Shown here one piece after another: positions 1 through 64,000 of a stretch of DNA of 64,000 bases. The stretch's first letter is position 1. Each line of letters begins with the position of its first letter. Source of the DNA: Schizochytrium sp. TIO01. Taxonomy: Eukaryota; Protista; Bigyra: Labyrinthulomycetes. Location of the stretch: assembly GCA_004764695.1 (NCBI GenBank), contig SMSO01000007.1:1805270-1869269 (forward strand), given 5' to 3'. Made by a program: the position numbers and the translations under genes. The notes under the pieces were generated by a model. The model was not told the origin of the DNA and did not search any database. It saw only the letters and a program-made list of their open reading frames with translations.

Positions 1-235
1 TATTTACAAGCGTCTCTTCCGGATCTTCGCCATCATGTACCACAGGCACTTCCACGTCTTCGAAGAGCTCGAAGCACAGGCACACCTTAACACCTGCTTC
101 AAGCACTTTCTGTTCTTTTGCCTGCGCTACGACCTCGTTGAGGACAAGGAGCTCCTTGCACTTGAGGGCCCCGTGAAGCGTCTTAAGCAGGAGTACAAGG
201 ACCAGGAGCTTGAGGGCGAGCACGTGATGGATTAG
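1..235 (+). CDS. MOB1: MOB kinase activator (MOB1/phocein family), 3' end only; 5' part lies outside the window
   Basis: Frame from nt 2 reads IYKRLFRIFAIMYHRHFHVFEELEAQAHLNTCFKHFLFFCLRYDLVEDKELLAL, matching the MOB1 C-terminal signature (KRLFR..aHiYh.HF...EAHLNT.FKHF..F). Stop TAG at 233-235. Confidence 0.9.
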   Translation, partial: IYKRLFRIFAIMYHRHFHVFEELEAQAHLNTCFKHFLFFCLRYDLVEDKELLALEGPVKRLKQEYKDQELEGEHVMD

Positions 236-1094
236 ATCATAACCCGGCCGGACCCAATCTTAGAGTCATCATCCCATTGCAGGCTTCTGCAACACTGCCC
301 ACCTCTTCGCGGCGGATTTCCTCCTCGCCCTTGATATACTTATCACCACTGCGGCTCCTGTTGATTTCTCCTAAGTACTAGAGATCCGTCTTCCTCTTTT
401 GTTGACCTCCAAAGATGTAAAAGTCTCAAATCGAAAAGAGCATACATCGAAGAAAGGAGGAGCACGGATTGCTCCGCTGTCATCCTGTCCCTTGGCTGTG
501 CGCGCCTCTGCCTCTTTACCCAAGAAATACGCGCCCCAGTCGGCGACTTTTTGTTGTGTCCCCCCTACTGCATGAACTTTTCCAAAAAAAAAAATGGCGT
601 TGTATAAATGCTGCCTTGCGATTGATTGACTTTCGTGACTAAAAATCATTTTTTGTTTAATCTCACTCCAATCTTTCCCTAATTTCGATACATGTCTTAT
701 TGGAAAAGAGTTTGAAGGTGATTCCTGGTCTCTTGTATGTCTTGATGATTATTAGCAGGTTTAGTAGGAGAAGTTGCATATATGGGGAAGCAAATCCTTC
801 AGAAAAAAATAAAAAATCAAGATACAGAACTCAACGTCAACATAGAAGTTGAACAAGATCAAAGACCAACAGATGCAAGGTTAATTTCAATATTCTGAGT
901 GAATAGACTGGCTTAAACGGGCCAACTTTTGGCACCTCCCCAAAATATCACATTCACATTGCTTCGCCAATGTTTTTGTTTGTACTATGGAAACATAGCT
1001 TCACAAAAAATCATTGTCCAGCAGAGAAAATAACAAGTGCAACGAAAATATGAAAACGATCAAGCAAAAGGTGGGACAGGAAATGTAAGAAAGT

Positions 1095-2333
1095 TTAGCT
1101 GGAGTACATGAAGACAGGGTTGTCAATGGTCATGACACGGTCCTCCTCTTCGCAATGCTGGCGAATCTCCTTGGGGAGGCCAGTGAGACCACGGAAGGCC
1201 GTACCATCGAGGAAGCGCATGCCCTTCATGCCGCCCTTGATGCGCTTCTCAATCTCCTGGTTAAACTCATCAACGTCACGGTTGAGAGCGGCCTTCTTGG
1301 CCTCAGCAGCGTCACCCTCAGCAGCAAAGGCAAGGTTGAAGCCCCAGTTGCAGCCGAAGGAGGGCACGTCAACAGCGTACGGGATGACGACATCGAAGGC
1401 AGATCTCAGGGTGCTGTGGATGACAGTGAAGCACTCCTCCTTAGCGTTGTAGACGGCTCCGGGACCAGACTGAGTCACGAAGATACCACCGGGGTTAAGC
1501 TTGGTCTGAACAAAGTTGTAGAACTCGTTGGTGTACAGCTTGTAGCCAGGGCCAGCCTCGATCGGGTCGCAGATATCCATGATAACAATGTCAAAGGTCT
1601 CGTCAGTGTCCTCAAGCCACTGCTTAGCGTCCTGGTAGAAGACTTCGAAGCGGGAATCCTCGTAAGCACCACCGTTCCACTCGGGGAGCTGCTCGCGGCA
1701 GATATCACAGGCAACCTCATCAATATCAACCATGACACAGCGTTCGACACTCTCGTGGCGCAGGACCTCGCGGGCGGTGGCGAACTCACCACCACCACCG
1801 ATGAAGACCTTCTTGGGGTTCTTGTGCAAGAGCATGGCAGGGTGCACGAGGGACTCGTGGTAGATGTGCTCGTCAGCCTCAGCGCTCTGCGTCTGGCCGT
1901 CCATAACAAGGGTGCGTCCGAACTGGTTGGTGCGAATGACCTGAACACGCTGGAATGAAGACCGGGCATCAAAGCTAATTTCCTGAAGGGCGAGCTCCAC
2001 GCGGAAGACCTCGGTGAGGCCCTCCTTGAACCAGAAGGCTTCACGCTCCTCGGCACGCTCCTCGTCGCTGGTGGTTACGGTGTTGCCATCCTCGGGGGCC
2101 TTGGGGGCGGGGGTGGACTTGGCGCAGCAAGAAGAAGAAGAAGAAGAAGAAGTAGCGGGAGAGGCCGAAGGGGCGAAGGGGCACTTCTTCTTTTGGATGC
2201 TGCCAAAGAGACACTGGCTGAAGGTCTTACCCTGGAAGACGCTGCGGACGTGGCCAGCCACGAAGATGCCAAACACGAGGCCGGCAGCGACGCCGACGGC
2301 CAGCTGGGAGTTGACTTGAACGCGGACCTCCAT
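1095..2333 (-). CDS. Polyamine aminopropyltransferase, thermospermine synthase (ACL5)-like, with N-terminal hydrophobic segment and Ser-rich linker
   Basis: 412-aa ORF with strongly GC3-biased codons. Motifs: FGRTLVMDGQTQSAEADEHIYHESLVHPAM, VFIGGGGEFATAREVLRH, MVDID, IMDICDPIEAGPGYKLYT, LNPGGIFVTQSGP. The DxxDPxExGPxxxLYT form resembles ACL5 more than canonical SpeE. Confidence 0.9.
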   Translation of the reverse strand: MEVRVQVNSQLAVGVAAGLVFGIFVAGHVRSVFQGKTFSQCLFGSIQKKKCPFAPSASPATSSSSSSSCCAKSTPAPKAPEDGNTVTTSDEERAEEREAFWFKEGLTEVFRVELALQEISFDARSSFQRVQVIRTNQFGRTLVMDGQTQSAEADEHIYHESLVHPAMLLHKNPKKVFIGGGGEFATAREVLRHESVERCVMVDIDEVACDICREQLPEWNGGAYEDSRFEVFYQDAKQWLEDTDETFDIVIMDICDPIEAGPGYKLYTNEFYNFVQTKLNPGGIFVTQSGPGAVYNAKEECFTVIHSTLRSAFDVVIPYAVDVPSFGCNWGFNLAFAAEGDAAEAKKAALNRDVDEFNQEIEKRIKGGMKGMRFLDGTAFRGLTGLPKEIRQHCEEEDRVMTIDNPVFMYSS

Positions 2334-2378
2334 GATCTCGACGAGATGGGGAAGTCAGAAATCCACAAAGTGATTAAG

Positions 2379-2413
2379 GTTTGTTTGTTTGTCTGTTTGT
2401 TTGTTTGTCTGTC
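2379..2413. repeat. (TTTG/TCTG)n microsatellite just upstream of the aminopropyltransferase start codon
   Basis: gtttgtttgtttgtctgtttgtttgtttgtctgtct read directly. Confidence 0.85.
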
Positions 2414-4549
2414 TCTCCTTCGTCTGTTAAGCTCGTGGACCAGGACTGCTAGTGATACATAGTCTCCCGCGTAGTAGTCCCTGGTCTTCTCCATATCTGG
2501 TGGCTTTGCTCTGAAAAGGCATTTTTGATGGGTACGATGAGATGCTTTGGAGAAGAGAAACCCAGTCTTGCTCGTGCTAATGGCGATGATGGGCCTCGCT
2601 CGCGTCCCTGATTTCTTACGAGAGATTGCCGATGAAAACCAAAGTCTCCTCAAAGTGAAGGTATCGAACACGACTTGGGCGGAGCTGTAGGTGCTCGTTT
2701 TGTCATATGAGCGTAGAAGAAAAGTAGGCCTGGACCAGTGCTTTTTAATCCCAACTTCTTTACATAAATGGGGTAGTGCTTTCTTTCCACATCAGAGTCG
2801 TCACGTCCGAAGCTTTCTGTGACCAGAGATCTCAAGGTGCCTAAGCAGAGTCTCAAGCGTCAGCGGCTTCATCAGCTTGGAGCAGAGGGCCTGCTTAGAC
2901 TGCTCGTCTCTTTGAGTTGCCTTTATTTTCTGCTCTAGCCCTCTCATTGAACTAAGCATCAGGACGCCTCAGCTCCAATCAATCGCCAGAGGTGACAGAT
3001 CCCATTTGTCGTTCCCGCGAGGTACTGGATTCTGGATGGCGAGAGTCCCATGAATGTCAGAATGAGAAAGAGATTCTGAAGGTAGAAGGTAAGGTGAAAA
3101 GTGGAGAAAACCTGGAGAAGAAGACGATTCGAAAAGTGGAAAGTATCGAGATACAGAAGAAGTCGTCGTAGAGAATAAATAGTCCTGGTCTTGGAATACT
3201 AACCATGATGGACTGACTCACTGATAAAGCGGGATAGGATGTATATTCGATGAAAGGAGAAGAGATAAATCAGCCTGACAGGTTGAAGGAGATTGAGGAC
3301 TAAAGGACTTACGAATGGACACGATGCTTCTGGTAAGATTGGTCCAAGCCAATTGCAATCTAAAGTTAAATTTAAGTTCTAGTGCAAGAACATACATCTT
3401 TATGGTGATAAGGACCAATTCATTCCTAAATTTGCCGCACTTCTTATGTTAAGTTCTATGAATAAAATGCAAAACTGTAATTAAAGGAAAAACCAATACA
3501 TTACTGTGCTACTGTTGAACTCCATCGGGGCATCACAATTCCACAAAGTTTTCAAGTTTCAATCGATCGAAGGAGCCAAAGAGGTCAATGCTGACTTTTG
3601 GGTTCTAATTTTTGTCAGCTTAATTACACACCGTACCGACTCAAATGAAATCCCTCTTCATATGAATGCTTGCTCGTTTTCTTAAACTGCATGAGTTTCG
3701 AGCAATTGTATGCTTAGCCTTGTTTAAACTATCTTATAAAGTAAAGTTTGAGAGACTCGTGGTGAACGAACGTTTTTTTATTAATCTACAAACAGTTGAC
3801 CTTTATTAACTGTGAATATTATTTTAATTCTTGAAAAGCTACTCCTCACCTTTTTGGCCACTCATCAAAGCTTAGATGTTCCGCCCCTTTCGTGCAGACC
3901 TCCTTTTGTCTCCCTTTATCCATTCCGCTTTCCTCAGTGCGCTTGAAAGTTTCTTTTGGCTGTTACCAGCCGCATTACGATTGCCCCAATTGAAATATTG
4001 AGAAGATAAAAGATAGGTGCGAAAGCAGCGTTTATTTTGAATTAGGTGTAGCTATGTAATCTTAGTGATTGGCCAAGCTCTCGTTGAGCTTTCGAGGCGA
4101 CAAACTCACAATCTCCACAACCGAGCTTTCGCGCTTGGCGCGAGCAGGGAGAACCGCGAGGCGTCGTGGTGGACGTACATCGGGGTGCAAACCGCCTGCC
4201 GCGAGAGCGAGCAGCTCTGCAAGAGCACAGAGTGGTGTGCCGTTTACCGACAACTCAGATCTTCTGTTTAGCTTCTTCTTCGCCTTCAGGGTTAGGTGCG
4301 GCGGACTTCGTGCTTGTGCTCGTGACTTGTGAAAGAAGGGTCGCTTGCTCCACCTCGGTGACCTTTAGGAAAGGTCAAAAGAGTGGAATTGGTGAGCTCT
4401 GGAATCCTTGTGTTTGCAGGAGGGTTGATTTCTTGGAAAGCATAACATAGTAGCAACGAAGGCAGTTGTGTTCAGTCAAATCGTAGCTAGGGTCCAATAA
4501 AACTGTTGACGAAGGTAGATTAAACTTAACTTTAGGTTCTTAAGGCAGG

Positions 4550-7258
4550 ATGAGCAGTGCGCATGTTGTAGACGTGACCCATACACGGGAGTCTTTGCTA
4601 GGCGAGGAGGTTTTGGCTCTGTTCGACAAGAGATGTGGCCAGCTGATGATGAAGATCTTAGAGGAGCGCGAAGGTCCCGCACAGGCGAACCCTGATGATA
4701 GCGTCATTGAAATTGAGGCACGTACGGGTGTGAAGGAAAACAACAATTTCGTCCCTGGCGTTAGCAAATCTTTTTTTAGGAGCATGCTCGATTATTTCCT
4801 CAAAAAAGAGAAGAGTGGCACATGGCTTAGAGCTGACGATCGCTCTAAGAAAGTAGGATTTAAACACTCTGATCATGTAGATGTGACCTTTGAGGATGAT
4901 ATCAGGGTTACTGTGAAACTTATTCGGGACTCAAACGAAAGAGTCAGAGATATAGAGGTCCAGGAAGTGATTACGAAACGCAAACTTGGTAAACCAGTTG
5001 ACTTTGTTGTGCGGGCCCCACAGCACGGTGATAAAATTCATTTACGCATCGGAAACGCTGTTGAAGAACGTGTTGCAGAGAACTCATCCGCCTATTTAAC
5101 CCATGTCAAGGCTGCCAAGCGTGCGATCTTAGATGCTTTTAATGTATCTACGCGTGTAAAGGTCCTCGGGGGCATCGATCTCACCCTACGCAAAGAAGCT
5201 CCACCCGTATATCTATTCTTTCCTACGAATGGGGAATCGCTTGCTCGAGGACCCATGGGCTTTGATGATCCTTTGTATACGATGGCCTCTCGCCATGAAG
5301 ATATGCTTGATGTTCGCATTGCAGGCCAGTTAAAGTGGACACTTCTGCAACCTTCAAATTTGCCAGGCTGCAAGGGCCGGCCAGATGCAATCCTACGTGA
5401 CAAAAAGACACTAGACCCCAAAATCAACCTTACCAACCTTCCTGGTTGTATTGACCTTGGCCATGGTAATATGTACGCTGCTTATGCCTGTCAGTATATT
5501 ATTCGCGTCCCTCTCACAGATGTTTTGTGCGGCCACGGCAAGTTTGCGAAGGACACAGTTGTCGAGGAACCTGACATGGATGATGAGCGTGACATGCCGG
5601 CTGTTAAAGTGTTCCGTCGCAAGATTCGTTGGTCATTTGAGTTGAGACACAATCAGCATTTGGACATGACCGAGACGCGCCAATCTAGTAACCTCAATAC
5701 ACTCGATCATGAGACGCCAGTCTTTGAAGTTGAGCTCGAAAAAACACTGTCTTCGACGGGGTGTCGTAACAGGTCCCTCAACGAGCTTGCTGTTGATCTC
5801 CGTGCGCATACTCTCGCAGACGAGTTTCTGGTGGATATTGCAAGTCGCATTTATGGCCACGCGCTGCCTCCGCTTGCCTTAGATAAGGTACCCCGGCGCT
5901 GGCGTGATCAAGCTGAAAAGGATAAGACTCGCGTGAAAAGATTTGGTTCTGATCTTGAACAAGCCGATGAGCGCGCCAAGGATTCATATAAAGATGCTAT
6001 GCAACTTGATGCTCCTGAACTCGCCGACCAGAAAGGTACCGCTGGGTTTTACAATAAGCTCGACCGTTCTTCTGATGCAAAGCGCTGCGACAGTCTCATC
6101 TATCATTTGCGTTGCCTCAACAACTTTGTGAAAAATGTTGTTATTAAGGAAGCACTTGCTCGGTCCTTAGAAAACTCAGTTCGCGAACCCGGTAGTGGAA
6201 TCCATGTCCTTGATCTAGCGTGTGGTAAGGGAGCCGATATGCGTAAGATAATGAGTGCCGCTAAGTCACTGAAGGTCCGTATTGATCAATACGTAGGTGT
6301 GGATATTGCTCGCAACTCACTGGAAGATGCAGTGAGTCGCCTAGACTCGATGCCTGCAAAGCAACGCCCCAATTTTCGCATTCAATACGTGGAGGCTGAC
6401 CTCGGTCAACATTTTCTCAGTTCGGAGCCAGATAGCGAAAACGACTTCAAATTGCTGGAACAATGGGACAGTCAAACTCAAACTTGGACAAAACAACCAC
6501 CTAGTCGAACAATACCGTTGTCCAGTCGCTTTGATTTGGTAACGATGCAGTTTTCCATGCATTACATGTTTCAAAACTATGAACGTGCCCATCACTTTTT
6601 CTCTACACTCAGCCAGCATATGCGCCCTGGTAGTGTTTTCATCGCAACCACTGTATATGCGGATGAAATGGTAAGCAAGTTAATGCAAGCTGGCCCTGGC
6701 GAAACTTCATTCTCTATTAAGGATGGTTTTGGTGTTGAAACTTGCAGAGTTCAGTTTGACCCTAATTTTCTTTCTCAGTTTAAACCAGGCGATGTAGACG
6801 GCGATGCTAACATGGAAGATGCTGAGGCTAACAAACCTGATGAAATGATGGGAATTCGTTATACCTTTACATTGTTAGATGGTGAGTCTGATGATGCACA
6901 AGCTGTTAACGCTCCTGAATGGCTTGTCCCTCAGGCTTTGTTAGTAAAGGTTGCTACAGCTCACAATTTTAACCTTGTGCGATATGAACGCTTGCCCAAC
7001 TGCGCTTCTCGCCACATCAACTATGACGGAAATCGCTCGGATGCTCTGTATCGACACATGAATGTGCTTAATCATCGTGGCACAGTATCTGGTCCCGAGT
7101 GGGACATCGCGTCCCTCTATGTGGTTGTGGAGCTTCAGAAAGAGGAGAAACCAACACATGTGCGACAAGCTATTGCCCGCCTGAAAGAGCGCGTTGCAGA
7201 CTATAAGGATCTCTCCGCCGCAGAGAAACAGCGTCTGCTTGATAGCATTATGAAATAA
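4550..7258 (+). CDS. mRNA capping protein: N-terminal TTM/CYTH-type RNA 5'-triphosphatase fused to C-terminal cap guanine-N7 methyltransferase (RNMT/Abd1 type)
   Basis: 902-aa ORF. TTM motifs: EIEARTG (aa 54), RVT, TKRKL, HLRIGNAVEE, RRKIRWSF, LDMTET, FEVELE (aa 392). MTase motifs: IYHLRCLNNFVKNVVI, VLDLACGKGAD, YVGVDIA, FDLVTMQFSMHYMF, PEWLV, GTVSGPEWDIASLY. Confidence 0.9.
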   Translation: MSSAHVVDVTHTRESLLGEEVLALFDKRCGQLMMKILEEREGPAQANPDDSVIEIEARTGVKENNNFVPGVSKSFFRSMLDYFLKKEKSGTWLRADDRSKKVGFKHSDHVDVTFEDDIRVTVKLIRDSNERVRDIEVQEVITKRKLGKPVDFVVRAPQHGDKIHLRIGNAVEERVAENSSAYLTHVKAAKRAILDAFNVSTRVKVLGGIDLTLRKEAPPVYLFFPTNGESLARGPMGFDDPLYTMASRHEDMLDVRIAGQLKWTLLQPSNLPGCKGRPDAILRDKKTLDPKINLTNLPGCIDLGHGNMYAAYACQYIIRVPLTDVLCGHGKFAKDTVVEEPDMDDERDMPAVKVFRRKIRWSFELRHNQHLDMTETRQSSNLNTLDHETPVFEVELEKTLSSTGCRNRSLNELAVDLRAHTLADEFLVDIASRIYGHALPPLALDKVPRRWRDQAEKDKTRVKRFGSDLEQADERAKDSYKDAMQLDAPELADQKGTAGFYNKLDRSSDAKRCDSLIYHLRCLNNFVKNVVIKEALARSLENSVREPGSGIHVLDLACGKGADMRKIMSAAKSLKVRIDQYVGVDIARNSLEDAVSRLDSMPAKQRPNFRIQYVEADLGQHFLSSEPDSENDFKLLEQWDSQTQTWTKQPPSRTIPLSSRFDLVTMQFSMHYMFQNYERAHHFFSTLSQHMRPGSVFIATTVYADEMVSKLMQAGPGETSFSIKDGFGVETCRVQFDPNFLSQFKPGDVDGDANMEDAEANKPDEMMGIRYTFTLLDGESDDAQAVNAPEWLVPQALLVKVATAHNFNLVRYERLPNCASRHINYDGNRSDALYRHMNVLNHRGTVSGPEWDIASLYVVVELQKEEKPTHVRQAIARLKERVADYKDLSAAEKQRLLDSIMK

Positions 7259-7809
7259 AGTGTGGACGATACTAGTTTATGAAGATCGTAAATGAGAATT
7301 GAAAAGGAAACTTATTATTAAAGCGGGGCTTGATTTTTGCCGACGACGCTATCTTTACTGTTCATGTCAATCTTCGTTTGTAAAACAAAACAAATTAAAG
7401 TTAAAATTAAGGATCCTCCAGTCCGTTTTATTTTCTTAACCACAGAATTCATTTCTAGAAACTTTAGGTGGGTCTAATTCTCGCGCTGATTTTGAGCTGT
7501 GGTGTGGTGTGTTGTTTTTCCTCTGTCCTTGAACAAGATATAACTTGTGAATGTCTTTTCAATTTTGTATAGTTGAAGAAGCCCTAGGTATTGATTTCTT
7601 TTGTTTAAAGTCAAATACATATCTCTTCCTCTCTATATATAGATTAGTACAGTCTACGAAAGTGTGCGCTAAAATTTGGTAATTATGCCCAGTTTCAGTA
7701 TAAAGTCTGACTAAATAAGCTTTGCTTACATGAATTTTATATGAGATAACAGGATATTAAGGTGATCAGATGATTGGTTCTATGCTGAAGAGTTTCTCGT
7801 TAAAAAAAA

Positions 7810-10209
7810 TCATGCCATTACCGAAAAGGCTAAGGACTGAAACTGAAGGTCAATGCGCTGGTGTTGGGTATCATCAATTCTCAATTCTTCAAGAGCGACA
7901 GGAAGCCATCTGAGTTTTGCCAACTCTAGCGGAGGAAGCTGAAGAGCCCCACGAAGAAATATCTTACGTAAAGAAAAGTGACTTCGCATGCTGAAGAGTT
8001 TAGAAATCTTGGAGCACCATGAAAGATCTACTACTTCGAGTGACGTGCAGTCTTCAAGAGGACTTACATCATGGATGCCACTACACATGGTTAAATAAAC
8101 TTCACGCAAATTGCGACAAGACCGAAGAATTTCAATACTGCGGAGCTGTACACAGCGCTTAATATCTAAATAGACTAGAGATTTGGCACAAGCTGCAAGG
8201 CCCGAGAGATCCATTAAACGCACGCCACTTCGAATTGTCACACGCTCCAGTATACATGAGGAATCGAAGTGTGGGAGAGACGTAAGACTCCCATTCGCTG
8301 AGAGATCCAACGTACGGCAACGTTTGGCGCGAACAACTGGCTCAAATGCTGAAAGTTTTAGGCTGCCCGACAGAACAAGGGTGTGCAAATCGCGAAAACA
8401 TGGAGAACTTACGGACGTGAGTGCACTGCAGCCCTTAAGTGTAAAGGAGCGCAGCCCGCAACCTCCTCCTTGGTGTGTCCACGAGAGATTTGTCAGTGAA
8501 CGACACTCCACTAATGTGAGATAGTCGAGCCGCGAGAAGACTGCAAGTCGCGGCATTTTTTCTACGCGTTTGGCCTGCATGATTGAAAGATGACGTAGCG
8601 CATTCCCAGGGGCAAGGGCCTCAAGGCTTATTAAAGATTTACCTTGAAATTGGCGGATCTCCAATTCTCTCAATTTTGGCAGAAGAGGAAAACTGGTCAT
8701 TATGGTATCGTCAATTTCATCTTTGTTAGTTTGGAACGTCAACGTTAGGTGGCGCAAGTTTTCAAGACGCGTAAAAACTTGCGTATCAAAGGCCTCACCC
8801 ACGGTTGTCTCAAGTTTCTGTAAGTGTCGAAAACTTCTCGTGAGATCACAAATGGAGGTTAATCGAAGACGGATGCCTTCCAGGATAAGACTTCGACAAT
8901 GTGAGATTCCCATCCCGGCAGGAAAGGTGTCAAGGGTCCAAATTCCGACTGGGACGGTTATGTGTACAGAATCAATCTTTGTCAGGTAGCGGAGATGCAC
9001 AAGAGTACTATCTGAGTCACGATGGCTCGGCGGAAGCTTGAGCCGTCGAAAATTAATTCTAAGACTCATCATTCCAGGGGCCCAACATTTATGCTCGAGA
9101 ATCTCACGTGGGTGCCCTTCAACGGCCCAGAGATCTAAATACATAGTTTCAAGGCCAGCGCAGCCTTTTGCGAATTTGCAAAAGCCGGCTGTGCATGACG
9201 CAGTGACAAGTTCACATGAGGTCATCTTGAATGAACGTAAACGCGGATTTCCTGGGCCGAAGCGCTCTACTTTGGCATCGTGCAACGTAAAAGAGTGTAG
9301 ATTCGGTAAGCTATTGAGAAAGGTCAGGTCGACCACAGTGCCATTCCCGAGTAATGTGAGCCTTTGAAGCGTCTTCATCGCCGCAAGCGTTTCTGCAGCA
9401 AGTAACCAATCGCTTTCAATATCCACAGATAGAGCTAGAAGGTTCGGAAACTTTTCCTGTCGTAACTCCGCAAGCGCGCTTCGTGAGCATCCATGGAACT
9501 GTAGATTTCTCAGTTCGCCAAAGTCCTTCGCCATAGCTACCAAACTGTGAATTTTATGTCCCTTTTGGCACGCGATCCACAGTGTATCCATTCGCTCGCC
9601 TGCCATGAATTTATCAAGAATTCCTTGAAGTTGTTCCTTCGTAAGATCAATAGTTACGTCCGTAATTTTAAGTTTTCGTGCGATCGCTGCCGCTTGATCA
9701 GTCACAACTCCGAGTTGTGAGATTGCAGCCTGTGCAAAACGCAAATCCTCAGCGCAAGGGAACCTTTTTGCAAGTGCCGCAAGCTGAGTAGGTCGCAACA
9801 TTCTCATATGATTTATGACCAAAGACTGCACATGTGGCTCGGCTTCGTCACGAGACGATTCTGGGAAGCGCGCCAGTGAGAGTCTTCCTGTAGATCTTGG
9901 AATGTATGACACGCTGCCATCAGCATGACGCTGCTCCACCGCGGCACCCTCGAGGCCATCGACAACTCTCCCACGCACAACTGCGTTTGGGCCAAGACCA
10001 GCTGCCTCTTGACGCCACGAGCTACCACTGCGAGAGCCGGGGTATCGAGCTCGAGCTCGGATCTCCTGAATGGGTGTGAGCCAGATCTCGAGAGGCTCGC
10101 GATCTAAGTCGCGACGAAGACTCTGGCAAGTGCAACGAAGAGCTCGCAATCCTTCAAGGCTGACGAAGGGAGCCACGCTAATGGCGACATCCTCAAGGCA
10201 ACGTGGCAT
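7810..10209 (-). CDS. F-box / leucine-rich repeat protein
   Basis: 799-aa ORF. N-terminal F-box-like segment (LEDVAISVAPFVSLEGLRALRCTCQSLRR) and many LRR units (LxxLxLxxCxxL; e.g. LVYLDIKRCVQLRSI, LEVVDLSWCSKI). Confidence 0.8.
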   Translation of the reverse strand: MPRCLEDVAISVAPFVSLEGLRALRCTCQSLRRDLDREPLEIWLTPIQEIRARARYPGSRSGSSWRQEAAGLGPNAVVRGRVVDGLEGAAVEQRHADGSVSYIPRSTGRLSLARFPESSRDEAEPHVQSLVINHMRMLRPTQLAALAKRFPCAEDLRFAQAAISQLGVVTDQAAAIARKLKITDVTIDLTKEQLQGILDKFMAGERMDTLWIACQKGHKIHSLVAMAKDFGELRNLQFHGCSRSALAELRQEKFPNLLALSVDIESDWLLAAETLAAMKTLQRLTLLGNGTVVDLTFLNSLPNLHSFTLHDAKVERFGPGNPRLRSFKMTSCELVTASCTAGFCKFAKGCAGLETMYLDLWAVEGHPREILEHKCWAPGMMSLRINFRRLKLPPSHRDSDSTLVHLRYLTKIDSVHITVPVGIWTLDTFPAGMGISHCRSLILEGIRLRLTSICDLTRSFRHLQKLETTVGEAFDTQVFTRLENLRHLTLTFQTNKDEIDDTIMTSFPLLPKLRELEIRQFQGKSLISLEALAPGNALRHLSIMQAKRVEKMPRLAVFSRLDYLTLVECRSLTNLSWTHQGGGCGLRSFTLKGCSALTSVSSPCFRDLHTLVLSGSLKLSAFEPVVRAKRCRTLDLSANGSLTSLPHFDSSCILERVTIRSGVRLMDLSGLAACAKSLVYLDIKRCVQLRSIEILRSCRNLREVYLTMCSGIHDVSPLEDCTSLEVVDLSWCSKISKLFSMRSHFSLRKIFLRGALQLPPLELAKLRWLPVALEELRIDDTQHQRIDLQFQSLAFSVMA

Positions 10210-11060
10210 AGAGGCGCGCAGTAGACGATAATTGGGGTTTGCGACTCAGGCATCACCATTTCATTCTGACAAATCGCAGAGCATTTTTTTTTTCCTTCAA
10301 AACTTCTGCTTTGCTTCAAAAACATTGCATTTCCTTCAGTTGATTTGTGCAAAAAATCTACATGAGCAAGGGAGTGGGGGGTGTGAGATGTTGTGGTTGG
10401 TTTTATGGATGCTTATGGCTGTGTAGGTGCCTGAAGGAAGATGTTCTGATTAAAAGGCAGTTCCAACGGCATCTAGTTATTTTGGGATTAGAGTTTCGGA
10501 TTATTGCGAGTAAGTATATCGCTCGGTACCCAAGACGGTTCGTGTTGTAAACATCCTGACCTAGAGGTCTCACAGCTATGACTATTTCGAATACCTTTCG
10601 CTAATAAATATGTAGCAAATCATGTATTATGACACCAAATTCTGATGTTAATTATCATGGTCCTACACAAGCACTTTCTTCCTCATCACAAGTATTCATA
10701 CATTACCTAGTCTCTTTATCAAGTTATCTGAAATACTCATCACTTTCGTGGCAGATTTCAGAATCAGTTGGCAATCATCGCTCCTTCTATTGCATCGCAT
10801 GAGATTTACGCAAAGTGCTATTTTCTGCTCCAGGTCTTTGTAGTTCGTAAGCATTGAAGACATTCTTAGGTAGAGTTCCACAGAAGAGCCGCCTGCTCGG
10901 ATATACGACTCTTAGAGTGGTTTACTAGAATAGAACACCTTTTGCATTTGATGAAGAACAACCTTCTCGTCACAAAGCTGGATCGTGAGCAGCACAGCAC
11001 GTTGACCCTGCGAAGTATCTTTTAGGAAAGTGTCTAGCTTCGAGATATCAACACATCAAG

Positions 11061-11783
11061 ATGCGTGTGGTTGTACAACGCGTGAAGAGTGCCAGTGTCA
11101 CCGTAGATGGCAAAGTAGTCTCGAGCATTGGTCGCGGCATCTTGTGCCTGACAGGGCTCCGCCGCGACGACGACGAGACCGATCTGAAGTGGATGCTGGG
11201 GAAAATACTCGGCCTTCGTCTCTGGGAAGATGAATCTGGCTCTATGTGGAAACGCTGCGTTGCTGACTCCCCAAAACTTGAGGTGCTCCTGGTTTCCCAG
11301 TTCACTCTTTATGGCCAGTTCGTCAAGGGTACCAAACCTGATCTCCATAGAGCCATGCCGCCCACGCAGGCCAAAGACCTCTATGCAAAATTTGTGGAAA
11401 TGGTCTCCGAAGCACATGGCGCAGATCTCGTGAAGAATGGCGAATTTGGAGCGATGATGGAAGTTGCATTGGTTAATGATGGGCCAACAACGTTCACGCT
11501 CGATACGCCTGACAAGACACCTTCAAAGCCAATCCCTGCTTCCAAATCTGCTCCTAAAGCAGCACCAGAAAGGAAGGCTCGCAAGGAAGGCTCGGACCCT
11601 GCAGTGCTTCTCAAGCGTGCTGAGAAGAAGCTTGCAAAGGTTCAAGGCTTGCGCCAAAAACTTGAGAAGGGCGAGATGGACACTCCGAACCCCGAGCAAA
11701 TGGCGAAGCTTGCATCCGAAGCAGAACTCATTGCAGAAGTTGAGCAGCTTAAACTGGAGATTAGTAAGGCTTCTGAAACTTGA
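11061..11783 (+). CDS. DTD1: D-aminoacyl-tRNA deacylase (DTD1) with a C-terminal PYM/eIF2A-like helical extension
   Basis: MRVVVQRVKSASVTVDG start, LLVSQFTLYG, KPDLHRAM, GEFGAMMEVALVNDGPTT (Gly-cisPro motif). About 90 extra C-terminal residues follow. Confidence 0.93.
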   Translation: MRVVVQRVKSASVTVDGKVVSSIGRGILCLTGLRRDDDETDLKWMLGKILGLRLWEDESGSMWKRCVADSPKLEVLLVSQFTLYGQFVKGTKPDLHRAMPPTQAKDLYAKFVEMVSEAHGADLVKNGEFGAMMEVALVNDGPTTFTLDTPDKTPSKPIPASKSAPKAAPERKARKEGSDPAVLLKRAEKKLAKVQGLRQKLEKGEMDTPNPEQMAKLASEAELIAEVEQLKLEISKASET

Positions 11784-12270
11784 TAAATGCAGACTATTTT
11801 GATTCATAGAACGGTTGATTTGCGTGCACCTTTTGGTTCTGGTTGGCGTGAGCAATCGTGTATTCTTCAAAAAGAAGTCGAAATATGATTGATCCTCATG
11901 ACAATCGCTCATCCCTATGATTTACATGTCGTGTGTATGCGAGTATGGTGAAATGGTGGAATGGGGCAGCCAAAATCAGACAGAGTTGTGTAAGAAGGGC
12001 TCTAGGTTTAGGCTGTATCATCAATGATAAATAGTGACAGCAACTCCTTCTGCAAGTACAAGGAAACAAACTCAAGAACAGGAAAGAAAAAGATGATAAT
12101 CAATTATTTAGGAGGATCATTACGTACAATCTTTTGTCTAGTTTGAAGATGGCGAGTGCCTCTGTCATGAATTTATTTTGCGTTGACGCTTCGATAGCGC
12201 TGTGCTTTATATGTTTTTGTTTTTGTCTTTTCGGGTTTGTTTAATACACGTCCTTGTTTTCATCTAAGGT

Positions 12271-13920
12271 TTAAACAGTGATACCCAAGAGCTGGCGCCG
12301 CCGCTCGTGCAAAAGCTGCAGTTGTTCGTGCTCCGCCTCTGCGCCGACAAGGCGAGTAGTGCGAATCATTTCTCCACCCTGCAGGTTGAGAGTCTCCTCG
12401 AAGGTGCCCTCTTCAACGTGGGCGTCCGAGCGTCGAATCTCAGTTGTCTCCCAGCGCTCCTTTTCGCGAATGGTGTCTTCCAGCGATTTAATGCGGAAGT
12501 TGATCTCCCGCACCAAGTCGCCTACAAATGATGCATTATTGTCACGACGCTGATTCTTAACCAAAGAACATTCCTCACCAAAGCGTAAAGTCTCAAGAGT
12601 CTCTGCTGCGTGTGTTGGGTCTGAATTGATACATACAACAGCTCGGGTTCGCGAACTGCCGCCTAGGCCTGCAGACATGAGCATCGTGAGCTTGGACTCC
12701 TTGTAAGGGACGTGGCGTTGTTGACGGTTGAGAGCAGCAATTACTCGCTTTAGTGCCAAGAGGCCCATGTTAATATGCTGAGCTTCTACTTTATTTTGGC
12801 CCTCTGCCTTGGACTTGTCCAGTCGCTCGGAACCTCCAAGATCGCCCAAAAATAAATGGCTCTCAATTTCAGCACCTGTACGCTGGCAACGTTGGCGCAA
12901 TGTTAAAATGATGAGGGTGTGCCCGCGAGTACTTCTTTCGTTCATCAGAGTCGCTGCCTTTGTCTTGCTGGTTTCACCCTGTCGCAAAAGATGCTCAATA
13001 TCTTCTTGTGTGTGCACCTGTACTTGGGCCTGGCCAGAGAGAACGAACCTCTGAGCTGCGACCGCAGAGCGCGCGACAGCTTGTCCGTCACGGAGAAGGT
13101 CGAACACCTGCTCATTATACACTTCTATGTACGATAGGGAAACGTTCGCTTGCACCTTTCCCCGGGCATTACGTTCTCGAGCAGCTTGAAGAACACCAGC
13201 ACATGCACGTGGTACAAGTCCCATACGGGGCGACTTGAGGTCACTTTTTACTTCGTTATCAGGACCATAATACATAGTATATGTTTTGCCACTGCCGGTT
13301 TGCCCGTACACAAAAAGCGTTCCATTCCAGCCGTTCAAGCAGTCAGCCACAAGTTTGCGGCCAATTCGATCATAGACTGCTCCTTGGCTTTTATCTTCTC
13401 CGAAAATTCCATTAAAATTAAAGCTCCGGATTCCAACATTGGGGCAAGTCATAACAATGCTGCCATCCATTTCATTCACATTGTGAATCTTGAACTCAAA
13501 GCTCTGCTTTGCACCTGCTGCTGCAGCAAGATCTTCGTCAAAAGTACCCTCAGCTACATCGTCTAGACCATCACCAGTTTTTTCCTCCGTTGTTTGCGGC
13601 ATGCCATTGAACCAGTCGCCCTGACGCTGAAGAATCTTCAGCGCCTCGCGAGAAGTGATCTCGCGGTCAGGAAACTGAAGCTTGATCAGCGCGACACGCT
13701 GGTGCAGAGGCAAAGTAACTTTGGAAGAGCTGTCCTTCTCGAAAAGATTCTCCTCATGTTCAATATTATTTTGAGCATCATCCGACCCAGCATTTTCGCA
13801 ATTAGTATTGATGCTCTCGGGGTTGGTTGCCTTGGACATGGGGCGGATTCTCGCAAAGACCTGCACGCGCTGACCTTCCTGAAGGTCTCTCGTACGCAGG
13901 GCACCTTCTTGTAAGGCCAT
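12271..13920 (-). CDS. Kinesin motor-domain protein; first in-frame ATG at 13920, probably continuous with the upstream F-box ORF
   Basis: QVFARIRP, P-loop GQTGSGKTYTM, SYIEVYNEQVFDLL, switch I NERSTRGH, switch II DLGGSER, HVPYKESKLT, ETLETLRFG, then a short coiled coil. Confidence 0.9.
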   Translation of the reverse strand: MALQEGALRTRDLQEGQRVQVFARIRPMSKATNPESINTNCENAGSDDAQNNIEHEENLFEKDSSSKVTLPLHQRVALIKLQFPDREITSREALKILQRQGDWFNGMPQTTEEKTGDGLDDVAEGTFDEDLAAAAGAKQSFEFKIHNVNEMDGSIVMTCPNVGIRSFNFNGIFGEDKSQGAVYDRIGRKLVADCLNGWNGTLFVYGQTGSGKTYTMYYGPDNEVKSDLKSPRMGLVPRACAGVLQAARERNARGKVQANVSLSYIEVYNEQVFDLLRDGQAVARSAVAAQRFVLSGQAQVQVHTQEDIEHLLRQGETSKTKAATLMNERSTRGHTLIILTLRQRCQRTGAEIESHLFLGDLGGSERLDKSKAEGQNKVEAQHINMGLLALKRVIAALNRQQRHVPYKESKLTMLMSAGLGGSSRTRAVVCINSDPTHAAETLETLRFGEECSLVKNQRRDNNASFVGDLVREINFRIKSLEDTIREKERWETTEIRRSDAHVEEGTFEETLNLQGGEMIRTTRLVGAEAEHEQLQLLHERRRQLLGITV

Positions 13921-14212
13921 GACCTTGCCAAAGCCCGCGCACAGACCATAAATCCTCAAAGTATGTGCGCCAAGTTTCACTTGCTGGCAAAGTTTTGGGG
14001 CAATACAGGTTAAAGTTCTGCGCCGCGAAACTGCACTGGGCCTGCCACCAGCCAGGCCAGTTTTGCAAATGAGACCATGAACGATTGATAGACACTAGCG
14101 AGGCTCTTTCACCAAACGTCAAGAACGACATGACCTCGAGTAGCCATGCTGGAGGTTCATCCGTCAGCTTTTGTGGCACAAGTTTGCTCGAAGTACACAG
14201 GGACGAGGCCAT
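13802..14212 (-). CDS. F-box-like ORF overlapping the kinesin start in a different frame (likely the N-terminus of an F-box-kinesin)
   Basis: LTDEPPAWLLEVMSFLTFGERASLVSINRSWSHL...WWQAQC...TWRTYFEDLW fits an F-box plus the typical downstream W-x-x-x-C / W(R/K)xxY helices. The reading looks non-protein-like after ~WQGHG. Confidence 0.6.
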   Translation of the reverse strand: MASSLCTSSKLVPQKLTDEPPAWLLEVMSFLTFGERASLVSINRSWSHLQNWPGWWQAQCSFAAQNFNLYCPKTLPASETWRTYFEDLWSVRGLWQGHGLTRRCPAYERPSGRSARAGLCENPPHVQGNQPREHQY

Positions 14213-15502
14213 GCTTGGTGACGATTGCTAACACAACAAAGGGTAGTTTCCTTCAAGACAAGCCTACGTTTACTGTAGTCAAATAGCGCCTAGCAACCAA
14301 AAAACTTTGCGCAGTTTCGAAGGTAATGTTCTCGCTCTACAAGTCGTTGAGGATCTGTCGCGAGCTTTGGATTGCACCAATTGGGTCGTCGAATTGGTAT
14401 CCCAACTAAACCATCAGTTCCTAGCACGTTCTCAGTCTGTGCTGGATTCTTCCCGAGATCGGTTTTACCGGTAGTTTTAAATTATTATTATCATATATTA
14501 GATTTCTAGTAGTATTTTTTAAAAGTTTATAGTCGGCGCGGCAAGCCAAAGGTCTGAAGTGCGCATTTTCGTTTTCAATTTGCAGTATTTGTTTCTGCTA
14601 CGTTCACGGTAAATGATCAAAATGAAAATTGAAAAGAGAAATAAACAGTCTCATTGTTTTGCATGATACTGCGGCCATGCCATTGGGTTGAGAATAAATA
14701 GCCTTTCGCTCGTCACAATGTTAAATTTTAGAGTGCCTAATTTTGAGCTCCATGAAAGCATAATCTAGCATCATAATGATACGTTTATTGCAAAAGAATA
14801 GAAATGACACACAGACGAATGGGTTTCGACTGCACCAAGGATTGTAAAAACTATGCAACAACGTAGGAAAAGTGTCCATGGCCAACGCTAGTCGTTCAAA
14901 TTAATTATGCTATCTCGGAGTCTAAGACAAAATTCTATTGCATTTTTCACCCAAATTTACGTGTGTACGAGATCACTTAATGATAGCTTTCGATTGCCAT
15001 GCCGATCGGCGGTAGACTTCTTGGAAAGCAAGACTGTCAGCAGGTAGGATTAGAATAAAAAACTAGAGTGTGGAATAATGCACGGCTACTAAAGGCTTCA
15101 CAAGCTTTACATAAAATTGCACCGGGAGCAGACATTCCTTGATTTCATTTGCGTTTAAAAGCTTTAACTGATTAAGCTAGGGTATCTACGAGAGGGTTTG
15201 TGAGCAGGTAAATCTACTTCTGTTCCAACCAACAAAATAACCATGAATTGTATATTAGTAACAGGATGGGGTGCCCAGGCCATATCAACATCTTAGTTTA
15301 CACTTCCAAACCGTCAAAGGCACTTTCTTTCTAGAAAGCAGAGCGTATTGATCAGTTGCAAAAATAGTGGTCTCAGTGATTGTAATTGATGAATATGAGG
15401 CAATATCTTGGATGAAGAGATGTGCAACCTTGCAGAAAAGGTGCAGGGTGGGAAAGACAGATGCATGAAGCGCACTGGATCACGTACTTCTATGAATACG
15501 TT

Positions 15503-16492
15503 TCAACGATGTTCTAGAGCACGTTGCTCAAGAGAGAAATCATAATCAAGAAGTGCTGGTTGAAGATCCGCAGGGTTCTGAAAATTTGGGGCAAGTGAGA
15601 TCACAGTATCAGGACCGCCAATTGCCTGAACGCGAGAAAGGCTCAATATTTTATAGACTCCACGCTCTTCTGGTGAAGTGTGTGATGACGAGATTGATGT
15701 CTCAGCTGAAGTAGCACCGAGGTGCGCCTTGTTATTGCGAATCGCTTCGCGACCCATTCGCAAATACGCCTCCACTCCGTCAGAAAGCTCGTTTATAGGA
15801 GCCTGTGGTACACTTGGGGCAGGTCGTTGTGCTTGCATATTTTGGACATTTTGCTGACCACTATGTTGGCTAGAGAGTGGCTGGAAGAACGTCTTCTCCA
15901 ACGCACATTCGATTGCATGCATCCACTGATCCCGGCTCTCAGAGGAGTTGCTCTGCAGGATCATGTCCTTATCCCCACAGCGAATCTCAAATACGCCCTG
16001 GTGCAAAGGGTATCCAGCAGCGATGCGAGGCCGACCAATCTCATCAACATCATATTTTGCCTTGAGTACGCTATCAACCGAGCTGGAGAAAGTTTCGCGA
16101 GTGACCTTGAAGTAGCGCATGCTCCATTTCTTAAATAGTCCTTGACCCAACTTGCTCAAAGGCCCTTCTTTGATGGCAACTTCACCACTGCGTTGGATTT
16201 GCTGCCAATCAGACGGCCTTGCCCGCGCAAATCGGATCTTGAGCTCCTTCTGGTCCTTAATAATGCCCTGGAGAAGACGAACCACTTCAGTGTTGGGAGA
16301 AAATGCAACATACTGGTCATTCACGCTCACAATAAAATCTCCGGCCTGGACTCCGTTTCTAGTAGAGTATCCTGTGTTTTCTACGCTGTCTACAATCGTG
16401 TTACCCATCTTTGGCATCGAAGGGTCATCTCGGTTCACTACGCTCATTCCAAGCCGAGCGCCGCCGGGATACGAACTCACAAAGTACTCCAT
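15503..16492 (-). CDS. PDZ + PH domain protein with C-terminal UMA-like (YDFSLE) motif
   Basis: 329-aa ORF. PDZ-like: RLGMSV...IVDSVENTGYSTRNGVQAGDFIVSVND...EVVRLL. PH-like: KEGPLSKLGQGLFKKWSMRYF...MILQSNSSESRDQWMHAI. C-terminus ISLAPNFQNPADLQPALLDYDFSLEQRAL. Confidence 0.82.
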   Translation of the reverse strand: MEYFVSSYPGGARLGMSVVNRDDPSMPKMGNTIVDSVENTGYSTRNGVQAGDFIVSVNDQYVAFSPNTEVVRLLQGIIKDQKELKIRFARARPSDWQQIQRSGEVAIKEGPLSKLGQGLFKKWSMRYFKVTRETFSSSVDSVLKAKYDVDEIGRPRIAAGYPLHQGVFEIRCGDKDMILQSNSSESRDQWMHAIECALEKTFFQPLSSQHSGQQNVQNMQAQRPAPSVPQAPINELSDGVEAYLRMGREAIRNNKAHLGATSAETSISSSHTSPEERGVYKILSLSRVQAIGGPDTVISLAPNFQNPADLQPALLDYDFSLEQRALEHR

Positions 16493-19400
16493 CTCTGCAA
16501 ATATTCACCAACCAGAGCAGAGTCAGACTGCCAATGACTTGCTCTAGACCCGATGTCTCCTTTTATTCTCTACGATCTAGAGCTGGCTCCTGAAAAGGTC
16601 GCGTTTGAGTGCTTCTCTAAGATACACGAGACCGCAGAATGACCGAAATCCAGCGCAGAAGAACAAAAAGCTAAGATGGAGATGCCGAAAGTGATGGAAA
16701 GCCGGATAGACAGTCTGACTAGATAACGCGAGGCACTCAGAAGCAAGCCTACTGCAGACTTGGTGGCTTTATTTCTCCGCAGAGACAATCTCTCGCAGAC
16801 GCTTGCCGTAAAGGGATGAAGAAGCTTTGGCTTCTTCGATGCCTTCCTTCATTCTTTTCCTTCTGCTTCCTTCTTTCTTTCGTCATATTAATGTGGACCT
16901 ATGGCTGATGGTAAGCTAATAATTACTACTATTAAGAAATTCCATTAGGACTCAATCCATTTGATGATGCATTTGCTTTGGTTCTTCATTTTGCTTAGAT
17001 GCATCTTAGTGCAAATCTTTTCTGCACGAACAACCGTGAAATTGATTGTTTTTTGCTGTATAGTTTCACCGCATGGTTCGTTCTTGTTTTCCCTTGCTCC
17101 TTGTTTTTGCCATGGAGTAAATCATAACCTATACCATTCATGATCTGCATGAATGTATTTGTCTGATGCAGATCTTCAATTCAATACAACATTATGCGCT
17201 ATAGTTATCATGACTATGACCGTAGCTATTGATCATCTGAAAGCCACCCAAAAGACAATGCAGCACTGGAATAAATAACATATCTATAGGAACCCCCCAG
17301 CAAAGAGACGGGCCCTTGGGACTGTTCAGTTGAAATATAGAGCAATTTGCACAGAACCAATCTCAATTGGAAATGTCAGAGGGCCTTGGTTGTTGCAGAT
17401 CGGGGGGCGGTAGATTAAAAAAATAAAATAAAAATGGCACAGGATGAGGTGCAATTGGTCTCTATCATGGGTTGCTTGAATAGAGCTAATTCAAAATACG
17501 AGCATACATTTGGTTTTGAATATTTGGAAAGTGCAACATTTTCTCTAAAGTGGAATTTCGATTAATTCTATAATGATCAAGATGTGGAACTTTCAATGCT
17601 CCAAATGTGGATTTACGGATATCCTCATTTGCTTGCTGTTAAATGCTCATGATGCACATTAAGTCACTCCACACTTAATGATAGATGTCAGGAGCTTAAA
17701 ACTTGGATTCCACTGTTAAAAGCTTCACCTTGTATACTGAAAACGTTCTTATTTCCTATGATGATCAAGTCGGTCAGTCATCTTTGTACCGCAAACAAAT
17801 GGAATTATTACTAGAATCAAGGATGTCTCTTACTACGTTTTAAAAAGTTCAAGACAAAATATTATAATATGAAATTTTATAAAAGAGGTTGATACTTGGT
17901 TTGGTGGAATTGATGTCCAGCACAATATTCCGGAGTGTCAGAAATTCCTTTGGAATATCTAGAAAATACCTCCTATGATTTCTGCTGCAAGGACTGTGGA
18001 TCAGCATGCCCAAATGAACAAAGACAGCCCTGGCAGTCCCAGAATACGAGGACGACTCAGCAGGATAAAGAAGAACTTAGAGAAACAGAGATAACTGAGT
18101 ATTTCGCAGTAGGTAATAAGCGCTAGAACAGGCTCTAGATTACCCAGTTCCCAAATTTCACGGAGCTCCTTTGTCTCTTATCTCCTATCTTCAAGTTACC
18201 TAATAAGACAAGGTATCGAATTATTTAGAAATTCCATGGGTGATGCTGGCGTCAGAATTCCCCTCTCTCTCCGGCTTCTGATTAAGCAGCCTGCTTGTGG
18301 CGACTTGAGCTGTCCTCGTGAGTCCTTTGTCCACCTCCTCAGTATTCAAGTCCCTGACTCCTTATGGGTCCTCTTGCTGTTTCTTAAGAGAGGCATTCAC
18401 AGATAAATTTCAGGTAAAGCTCGATAACGATCGCAACGTACCAACTCGGATCGCAGGTGGATAGCACGTGCTGTTAGTTTCTAAAGGTTTCTTGCATGCT
18501 GAATACGCACGATACTACTTGGTTTGTACTGCCTCCTATGCGTTGAGCACCTCTGGTCCATGACCTGGTCTGTCGGAACTCTAAACTTTAATACACAAGT
18601 ACCTCTTTCTTTACAGAAGACGGAGGGAGAAAGCAAAGGAAAAACCGCTGCAGTACCAGTAGACCTGCTTACACAGGCGAGGCGTCGGCTGCGAGCCACC
18701 GAGGTGGTTTCGTCAAGAACAAGTACATGAACGACCATCTCGTCCGTCTGATTTCACCACGACAGAGCTCCTGATTGGTTGATCGGCCCTGTTGTTTTCA
18801 GAGAAGAGCCTGTGCCTTGAAACCAAGACACCAAGAAACTTGAAGTTGCGTGAAGCATACTGCCACCAGCACTGCCCAAGACCGGGGAACCCACAACAGG
18901 TACGCGCGAGTTCGATTGTATAAATAACAGAAAGCGAATAACCACTCTTCGGACGAGTATTGGAGTTTTAACTCCCAAGATGACCTGATATTGTTACTTA
19001 GTTACCTATAGTATGAGTTAGAGTCACTCCTTATGCACAATACCAAAATCGCTTTGCACCATGGCATTCATTTGTATCCCGCATAGTGCTTTTTTTAAAT
19101 AGAAGGATTAGAGTTAATGCGAACCCAAGGCTGCTCTCCTCAAGCTGAAGTCGAAGTTTTAGATCATACCAATTATTCGCGTACCCAGCTGGTCAAACTA
19201 TCCTCTTCGGCTTCCGAAAGCCTCGATGGGTACTCTTTCATATACCTCTTTCTCTTTCACAAAAAAAAATATTCTGAAAAAAGGTTATTATTACTTTAAA
19301 GTCTTTCTAAGTTATAAATATATTAATAAATAAATAAATAAATAAATTTGACGGGTAGCTGATTATAACAGTGACATACATAGAAAACAACGACGCCTGG

Positions 19401-22284
19401 CTTTGCTTTTGCAGATGTCACAGGACCGACTGACTTGTGAAGTCCCTTTGCTTTCGGGGAAATTCTCCTTCCTACCTGGGACGGTGCCTAGATGGTAGGC
19501 AGCTAGATCGTGCTGGTTTTTGCATCCCTCTTAGTACCTTGTCGTACTTTTTGATGTCCTATTGTCCCTTCTCAGTACACACCCCGAGCCCACTTGCCAC
19601 CATTAGAGGGTAGGTAAGTAGTCCTAAGCAAGAAAGCAAAGCTAAATAAAAAAGGTATTTATTACTATTTGTTGATGAATTTATAAGTGCGATTCTTCTC
19701 TTCATCTCTTGCAAAGCTATAGGTTGGCTGACCTGGAATTGCAGTGGCGAGAAGCAGAAGCTTCGCGCTCGAGGGAAAATCTTGGTTGAACAGCACCATG
19801 CATCAGGTTGGCTGGCTGGCTTCAGTCTGCCTGCGAGTATCGAATCATTGGCATTAAACGATGTGCGAACTTGCTTGCATAAACTTGTTCTAAAACAATG
19901 TTACCATAGCTCCGCGAGCGAACGACTTCGGCGGCATCCGGAAATCAATTTTTAGCAGCCTCTCGTTAAAACTCGACTCCACGAGTATACTCGCAGCATC
20001 GCGTTACAAGGAAGTTAGTTCTAAATTGATGACTTGTAAGATGGTTGCAGCTGTAAGCTCGTAGATTGCGATAACCGAACTATCTAGTGATGTGACATTT
20101 AGGTACTGTGAATTTGCAAGCACTAGGTAATGAAATGTGGCTTGGCCAATCGAATATGAGTATACGAGCTGGGGCACCTATTTTGGGCTTGATTCGATTG
20201 GATTGCTACGCATTCCTGAAATCATGGTGCCATGATTGGCGGCAATGTATTGAACAAGTTACCATTTCAAGTGCTCAGATCAGCTCGTGATTTGGCCTTT
20301 GCTGGGGTAAGGTTTCCTGTAGACGAAGCAACTCTCAGAGGAAGCAGCTGTTTTTTAAACTAGTTTATCAGCTTTTGCACGGAAGTGCAAAGCGTGACTC
20401 TGATCTGTTGATGGGATGGAGTGCATCAGTTCTGCAAAGATTCCACTCTTCAGACTAGGATGCCAATTCATCTTCTTGATTTGCTTGATCGATTCGTCTG
20501 ATCAATTTGTTGCCTGTTCGGTTATTGTTGGATCACTTTACTTTAAACTATTACATACTACTCAAACTAGTTTGGTTCATTATTTCAATCAAAATTGTTG
20601 CTCGAAAGTTAAGATCCAGAGCCGCACAGGGGGCGAGACGTAGAGACCCCGATTGGGAAGTGCAATCTGACAGCATCAATCATAACGTCAAGGAATCTGT
20701 CCAACCCCCTGTCTCGTCGCTTGTCTGCCAGTGCCCCTCTGTCGATCTTGCGGAAAACTACTGTCGTTAGTGAGTGGCACAATCAATTGCCGTCATAGAT
20801 TGTAAAACCTTCGATTTCTAAAACCTACGGATACCTCCTATCCAGTGCTAAGTAGGTCCTACCGGTGCTAATCATGAAAAAAGTGCATGTGATGTCTCTC
20901 ATGAGAAGAATGACTTCTCCACTCGAAATGAGCTTTTTCATGAAACTCCTTGAACAGCAACAGCTCAAGTCCAAGTCATGTAGGAGGCGCGTGAGGAGTG
21001 GAATAGTCTAAGTTTCTGGCTTGCTTGCTTGCTGGCTTGCTTGCTTGCTTGCTTCTGTTTAGTTGATTGGCTAGGTATCTCGGTACCTTCTCCACTCGTT
21101 TGTAATAAACTAGCAGAATTATATTCGAACCTTGACGATTGATCCGTAAAAGTCCTCTTCATTTCAGCACAGGTACCCAATAAGTTGCTGGTTAGCTAGG
21201 TGAGCAGTAGGTAGTACTACTGGAGCCAAGTTTGCTCATTCATCCTGGTACTAACTACATAACAAATTAAATTAATTACGAACGAACGAACTAAGTAACT
21301 AACTATTTAGGGAGAAAGCCGCGGAAGAAGTCAACCTTCAAGTTCTTGGGGACCCCTCTTCTCAACCTTTTTGTGTTTGGGCCTCTGATCACTGCACCGA
21401 ATGCGGTCCGTCGCGGTATGTATTGCATACGACGCTTTGCAGTAAGTTTGCTGCTGTCTTTGCCATTGTTTGCCTCCGAGCTCTTTGCAGGACACACCTT
21501 CTCCGGTCTCAGCAAGGACTATCTAGTGCAATGCTTTAGAGTCTTCACATCATTCATTCATTCATTCATTCATTCGTATTCATCATGGACGGTGGAAGCA
21601 GCTCTCTTTAAATGGTGGCGAAGAGAAGATTGGCACAGGACTTGCGAGTTGAGGAGAATGTATTGCAAGAACGACAACTCGACTTGAAGGCGGCCTCCAC
21701 AACACAATCATCGAACAACGTAAATGTTATCATGACGGTGGGATGGCGACTGTCATAGCAGCCTGAACCTTTCAACCTAACTAACCAAGAGTAGGGGTGA
21801 GTGCCAAACCTCGTGGATCACACGCCAGCTCACATGATGCAGATCTTCCGTATTGACGATGATTGGTTGAATAACAGTTGTGCGAATTGCCTACGAGTCT
21901 TGCAATGCACTAGAAGGACCGCACGGACGCGCGAATCGAACTTAGAAATGTCAACAGTCCACAGCTCTGGCTTGATGCGCATTAGTAGATGGATTATCCA
22001 CCTACATTGCGACGGCAGTGGGTAATTGCTCATGAATTGAGGTATTAGGTATGCATGATGTTGGAAACAAGCTGGCCAACCCCCAGTCGCCATGCATATT
22101 GCAGAGGCGCAGCCTGGGCCTTTGTGTCCTTGAGGACATCTACAATACATTCAGGGTCGCTTGCTTTGTCTTTCACATGGACATGTGGCCTAGCGTAGCG
22201 AAGGAGGCAGCATAATCTTTTTGATAGCTCATCACAATCCAGCTGGGAAAGCAAACCTGTAACTCCGAAGTCTCAAAACCTGAC

Positions 22285-23511
22285 ATGAGCACCATGCCGG
22301 ATAACACAGCAGGAAGTACTCCTGAGGTGAAGGCGAAGCGGCAACATAAAAAGATTGGAGGAATGTCTCGAGGCAAACTTATTAGTCTCGTCGTAATTTT
22401 TGCATTAATCCAAGTTAATTTTTGGGTCATTGAATATGACAAACACGTACAAGATCCCAACCGATCTGGTTTGAACGGGCAGGTCTTCACTACAGTGATT
22501 CTGACTTTGTATATTTTAGCGAGCTTTCTCGATGGAGTGTTGGACACATTTCCCCGGACCAAATCGCTCGATTCAGAAAAGAGGCGAAAGCTCCTTGTTC
22601 ATGCTCTTGAAGCAACGTGGGGCACCTTTGTGCTAGCATTGATGATCATGATGTTTTTGAGAATATACATATTGCGGCGCCCGCAAGGCTGTGATATCAA
22701 CTATGTGTCGATGGAGAAGTTCATAAGTCCGCCTCCGGCGATTCGTATGGAGGGCTTGCCTTCAGAGGCCCTCGGTTTTCCTGTGGTCAATCCCGGTTCA
22801 GATGTTTTGGTTCTCTCTGTGTCTGAGACTGAGAGGCTACAGACGCTCACCAACGATTGTGTATATCAGAACATGTATTGGATGGAGTTTGCGGCAGCTT
22901 GCCTCGTTTCCATGTACATTTTTGAACTGGTTACGTTAATGTCGTACATGCGTGTGAGTCTTCTGATTCACCATTTTGTAACCGTTGGTGTTATGTATAT
23001 GTACGCTGCATTTCCTCAGAGTACAACAACGTTCCTTTTGTTGTTCCAGCAGTTGTTTTTTGCCGTATTTGAGCAACCGACTTTCATTGCGCTTGTCCTT
23101 TATCGGCTTTCCGGCAATAAGAAATTGCACGCACGATGGTTTTGGGCCGGGGCGGTTAGCTTTGCATTTACAAAGCTAGCAGCTGCAGTAATCTTCATCT
23201 ACTTCGAGGTGACAATTCCAGACCTGCCTCGTTATTTAGCCCCGGTTCTTGTTTGCTTTCAGGTCCCAGCCTACCTGGCTCAAGCTTACTCAGCGTACGC
23301 TCAGTATATGATGTATCTGCGCATCAGCAAGCACGAAAAGCGCAGTAATTCTTTAGAAAACGCTCCGAAAGATGCATCGATCAAGATTTCTGCAAAGCCA
23401 ACTGGCGCAGCACAACCCAAGGCTGAGTCCTTGCATGTAACTAACCCTGAGGGCAGCGACAGCGACACAGGCTCTTCTTCTGATGATAATCTTGAGCTTG
23501 AAATTGTTTAA
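22285..23511 (+). CDS. Multi-pass membrane protein, TLC (TRAM/LAG1/CLN8)-like, paralog 1
   Basis: 408-aa ORF with ~8 hydrophobic segments. LLIHHFVT di-histidine motif and FEQPTF segment resemble TLC domains. A close paralog lies ~5 kb downstream. Confidence 0.7.
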   Translation: MSTMPDNTAGSTPEVKAKRQHKKIGGMSRGKLISLVVIFALIQVNFWVIEYDKHVQDPNRSGLNGQVFTTVILTLYILASFLDGVLDTFPRTKSLDSEKRRKLLVHALEATWGTFVLALMIMMFLRIYILRRPQGCDINYVSMEKFISPPPAIRMEGLPSEALGFPVVNPGSDVLVLSVSETERLQTLTNDCVYQNMYWMEFAAACLVSMYIFELVTLMSYMRVSLLIHHFVTVGVMYMYAAFPQSTTTFLLLFQQLFFAVFEQPTFIALVLYRLSGNKKLHARWFWAGAVSFAFTKLAAAVIFIYFEVTIPDLPRYLAPVLVCFQVPAYLAQAYSAYAQYMMYLRISKHEKRSNSLENAPKDASIKISAKPTGAAQPKAESLHVTNPEGSDSDTGSSSDDNLELEIV

Positions 23512-25415
23512 GGAATTAAGTACATCATTTTCCAACTTTAAAATATGTAGTTAAGCTATAGAGACTTCTAGAGAGGTTGTTATTCCATACACACTCGAAC
23601 ACGGATTGACTATTCTTTTCAAAATTCTTTTTAAATTAAAATTAAAAGTACCTCAAGATTTTGCATTTTATTTGGCACTCCGATATATAAATTGCAAATT
23701 ATACTAACAGACCTGCTCATTTCCGAGTGCCAGATGCTCTTTCACCCTCAATACAGATGGTAAGGAAACACTTGATTTGTTTGCTATGGTGGTACCTCGA
23801 AAGTTAATCCTTTTTGCTGACATGGGACTCATTTATTCATTATTAATATAATAAAATAAAAATTAAAAAACGTTTTTTGCATTTTTTTCTCTTCTTTATT
23901 ATCAACAAACGTAATGTCCAAGATTGCCAGGGGATCAATGACCCAATCCTATTTGCTACGGCACAAATCCAAAGCGTTTGCCCGAACTAGACTTGGATAT
24001 GCAAAGAAGAAGACGCAAGTCCATACCACGAATCAAACCCCTCACCAGCATTTATGTTGAAAGGTCTTCACCCAATACCACGAACACGATTCTTTGCCCT
24101 TGTTGGGTTGGATTAGCTTGCCCCCAAAAGTGTGTGTCGATATGCGCGTACCCGAGCTCAGTTGTTGTTCCGGGTTTAGAAATGACTAGGTTTATAAATT
24201 TATTGCGGGATTTTTATTGTCCTGGAGAACATATTTGTACTCTGGTTTTGCACTCGTTGCTTGGTTGGCTGGCTGCTTGGTTGGTAGGCTCAGCCCAGGT
24301 ACTAATTTGGTGGTACGCGACATTGTCATCAACGCTTAAAGGTAGTGCGTGCGATGTGTGCATGCGATACGCTCGTGTTACTGCTCTTGCTACTGCTGCT
24401 ACTGCTGCTGCTCCTTTGCGCACGCAACAAAATGCAATGGTTTTAGTGATTTCATCGAATGTATGCAAGGCAATGCAGTAAATACTGCAATATTCTCGAG
24501 GGCAATGTGAGCTTTAGATGCGTTGAAGTTTTCAGTTTTGTTTCAAGTTTTCCTCAAATCTACTCCGAGATTGCCTTTCCTACCTCACCTCAGCTTGGGG
24601 CGAGTCGCCTCACACCAGTTGCGCCAGAATCTGTGTCTCCCTCACCGATATCTAATATTAATTTACACAATTTGCTAGGATTTGTTGATGATGCAGCAAC
24701 CACACAAACACTCAAACACTCACCTTTAGTTGGCACTTTGACAGTTCATTGCATGCCACACAGAGTGGAAAATTTATAGCTCTGAAACTAACATTTTAAA
24801 AGCACTCCCAGGGAAAATACAGTATAAAAATAGAAAAAGTTATTTTTGAGCATCCGAAACAAAACGAGACGAATTCGAGATCCAGCGCCTTGAAGTCTAT
24901 GACCAGAATACCACATCCTTGCGACGTAGACGTTCACATCACGGCGCCACATTCCTATAAGTAGATCTGCCTCCCATCGCGAAACTCAGGTCCAACAGAT
25001 TAAAGACGGGAGACCAACTTTTATCAAAATAATGTTTTAATTAAAAAATAATTTAATCAAGAATATATATAAAGTTAGTCGTAAAAATGGGGAAACCGCA
25101 AGTGTAAAAAGACCTTGAAAGTGAGATTGGACTCCGCGCTGTTTTCAACAACTCGTGCTAAACGCTTTGAGGCTGGTACATCGACCCTAGGCCGCACTTA
25201 GTCCAGGGTCCTTGCAAATGTGGCTTTTTCGAGCTGGTGGTTGATGATGGAGCGCAATGTAACTTGGCTTCACAATGAAGAACTGTAGTTAAGAAAGACT
25301 TCATTTGCACTTATGCAGGTCGGTTCATTGATTGGAGGTACTACCACAAGATACGCTGTGCATGGAATATCCTAAAGTTTACAGTAGAAGGCTGCCTTTT
25401 AGGGCTGCACGTGCG

Positions 25416-25541
25416 AAGTTCAAGTTCAAGTTCGAGATCAAGTTCGAGATCAAGTTCGAGATCGAGATCAAGCTCAAGCTCAAGCTCAAGCTCAAGCTCA
25501 AGCTCAAGCTCAAGCTCAAGCTCAAGTTGAAGTTGAAGTTG
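25416..25541. repeat. Compound hexanucleotide microsatellite (AAGTTC/GAGATC/AAGCTC/AAGTTG)n
   Basis: Directly visible 6-nt period array whose unit changes along its length. Confidence 0.9.
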
Positions 25542-27173
25542 GAGAAGAGCTGTAGCTCAACTCTTCTCGGACACGTTGTTCAGCACGCCCAGCAAGCAAG
25601 TATGCGGCCCTGGAAATTCGTGGCTCTTTCACTTGTTTCCGCGTACTGGGTTTTGGGAGCGTGAGCTCTGTAGAGGCTAACAAATTGCCTCTAGAAAGCA
25701 GAAGAACTCCGAGAAGAATGCCACCTACTACAGAAACGAAGCAGCCGCCATCTCTTCCATTCCGACTGGGTTCAGAGCGAGTACTGTCTACCTGCTACAG
25801 GGGCATGCGAAGCAGAAATAAAGCGGCTGCTTTTCGCCAACACTCTGCCCAAAGTCGCCATTCACGCGGCATTAGACTATCCAGGCACGCCTATCTAGCA
25901 AGTAGCTAGCTAGTCCTAGATTTGTTAATCTTGACAACCGTGACTGTAGCGCTCCTAGTCTCGCGTCGAACTAACACTAACACGAGATAACTAAGTCTAA
26001 AGGTACTCGTGGTGTTTGCGATGTGGTTAATCAACTGTTGGAAGTGCCCTGCGTGCAGATAGTTAGATAGATACTCGCCAGAAACAAAAGTTCACAAGTG
26101 CTGCATGATTGTTTTAATTCATAAAAAGGATGGAAACTTTTCTAAGCTGTGAGAAAACATGGATAAGTTCAGGCTTTGTAAATCCTGGATGGACGTGTGG
26201 TCGGTTTTCGTTAGTCTTGCTATTGCTAGAATAGGTGAGAGCAAAGTACTTGAAAGCCTCTCTATAGTTTTGGCTGATTTGAGATGGCTTGACTTTTTTG
26301 ATGGGATCACTGGCGTGATCAACTGGATCTAACACTACCTAGTACCTACTTTGTTGGGGTTTACCATAAGCCTCCAAGTTGTATTTCATAAGTCCCTGAG
26401 ATTTGATTTAATGGATGCGAGAAAATCGCTGCTGCAGGACATGGCGAGGTTGGCTAATGGCAGAAGGTCGACTCCGAGTGCATGGATAAGAAGTAGTCTA
26501 CGGTTCCGTTTACCGCTTTTTAGCATGGAGTGTTTGGGAAGGGCTGTTTATGAGTTTTATATATTTTGAAGACATCATAGTGCTGTACTTTAAAAAACTT
26601 AAAAATAATAAAAATAATAAAAAAACTACTACCGAGGAAGTCCATACGTGGACAACAAAATCAAGCATATGATGTCAAAACAATGTCAATTTCAAATTTT
26701 ATTGGTTGAAGATCAAGTCCCATGCCAGCCTTTTAACGTGAGAAAAGTTACCTTTTCAATTACGTAGCTTATGATGTCAAGGACATCTATACTAGAAACA
26801 AGGGCCGACACTTAAAATAGTTGCTCAGTGTGTCAAAGTAGAATTATTTTCTATATTCGTCGCCGCCAAAGAAATAGTATCTGCCTACCTACCTGATAGC
26901 ACTAGACCCTCTCTGGATTTGGAAGTGTTGCGGAGAGCACCGCTTGAGGTCCTCCAAAAAAAGCAATAAAGAAGTGTATACCCCAAATAGTTGTAGCCAT
27001 TCTTTGGCAGGTTTTAACATTCTGAACTATAAGCTCCATTATGCTTTGTTTGTTTCACAGGTTAAAGACATCACAATTTGGTACATAGTTGATTTGAACA
27101 AAAGGTAGGGGAAGCAAACTCAAATCTCAAGGGTCTCAAAACCAAAACACCAGTCTTCATTTAGAAAGGAAAC

Positions 27174-28410
27174 ATGAAAGCCATTCGAAATAGCCCAGAA
27201 GAGACTTCCTTTGAGGAAAAACCAACCAGCCGGTATGCATTGGTCGGAGGAATGTCTCGACGCAAAGGTATCAGCCTCGTAGTTTTGTTTGCAATGGTCC
27301 AGACGAACTTCTGGATTATCGAACATGATAAACATCTTCAAGATCCCAATCGATCTGGCTTGAACGGGCAAGTATTCATCACAGTCATGCTATCGATGTA
27401 TATTCTAGCCAGCTTTCTCGACACAGCTCTGGACACATTCCCAAGGGCTAAAGCTCTCGATTTAGAAAAGAGGCGCAAGCTTCTTGTTCACGCCCTCGAA
27501 ACTACATGGGGTACCTTCGTGCTAGCACTGATGACTACAATGTTTGTGAGAATCTATATTTTGCGGCATCCCGAGGGCTGTGATGTTGAGTATGTATCAC
27601 TGGAAAAGTTCACAAGTCCACCTCCAGCAATTCGTACGGAAGGCCTTCCTTCAGAAGCACTCGGCTTTCCCGTAGTCAATCCCGGGTCTGATGTATTAGT
27701 TCTTTCAACAGCTGAGACAGAGAGGTTTCAGAAACTCACTAACGACTGCGCATATCAGAATATGTATTGGATGGAGTTCGCCGCTGCTTCTGTTGTCTCC
27801 ATGTACATTTTCGAACTGATTACATTAATGTCGTACATGCGTGTGAGTCTTTTGATTCACCATTTTGTGGCCATTGGGCTCGTCTACTTGTATGCTGCAT
27901 TTCCTCAGAGTACGGTGACTTTTCTTTTGGTGTTCCAGCAGCTATTTTTTGCTGTATTTGAGCAGCCAACTTTCATTGCGCTTATTCTTTACCGGTTATC
28001 TGACAACAATAAGTTGCACGCACAGTGGTTTTTGGCTGGCGCACTCAGCTTTCTCACTACCAAAGTTAATCGCCGCAACATTGTTCATCTACTTCGAGGC
28101 AACAATCCCAGATTTGCCTCGTTACCTAGTTCCAGTTCTTCTTTGCTTTCAGGTTCCTGGATCGCTAGCCCAGTTATATTCAGCGTATGCCCAATACATG
28201 ATGTACCTGCGAATTAAGAAGCAAGAAAGACGCAGCAAGCGTAGCAGGTCCTCCCAAAACTCTATTGAAGATGAATCCAACAAAATTTCTGCAAATTCAG
28301 CAGATAAAGCACAGATGAAAACGGATCCTTTGGACTCGCCCAAGCCTCAAGACACTGATAGTGACTCTGGGTCTTCGGAAGATGATAACCTTGAACTTGA
28401 AATTGTTTAA
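27174..28410 (+). pseudogene. TLC-like membrane protein paralog 2, interrupted by a 1-nt frameshift (pseudogene or assembly indel)
   Basis: Collinear with 22285..23511 from GGMSR to the DDNLELEIV C-terminus. An extra A in accAAAgttaatc (28062-28064) breaks the frame; ORF 27949..28410 carries the missing C-terminal part. Confidence 0.75.
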
Positions 28411-28678
28411 CGCTGAATATTCATGAGAATCTAATTTCTAAATTCAAAATGAAAAAATAATTAAAAATAGACTTATTTTGTTGATGCGGATATTCCTTCT
28501 ACTTTTTTTAATGCTCCAAGAGACATATATCTTGACAAACTTGCTAAGAATCTTTGCAGATTTGCCTAACAGTGTCAAGTTATGTGCCTGCCCATGTTGT
28601 TGTTGGTTCATACTATATCAGGAACTGCAAAGCAAAGACTAGAGCCTATCTCAGAGAGAGCTTTCTTTACCTGGAAAT

Positions 28679-28832
28679 CCACGTCAGGTTCACGTTTCAA
28701 TCGTGCTGCGCAAACTGTTAGTACCTTGAGCTTTCACCTCTTCAATCCTTCAATACCACATCAGATCCACGATTCAATTGTGCTGCACGAACTGTCAGCA
28801 CCTTGAGCTTTCACCTCTTCATTCCTCCAATA
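28679..28832. repeat. Two-copy 77-nt tandem duplication
   Basis: 28679-28755 versus 28756-28832, about 11 mismatches by hand count, mostly transitions. Shared core accttgagctttcacctcttca. Confidence 0.85.
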
Positions 28833-29382
28833 AAAGTACGAATAGGGCCTATTTCACTATCAAAACCCTTAAATATGTCCTTTCAAGGATAAAAACAGAA
28901 AAAGCGATAGTAACCTAGGTATGATGGGTCTGCTTGACTTTGTAAATGATATTGCTCACGTATGAGGCAAATTAAGATTGGGCGAACTTCAACCATCTAT
29001 CAGCAATCCACTACAATACCAACCAAAAAAGGATGGAAACCTATCCCACTTTATATAATGATAAACCCACATTATGAGTGAGAATAAATGAATGAGTATA
29101 AATGACTGAATGACTGAATGAATGAATAAGTAGAGGGCACTAGTAACTAGTATCCAACTCCATCATTCCAGTTCAATAAACGGCACCTGGCTTGCCACGC
29201 AAGACACGCGGGTCGATAGTGTGGAGTTTGTTAAGACTCTTTACTTCGTGTGCACACGCATCGTCCTCACCTAGCTTTGCCGGTGCACTGAGGAAGGTTG
29301 AATTGGGGCTTCATCTTTGCAGGTGAATTGCGCTCGGAGCTAAGACCTTTCACGCGACCTTGGACTCAAAGCCGACTCTAAA

Positions 29383-31095
29383 ATGGCAGCTCTTGCAAAC
29401 TCTCATACAGATCTTGTCAATGTGAACGTAGGTGTTTTGGGCCACGTCGATTCTGGCAAGACCTCCCTAGTGAGAGCCTTGAGCACGCTCTTGTCTACGG
29501 CTGCGTTAGACAAACATCCGCAGTCCAAGGAACGAGGAATTACTTTGGACCTTGGCTTTAGCGCCTTTCAAGTTGAGGCCCCGCCACAGCTGGCAGATTT
29601 GGGCATCAAGCAAGTCCAGTACACGCTTGTAGACTGCCCAGGTCATGCTTCACTCATTCGCACTATCATTGGCGGGGCTCAAATCATCGACCGCATGATC
29701 CTTGTGGTTGATGTGACAAAGGGTATCCAAACGCAGACTGCGGAGTGTCTGGTGATTGGAGAGATTCTCACCGATGACCTCATAGTAGTGCTGAATAAGA
29801 TCGACCTCTTGCCTGCAGCAACGCGCGAGGCGTCAATTGAAAAGGTGACCAAACTTATTGAGCAGGCTCTATCCACGACCCGTTTTAAGGGAAGCCCTAT
29901 TGCAAAAATTTCAGCCATTGTGGGCGGCGATGGTAAGGATGGTGTTGGTAGTGCATCCTCTTCCGCTGCAGCGGACCACGGCGGTGCTGGCGTGGTCACG
30001 GAGGGTCTTGACGACCTGGTGAATTTGATTCGCGACACAACCAAAATGCCTGACCGCGGCGATGCCTCTGCAGAGCCATTATACTATTCAGTAGATCATT
30101 GTTTCCCTATCAAAGGGCAGGGAACTGTAGTTACTGGCACAATTTTAGGTGGCAGCGTCAAGGTAGGGGAGACCGTTGAAATCCCGCAACTTGGCCTGGA
30201 ACGCAAGGTGAAGTCAATGCAAATGTTCCGTAAGCCTGTACAGAATGCATCCAAGGGTGATCGTGTGGCCTTATGTTTTGCAAATCTCAGCGCCGAGTCA
30301 ATGGAGCGCGGAACGCTCACCACACCTGGCTCTGTGCCAAGTACGTCTGCAGCCATCGTGCTTCTGCGTAAAGTGCGGTATTTCCCACTGGAATGTAAGT
30401 CTGGGTCCAAGCTGCATGTCACGGTCGGTCATACCACAACGTTAGCAAAGGTGACCTTTTTTGGCTCGCAAGAGCTTAAGCAGATTGCTGCAAGCTGTGT
30501 CGGCAAAAATCTTCCCCGCGTCGAGTTTGATGTAGATGCAGAGTATTTGTGTGACGAAGAGCTGCTTGCGGGTGGCAAGGCAAAGGGCGGGCCGATATTA
30601 CAATGGGCGTTGCTCAACTTCGAGCAGCCAATTATTTGTCAACAAGGTGCAATGGTCATTGGATCAAGGTTGGACTTGAATGTAGAAACAAAATCATGTA
30701 GAATTGCATTTTATGGACGAGTGTCTAAGCAGTACCCAAAGCCACCCACTGAAGAGGAACTTGCGGCTCTACGGGTGTTTCGGTACAAGGAGCGTTATGG
30801 CGCAGTTGATCGAATTACGGACAAGAGCGCCGACGCGGATGGCAAGGTACGAGATGTGGTGGCCAAGAATATGTTTTCAAAAGATACGGACATGAGCAAA
30901 TTTGTCAACCTTGCGGTGCTAACAGATGCGGGTGAAAAGGGGCGCATTTCTTCCTCGTTTGGCAAAACGGGCAAATTTAATGTGCACTTCCCTACAGGAG
31001 CCGTTGTGAAAAAGGGCGACCGCCTAACGTTGCGACATAAGCGCATGATCTTTGCTACAGCAGAGGAGCGTAAAAAACTCCTCCAGGACTCTTAA
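29383..31095 (+). CDS. EEFSEC: Selenocysteine-specific elongation factor (eEFSec/SelB)
   Basis: NVGVLGHVDSGKTSLVRALS..STAALDKHPQSKERGITLDLGFSAF, DCPGHASLIRTIIGGAQIID, NKID, DHCFPIKGQGTV, IGSRLD...CRIAFYG, C-terminal GRISSSFGKTGKF. These are eukaryotic EFSec hallmarks. Confidence 0.95.
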   Translation: MAALANSHTDLVNVNVGVLGHVDSGKTSLVRALSTLLSTAALDKHPQSKERGITLDLGFSAFQVEAPPQLADLGIKQVQYTLVDCPGHASLIRTIIGGAQIIDRMILVVDVTKGIQTQTAECLVIGEILTDDLIVVLNKIDLLPAATREASIEKVTKLIEQALSTTRFKGSPIAKISAIVGGDGKDGVGSASSSAAADHGGAGVVTEGLDDLVNLIRDTTKMPDRGDASAEPLYYSVDHCFPIKGQGTVVTGTILGGSVKVGETVEIPQLGLERKVKSMQMFRKPVQNASKGDRVALCFANLSAESMERGTLTTPGSVPSTSAAIVLLRKVRYFPLECKSGSKLHVTVGHTTTLAKVTFFGSQELKQIAASCVGKNLPRVEFDVDAEYLCDEELLAGGKAKGGPILQWALLNFEQPIICQQGAMVIGSRLDLNVETKSCRIAFYGRVSKQYPKPPTEEELAALRVFRYKERYGAVDRITDKSADADGKVRDVVAKNMFSKDTDMSKFVNLAVLTDAGEKGRISSSFGKTGKFNVHFPTGAVVKKGDRLTLRHKRMIFATAEERKKLLQDS

Positions 31096-31113
31096 AAATC
31101 AAATATTGAATCT

Positions 31114-32160
31114 TTATTTCTCCTGTCCCACACGAGCTAGAAGCTCGCGAGCCTGTTTGACAATCTCCTCATCCTCAGGGTTGATCACAAGTCGGCGAGT
31201 GGTGTAATCTGCCCATTCGGCTGCCTTGGCTTTGTCGCCGATCTTTTCGTAGGTCTTGGCGAGCATAAGAGCATTCTTGTTCCAAAATTCAGGCTGTACC
31301 TCTTCTGCGCGCTGGAAGTATTTGAGTGCTTCCTCGTAGCTTGAAGTTGGGGGCGTAGCGTACATGGTTGTTACAAGCGTGCGTTGCCACCAAGTCAGCT
31401 CAGCAAGTTCGTAGCACCACTGTCCAAGGCAATAATAGGACATTCCGTCGCGCGGGTTGTATTTGGCTGCTGTCTCAAAGAACTCTCGCATCTCATTCAG
31501 GTGAGTGATAGTATACTTGTGACCTTCGAATTCTCCGATGGCCTGAATTGCAATGCCACACCAGTAGTGCGACCTGAAATCTTGGGGTGCTACCTTTAGT
31601 GCCTCTTGGGCGTACTTGAGAGAGTCGTGCGCAAGCTCCTCACGTTGCTCCTTGGTACCGCACACAGCTTGGTCTCCCGAGTCCTTACTGTATACCAAAT
31701 TGTAGCATGCGCGTGCCAAACGCCAGCAAAGATCTGCTTTCTCGGCGGTGTCAGTGCTCCTAGTGTACATTTCTGTGAGCCTCTCCAGACACCTCGAGAG
31801 GTTTCCGTTTACGCCACGCTGCTCGTACAGCACGTCAACATCCTGGAGATCGCCAGCGGCCACACCGTCGAGAAGCTCGATCTTAGGAGGTTCGCACAGC
31901 GCAGAGGACGTCGAAGCCCCATAGATTGATTCCTGGGAGCTCAATGTCGAAGTCGCAAGCAGAGCTACGGTGGCGCTGGCGGCGAGTCCAAGCCTGGCCA
32001 ACGAGGAACTGGCGGAGGATGCGGATGAGGCTGAGGCGGCTGTGGAGGTGGACAACGACGCCCTGCCAGAAGGCACCGAGGCCCAGGCACGGCTTGAGAG
32101 CTGTTGGCGACCCCGCACGAGTCGTGCAGCGGCACGGGCGGTCTTGCCTGTGCGAATCAT
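31114..32160 (-). CDS. RMDN1: Regulator of microtubule dynamics protein (RMDN1/FAM82-like, TPR-like) with probable mitochondrial presequence
   Basis: First ATG at 32160 (MIRTGKTARAAARLVRGRQQLSSRAW, Arg/Ala/Ser-rich). Motifs LCWRLARACY, HYWCGIAI, LGQWCYELAELTWWQR...ATPPTSSYEEALKYFQRAEEVQPEFWNKN. Confidence 0.88.
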   Translation of the reverse strand: MIRTGKTARAAARLVRGRQQLSSRAWASVPSGRASLSTSTAASASSASSASSSLARLGLAASATVALLATSTLSSQESIYGASTSSALCEPPKIELLDGVAAGDLQDVDVLYEQRGVNGNLSRCLERLTEMYTRSTDTAEKADLCWRLARACYNLVYSKDSGDQAVCGTKEQREELAHDSLKYAQEALKVAPQDFRSHYWCGIAIQAIGEFEGHKYTITHLNEMREFFETAAKYNPRDGMSYYCLGQWCYELAELTWWQRTLVTTMYATPPTSSYEEALKYFQRAEEVQPEFWNKNALMLAKTYEKIGDKAKAAEWADYTTRRLVINPEDEEIVKQARELLARVGQEK

Positions 32161-35100
32161 GTTGAGGAGTTCTTGCGAGGCTGCAGGAATGGAATGTGTC
32201 GGGGAAGTATGGATATAGATATAGAGGAGGTCAGAGTCAAAGTGATAGAAGTGGAGCAAGCTCCTTGAAATGGTCTTTGGTTCCCGGTGAAGGGGGTTTG
32301 CTGCGAGGCAGGTGTCTCGAGCGAGTTTAATTTAGGTCTGCTGCTCTGCCGGCGATTGCTGGCGGCTTCGCTGTGCGCGTCGGGAGATTGAAAACTTTAA
32401 AAGAAAGAAAAGAAAAGAAAAACCTTTGAGGAAACTAACTAACTAACATGAAGAAAGAAAAAGACTCTTCCTTTTTTTTCTTACTAATATATATATCCAT
32501 ATATAGAGAGATATCTTTATTTTATTTTATTTTAAACAATTTTTAAAGGCTGGCACTCCACTATAATAACGCAAGAGAAAGAAAAGAAAGAAAGGCCTTG
32601 TTTTCTCGAGAGATTATGCATGGCTTGCGTAACACGAAAGCGGGTTGGTTTCCTCTTGAACTCCACTCGTAGCAAAGCGGTTTTTATCCTTCCTCGGCGG
32701 TCATCCTCCGGGCTCGAGAGCGCGAAGAGCTCGGAAACAACGCAGGCGATTATTAAGCATGCACGTATCTGTCTACACGCAGAAGAAATCGAATTACATT
32801 CCTTCTCTTTTCCTATTATTCTCTCATACTTTCTCTCTTCTTTCTTCTTCCTTTTCCCGTTCTCTGGGATCTTTCTTTCTTTCTTTCTTGCGTTCTTTTG
32901 TTCTTTCGTTCTTACCGAAAGGAAGACTCTGCTCAGAAGGCTCAGAGCTTGTCCTTCGGTTCTTCTTTCGTCCACGCAATCTGAGGAGTGGTGGTTGAGC
33001 AGGGCTATAGGGCATTATGTTGTCTGTCTTTAATGCGGGTCTGTTCTTCACGAGTCGAAAGTCAACGCGAAGCAATCAACTTCTGATCTTGTAGAGCAGG
33101 CAGTTTTATTCTATTTACTTTATTTTTTCACCTCAATATTACCATTTGTATAACACAAAAGAAACGAAACTTTAAAAAAGAATTTCACGATAAGTGGATC
33201 CTCACGGTATCTTCTTCATTCATGCTCTTCTTCACTCTCGCTTGGAACTCGTGTGTCCATACCAAGGCGTTCCATTGTCTCGCGTGTAGTCTTCGATCCC
33301 CAGTATGCCTTTGCACAGAGCGAAGGTCAAAGAACTTGACATCTTCGATACTGACCGACAGACTCACGGAGTTCTATGCTTACTTTTAAAGTTTTTTTTT
33401 AAGTTTTTTTTTTTAATGTTCTTCGCATCGTTTAAAGTTACTTCTAAACTAAAAAAAGAAAATAGCTTCAAGATCGATTTCTACACGTTTTGCTGGGTCG
33501 CCTTTGCTCTAAGCAGTATGCAAGCGATCCTTCCGAGGGATTCCTCTCACGATGACGACGTCTACTCTTCTTTCGTGGAGTTGTACCTCGCTGTCCCTCC
33601 CCTCTTCATTGCAGTAATAATCAAATAAATCCCTGACCTCATTCTTTTCAATAATTACATTAATGAAAAATTAATTTAAAACGTTTTCAAAGTACAACTC
33701 CTGATCTTCACTTCATAGTAACGCACAAAATAGCAACTCCCAGAAAGCCTTCCTCTCAGGTTTCTAGAACTACTCTGTGCGCCCTTTAAAGTCTTTCACG
33801 CACATAGGCCTTTTTATACTCATGCCATGCCCGCATAAAATGTTGTTAGACCTTTTGAGATACACGTTGTCTGATAAATGTTTAAAAATTTATAAGATAA
33901 TTAAACTTTGATACAAGCCACGGTGAATGGGAATGAAGGGAATGAGGGGTATTCTAGAAAAGGGAGACCATCGCGATGGGTGGCTCATGTGCCTTGAGGG
34001 GAACAAGCGGGAAAGAGAGGAGGAATAGGAAATGGTAGCAAGAAACGTGAAGAAACAGGCAGCAGAAGAGAACGCGGAGGCAGAACTACGCAGCCCAGAG
34101 ACCATTATTCGCGAACTCTTTCGGTGGTACACGCCTTCGTGAGCATTAAATGCAGCTTTCAACTCGGCCTCCTTTATTCTTGGTCAAGATGTTCTCGCGT
34201 TGTATTTTTTTTTTTTGTATTTTTTTTTCTGTAGTTGTTGTTGTTTAACTTTGCTACATCGATCTTGACAAAGGAAACGTTTACTCTTCTTCCTTCTTAT
34301 TTCTCTAATTCCTTCTGCTGGCTAATATAGAGAAGCACAGAGCTAGCTAGCTAAATCTACTGCTGCTCAATTGTCGCTGGGCGGGTGAAAAAACTTAGGC
34401 TGCGCCGAAGCTAGAAGACACACGGCAGCTTCCCTGAAGTCTGCGTCGAAAGGCCAGCTGCTAAGACGCAAACACCTTGCGGCTTCAGCGAGTAGTTTCT
34501 AGAAGAATTGCGGCGGCTACTGTGATCGTGTTGTAGTTTACAAAATGTGATCGAAATATATCACTTTTTAGTTTACATTTTCTTTTTTAGATCAAGGAAA
34601 AGCTTACATCAAGGTAAGCATTGAAACTTATGAGGTTTATCGATTTGATGAGACCACGGCATCCACGAACAGGGCAGTGGCGGAGCTGGACGAAACAAAG
34701 GACTCTTCCACCGCAGGCACTTTTTGGTCTACATGAGCAGCTTGTGAACGATCGTGCGATAGAGCTGCACAGTCCCCGTAAACGAGGCCCAATTAAAAAA
34801 GAAATCGAATCCCTGCTGGGAGAAACATCTGCTACAGATGCATTCTTGTAAATTACTGGAGACTGCTTCCTGCAGGCCCTGCGGAGGATTCGGGTATCAT
34901 AAACTCATTAAACTTGTTCGTAACTTGAACCGCTGCTATTGCGTAGCAATATCTTTGGAGAGATCTCCAAACAATAAAAAGAAAATGCATTATCCATATA
35001 GATATTGATCTTTCAATGTTTAGCTTCAACGAACCTGCGGAACGTGCCTCACAACACAGTTCACAAAGACTCGTCGTACAATTAAGTACACAGGTAATGC

Positions 35101-38100
35101 ATAAATCACGAACTCCTTCTTTTAAAGTAATTTGCAACAACTTTTAAAGATTGTCTAGGGTCTTCATTTTAGAATGGCTGTACCTATCTTAAGATATCTC
35201 CATCCTTCATGTAGGGGGGGACAACCTATAATCGTGATCTGACGATAAGCTCACTCTTACCAGCATAGTGTTTCATTTGACGCAGAGGAGAGATGTTCTC
35301 CTACGATGATTAAAATTTATAAAAGTTAAGTAGTTTTGGGGAGCAGAAGCTGAGCGACTCTTACGATTTCTCTTTATATTTTATTGAAGAAAATCCTGGC
35401 GTTGTAATACGGTGCCAACGAACATCACGCAAGGTCACACATGAACGTAAAATAGGTTTTTCTTCGAAATAACCCTTAATTTGTACCACAAAGTTTTCAC
35501 CAAAGCATTGAGGAGAACGGTACTATTACCTCTAAGATTCCAATGGATACTGATTTGGAAATTATCGCATTGCAATATATTGTCATTGTGTTTTCAGCGT
35601 GAATTTAGTCTCTCGCCTTGTGGCTTTTGCACATCAATAATATGAACCTGTTAATCCTGCGAATTTTCTTCTCAACGCTAACATTCGCCCGGATTATCCG
35701 TGAGCAAGTTAGCCGGGGCGTTCCCTCCTTGTCTTGCAAATCGAGCACTTCTTTTCCGGCATCCCCGCTGTGCATCCAATGTGAGTTGTCTCCCCGCCGG
35801 TTAGTTCCTGATTGAGGACACTAAAAGGTTGGGTGAGGGTCGCCCATCACCGGTGAAGTCACTAATCTCTGCAAGCCGCGGCAATCTGATCTCGCCAAAA
35901 AGCAAAGTCACACTCCCATCCCCATGAGTTACCATTAGATAGGTACTTAGTACTTGTCAACCCCAAGATTTGCAAGAGTTCTACTGTCATCTTTCCAGAG
36001 CATCTTCAATTTATAAAACGCTACTATACCTTAAGCTTTTAAAACTTACCACTAGGAATACAAGCTTTTTTAAAAAATAATTTTGATGATTGTTTTGTAA
36101 GATTTTAGTATTTTTTTGAATGAAAATAGAAACATTTTCATGAGTTAACTAGGGAGGAAGAAGAAAAAAATATCTATTCGAAAGTGAACAAATCAGAATT
36201 GGAGGCAACGTCATTCATGAAAGAGTTTGAGTTGATTGAATGGCCTCGAAATTTTCCACAATCGCCAACGCTGACCGAAAGTCTGCAGTAGAACCAACAA
36301 AGAGCGTGCTTCTCGGGGGCTTCAAGAAAGCATAGAAGCAGTCAGTGGAGAACTCGGAAGACGTTCTAGGTGTTTTGATGTGATTCTCATCTCAGCTCAC
36401 AAGTACCCAAAGCAGAAGCCGAGCAAGGCAAAAAGAACGCCACATGCTAGCGACCCTTGTACGGGTCGTGATTGATATGAGCGAGATTAAAGGGGCTCGA
36501 ACGAGGTGCGGGTTCTTGAGGTTCCGAAGAGTCGTTCGGGGGTCTTTGCAGAAGGGAAGTGCAAAAGGCTGAGAGCTGTGCAAGAGATGGGCAACGCCAA
36601 AATGCTCAACGCTCTTGTTGTGTTCTATGTTGCGCAAAGTATGTGGTCGATGATGCGGTGAGAACCGTTCGAAGAGAACTGCGGGTTCTCTTCCTTGACC
36701 CAGATTACACCATTGTGGTTAATCTTTATTTAATCTTAAACAAGCTGACACGAAGTGCTGACTTCAAAAATGTGGTGATTCTTTATGGAGATAGCCTACA
36801 GTCTAGGGCGGCTTCAGCGAGGTGGCCCGGGAGGCTCGATGCACGCCTAAGAGTTCTTGCTTTATATTGGTTCTAGTCCATGGCAGGAGCAGGGTTCTCT
36901 TTAAGAACGAACGACCTAGAAACGAAAGGAGAGGAGAAGTTATACAAGAGGAGGTTGAAGAAAAGCACAATAAAAATTATTGGGTTAGAATATCACTTTT
37001 TTTGGCCTCCCTAATCCTCAAACTACCATATGTGCCTGCCATAACAATAAAGCGGTCCAAAGGATTGTTACGTGAAACCAGTTTGTGGTGAAGCTCGAAC
37101 TTGTGTGCGCATGAGCATTTAAATGTCCGCACGCTTGGGGTTTGCTAGTAATTTCCAGGGCTACCAATATTGAGTTCTTTTTGGTGCTGGTGGAACAATG
37201 GAGAAAGTGAGGAGGCAAATCGAACGGACGTCAAATCTTACCTCTTTGGACTTGGAAATACTCTTTCTCTAAACAAACAAGATAAGTTTAACACAGAGTA
37301 CAGGTTTTAAGCTATTCCCCCAAACAACAAAAGAACAAAACATGAAATTAAGCACCAGGTGTCTGCATTTTGTGTCGCTAGTTTCTCCTGATAAGCAACG
37401 GTAATGTTTTTCCATGCTTCCAATGTTTTGTTTTTTTAACTCAAACTCTTTGCAATACATGTAAATTGAGGCTCATGATATCACTCTCGAGCTCTGACGG
37501 TTACAATCTTTGCTAAGAGGTGCTGACTGTAACAGATAATGTTTTGTTGTGCCACAGTGGAACGTGGACAACAGTTGACTACAACGCCATTTTGAAGTTG
37601 TTTGTAGAGGCCTGTCTTCATGGGAGCATATAATTTTGGATCATCTGCCTGGAATATTTGATGGGTACCCTATAAAAGAAGCCCACAAGTTCTTTTTCTT
37701 TTCAGGGAACTATCTCAAAGAATTTACCAATTTATATGGCGATGTGTTTTGATCTTGTGGTGACATTTTCTGAGGAAAAGTAAGCCTGCGAACAATCTAG
37801 ATTGGAAGATATGTTACAAGTTCTGTACTTGAATATCCTCTGTTTCAGAGAGCTGATTATGAACATGAGGATGGCAGTTTCTGTTGATGTAGAGTAAAAG
37901 GATAAATCAAATTATTTAGTTTTGTAAAACGTAGAAAGATGTTGTCGAACAGAGTACGAGGCAAGGGTACCTTTTTTCTATTTTGTACTACTACTACTAC
38001 TAATACTACATGCCTCCAGGAACTCCCTTCCTCTTTTCAAAGCTAACCGGTTGTTGCTAGTGCAGGTCTATTTGGCCGACAAATCTACTTCCTATCTACT

Positions 38101-38185
38101 GCGGTAGTCGATTCGTAAGAAAAGGTACTTATTGCTGCGCTTCGATTATGAAGTGAGACGCTCTGAATTAGATATGCAGTGCGCA

Positions 38186-39682
38186 TTAGCAAACACCGTT
38201 GGTGCTGTTATCGTTAGCGTAGTGCTCAATGTTGGTCCCCAAAAGGTGCGAGGTGATGTTGCGCGAAAGCTTGTGGCGAAGGAGAGCGATGTCTTTCTTG
38301 TCAAGCTTACGGCGCTTCTTGAAGTGAATGGACTCGTCACGGTACTTTTCATTTTTGGGGTGAAGCAGATGAGACGGATGTTCCTCGTAGAACTTGATTG
38401 CGCGATTGATGTCCTCAATGAGAAGGCGGATCATGTTACGACTGAGGTTCTGTTTGACAACAGCACGCATAATGACTAGATGCTTGGCTCCCTCCGGGCA
38501 CTGGTAAGCCGGAACTGTCCAGCCACGGGCCTTGAGCGCATCCTGGAGGTCATAAAGTGTGAAGCCAGATTTGACCGGGTCCTTGAGGCAAAACGCGACC
38601 AAAGGCATATCCTGGGTATCCTTGATCTCAAAATGACCAGTCGAAAGAAGCATGTCACGTAAGTAAGCAGCGTTGCTGAGGCCGTTCTTCATCATGGCAG
38701 TGTAGCCGCCCTTACCAAGACGCAGGAACATGTAGTACTGCGCCAAAATGGTAGATGCCGGCTTACTGAAGTTGAGTGTAAGACTAGACTGGCTGCCACC
38801 AAGGTAGTCCACAGTGGTGACGAGGTCATCAGGGCATGACGCCTTCTCACTAAAGATGAGCCATCCGAGACCGGCGTAGGTAAGACCAAACTTGTGACCA
38901 CTGACGTTGATACTCTTGACCTGAGGGAGACGAAAGTCCCACTTGAGCTCAGGGCGGGTAAAAGGAGCGATGAAGCCTCCGGAAGCAGCATCAACATGAA
39001 CCGGGATGTTCCAGCCGTTGGCATCATTAATCCGCTGCACCATCTCGCAAATGCCTGCAACATCTTCAAACTCTCCGTTGAAGGTGCTTCCGAGAATAGG
39101 GCAAACACCGATGGTGTTTTCATCGCAAAGTTTCTCGGCACGCTCGGCAGTAAGAACAAGTTTGTCCTCAGAAATCGGGGCTTCGCGACCTTCAATCTCA
39201 AAATACTTGCAAGCCTTGTGCCAGCAGCACTGCACATTGGCACCAAAAACAAGGTTGGGCTTGTACTCGCCAGTGATGCCCTTCTCCTTACGCCAGGCGC
39301 GGTGGCGCCACTTCATGGCAAGACAGGCAAGCATGATTGCCTCACTAGAACCGACACACGCCGTACCAGTGGCCTTGCCATCCTCAATGGTGGCGTTAAA
39401 TAAGTTGCCGATCATGTTGACACAGCGCTGGTGGATTGCAGTGGTGGTCGGGTACTCGTCGAAGTCAATAGCGTTGACCCGCATTCCTACGCGCATGAGT
39501 TCCTCAGCTTCAGGCTCCATGAAGGTTGTCACAAAGGTGGCCAAGTTCTGCAGAGTAGATCCATCGAGGAGCATTTCATCCTGGATTATCGTCTTGGCAC
39601 AGGCGGCCGGCATACCTTCATCAGGAATTGTGAGGCTAGGTGCCATTTGCATGGCCATATCAGATGCATACACCTCCTTCAT
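38186..39682 (-). CDS. GAD: Glutamate decarboxylase (PLP-dependent, plant/fungal/bacterial GadB type)
   Basis: NLATFVTTFMEPEA, DEYP, GSSEAIMLA, ILGSTFNGEFEDV, HVDAASGGFIAPF, WDFRLP, PLP-lysine motif SINVSGHKFGL, TLNFSKP, RGWTVPAY. Confidence 0.96.
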   Translation of the reverse strand: MKEVYASDMAMQMAPSLTIPDEGMPAACAKTIIQDEMLLDGSTLQNLATFVTTFMEPEAEELMRVGMRVNAIDFDEYPTTTAIHQRCVNMIGNLFNATIEDGKATGTACVGSSEAIMLACLAMKWRHRAWRKEKGITGEYKPNLVFGANVQCCWHKACKYFEIEGREAPISEDKLVLTAERAEKLCDENTIGVCPILGSTFNGEFEDVAGICEMVQRINDANGWNIPVHVDAASGGFIAPFTRPELKWDFRLPQVKSINVSGHKFGLTYAGLGWLIFSEKASCPDDLVTTVDYLGGSQSSLTLNFSKPASTILAQYYMFLRLGKGGYTAMMKNGLSNAAYLRDMLLSTGHFEIKDTQDMPLVAFCLKDPVKSGFTLYDLQDALKARGWTVPAYQCPEGAKHLVIMRAVVKQNLSRNMIRLLIEDINRAIKFYEEHPSHLLHPKNEKYRDESIHFKKRRKLDKKDIALLRHKLSRNITSHLLGTNIEHYANDNSTNGVC

Positions 39683-41084
39683 GGTGATATTGCTGTTCTT
39701 CTTCTTTTATCCTTACGTCTTCGCCACCTTGCCCTAGCGGATCAATGCTCAACGTAGCCTCGGGTTCACCAGCTCTGACACAGCTGCTGGTCACTCACTT
39801 TACAGGTCCCCAATCTCGATTCGGGTTTGCTGCCACCACAATCATGATTCTCCAAGATCCTCCTCTCCATAGATGGATAGCACTGCGAGCGTCTCTGCTA
39901 GCACTGTCCTACCCACCCTGGTAAGAGTGGCATTTTTTACTTCCACGAAGCGCACATCATCGTGCACCTCAAGAAAAGCCGAGGCGCCTACAGGTTAATC
40001 TTACGCAGGGGTAACGCTGGCGTTGTAGCGCTTCGCGTAGCGTAAGCCAAAACAGAAAGATCACGGCTACGAGTTCTTCCGTTGAGTCGCTTCACAATCA
40101 ATCTCCACACGCCTGCCTGCCTCACACGTATAACTTTCATGATTCAATTCTTTCTTGATTTCCAAAGAATTAAAAACTTTGACGATCAAATGAAAGAAGA
40201 AATATACATGTCTCAAGACTCGCACCTGCCGTAAGCTAGAGCTAGAGCGCTTAGTTCTTTCTTTAATTTTGTTTTAAAGAAACGTGTATCAAGTTCTCTT
40301 TTTTTCTACTTTTTTCTTCTTTTTCAAAATTAAATAAATAATAATTAAAATAATAAATATATAGATATATCCTCTTTTTCTTTTCTTCTCTTTTTTTTTG
40401 TTTTAAGGTGGGGAAGCGCAACCGAGTTGTAGAGAGCCTGAAAAGATGATCGAATCGACGAGTGCCTTCGTACGTACTAATTACATGGCACCTCTAAAGG
40501 CTGCGGTCGTAGCACATTGCGTTGGGACGATTCAGGGCTCGCGACCGACTTTCGCTTCGACTGGCCAGGGAGGCGACGGGGCGAATGGATTGATTGAATT
40601 GTATGACTCGATTCACTCGTTTCACGTTCGATTCCTTCTGTCAAGTTTAGGTTTCCTTCTTACAAGATGGACCTCATCTCCATCTTGTCCAAGTTCTACA
40701 GCTCGTTGGCCAAAGACACAGAAATAGCTCCAGGCTCAAGCTGAGCATGGTCGATAGACAGACAGGCAGCCAGCTGGCCATAGGTATCCATCCGTGCATC
40801 CTCGTGTTTGCAAGAAACCCTCATGGCTGGAGATGAGGACAGAACCAAGTCGAGTTCTTCTTGGTCTACTTCGTGCCCTCCTTGAAAGCGGCAGAGCCTC
40901 TAATAAGCATTTCGCGTTGAACTCGCCTTGGCTTCGACCTCTTCCATGCACTCTCCGCAACGCAGCGGCGGCCTTCCAAGCGACGAGGGCTGTCGAAGTC
41001 CTCGCACGAGGAGGCCACGAGTTGAATAACCCAATCAATCATTCGTTTGCCATCCCGAGGAAGACACAACTAACTTCGCATCAG

Positions 41085-41195
41085 TTGCTTGCTTTGCTTT
41101 GCTTTGCATTGCTTTACTCTGATTTACATTTCTTTGCTCTGATTTGCATTGCATTGCATTGCATTGCATTGATTGCTTTACTTTGCTTGGCTTGC
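41085..41195. repeat. Degenerate pentanucleotide microsatellite (TTGCT/TTGCA)n
   Basis: ttgcttgctttgctttgctttgcattgct...tgcattgcattgcattgcattgcattg read directly. Confidence 0.85.
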
Positions 41196-44100
41196 CTGCG
41201 TCAAGATCGAGAGGACAAGGATTTGTTTGTTCATCCATCGCGAGCTGCGGCCCGAACGAGCTAGCTCCTGTCCACATCGGTTGGCAGCCTATATCTTGCG
41301 GAGCAGAGCAGAGCAGAGCAGAGCACCCCAATGATATCTTCGACTCATTGTTGCGTATGCCACGCAGAGGATCTCGGCAACACGAGATTAACGCGGCGAG
41401 GGGGATTCGTTTGAGACGGTCATCAATCTTGACGAGCTCCTCGAAGAAAGTCAGCAAGACATTCATTCCGCCAGAACGCCACCCCGCCGAGAAGGTCTCT
41501 GTCGCAACCGTCGAGCTGCCAAGTTGTTGTTTTTTAATCGTTTGCGGTGCAGCATGCACGCACCTCCGTCGCAACAATCGCAAACCTTCGAGGCCGCGCT
41601 CGTCTCCAAGCGCCAGGATCACACGAAATGCAATCCGTGCAGGGCTTCCCCACCTGAGTGGAGTTCGTGCAGCTCGACCAGCACAACCAAAACGCACGGA
41701 GCAGAGAGGCTCTGCTGCTTGCTTGAAGCCCACCAGACCCGAGGCCTCTGCGCACCTCTGTTGCTGCCGCTCGTCCACTGAGCTGCTCCAACCGAGCGCC
41801 TCGAGCAGCTCGCAGACCTCCGCGACCTCGCCAACCGCAAGAACTTGGCAAGCCAACGTCCAAGGCGCCTGAGGCCTCCTCCTGCTTAATCTCGTATCAA
41901 CCCCTGAGTTGCATTTACTTTCTTCCTCCGCACTTACCTACCTTCTGCCCCTTAGTAATCAATGCATTCTAACTAACGCAGAGACATAACAAAAGCTAAG
42001 GCGGCTAAAACTTTGTGAAATTAATTGAAGAAATATTTTAATTCTTTTTAAAGAAATAATAAACTAAAGCACATTCTCATTATAGGCTGATTAATTAATT
42101 AATTAATTATAAAGTGGAGGCGATAGGAACTAGAGATTCGTTCATTCATTCATTCATTCATTCATGCATGCATGCATTCCCTCGCGTCCCTTCGAGGCTT
42201 CAGCTCGGGTTTCCGACCTCCTCGGGGCCTTCGGGCGCCCCCTCTCTCGGCCCACGCTTCTTATCTTTCGCAAGAAGAAGAAGAGGAGGTCGACGCCGCC
42301 TTTGCTCTGCAAATTTTTGTTGCAGCTGCTGCTGATCAATTAATTAATTCTTTCTGCGCTCAGAATCAGAACTTCGAAGGATGTCGCGTTGAAAGAGTCC
42401 CTGAGCCTCGTCGTTTTACTCCCACAATGACCCCCAGTCCCACCCTGGCCTGCGCCGGGAGCGGTGAGGTGGACGACGTGGAAAGGACGTGGGGGGTACG
42501 GTGGGCGTCTGCCGGAACCGCTAGGTTCGTCCTTGGAGGGGAAACGCTCTGCGCCGAATCCCTGAAAGTCCACAGATTTGTTTGCAACCGCAAAACATTC
42601 TCCATTCGCTCATCCCATCGCGAGAAGGCGACGGAGATGGATGCAATGCGTGGATTCGTGAACTCATCACGAACTCACGAACTCACGAACTCACGAAGTC
42701 TTGAATTTCTTGAATTTATGAATTCCATGAATGGACCTACTAATAAGCTGCGAAGGAGCGAATGCTGTCTGTGCTGGTCACGCAGGTTGTTGAGACTGGA
42801 ATGGTGCTCAGACTGGAGCTATCGTAGTCATCATCATCATCATCATCATCATCCTTATCATCGCCGTCATTGGGCACAATTTAGAAGATGAAATGTCACA
42901 ATCGATTGATTGATGGTTCGATTGATTGATGGTTCGATTGATTGGTCAATTGATTGCTCTGCACGTACGTACATACAGAGATAGCGACCAAAACACTCGA
43001 AGGATAGGATAGGTACAGATACAGATGGCAGATGAGACTGACTGTGTATTGCTTTCTGGCAAAGCCAAGCAAATACGATGCGACCTTATAACGAGGCGCT
43101 CTTCGGGCCTCGAGCTGATGAGGCCGAACCTGGCATCGCCTACAGTAGCAGCAGCAGCAGCAGCAACGAACTCTGTAGCGACAACCCTCAAACTTGTTGA
43201 TCTATCGATCATCCATCGATCGACCAAACTTCTCTTTGGTTTGAGACGCCTCCGTGGCTCCTCACTCCTAGTCATCTGGTAGATACTCCTATCACCATGA
43301 TCATGTATTACACCACAGAGGAAAACAAAGCACCGAAGCTCAGCAAAACGCAGAGTGACTCATGGTAGGAGTCCCTTTGCGAAGAAAAAGTGACGAAAGT
43401 TGAAAGATTTTTGAGAAAGGTGATCAACAAGAAAGTGATTCGTTGATTTAGAAGCATGGGAATGATGGCGCTGATGACAGAGGCATAGAGCGCGAGGGTG
43501 CGAGATTGCAGTGGACAGCTTGAAGGCAGCATTGAAGATGGTTCCAAGCTGGTTTCGGATATACATATATTTATATTTATATAGACACAGATTGGTTTGT
43601 TTATTTTTTTATTATCTAAAGTTGAAGAAGTCTACGAACTTGAGGATTGTGGAGGCGATAGATAAGAAGAACTGATTCGTGCGAGGTCGTAGGTACGATC
43701 TGGCCAGCGAGAACAATGGAGACGAACTCCGGACTGGAGAACTTGGAGAACTTGGAGAACCGGCACGGCTTGGAGGCAGATGATTAACTTCAATCGCAAC
43801 GAGGAAGATCATGGTGGCCTGAGGGCTGGCGGCGTTGGGATTCACTCACAAATTAGGCAGCAAGGCGACTCGCAGCCAGCGCTCTGAGCGAGCCAAGAGC
43901 TGGCGCCGAATCGACCATGCAGATAAATGCGGAGGAACAGCCATGCATGATACTGGCGAGTGATTCATCGCAGCCAGAAGGTCGAGCTTCAAGGTGACCG
44001 CGCCATTCGGCAAGCGGCAAGAGCTTCAGGTTCTTCAAGGTGCTCGCTGCGATATCGGGGCAGAACTGAAGTGCTAGGCCGCCCAAGAGCAAAGCCAATC

Positions 44101-47100
44101 AGTGGCCCCGGTGGCGACGCAGCTGGCAAAGTAGCAGCCTGAGGCACGGCGGCTAGCACCACCATGGGTTTGCCCAAGATGGTCGCAATGCTGCTAGCTA
44201 GAAATGATGTAGATATAAGGCGAGAAACTCCTATGCTTCATATGAGAAGAATGCGGTAGGCTGGTAAAGGACAGGGCAAGTCTGACCTTGCTTGTTCTAT
44301 TAGAGGCTCGGAGCCTTGGATGCGCCTATGAGACGGACAAAGAGTTGATGGAAGGCTTATAATCTGATACGAAAGACCTGAAGTGAGGCAGACCTCTCGA
44401 TTCGGAACGAGAAGTTCGGGACTTTGACGAGTCAATTTCTGCCTGTGGCATACTTACAGTCTTACAGTAACAGTGCACTACTCAGCGCGAATGATTTAGT
44501 TGTACGTAGTACTTTCACACTTAACCATGTTATAAAAAAAGCTTCCATCTAGGTAGTGCGCTTCTTGGACCTGACCAGCTTCAACTTCGAAACTGAAGCT
44601 GTAGGAGTCAGCGATAAAATTCAAGTCGGTACTACCTGCTTCCTGTTGCTTCCAAGGGTGAGGAGAATCAAGAAACTATGTGAGTAGGACCTTTGTAAGA
44701 CAGGTGGAACGACTCCACAGAAAGCGCCTAGCAAAGCATAGTCCGTATAAACCGATCTTTCATCGGGGTTCAACTTTAAGTAAACCATTTTAGAGCACTA
44801 TGTGATTCCTCTAATTGCCTTATGTGATTCCTTTATCTGCCTTGTGTTGGTTTGCATTTTCAAGAGCTGAAGGAGTGGACTTTGTATGAATTTTGTATAT
44901 TAGGAGCTCTTACCCGTTGCTTTTTATCTTGAACGATAGAGTGCTGACAACTTCAACATGGGAAGTGAAATAAACCAAGTGACCAAGATAGTGAGAAAAA
45001 GGTGTACATACGCCTTGTTCCAAGAGAAAGTCGAAGGAGTAGCAGAGTGTATGAAGTAACGAGGGAAAGATTGCACTTTCCATTTTATTGATCTAGTTAA
45101 TATTTACATGTCCGGTAGATACAACTCTACTTTTGATGCAATACTCTATATATGTTACGCGTTACCTTTACCCCAAGAGAACTTGCTAGCTAGAGCATGA
45201 CATTTAAATGTTATGTTGTCTACTCTTTCTTTTTACAATCAAAGTCACCTAGATTTGCAGCGTCTCATGACAGCAAGCTAAAAAGGTAGTGAAAGTTACG
45301 AGGAGACAATTGAAAAGAAACAGAACCGACCAGAAAAAAAATATTGCTAAATTAAGCCAGGAAATCGCATACTTCGATCCTCGCTAAAGCAAGAACAACG
45401 TGCTACAACTGTAACTCTTCGATCCTTGCTATATTGCTGAGATCTTCAATTGAAGATGCAAGTGGCCGCAGTGAAGTCCCCCAAGAACTAGGATGTAATA
45501 GAACTATGCAAAGTTATGAACCCAGAAATCAATGACCAGAAAGATGTAAATACACATTACATTGAAAATGTACGGTGCAATTTAAATTCATGGTTGAAGA
45601 AACAAATTAACTCAACCTGCTTCAATTGTGCATGCAGGAAGATGAATATGGGCAGCTGGAGGTTGACTATAAAGGTGAAGGCAAGAGTCTTAAAGATGGT
45701 TGATTGTACAAGTTAGCGAACTGCTGTCCTGGAAATAAATTCCAAGGCAGACTGATTCATGTACTAATTAGGAGGCTAAGACATTCTTGAACCGTGCTAG
45801 AATCTTTGACAGTGTTAGGTTACTCCAATCTCTTCAGTCATCGATCCGAGTTGCACCATACTTGGTTTTAGGTAAAGTATAGTCAAACTTTAGGTTTCGA
45901 GCTCATCAGCCACGCAAGTATGGTTGTCTATTTCTGCTCTATTGTAAGCCCTATGTCTAAGAGGTCTTTACAAAGGGACGCTAAGATTTCTGGCAATGTG
46001 TTGTTGTCCACTTATTCCTTCGATTGGAGATCTCAGCGATGTATAGTGCAGATCCGGCCTTGTCTCTGTCTCTAATGGGATTGGTCGTGTGCGCGAGACA
46101 TTACTAGAGTCGTTGGTATACTATTATAAATCCTAAGCTACTAACACACGCACATGATAAGTACCTGACCATCAGATACGAAGGTGTGAGGCCAAGGGAA
46201 CTCAATAGTGAAAGTTCACTACATCATCAAGGTATACATAAGCACAAGCTTGAAATAATGGCTGAGGGAACAAGCTCACCAAACTCCGTTAGATATTTGC
46301 AATACAGATGAAGTTTGTCTTAGTCTTCTAACTAAGATATGAATAGCCCATCTGAGTATTCATCTCCAAAGCCAACAAATTGTTATCTTTATAACTCCAA
46401 GTATGCAATGCCTTCTTATACATTCCAAGCTTCTTGCCTTCATTTCCCCAAAGAGCCTCTGGCTGATCAGTAAATATCTTTCAGCAAGAATCAAGAATTC
46501 AAAGTGCACTAGATACCCGACTTTATATAGTCCAAATTTTAAGTGCCTTCTCATTTCAGGAGCCTTCTTTAGTCTCTTTCGAGCTTCTCAAACACCTTGT
46601 ATTCATCCCCCTTGTCGGCCTATCTCTGACCAGGGTGCAACTTTCAGCACTATGAACTTTCGATTCCTTTTTCTCAACTCTGAGTTTTTCTCCAGAGATG
46701 TGACAAAGGAATAAGGTACATGGCATATAGAGTGAGTGCTTATAGGATCAACCCATACTGAATTAATATTCTCTTTAATAGAATATTAAGATCCCCAGTA
46801 TCAGGAACTATTGAAGTAATATACAGCTACTGCCTAACTCCAGACCCGAAACCCGAATAACTCATATATCATCCTTTTTCTCTTTCTCCTGAGTTCGCCA
46901 TCCTTGTCAGACTACCTCTGCATGCTTCACGGCACAAGCTACTCTGCAATAGGAACTAATGGAAAAGACATTGCTAGGGTCTTTGACTTTCCATTTTCGA
47001 TTCTCAAGGATGTAGGACATCCATAAGATCATAACTAGACAACCAGCTGTGTCGTTGAAATCTCAAGATAGATAAAATCAGAAAAGTTGACATACACATT

Positions 47101-50100
47101 TGATAGAACCAAACATGGTGGAATTCGAATTGATGGTTGAAAAGACAACTACCCTGACCTTTTCAATTGTGTCTAGTTTAGAATACATCAAGTCTGTCGT
47201 AGTCTCTCACTTGCATGTAAGGCTCTATCGTATAATTACTTTCCAGATATAGAGGATCGCGAACTCTAAAAGCCAAAGTTTATCAAACATTCCTCAGTCC
47301 TCCTCATACCTATGGCCTTCATCCTCAAGAGCAACCCCTAGCTGACCAGATTAATCTTCAGCACGCGTTATTGATAAGATTTAAATGTTGACAAGCACGT
47401 GAAATTGGAATTGAGTAAGTGACCTGACATAGTTTTTCCTGTTCTTCAGCGACTTGTCTTCTTACGGATACACCACATATTCATGGATGCTAATCCTCAT
47501 TTTTGTTCTCCCTAGAAGTACTGATTTTCAATTCAATCTGTGATGTGATAGTGATCTTTAAAGTATGGATCGGTTAGCCTCGTAGATATACCTGCAAATG
47601 TTTGTATATGGCATCCACATTGCAAAATCTTTGAAGATCATCGCTTATCTAATCTGATGACTACAACCTAACAATTGAAAGGAATGGTGGAGACTTTAAA
47701 ACTTGGATCGATAAAGCATTTTGTACCTCCCAAGCAACAACCAATGTAACTTTAGATGCCAGCATTCTTTGGAAAAAGGGGGAAAATATCTAGGTGCATG
47801 CATGCTATCATTAGATCTACACGGCAACAACGACTTTAAGGCTATAATAGTTTAAAAGAAGAACAAGTCCTTGTCTTCCCACATTCCCTTCAATTTTTGC
47901 TAAGTGTTAATTCTCTAACTCTTCAATTATTAAAGTACTAATTTTATCTCGCACTATCTTTAAAGCTTCAGAGCTATGGAAATCATGCATGGACTAAGCA
48001 AGTAATTACACGTGCTTAGCCGTATAACGGAGTCTGCTTCCTTAGTCTCGGAGGCGCATTTCCTACATTCCTAGACCACTAGATGCGTGGCTGTGAAGTG
48101 AAGATTGTGAAGTGAAGATAGTCAAAAACCACAGGTGTATATAAGCATTCGCTAGATTCAAGTATGGTGGAATCTAATTTGATGGCTAAAAAGACAAGTT
48201 AATTTAGCATCTTCAGTTGTGTTTAGTTCAGATTAAGCCTATCTACGTCTCTTATGTAGAACATAAATCAGTCCGCGTTGGAACCGATGCCCAGGACAGC
48301 AGATCACTAACTCTTGAAGAAAACAAAGGCTGGCAATAATCGTGCACAACATGTACATATAGTCTTCGTTTGTATTATGCCGCGCATGTTTTCTTGTTCT
48401 CTTTATCAGAACTTTTGTTAGGTTAGTCGTTCGTCTCACTTTTGATATATAGTGTCCTCGAGAATATTGGCGAGTATGCAACTTCTAAAACATATGGCGA
48501 AAATACTGCTAGTTCCCCTTTTAAAAATGTGATTGTGTTCGAGCTTACATGAGTATGACTTTATTTTTATTCTTTTAAAAGGTGAATAATCTGCATTGTT
48601 TTAACAACGAGCATAGCATTTGACCTCAAATATTTCAACCACAGGACATATTACTGAATCCTCTTTGGCTTTGCGTGGCTTTTCGAAAAAGCACATCGTC
48701 GAAAACCGGACTCATCTCTCTTTTCTTTATGTAATGATAGTCATTTACCATATGCGATCGCTTTGAGAATTCCGATAAAAGCTGTGGCTCAAATTTCCTT
48801 CGAGGTGTTCCTAATGGATTTATAGAATTTTCCTTTGAGTTTATTCAAGGTCTGTGTTACGCGATATAAACATTTTCTCATGTTGAAAGAACCTATAAGC
48901 GCAATTTCTATGTCTGTGGAGAATGGTAATCTCTATGTTAAGAAGAACTACGATTTTTATTTTTGAGGTACACGCATTAAATAAGATTGTATGAAATTTG
49001 AATCGCAGTTAATATTTATATAAAACAAAGATTACAATCGTAACTTATAAAACATAATCTCGATGTCGCTTCGTAGCTAGAAAGAAAACAAAAAAAATGT
49101 TCTCTACAGGTTCGCTATTCGCGTTCAAGTAGTCATAATCCATCACAACCAATTGGCATGAATCGAAACTCTCGAATGGTAGGCCCAGTCTCTATACTGG
49201 AGACGTGTTCCTTTTCATGTACCTAGTACTAAAGTAGACATCGAATGAGGCGTGATTTGATCCTTGTTTCACAGCTTGTATTATGATCGATGGAAAGTTC
49301 AATTACATAGCCCCTGTAATCTTGAACTAAAAAAACAAAACAAATATAACATAGTCCGCTAGTGCTTTCAAACTTTTAAATTAGTTCAAATATTTTACCT
49401 TTTCTTGTTCTAATGGTTACTTCACTTTCTTTTTCTTTTTTCGCAAAAGATAAGAAAAGAAAAAAGCCAAGCGAATTTCATGTAACTTAAGATGCATATG
49501 TATGGATCAAAGTAATGCAAGTTTCTCCTCTAGGTTTGTCTTTGTCCTTTTCCTCGGCTTGTCTCAGTACATTAAGATCTCAGTTTTCGATTTGATTCCA
49601 CACGCTTGCTATGGCAGTATGACCCCTACTCGCTGCCAATAGATCTGATTAAATGTTACACGATGTCATAATCTACGTTTCATTGATGTCTCACCTGACT
49701 GAACCACCCTCTGGTAAATCCTAAGTAAGCCAAACAAACTGACATCTTGCCGTCGAGGGGATCTTCCGTCATCGATAGTAGTAAAAACGTCTATCATGCT
49801 CGACTCGTAGGTACTTTCGCGAGCACGCGCTCAATGGAGAATGGAAGCACATCCACGTCCATTGGCCAATCCAGAGCAGGAGCACAGGCTTCGAAGTCTG
49901 ATGTACTGAGTTGTGACACGCTTGGGAGAAGTTCGGGGCGTCACTCCTCTTTGGCATTTCCCCCTCTTTTACATCACACCATCATGAGAACAACTATAAA
50001 GGAAGCAGCATCATTGTTTTAAAAGACATGTCACCTCTGACCTACCGAGCAGAGCGGCTGGCACGGGCCCTGTAATGCGCATTGAGATAATTTCAATGCC

Positions 50101-50325
50101 TCGCCACCGTCGTCACCGCTTCCGCGTTGCACGCCACAGCTTCGAAAGCAGGCATTTCAACACAGTCCGAGCACTGGTTAAACCTCATCGGGGGGTCGAT
50201 GCATCGGAGCAGTCGCTTTCGTTTGGCACCTTCTTAATTCTTATATCAGGGTGGAAAGCCCAAGCCCGGCGTTTTTTCAACTCACCTCCTTTTAACAGGC
50301 TCTTATAAACTTCTTTTTTTAACAT

Positions 50326-50364
50326 TTGTTTGTTTGTTTGTTTGTTTGTTTGTTTGTTTGTTTG
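50326..50364. repeat. (TTTG)n microsatellite
   Basis: Directly visible. Confidence 0.9.
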
Positions 50365-51527
50365 CTAATTCTATTAGCGCGAGCGATATCTCGCACCCAC
50401 AGGGGGACAAGTGTGCATCGATGTAACTGTTCGCGAGCTATGAAACCACATCGGTGGAGTGTAAAGACATCAACTGTCGGGAAGTCCTTAGTTCTTTATG
50501 ACATCATCATCATCATCGTCGTTCGCAAAAGTCGCAAATTTCAGCATTCGGGGTGCTGGTGTAGCATGCTTTCGCGCAGCTGCAGCCAAAACGCCCATCC
50601 AAGAACGCCCAACCATCATCATCTTAAAAGAGAAAACATGCATTAGGCACAGCATCGGCAATTCGGATTTGTCGGCTAAAACGCAGAACAGCATTAGCTT
50701 TTACTGCCCAGAATTACAAACCACAGAAACAAGCAAGCACCACACTAGCTAGACAAAACAGCAACATTGCCAGTCGACGCTACGCCATTCGAGTGATTGC
50801 CTTGACTTGTGCCTTTTCGTAAGCTTAAAGATTTAAAAAAGATTTAAAGGAGCTGCCTATGATTTACAGTATTGGCAACTCCCAAGGTATTCATGTACAT
50901 TGCTGTCGAAGGGACAATTTGTATTTATGAAAGCTATTCTTTTCTCTCCTACTCTATTCCATTCTGTTTTGTTTTTCATTTTAGTTAAAAGAAACGTCAC
51001 AGTTTGGGCACGAACATCTCGTGCGTGTACAATCATTGAGCGAGGAAAACTTGGAGACGCCAGTTTAGTCGAAGAGGAAGATGCGAGTCAGCACCTGAAG
51101 CTGGGCTCTTTGGACATAGATTCATGTAAATTACGGGTTTGTCCTTCTATAAACCTAGGTTGATTGTCATGTGTCATGAAAATTGTAGGCTGCCTTATCC
51201 TTTTAGCCTATAACTCCTGTAGCCTGTACTTTCATGATTTTTAGTTTATTTGTAATGTAGTGCATACCCATCATCATAAACTCATTTCAATTTTCAATTC
51301 TAAGAACTCGTGCGAGGTTTGTATTTAATATTCCAACAAGGTTAACACATTCACACAACTAAAAGCAAGACTGCGTTATCCATAAGATCTTTGCAAAACT
51401 CATAGCAACCGCTCTGAGGAAAGCTCACTCGAAGCATGTGGCTCTTGTAATTCCTTTTCTTCTGATAGCTAGCTAGCTAGCCAGCCAGCCAACAAGGACT
51501 TCCTGCTGAGCTCTTGCGTTTCGTCTG

Positions 51528-51536
51528 CATCATCAT

Positions 51537-51567
<31 letters not shown>

Positions 51568-51577
51568 AGCATCAGCA
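51528..51577. repeat. (CAT)n(CAG)n compound trinucleotide repeat
   Basis: Directly visible. Confidence 0.9.
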
Positions 51578-53159
51578 ATAAATAATAAGAACAGTTTCTT
51601 CTACCATCGTGAATGTTACATTTCCACGAGCAGCTCCAATGCAATCAGCGGCACCTGACTAACCAAACCGCAGACTTCGTGTCTTCGCCTTGAAGTTGAA
51701 AGCATGCGCCTAAGTAAGCAAGTAGATGGGCTGCTTATCTGCTGAGTGCGTGCGTAGTTAGGTCGCATTTAATTGATTGCTTCCGCGAGTGAGCCCATGC
51801 GCACCGTTCTTGGGCCACGCTACGAGGTTTCATTCACTCCTTCCTGTTAAATCTCAGTTCAATTGGCCAGGCTCAGAAGTGACAAAAGAGAGAAATTGGT
51901 ACGCAGGAATTCATTTCTTCATCTTTTCATGTTTCGAAAAGAGCAGAGATGGAAGAAAGAATCCGCAGGAAGGAAGAACAGCTGCCTATTTATTACCTGC
52001 GAAGTTGAGACTTTTGGGTGACTCAGGAACTATTTTATTTTTACTTAATTTTAATCTTTAGAAAGGGGGCAAATATTTAGATGAATAAAATAGTTTTAGT
52101 TTTAGTTTTACTTCTTTATTATTATTATTATTATTATATTAAGTTTTAAAAGGAGGGAAATAAAATCCCTTTAAAGATAAACTCATCTTTAGACGCATGA
52201 TAAAACGTAACCCGACCTAGTGCTTGGTGTGGTTTCTGTTTGAAAAGGGATTGATTGAAGGGTCTGTATCTCCTCTTCGGTTTGCCCAAAGGCTCGAGAC
52301 GGAATGTCAGATCGGTGCTCGCTTATTCTAGATAATAGTTTGACGATCGCACAATATCTTGTTTAGTTTTCATCAAAAGCAAAATAAGCAACTGATTAGA
52401 AAGTGATGATCTTTCCTGATTCTTAAAAATAGATTAACTAATAAAACATCATCTTCGTTAAAGAGTGCCATCGTAAGCGACAGAAAGAAAGCATAGAAGC
52501 ATCAAGGTCCCGCATTAGAGCAAAACAACGAAGATAAACTGCTTGTTTTACTTTTGTTGAGAATTCTTAATCTAATTAAAAGAAGTAACAAAGGAGAAGA
52601 GAAAAACTGTTATACCCAAAGAAAAGAAAAGAAAAGAAAAGAAGCTGAAAGACTTCAACCTAAGAAAAAGGTGAGAAGACCTCTTATAGCTTTAATCAAT
52701 TTATTAAAATAAAAAACATTTTTTCCTTTAAAAAATACATCTCAAAATGTAAAAAGAAGAAAAAGAAGAAGAAGAAGAAGAAGAAGAAGCAGGGGTATAT
52801 ACCATAGCAATCATAATCAGAATAGTAGAAACTGAAAGGAAAAAATATCATGAGTAAAAGGTACTATTAGGTAGTTCGAAGCGTTCCCGGTATCTTCCAC
52901 TGAGATGGTCTTCTTTATAGCAGGTACATTCCTACTACTACGTAGCTTCGTTCGCGCTGGCGTCGCTCGGCTCCGTCTGCTCTATTGCCGTAGGCGGCTG
53001 CAGAGGAGCCAGGAAATGGACACCTTCGCCTCCTCTTGGTATACTCAGCTCTTACTCGCAATGGCCGCACCCCCATTCGCAACACAAGTCAGGCGTAGCT
53101 TGACGAAGTTGACGCTTCGGGTGACGCAGTGTTGCCTATATGTTGGCAAACAAGCTAGT

Positions 53160-53400
53160 GTAAAGTAATGCAATGCAGCGAAATGCGAAGCAATGCAAGG
53201 TAAAGCAACTTGAAGCAATGCAATGTAAAGTAATGCAATGTAAAGCAGTGGAAAGCAATGCAAATTGAAGCAATGCAATGTGCTGTAAAGCAATGTGCTG
53301 TAAAGCAATGTGATGTAAAGCAATGTGATGTAAAGCAATGTAATCTAAAGCAATGCAGTGTAAAGCAATGTGAAGCAATGCACTGTAAAGCGATGCAATG
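53160..53400. repeat. GCAAT-based satellite with a 15-nt higher-order unit (AAAGCAATG + 6 variable nt)
   Basis: aaagcaatgtgctgt aaagcaatgtgatgt aaagcaatgtgatgt aaagcaatgtaatct aaagcaatgcagtgt ... read directly. Confidence 0.85.
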
Positions 53401-56400
53401 AATTGCCTGCTGGCTCGAGAGTAACAAAGACAACGTATCGAGGCAGTGTGCTCCACTGGGTCATATTGAACAGTATTGCGGGGCAATCACAAGTTCGCCA
53501 GCTTGGAAACTCAACAACCCACGCCTCATCTTCCCTCCTTGAGGTCTTTGGGACAGATTTATTTGTCAATGGCAAGTTCAACTTGCACCTCCGTTCTCTT
53601 CTGTGTGTATACGCCGAGCGTTACCAGATTGGAGAGAAACCAGTCTATAAAGCATCGGCATCTGTATTGCGCGATAGTCTACTCAGGCTGAGGCGCGAGA
53701 GGGAGGGACCCAGTGGCCTTTCTTATGGGTTGCACGCGTCGATCTGGGTTTTGTAGAACTTCATGCATGTGAGCAAGGATCTTGAGTGGCGTGGCGAGCT
53801 TGTGCGTGCAAAGTCGCGTGTCTAGATCTTCGACGATGACCTTACGATGTCGAGATAGATGCTGAGGAGTTGGCAAAAGCAAAAAGTAGAATCCACTGGG
53901 TAGTACATCACAGTCTTAGTCGTCTCGCCTCGCCTCGCTGAGGTGAGATTTGAGCAAAGAGCTCTTCGAGCATAAGCTGATCCAATGTACGCGTTGCATT
54001 CACTGCATTTGTCAAAGCAGTCATGAACCATGATTCATGCATAATAGTAAACTATTCATGCTGATGTCATCCAAGGCGGAAGACTCTTTGGGACTTTGCA
54101 TCGTCGTCATCCTAAGCTCCAGTGACGTCTTCATGGTTTGCGCTCGTTCGTGAGACAATAGGGTAGGTACCTTCTACAATTAGCAGGCAATAAGTATGAT
54201 TACTGCCACGCGTACCCTGGTAAAAATACTATTGCTATCAAGAAGTGCCTGAATAGGCAACAGCTTGCGTATTGAGTTGCTGCAGGTTTTACTCGAAGCT
54301 GCCGTTCACTGGCGGAATGCTGATCTTTAAACACGCATTTAGAGCGAGGTTGGATCTCGGTGGCAAGGCCAACCACAATAACCGGCATCAACTCAAATGC
54401 CTTTCTTTCATAAAGAATCAAATACCTGCGCTTCCATCGGTCCTAGTCCTGGAAAAAACAAACAAATGATTCTTTATTTTTCGAATTATATAAAACTAAA
54501 AATCATTATTTACCTGTATATATTTATACCTACGGTAGTATATCACATTTTACATTTTACATTTTACATTTTACATTTTAATAAAACAACTGGGCCAGTG
54601 ATGAGCATCGATCACTGTTCTGTCTGTCAGCACGCTTCAGGTAGCTCGCTAGATACCCGGTTTGTGGATGTGGCGAGCTTCTTCAAGCTGTACTGGCAGG
54701 GCGCCCAACATCTGCAAGTCATCGTGGTGTCCAGCCGCCAGACAGACTCCACACGTAGGCGCCAATGGCCGGCCTGCTTCTCTGGGTGCCAGAGGTTTCG
54801 GACGATCCTCAGCCGCACGTTGCCTCCGCTGACGATAACTTACATTACCTCAGCTTAGTTTCTTTTAATAAATAGCTCATGCTCACTTGCACTGTTTCTG
54901 CAACAGAAGATAGGCTTGAGGTTGGATAACCAAGCGCGGTGGATATAATGTGTAATGCTGCGAGGGCGGAACAGCTTTGGCGGAGGCAGAGGTCACATGG
55001 GTAATCAATGGGGCTTCGAACTTTGAAGTTCATTGAGAACAGGAGGTAACCTAAGCTGAGCTAGGAGTTTGGGGTCGATCATTCTGTATGTAAAGTGGGA
55101 AACTACAAAGCACGAGAGGTACCGCCTACTGTCCAGGCACCATTGGTCTGCAACCGAAGAAACTAACCAACAAATTAACGCAAGTCGAAACCCATATGGC
55201 TTTCGAATTTGTCCAGGTTGCGGCTTCGATTGGAGATTAGATGAGCTAAACACTTGAGATAATTGAAGCATTGCACCAACTGGCCATCACTGATGAAACA
55301 TCGCAAGAACCACTGTCGGGAAGACACCAAATCTAGGAGGGCAGCAAATATTCCATCCAAAATCTGGCGTTGTTGCCTTGGGTGCGGTTGATTGCAGTTG
55401 TTCTTACACCTAGAACGAAGTTATCGCTCGGGTTTACCTGTGTGAAACGAGGAGCAATCGAACTCAACGAGTTGCGAAGTTTCATTTCAACGGTTTGAAG
55501 AATGAAAAAGGTCATCTTGGCGTTCCTAGATTCCAATATCGAGCCGTGAATATGAATCATACGCGGTATGACGCGATGATAAACCTTGCTGCCTTGGCCG
55601 GTGAGACACAGACAACATAAGTAGAGAACAATTAGTCGATGGCCTGGAAAGGTGCAAATATCGTCTGCAATAACTTGGCAACTCTTAGATGGTGGGTTTG
55701 GTTCCAAAAAGTATCATTTATTTTACCAGGGCTTCCTTCCTTCTAGCGCTTCTCCTCAGCGCCAATACTTCGTCGTCATCACGTTTCCTGTTTCATGATT
55801 CGTGGAATCACGATTCACAACCGTAAGCATGAGGAATCCTTATTCCCATCATCAGTTTTTCTCGTGAACATGATTTCGTTTTATTTGTTGTTGTTTTGTT
55901 TTTAGTTAGAAAAAAAATAAAAAAATATTAATCTGCTTCCATCATCCAAATTCCATGCGACGGTCTGAGAGCTGAGAGGGGCATAAACAAAAACAACAGA
56001 AAAGAAAATGAACTTGAATAGTAAATCATGATTTTGCATTTCTATGAATCGAAGATGGTGAATCTGTTGGTTGTGCTCAACATAAGCCACTCAAAAGAGT
56101 TGGCGATGAAGAAGTACACTTTTGCAAGCAAACTCTTGGAATTTTCATGCATGTTTTTGATGTCACTCAATTTGCCCAACTCGAAAACCATCCTCAGAAA
56201 CAGCTGATGAGCGGACATCAACCTGCAGCTGGTAGAGAATAAATTTCATGATAGACCTCGATTCACTCGAGTGGGAACCTGATCAGATGCTGCATTGGCA
56301 TTCCAAATCCTCTGCCTGCTTACTGACTCAGTTCCGTAGAGAGAATTGCTGAGGTCAGTGCCTCCGTCTTGAGCCCATGTTCGGATCGGAGATCCCATCG

Positions 56401-59400
56401 CTAGAGCCGAGCAGTTGAGTCAGCGTATTGCCGTTGTTCCCCTGGTGCACGACTGGCCCATTGTCGTCGTGAACCAGAGCAAACCTAAGAACGAAGAACC
56501 CGAAGACAGTGGGCGGTTTGAGCGTGAAAGCGTCGCCTTCCAGCAGGGAATTGAGACCGGCGGTCCCTCGCGAGCCGAGTTTAGAGCATACGAGAGAACG
56601 GGCCAGGAGCGAAATCTCATTCTCGTTCATCGCGCAATGCACAAGCGACAGTGCCCGACTCGGCAGGTCTCAGCTCGAGCTCGATGCAAGGTGGCAATTT
56701 ATTCCTCTCGGTAAAAGAATCGAAGAGAAAGGACGCGGGTGGGCACATCTTCGCGGGCCAGATCTTGCCGTGAACTCGCATTCCTGTTTTTGCTTTCCTG
56801 CAGGAAATGGCCCACAACTTCGATGTGTTCTAGCAGTGCAATACTCCCAATCAGCAGTTTGAGGGTTATGCAGCTTTGAGTTCGCACTTAAACAAAAAAT
56901 GAAAGAACTGATGGATGCTGCAGAGTGATGGTTCAGGTGATGCAGATCGTTCTGCGATAGTTTTTATACGTATCGAAACAGCATCATCATAGGGAACAGT
57001 ACCTACCGCCACGAGGGATTTAATTAGTTTCGCCATCTTATATATGGTGCATGCGTGTGAACATGGCAAAGTAATCAATTCGCTTTTGATTGAATGTATT
57101 GCATCACTGAAGCAACTAGCTCAGGGTGATGAATAACTACCTTGGCATACTACTCCGTGGCGAAGGATGGTCGTCAGAGCAGAGTTTCCATGGGTGAGTG
57201 CAAAAGAGAAGATCAATTGGGTTCGGGTTGTTGCAAATTCGTTTTAGTACCTCCTCCTGACTTAACCAACGATTGAACTTTTTTGAAGAGGATCAATACT
57301 TTGGCCAATACTGCAGTACTCAACAATAGCAATTGAAGGGAGAGGGAGTTGAAGTGGCATACGCCGTGGTACACAATATGAGGCTTTTTAATTTCTTCTC
57401 ACAGTTCACGGCACAGCTTACGCAAGTGCGCCGACCATTCTCCGGGGTAAGGTAATGCCCCTATGAATCAAAGAGAGCTTTGTTCAAGTTGGATACGCTT
57501 ATTTTTAGTGTGGCTGCTCTTGGTCGCCACCTCTGATAGCCTCGACACCACACCCGAGTTGGCAGGAGTGATTTTGACGTACACCCCGAAAGAAGAAATA
57601 CGAAATTGACCTATCTTTGAGTTAAACTCAAGATTGCGCGACGGCAAAAGGAGTGGATGTTGACGAGTAGCACACCTTAGACAAAACTTCAAGGAGCTTC
57701 ATATCCAACAAGTTTCGAGCTTTCTATTAAATAATCTGAGCTTTTGGCTCTGATTCTTCGCATACACATGCTCTAAGCGGTAATTCTACCATGCCCAGTA
57801 TCCAGCAATCCTGCACTACAGCAGTGTACTCTCAGGTTGCACTACTAAACGGACAAATAGAACGAAACAGAACGACTCTGGCAGGCGACGGCGCAAACTT
57901 CTTTCCAATTGACTCGAAAACTTCTTGTCTTTTTTTTTTTTTTTTCCTTCTTTCCAACTATTCTTTAAAGATATCCTCTTGAGAGGTTTATTTTAAATGT
58001 TTGTTTTAAAGCGAGAACATGATTCAAACAATAAATACGAATTAAGATAAACCCCATTATTTACTTGCCTATACTGCTTTTATTCTACCCTATAATAATT
58101 TCAATGTAATCGATACTTCTTACTGTAGGGCTAGCACAACCACTAGTATCTCGGTCCTTTGTTTTCTTTCTGTTTCGTCTTTTATATTCATCATTTTAGA
58201 TATTACACTATTTTATTGAGACCTTCGTCGTCACACTCGTCATCGCCGTCGTCATCGATTCTGAGCTGCGCTCTACGTTGGTGCACTCGATACCTACTAC
58301 TGCTAGTACTGCACCTCCTTTCAACATGGATCATAAAGGACGCCACGGAATGCTTCAGGTAAAACTCGCTTTGATCCAATATCTCGCACGATATTGCATG
58401 AATCAATCCAAAGTTAAAAATACCGGTTTTGAGGTTGAGGACGACGAAATTGGCACCAAAGGCGTCAAAAGCTAAGAACAGAGAGTGGGTTCACTGATTG
58501 TGCGAAAGAAAATGGTACCCACCTCATGCATGCTAGGTCCGCATTTCTTTAGTAAGTCTAATGAAGAGCCTGAGAAGAGACTACATATCTTGCAAATTGA
58601 ATGACAAACTCTCAGAGACATCTTTCCCGAGTTACATTGTATTTTCAGTTTAATAAATACTTATTTTTAAAAGCAATTAAAAGAACACTTTAGTTATTTT
58701 AAAAAAAAAAAGAAAAAAAAAAAGAGAAGGTGAAAATTGATTAGAAGTGAAAACCCTCATCGAAAAGGGGAAATGAAATAAAGAAACCTGGCGATGAAAA
58801 TTGCAAACGTGGAAATCCCATTTCCTCTTTCTGCGCAAGGGCCACTGCCACCGCCATGCTCATAGGCACCTCACAGCAGGCTCTTTGTACCCTATTTGCC
58901 ACATCCCATTGCCGACTCTGGCGATGATGGCATCTGTCTCAGAGGAGGTTTGGCAAATAGGGCCACAGGCGATCTTTTCGAGATAGGAAAGCAGGCTTTA
59001 AAAAACAAAGTTAGTTGCCTTCTTTCTTCAAGAGGTCACACTGTCCCATCATAGTCCCCCAATCAGGGTTGGGTTTAGCCGACCGCGTGTCAAATCTCTG
59101 AATTGTCCCAAAACCGCTTCAGTAGTGCAGCAGTTGTAAAGGTGGGGCTGAGAAGTGGCCAGCCTCCGCCTCGCGGCCGCGGCCTTATCCCCCGGTTTTG
59201 CGTGGGTTTAAACGCACACACAATCCGTTTCGAGCGGCGGCTTCAGTCAAAGCACCTTCAAGTTTCCCGGTGCTCGTGTCCTTCATTGTTTCCCTTCAGG
59301 TCTCCAGAATGGGCGGCTCGGATAAACCGGGTGATCATTACGGGGAGTACAGAGGACGTTATAGCTGCCTGCCTCTGTAATGGCCCGCGAGACGTACGTG

Positions 59401-60808
59401 CAGAGCTCACCTCACTTTGGACTCGAAGTTTTTTTGCACATTCTTCGCATTCTGCTGAGGAGGGTCCCACTTTCAGGCCGCACGCATGATGCGTTGACGT
59501 GGATCGAGGATCTGATCACTATGAATAGGCTTTAGTCTGTGGGACTCGAGCTCTGGGCCGATTCCGAAAGGTTGGTAATGTTTTGCTCCAATCTGACGAC
59601 TGAGTTTTAAGTTTAATGTTATTTATTGTTAAAAAAATAAAATAAAATAAAAAATGAGACGCAGAGGGTAAAGATTGATGGGAGCAGCCTCTAATAAGAG
59701 GCGCTTCTGCTTCCGTGCGAGTCGTAGAAACTAAAGGGAAGTAGCTACTTGCTTACTGACGTACTTAAGTAGTTGGGATATTGGTGCACTCTATGTGCAA
59801 TGGGCGAGGCCAGTTAAAGAGGCTTATTTAGAATGCTTTTTGCACTATGTTTGTTTTACCTTACTTTATACTTTATGTTACTTTATGTTCTAATAATATA
59901 ATATGGAATAATATAATATGATATTGTATTTTTCATTTCATTTTAGTTTAGTTAGTTTAGTTTATGCTTATTGAAGAAGGTGTTGCTTACTTGGGCGGCC
60001 TGAGCAGAGCATCAACAAAGCTCCTTCGAATCATGGATGAGGTCGCAGAGCCTGGCGAATGTGGTTTTTGTACGATTTTATAAAATACGTCAAGCTTTTG
60101 CTTGTAGAAGTACCACAACATGTAGAACGAGTTAAAATCTTTACTCAAGCTAAGATAACTGCTAAAAGAGAAAAGCTTAAAAACTAGGATAAAAAACCAA
60201 TTAAACAAATCAACGCATTAGATAGATACCAAAGCGTATATATAAACCGTAGTAGTACGTGTGCGGAATAAAACTTGGGTGGTCACTCGACTTTTGGGTG
60301 TTGCCAATAAGTTATTTGTCTTCAGGACTCGTAGCCACAGCCATGGCTTTGGATTGCTCATGCTTCAATAAGCAAACTGCTTCTGCTATCCCCGCACAGC
60401 CATCGCATCGCTCATACTTAGGCCCCAGAACGACGTTTGATCCTCAACGAGAAATCCTGAAAACGAGAGGGTCCTTCGTAGATCAACAGATAATATGGCT
60501 GATATGAAGGCAGGTACCGCAGAAGACGCCTGAGATCATGTTTTTGACAACAAACTCGTACTACATAGGTATATCTTGCTGCACTCAGGCGTATGTGATC
60601 GTGCGTTGCGTATGCTTTGGCACCGTCGTAGACAGTGCAACCATCTTGAGCTGGAGATAGGCAGTAGTACAGATATACTGCGTCTCTGGGTCTGTGCGCC
60701 TGCGCAAGAGGCCGTGTCCTTTTCCGATGTCCTTTATATCTATGAACAGAGGAGAGAAGGAGAGAAAAGAGAAAGGATGCTCGCTACTGGTGGATAGGTG
60801 GCTACTAG

Positions 60809-60920
60809 AGCAATGCAAAGCAATGCAAAGCAATGCAATGCAAAGCAAAGCAATGAAAAGCAAAGCAAATGCAAAGCAATACAAAGCAAAGCAAAGCGAT
60901 GCGATGCGATGCGATGAAAT
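60809..60920. repeat. (GCAAT/GCAAA/GCGAT)n pentanucleotide microsatellite
   Basis: Directly visible; same family as 41085-41195 (opposite strand) and 53160-53400. Confidence 0.85.
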
Positions 60921-61124
60921 GAGATGGATGATGATGTTATTATCCTCTGCTCCAATTGATTAAAAAATAAAATAAAAATGATTTTGCATTAAGCCTGTAA
61001 TGTTTTAGATCTAAAAATGTGTCGCAGGAAAACTGGTTTATGAAAGAAGAAAAGAAAAGAAGTGGTCAAAGGCAACAGATTCATGCACCTGGTGCTTCTA
61101 TGAAGTAAAACTGTCTTTCTCTAC

Positions 61125-61158
61125 TAGCTAGCTAGCTAGCTAGCTAGCCAGCCAGCTA
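61125..61158. repeat. (CTAG)n/(CCAG)n microsatellite
   Basis: tagctagctagctagctagctagccagccagctag read directly. Confidence 0.85.
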
Positions 61159-61732
61159 GGCGACTCATTGACTGATCTAATTATTGATTTTCGTTTCTTT
61201 TTATTTATTTATTATTATTATTTTTAAATTAAATACTTTTGGCCAAAAAAAGAAAAAGAAAAAAAGAGACCTGTTGCTTACTTTGAGGAATAAAATAAAA
61301 ATGAACTATATCAAAAAATAATCCCAATGTCTGAGACATCGCTCATTACCCTTAGGAGTTGCGGATTGGGCCTTCTATTCGTGATGATTACGTCTTAGTG
61401 CTTACTCAAACGGACCATTTGGGTTTATTCGAAAGAGACAAGATTTAATCATCTTTTAAAAACGAATTAAATATCAAACCTGAAACTAATATTTCCTTTT
61501 TTAAAAGAAGTAAATAAAAAGTTGGATAATATAACTGCCATTCAACTGTTCTTATTGCCCAAGTCGATACTACAGTAATGCATGCATGCACCTGCTCGCT
61601 TTAAGCTTACACACCACCGCTTGCAGAGAGATAAGCGGCATTATATGTGTTGGGTCGCGAGGCACACTCAAGGCATGGAAATCTTTGGTTGATGCAAATC
61701 ACATGACGACGACTCATTGATCTTGAAGAATA

Positions 61733-61764
<32 letters not shown>

Positions 61765-62744
61765 ATGGAATCGATCACGATAATGGATGAGCCGGCATCT
61801 TTAATTTTTCCTTCCAGCAAAACCTTGTTCTTGGAAAAAGCAACACTCGGCAGCACTAGACGCAAGCGGGTTATGATGATGGATGATAAAGGGCAACGAC
61901 ATCATATCGTTGGTGGTCCTGTCAAGTCGCCAGGGAATCGCAGACTCGACAGGAAAGCAGGGACTGCTTCTGCTCCTGGGTAAGTACCTACATTCGAGGC
62001 TCAAGATGTTGCTTGCGTAGAGTAAGAGTGGAAAAGAGTAACAGTCTAAGGGATGATTATAAATCCCTCGGCTTGTATTTAATTTGATTAAATGTTATAT
62101 TAAAAAAATACTATAGGTTTCCTATCAGGGACTAGATGAAGAAAATGCTTTAGCATTGATTATATAGTTTCTTATTACTTTAATTTCTTTTTGAAAGGGA
62201 CACTGTTTTAACTTACAATTTTTCTTTTAAATAATAATAAAATAATAAAATACATGTAATATTCCGTTCTCTACCTTTTCCTTTGCCTACTAAGGAAAGG
62301 CTCTGACGGCGATAAATCCATGTGTGACGCAGTACGTGGGAAAGGAGGGCGCTATGCGAGTATGTTCTCTCGGCATCTCGAGTTGTCGAGGGTCCCCGCG
62401 CGCAAAATCGCCATAATCTCAGTTTTTCTTTTTTCCTTTCAATGACTAGATGAACTTTCCTTAATAGATAAATAAATAAACAAACAAACAAATAAATAAT
62501 ATTATAAACCTCTTTAGCGTGCTTATCTTCCAATTATAGAAGGAGCATAGGCAGTAGTAGCGCAGGCGTTTATTTAGTTTCTAATTTAAGGCTTTAAGTT
62601 CATGGAAGAAGAAAAGTGAAAATTAAAAGATATTTTATCTTGATTTAGTTATCATGGCTTATAAAATGGCGAGTAATGTTTGCAAAGGCCTTCAAGGCAA
62701 GACAAGCAAGGCAAGGCAAACAAACAAGCAAGCAAGCAAATCCA

Positions 62745-62778
62745 AATCGATCTCAATCTCGATCGATCGATCGATCGA
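62745..62778. repeat. (ATCG)n tract just upstream of the NNT start codon
   Basis: atcgatctcaatctcgatcgatcgatcgatcga read directly. Confidence 0.8.
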
Positions 62779-62817
62779 GTGCGAGTCCGTTCCGCCCTGC
62801 GTTTCCTCGGACCCGCG

Positions 62818-64000
62818 ATGGTGGTCGCCACGCCCTCGATGGCGCTTTCGCGCGGCCTCTCGCGCCAGCCTGCCTTGATGCTCTCGATGGCCTCCCAGTC
62901 TGCCGGCCGCCATGGTCTTCGGGCTATCGCCTCTACCTCCTTCTCTACCTCCTCCTCCCCGAGCCTCCGCATTGGTGTGCTTAAGGAGCCCGAGGCTCGC
63001 GTCGGTATGGTCCCTGAAAACCTTGACAAGCTCATCAAGAAGGGCGCTGAGGTCCGCGTCCAGGATGGTGCCGGTGCTGAAGCTGGCTTCTCCAACTCTC
63101 AGTACGAGGCCGTCGGCGCCAAGATCGTCGGCCGTGATGACGTGTGGAAGTCCGATGTCGTCGTCTCCGTGAACAAGCCTGCCAACGAGGAGCTTTCTAA
63201 GCTCGAGAACCGCATGATCGTTTCCCAGCTTCAGGCCCGCAACGACCCTTCGATCTACGATCTTCTCGCCAAGCAGAATGCATCCGGTATGTCCCTCGAC
63301 ATGCTCTTGCGTACCCTCTCTCGTGGCCAGGCCTTCGACGTTCTCAGTTCCCAGGCCAACGTCGCTGGATACAGGTCTGTCATCGAGGCAGGATACCAAT
63401 TCCAGCGTCCTTTCGCAGGCCAGATGACCGCCGCAGGCCGCATCAACCCTGCTCGAGTCCTTGTGTGCGGTACCGGTGTTGCTGGTCTCGCAGCCATCCA
63501 GGCTGCCAAGAACCTTGGTGCCATTGTGAACGCGTTCGATGTTCGCGCAGCTGCTGCAGAGCAGGTCCAGTCGATGGGAGCTACCTTCCTCAAGGTCGAG
63601 AGCGAGGAAGATGGTTCTGCCGCAGGTGGATACGCAAAGGAGATGTCTGCTGAGTGGTTCGAGGCGGCACGCAAGATGCTCCTCAAAGAGGCTGCTAAGA
63701 CTGACATTATCATCACAACTGCTCAGATTCCCGGTAAGAAGGCCCCGCTGCTCATCACCAAGGAGATGGTCGAAGCCATGCCCAGCGGTGGTGTGACTGT
63801 CGATCTTGCGGCGTCTACCGGAGGCAACGTTGAGACCACCGTCGCTGACAAGGTCGTGCAGGTGACTGGCAAGAACGGCCAGCTCATCAACTGCGTCGGC
63901 TACAGCAACATGCCTGCTCGCATGGCTTCCGTTGCTAGTACCCTGTACGGTGGCAACGTGTCTAAGCTTCTGCTCAGCATGTACGACAAGGAGGGCAACT
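62818..64000 (+). CDS. NNT: Mitochondrial NAD(P) transhydrogenase, N-terminal part (presequence + NAD(H)-binding domain I); runs off the window end and is absent from the ORF track
   Basis: Open frame from ATG 62818: MVVATPSMALSRGLSRQ (presequence-like)...IGVLKEPEARVGMVP, GAGAEAGF, QAFDVLSSQANVAGYRSV, GQMTAAGRINPARVLVCGTGVAGLAAI, FDVR, GGYAKEMS, TTAQIPGKKAP, VDLAASTGGNVE. No stop before 64000. Confidence 0.95.
   Translation, partial: MVVATPSMALSRGLSRQPALMLSMASQSAGRHGLRAIASTSFSTSSSPSLRIGVLKEPEARVGMVPENLDKLIKKGAEVRVQDGAGAEAGFSNSQYEAVGAKIVGRDDVWKSDVVVSVNKPANEELSKLENRMIVSQLQARNDPSIYDLLAKQNASGMSLDMLLRTLSRGQAFDVLSSQANVAGYRSVIEAGYQFQRPFAGQMTAAGRINPARVLVCGTGVAGLAAIQAAKNLGAIVNAFDVRAAAAEQVQSMGATFLKVESEEDGSAAGGYAKEMSAEWFEAARKMLLKEAAKTDIIITTAQIPGKKAPLLITKEMVEAMPSGGVTVDLAASTGGNVETTVADKVVQVTGKNGQLINCVGYSNMPARMASVASTLYGGNVSKLLLSMYDKEGN

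Follow-up and report, generated by a model that had tools for sequence, protein, structure and literature searches.

The window, a 64,000-nucleotide stretch of the genome of Schizochytrium sp. TIO01, carries on its forward strand an intronless 902-aa open reading frame (4550..7258, stop codon 7256–7258) in which a predicted triphosphate-tunnel (TTM) RNA triphosphatase (TPase) is followed by a cap N7-methyltransferase (MTase). The frame contains no internal stops, and an in-frame stop codon at nt 4541 lies 9 nt 5' of its ATG. A single 3250-nt MMETSP transcript (sample MMETSP0960) bears the complete, identical 902-aa frame, so that the whole gene is covered by one transcript and not by two. The taxon id given for this transcript, 87120, is that of a fungus and is regarded as a header error; the sample and the 73% Hondaea orthologue suggest Aurantiochytrium (taxid 87102) as its probable source. 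Full-length orthologues were also found on short, transcript-sized contigs. All features described below are on the + strand.

The C-terminal half of the protein is readily recognized. Its cap guanine-N7 methyltransferase domain (aa 497–864, 6038..7141) matches PF03291 with E 3.2e-42 (145.2 bits, cut-off 26.6; positions 14–314 of the 315 in the profile), as well as the RNMT and Ecm1 structures, in agreement with an earlier note, made from the sequence alone, which had placed a complete RNMT-like MTase at about nt 6040–7140. The AdoMet-binding motif VLDLACGKGAD (aa 553–563, 6206..6238) is aligned to VLDLGCGKGGD of human RNMT, and the stretches LNNFVK, QFSMHYMF, PEWLV and SLYVV are aligned to the same enzyme. 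Invariant in the MTase domains of 9 fused proteins are N525, K528, D555, G559, G561, D563, D585 and R597, together with F668, H671, Y672, E790 and Y857; which of them contact the cap is taken from what is already known of RNMT and Ecm1.

For the N-terminal part (aa 1–495), an AF2 model was obtained with pLDDT 85.8 and pTM 0.78, in which aa ~13–436 adopt the fold of Cet1-type triphosphate-tunnel RNA triphosphatases. The predicted domain opens with a helix (aa 16–41, 4595..4672) whose counterpart in Cet1 lies in front of the barrel (model aa 13..436 against Cet1 278..533). The first half of the tunnel (aa 50–175, 4697..5074) is built in the model from strands at aa 51–63, 104–114, 118–126, 132–145, 150–156 and 164–174, and the second half (aa 351–401, 5600..5752) from strands at aa 352–366, 369–379 and 391–401. 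The helices closing the domain (aa 410–436, 5777..5857) align in the model with the C-terminal helices of Cet1 and are followed by a charged, confidently predicted long linker helix (aa 449–486, 5894..6007). Comparison of the model with VIA-align gave Z 16.3 for yeast Cet1 (rmsd 2.8 Å over 210 aa), 15.2 for Pct1, 13.9 for the mimivirus TPase and 13.5 for T. cruzi Cet1, whereas generic CYTH enzymes did not exceed 8.8. In Foldseek, the matches with E≤1e-3 and probability ≥0.99 were exclusively Cet1-type TPases or the related RESC1/2, with probability 1.0 for Pct1, Cet1, T. cruzi Cet1 and the mimivirus TPase.

The sequence points in the same direction. The motifs EIEAR and FEVELE, singled out in the earlier note, begin as it stated at nt 4709 (aa 54) and nt 5723 (aa 392), and each pattern is unique within the 902 aa. 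Motif A, EIEAR (E54, E56, R58; 4709..4723), provides predicted metal-binding glutamates on strand β1 and aligns with IEVEMR of T. cruzi Cet1; motif C, EVELE (E393, E395, E397; 5726..5740), provides those of the last strand and aligns with ELELE of the mimivirus TPase. Between them, RRKIRWS (R356, K358, R360; 5615..5635), the predicted basic phosphate-binding strand, aligns with RYKTRYS of the mimivirus TPase. EIEAR is invariant in every homologue having that region, RRKIRWS and EVELE are both invariant across the 9 fused proteins, R119, K143 and R166 are invariant among fused proteins, and E172 is conserved. The N-terminal ~400 aa are indeed bracketed by TTM motifs, as had been proposed, and they also include a 175-aa accessory module within the barrel.

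Searched against solved structures, family profiles matched T. cruzi Cet1 (E 1.9e-7, over the first half of the tunnel), the mimivirus TPase (3.5e-7, over the C-terminal half of the barrel, for which it is the best sequence-level PDB match) and yeast Cet1 (0.016). The window protein itself misses the PF02940 gathering threshold of 24 bits with scores of 16.2–19.4 bits, which fits the splitting of the domain by the 175-aa insert; the homologues P0006 (25.4 bits), P0013 (34.5) and P0014 (39.6) pass it. Of these, P0013 (Blastocystis KAK8790906.1) and P0014 are stand-alone proteins of the same TPase clade, to which phmmer ties the N-terminal domain with E 4e-8 and 1e-7, and an ESM Atlas comparison with the Hondaea orthologue agrees with PF02940. 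Because the module splits the domain and most members remain below the Pfam threshold, this TTM RNA triphosphatase domain escapes routine annotation. The earlier expectation of a TTM tunnel was thus borne out both by the model and by profiles that reach Cet1-type TPases by sequence, and the assignment of aa ~13–436 as a putative Cet1-type TTM RNA triphosphatase is supported by sequence and predicted fold.

The separate guanylyltransferase (GTase) whose existence the earlier note had inferred is present in the same genome as one stand-alone 428-aa Ceg1-like protein on contig C33, with PF01331 and PF03919. Protein searches detected no other TTM triphosphatase in the genome; a PF02940 profile search of the genome returned no match at all, not even the TPase-MTase gene itself, and is hence uninformative. 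A further MTase was found only as part of a second candidate capping protein, absent from the earlier note, which is encoded on contig C31 and combines NIF, PF01331, PF03919 and PF03291 domains in a single chain (NIF-GTase-MTase). These results support the reading of the window gene as a TPase-MTase fusion with a separately encoded GTase, and we consider it probable that the protein is a bifunctional capping enzyme for steps 1 and 3, with step 2 carried out in trans by the free GTase.

As the genome also encodes the C31 protein, capping may also proceed by a route other than the fusion with the free GTase. The C31 protein could instead be the main nuclear capping enzyme, leaving the TTM-MTase fusion redundant or specialised for another RNA class, for re-capping or for another compartment, whether or not the free GTase takes part. 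The assembly of all four domains in one chain is in line with such an arrangement, and the presence of two MTases and two GTases implies some division of labour. However, we regard it as unlikely. In quick trees, the window MTase groups with ordinary stramenopile cap MTases (33–36% identity), whereas the C31 MTase, 23% identical to it (70 bits), is a long-branch outlier. The free 428-aa GTase, moreover, depends on partners for the TPase and MTase steps, both of which the TPase-MTase gene supplies. Finally, the second Asp of HAD phosphatase motif I is replaced by Asn in the C31 NIF domain (LDLNG), which makes the phosphatase activity of this domain uncertain.

An alternative that concerns the N-terminal domain is that it retains a Cet1-like fold without catalysis and acts purely as a scaffold that binds RNA or protein for the MTase, by analogy with kinetoplastid RESC1/2. 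Cet1-like folds are also known in non-catalytic proteins, RESC1/2 rank high among the structural matches to the model (VIA-align Z 12.8–14.3), and the sub-threshold PF02940 score would be compatible with a loss of activity. Yet all classes of catalytic tunnel residues, namely the two glutamate motifs, the R-x-K-x-R strand, R119, K143 and E172, have been kept over deep divergence, and the genome offers no other TTM RNA triphosphatase to provide the free GTase with its step 1. We therefore consider a non-catalytic scaffold very improbable and retain the assignment as a putative triphosphatase.

The accessory module inside the barrel (aa 176–350, 5075..5599) consists of helices and a small β unit, with W263, P268 and N296 as conserved residues. 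Folded alone, it yielded a best Z of 4.9, to SH3/KOW-like barrels over 57 aa, with no match at Z≥5 and no Foldseek match at E<0.3. With 175 additional residues within the barrel and some 95 behind it, aa 170–490 would offer room for a hidden GTase, which would make the protein trifunctional in the manner of the mimivirus or poxvirus enzymes, but this reading was rejected as next to impossible. The 902 aa lack both the KxDG motif, as had been pointed out in the earlier note, and its relaxed form K.[DN]G, and aa 176–355 have no lysine that is invariant among the fused proteins. PF01331 and PF03919 gave no match at E≤1 with the whole protein or at E≤10 with N-terminal pieces, and nucleotidyltransferase and OB folds are absent among the structural matches to the models of aa 1–495 and of the insert alone. 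Stand-alone P0013 and P0014 carry the same module, placed after the barrel rather than inside it, and aa 401–496 are helical in the model. The ~100-aa spacer between the two domains, described earlier as too short for a GTase, indeed contains none, but it is not an empty linker, as it comprises the Cet1-like closing helices and the long helix. Thus, aa 176–350 are a clade-specific accessory module and not a cryptic guanylyltransferase.

The fused architecture recurs in at least 10 further clusters from independent sources, Hondaea and Mucochytrium among them, and is kept in Hondaea (orthologue at 73%), Mucochytrium and eight further clusters at 29–53% identity. This recurrence, together with the unbroken genomic frame and the single transcript bearing the identical complete frame, led us to reject an assembly or gene-model artefact uniting two neighbouring genes, the chance of which we regard as negligible. 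At the same time, the architecture is rare, with 16 representatives among 1.84 billion in an exhaustive search. A word-based profile search returned only close thraustochytrid relatives and missed the distant fused members, and is thus no measure of breadth. Oomycete and ochrophyte cap MTases showed no TTM fusion, and the idea of a TTM domain hidden in their N-termini was rejected with a local HMM, to the limit of its sensitivity. Viral contigs searched with the single N-terminal domain yielded no relative, a search of low sensitivity that is not evidence of viral absence. In the databases, the fused proteins are named as methyltransferases only, and our literature searches found no description of a TPase-MTase fusion. 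To this extent, the architecture did not prove to be widespread and already described, which the earlier note had named as a refutation of its reading. The TPase-MTase protein is a real and conserved arrangement of known enzyme domains, undescribed in the papers searched.

The TPase domain shares with S. cerevisiae Cet1 and S. pombe Pct1 the predicted fold, including the flanking helices, the ExExK/R and ExExE metal motifs of β1 and the last strand, and the basic RxKxR strand. In contrast to them (about 19% identity), it is fused to a cap MTase and contains the module in its barrel; Cet1 and Pct1 each form a polypeptide of their own, with the GTase Ceg1 as a binding partner of Cet1. The stand-alone P0013 and P0014 are likewise unfused. 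The MTase domain shares with human RNMT, yeast Abd1 and Encephalitozoon Ecm1 the full length of PF03291, the AdoMet motif VLDLxCGKGxD and aligned NNxxK, QFxxHYxF, PEW/F and (S)xY stretches, but differs from them in its lineage-specific insertions at about aa 620–660 and 740–770 and in the TPase that precedes it. RNMT, Abd1 and Ecm1 are stand-alone enzymes, RNMT with an N-terminal tail that is not catalytic and with RAM as its partner. Like the capping enzymes of mimivirus (R382), poxviruses (D1), ASFV and faustovirus, the window protein has an N-terminal TTM TPase and a C-terminal N7-MTase, whereas the viral chains contain a GTase (NTase and OB) in the middle that in Schizochytrium is encoded elsewhere.

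All eukaryotes have the three capping activities, but their linkage varies by lineage. To our knowledge, the characterised cellular capping fusions all unite consecutive steps (1+2 or 2+3). Trypanosoma brucei Cgm1 is a GTase-MTase (steps 2+3), and metazoan and plant RNGTT a Cys-phosphatase-GTase (steps 1+2) (PMC5027499 and established knowledge). The window protein resembles them as a cellular capping fusion with two activities, but unites the non-consecutive steps 1 and 3.

If the protein is a bifunctional capping enzyme, its Cet1-type domain would strip the γ-phosphate from pppRNA (step 1), the 428-aa Ceg1-like GTase would perform step 2 in trans, and the RNMT/Abd1-type domain would transfer a methyl group to guanine N7 of GpppRNA (step 3). 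We infer that both domains are active, with Pol II transcripts as substrate and the free GTase as partner. By analogy with the binding of Ceg1 by yeast Cet1, the GTase may dock on the accessory module or on the long linker helix. We propose tentatively that in labyrinthulomycetes and related Bigyra the fusion might be the canonical scaffold for nuclear capping, its module or linker helix being a new docking element that recruits the free GTase and/or the C-terminal repeats of Pol II or Spt5. Such a scaffold would bring the three activities together in a non-covalent complex, in an organisation that no characterised cellular capping system shows.

A conserved fusion of the first and third steps, the second being performed in trans, would be a new arrangement of capping enzymes, and it raises the question of how the substrate is handed over from the TPase to the free GTase and then back to the tethered MTase. 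Lineage differences in the linkage of capping enzymes have served as a phylogenetic marker and in arguments for drug targets. A putative TTM-type RNA triphosphatase exists in at least one branch of the stramenopiles.

The gene at 4550–7258 of the window (+ strand) encodes a predicted fusion of an N-terminal Cet1-type RNA triphosphatase (TPase) with a C-terminal cap guanine-N7 methyltransferase (MTase). The 902-aa open reading frame contains no internal stop, and an in-frame stop codon lies 9 nt upstream of its ATG. A single 3250-nt transcript in MMETSP0960 carries the complete frame, and its product is identical to the window protein over 902/902 residues. Full-length orthologues are encoded on transcript-sized contigs of 3287 nt (P0027 of Mucochytrium quahogii, 903 aa), 3210 nt (P0004, 901 aa) and 2922 nt (P0011, 890 aa). 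The identical MMETSP protein, together with a Hondaea orthologue at 73% identity, is consistent with an Aurantiochytrium source. The MMETSP0960 header carries TAXON_ID=87120, which the NCBI dump assigns to an unrelated fungus, Rhizopogon burlinghamii; since 87102 is the number of Aurantiochytrium limacinum, two digits were probably transposed in the metadata. The convergent neighbour (7810–10209, − strand) encodes a 799-aa leucine-rich-repeat protein (PF25019, PF12799) with no evident link to capping.

Pfam alone is insufficient to identify the N-terminal domain, because the window protein scores only 16–19 bits against PF02940, below the 24-bit cut-off. The fused relative P0006 (25.4 bits) and two stand-alone TPase relatives, P0013 from Blastocystis (KAK8790906.1; 34.5 bits) and P0014 (39.6 bits), exceed it, and we conclude that the low score of the window protein is due to an insertion that splits the domain. 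An exhaustive phmmer search of 1.84 billion representatives returned only 16 relatives of aa 1–417. Family profiles match T. cruzi Cet1 in the first barrel half (E = 1.9e-7; iEvEaRlG aligned with IEVEMRLG and LRvgvavE with LRFAVSTE), the mimivirus TPase over the second half (E = 3.5e-7; RrKkRtSf...lDvTetR...fEvElE aligned with RYKTRYSF...IDITDVK...YELELE), and yeast Cet1 with E = 0.016. Language-model look-alikes of the same domain in the Hondaea orthologue are also PF02940 clusters.

An AlphaFold2 model of aa 1–495, built from an alignment of 17 sequences, is confident (pLDDT 85.8, pTM 0.78) and agrees with the earlier note's expectation of a triphosphate-tunnel metalloenzyme (TTM) fold. All Foldseek matches to this model at E ≤ 1e-3 and probability ≥ 0.99 are Cet1-type triphosphatases (Pct1, T. 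cruzi Cet1, Cet1, mimivirus) or the related RESC1/2 proteins. VIA-align, a structure search independent of Foldseek, superimposed the model on yeast Cet1 with Z = 16.3 (rmsd 2.8 Å over 210 aa), followed by Pct1 (15.2), mimivirus (13.9), T. cruzi Cet1 (13.5) and vaccinia D1 (9.4); generic CYTH/TTM enzymes reached at most 8.8. The protein has a single copy of each of the patterns ExEx[RK], RxKxRxS and ExExE, and the motifs EIEAR (from aa 54, nt 4709) and FEVELE (from aa 392, nt 5723) lie exactly where they had first been read. Residues E54, E56, R58, R119, K143, R166 and E172 are kept in all homologues having that region, and R356, K358, R360, T374, E393, E395 and E397 are invariant in 9/9 fused proteins. 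The relatives search, the family profiles, the predicted structure and the conserved tunnel residues together identify this half, as far as sequence and modelling can, as a Cet1-type RNA triphosphatase domain.

The C-terminal half (aa 497–864) matches PF03291, the mRNA cap guanine-N7 methyltransferase family, with E = 3.2e-42. Its closest solved relatives are human RNMT and Encephalitozoon Ecm1, with which the AdoMet motif VLDLACGKGAD and the NNxxK, QFxxHYxF, PEW and SxY stretches align.

A degenerate guanylyltransferase (GTase) could have been hidden at aa 176–350 (window 5075–5599, + strand), a segment inserted between the LRxxxAxE and RxKxRxS strands of the barrel. This segment is conserved, with W263, P268 and N296 invariant, and folds alone with a pLDDT of 77. 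The possibility is rejected: the segment contains no invariant lysine, its lone model has no structural match at Z ≥ 5 and none in Foldseek below E = 0.3, and the module is also present in stand-alone TPases. The best rows for the lone module are SH3/KOW/Tudor-like barrels (Z 4–4.9 over ~57 residues, within the stated noise of the tool), so that the model suggests at best a weakly SH3/KOW-like fold. Its presence in stand-alone TPases identifies aa 176–350 as an accessory module belonging to this TPase clade rather than as a degenerate GTase. Three stand-alone relatives (P0015–P0017) carry the module inside the barrel, as the fused proteins do, whereas in the Blastocystis-type P0013 (aa ~287–376) and P0014 (aa ~281–348; 22.7 bits, E = 2e-7 in a local hmmsearch) it follows the barrel, so that the conserved module has been relocated or permuted.

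Neither KxDG nor the relaxed K.[DN]G occurs anywhere in the 902-aa protein, and motif, fold and invariant-lysine checks found no cryptic GTase in aa 170–490. The earlier note had described a spacer of ~100 aa too short for a GTase. The lack of room stands, but the segment is more than a spacer: helices at aa 410–436 still align with Cet1 in the model and aa 449–486 is confidently predicted as a single long helix, so the gap between barrel and MTase leaves no space for a GTase. The proposed fusion of TPase and MTase without a GTase is thus borne out by the uninterrupted frame, the single transcript, the PF03291 match, the Cet1-type model and the missing KxDG motif.

The combination of this TPase domain with PF03291 is found in the window organism, Hondaea fermentalgiana (P0002, 73% identity), M. 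quahogii and the JGI proteins P0003 and P0004, as well as in P0006, P0007, P0008, P0011, P0012 and P0018 (29–38% identity). The closest unfused MTases have other N-termini: a WW domain in Phytophthora, and long unannotated extensions in Nannochloropsis, Ochromonas, Chrysophaeum and Fistulifera. No TTM signal appeared in the N-termini of any of these when they were searched with a local HMM of the TPase domain. In a quick MTase tree, 11/11 fused proteins form one group (SH-aLRT 87), joined by the short unfused P0046. The tree of the TPase domain unites seven of the fused proteins in one clade (95), with no resolution at deeper nodes. Both trees allow a single origin of the fusion without establishing it.

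The genome (64 Mb, 37 contigs; the window is C6:1805270–1869269) was searched for other capping genes. The TPase domain is single-copy, and the PF02940-positive P0014 matches only the window gene, through both barrel halves. A PF01331 profile search found two loci. One, on contig C33, encodes the stand-alone GTase that the earlier note had anticipated (428 aa, PF01331 + PF03919, motif I KSDG). The other, on contig C31 (L003 25–3375, − strand), encodes an 1116-aa protein combining NIF (PF03031), GTase (PF01331), OB (PF03919) and MTase (PF03291) domains. In the NIF domain of this protein, motif I is LDLNG, in which Asn takes the place of the second Asp of HAD phosphatases. The C31 MTase forms a very long branch in the quick MTase tree. 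The window MTase is 33–36% identical to ordinary stramenopile cap MTases versus only 23% to that of C31, and the window gene is therefore read as a vertically inherited cap MTase that appears to have gained the RNA triphosphatase of its lineage.

During capping, the triphosphatase generates ppRNA, the GTase forms GpppRNA via a lysyl-GMP intermediate, and the MTase produces m7GpppRNA (PMC4371356, PMC5027499). From its sequence and model, we infer a bifunctional capping role for the window protein, which would place steps 1 and 3 on one chain and leave step 2 to be supplied in trans, with the free 428-aa GTase as the most likely partner. In the most economical model, the fusion and the free GTase would form a complex; both the accessory module and the linker helix (aa 449–486) are possible sites of docking. 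Such a complex would be comparable to yeast Cet1–Ceg1, except that the MTase is brought along, and would correspond, without covalent linkage, to the viral TPase–GTase–MTase chains.

None of the full texts searched, including reviews of capping enzyme configurations, describes a TPase–MTase fusion, and none deals with the capping enzymes of labyrinthulomycetes or Blastocystis; most subscription journals lie outside this search, and absence from it is not proof. Databases name the orthologues only as 'mRNA cap guanine-N7 methyltransferase' or 'mRNA cap 0 methyltransferase domain-containing protein'. Judged by sequence and predicted fold, the gene combines two well-known enzymes, together with an accessory module, in a new arrangement that is conserved in a stramenopile lineage.

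Two related architectures were observed. The Phytophthora cap N7-methyltransferases P0049, P0052–P0056, P0059 and P0062 (540–574 aa) have a WW domain at the N-terminus (PF00397, precomputed Pfam), a different add-on to the orthologous MTase. WW domains in other proteins bind the phospho-CTD, and by analogy that of the oomycete enzymes may be a recruitment device. The 685-aa P0023 (Logan) matches the beta-1 part of the TPase-domain HMM weakly (E = 2e-6) and has precomputed PF03919 and PF03291 assignments; it is possibly a compact trifunctional capping enzyme.
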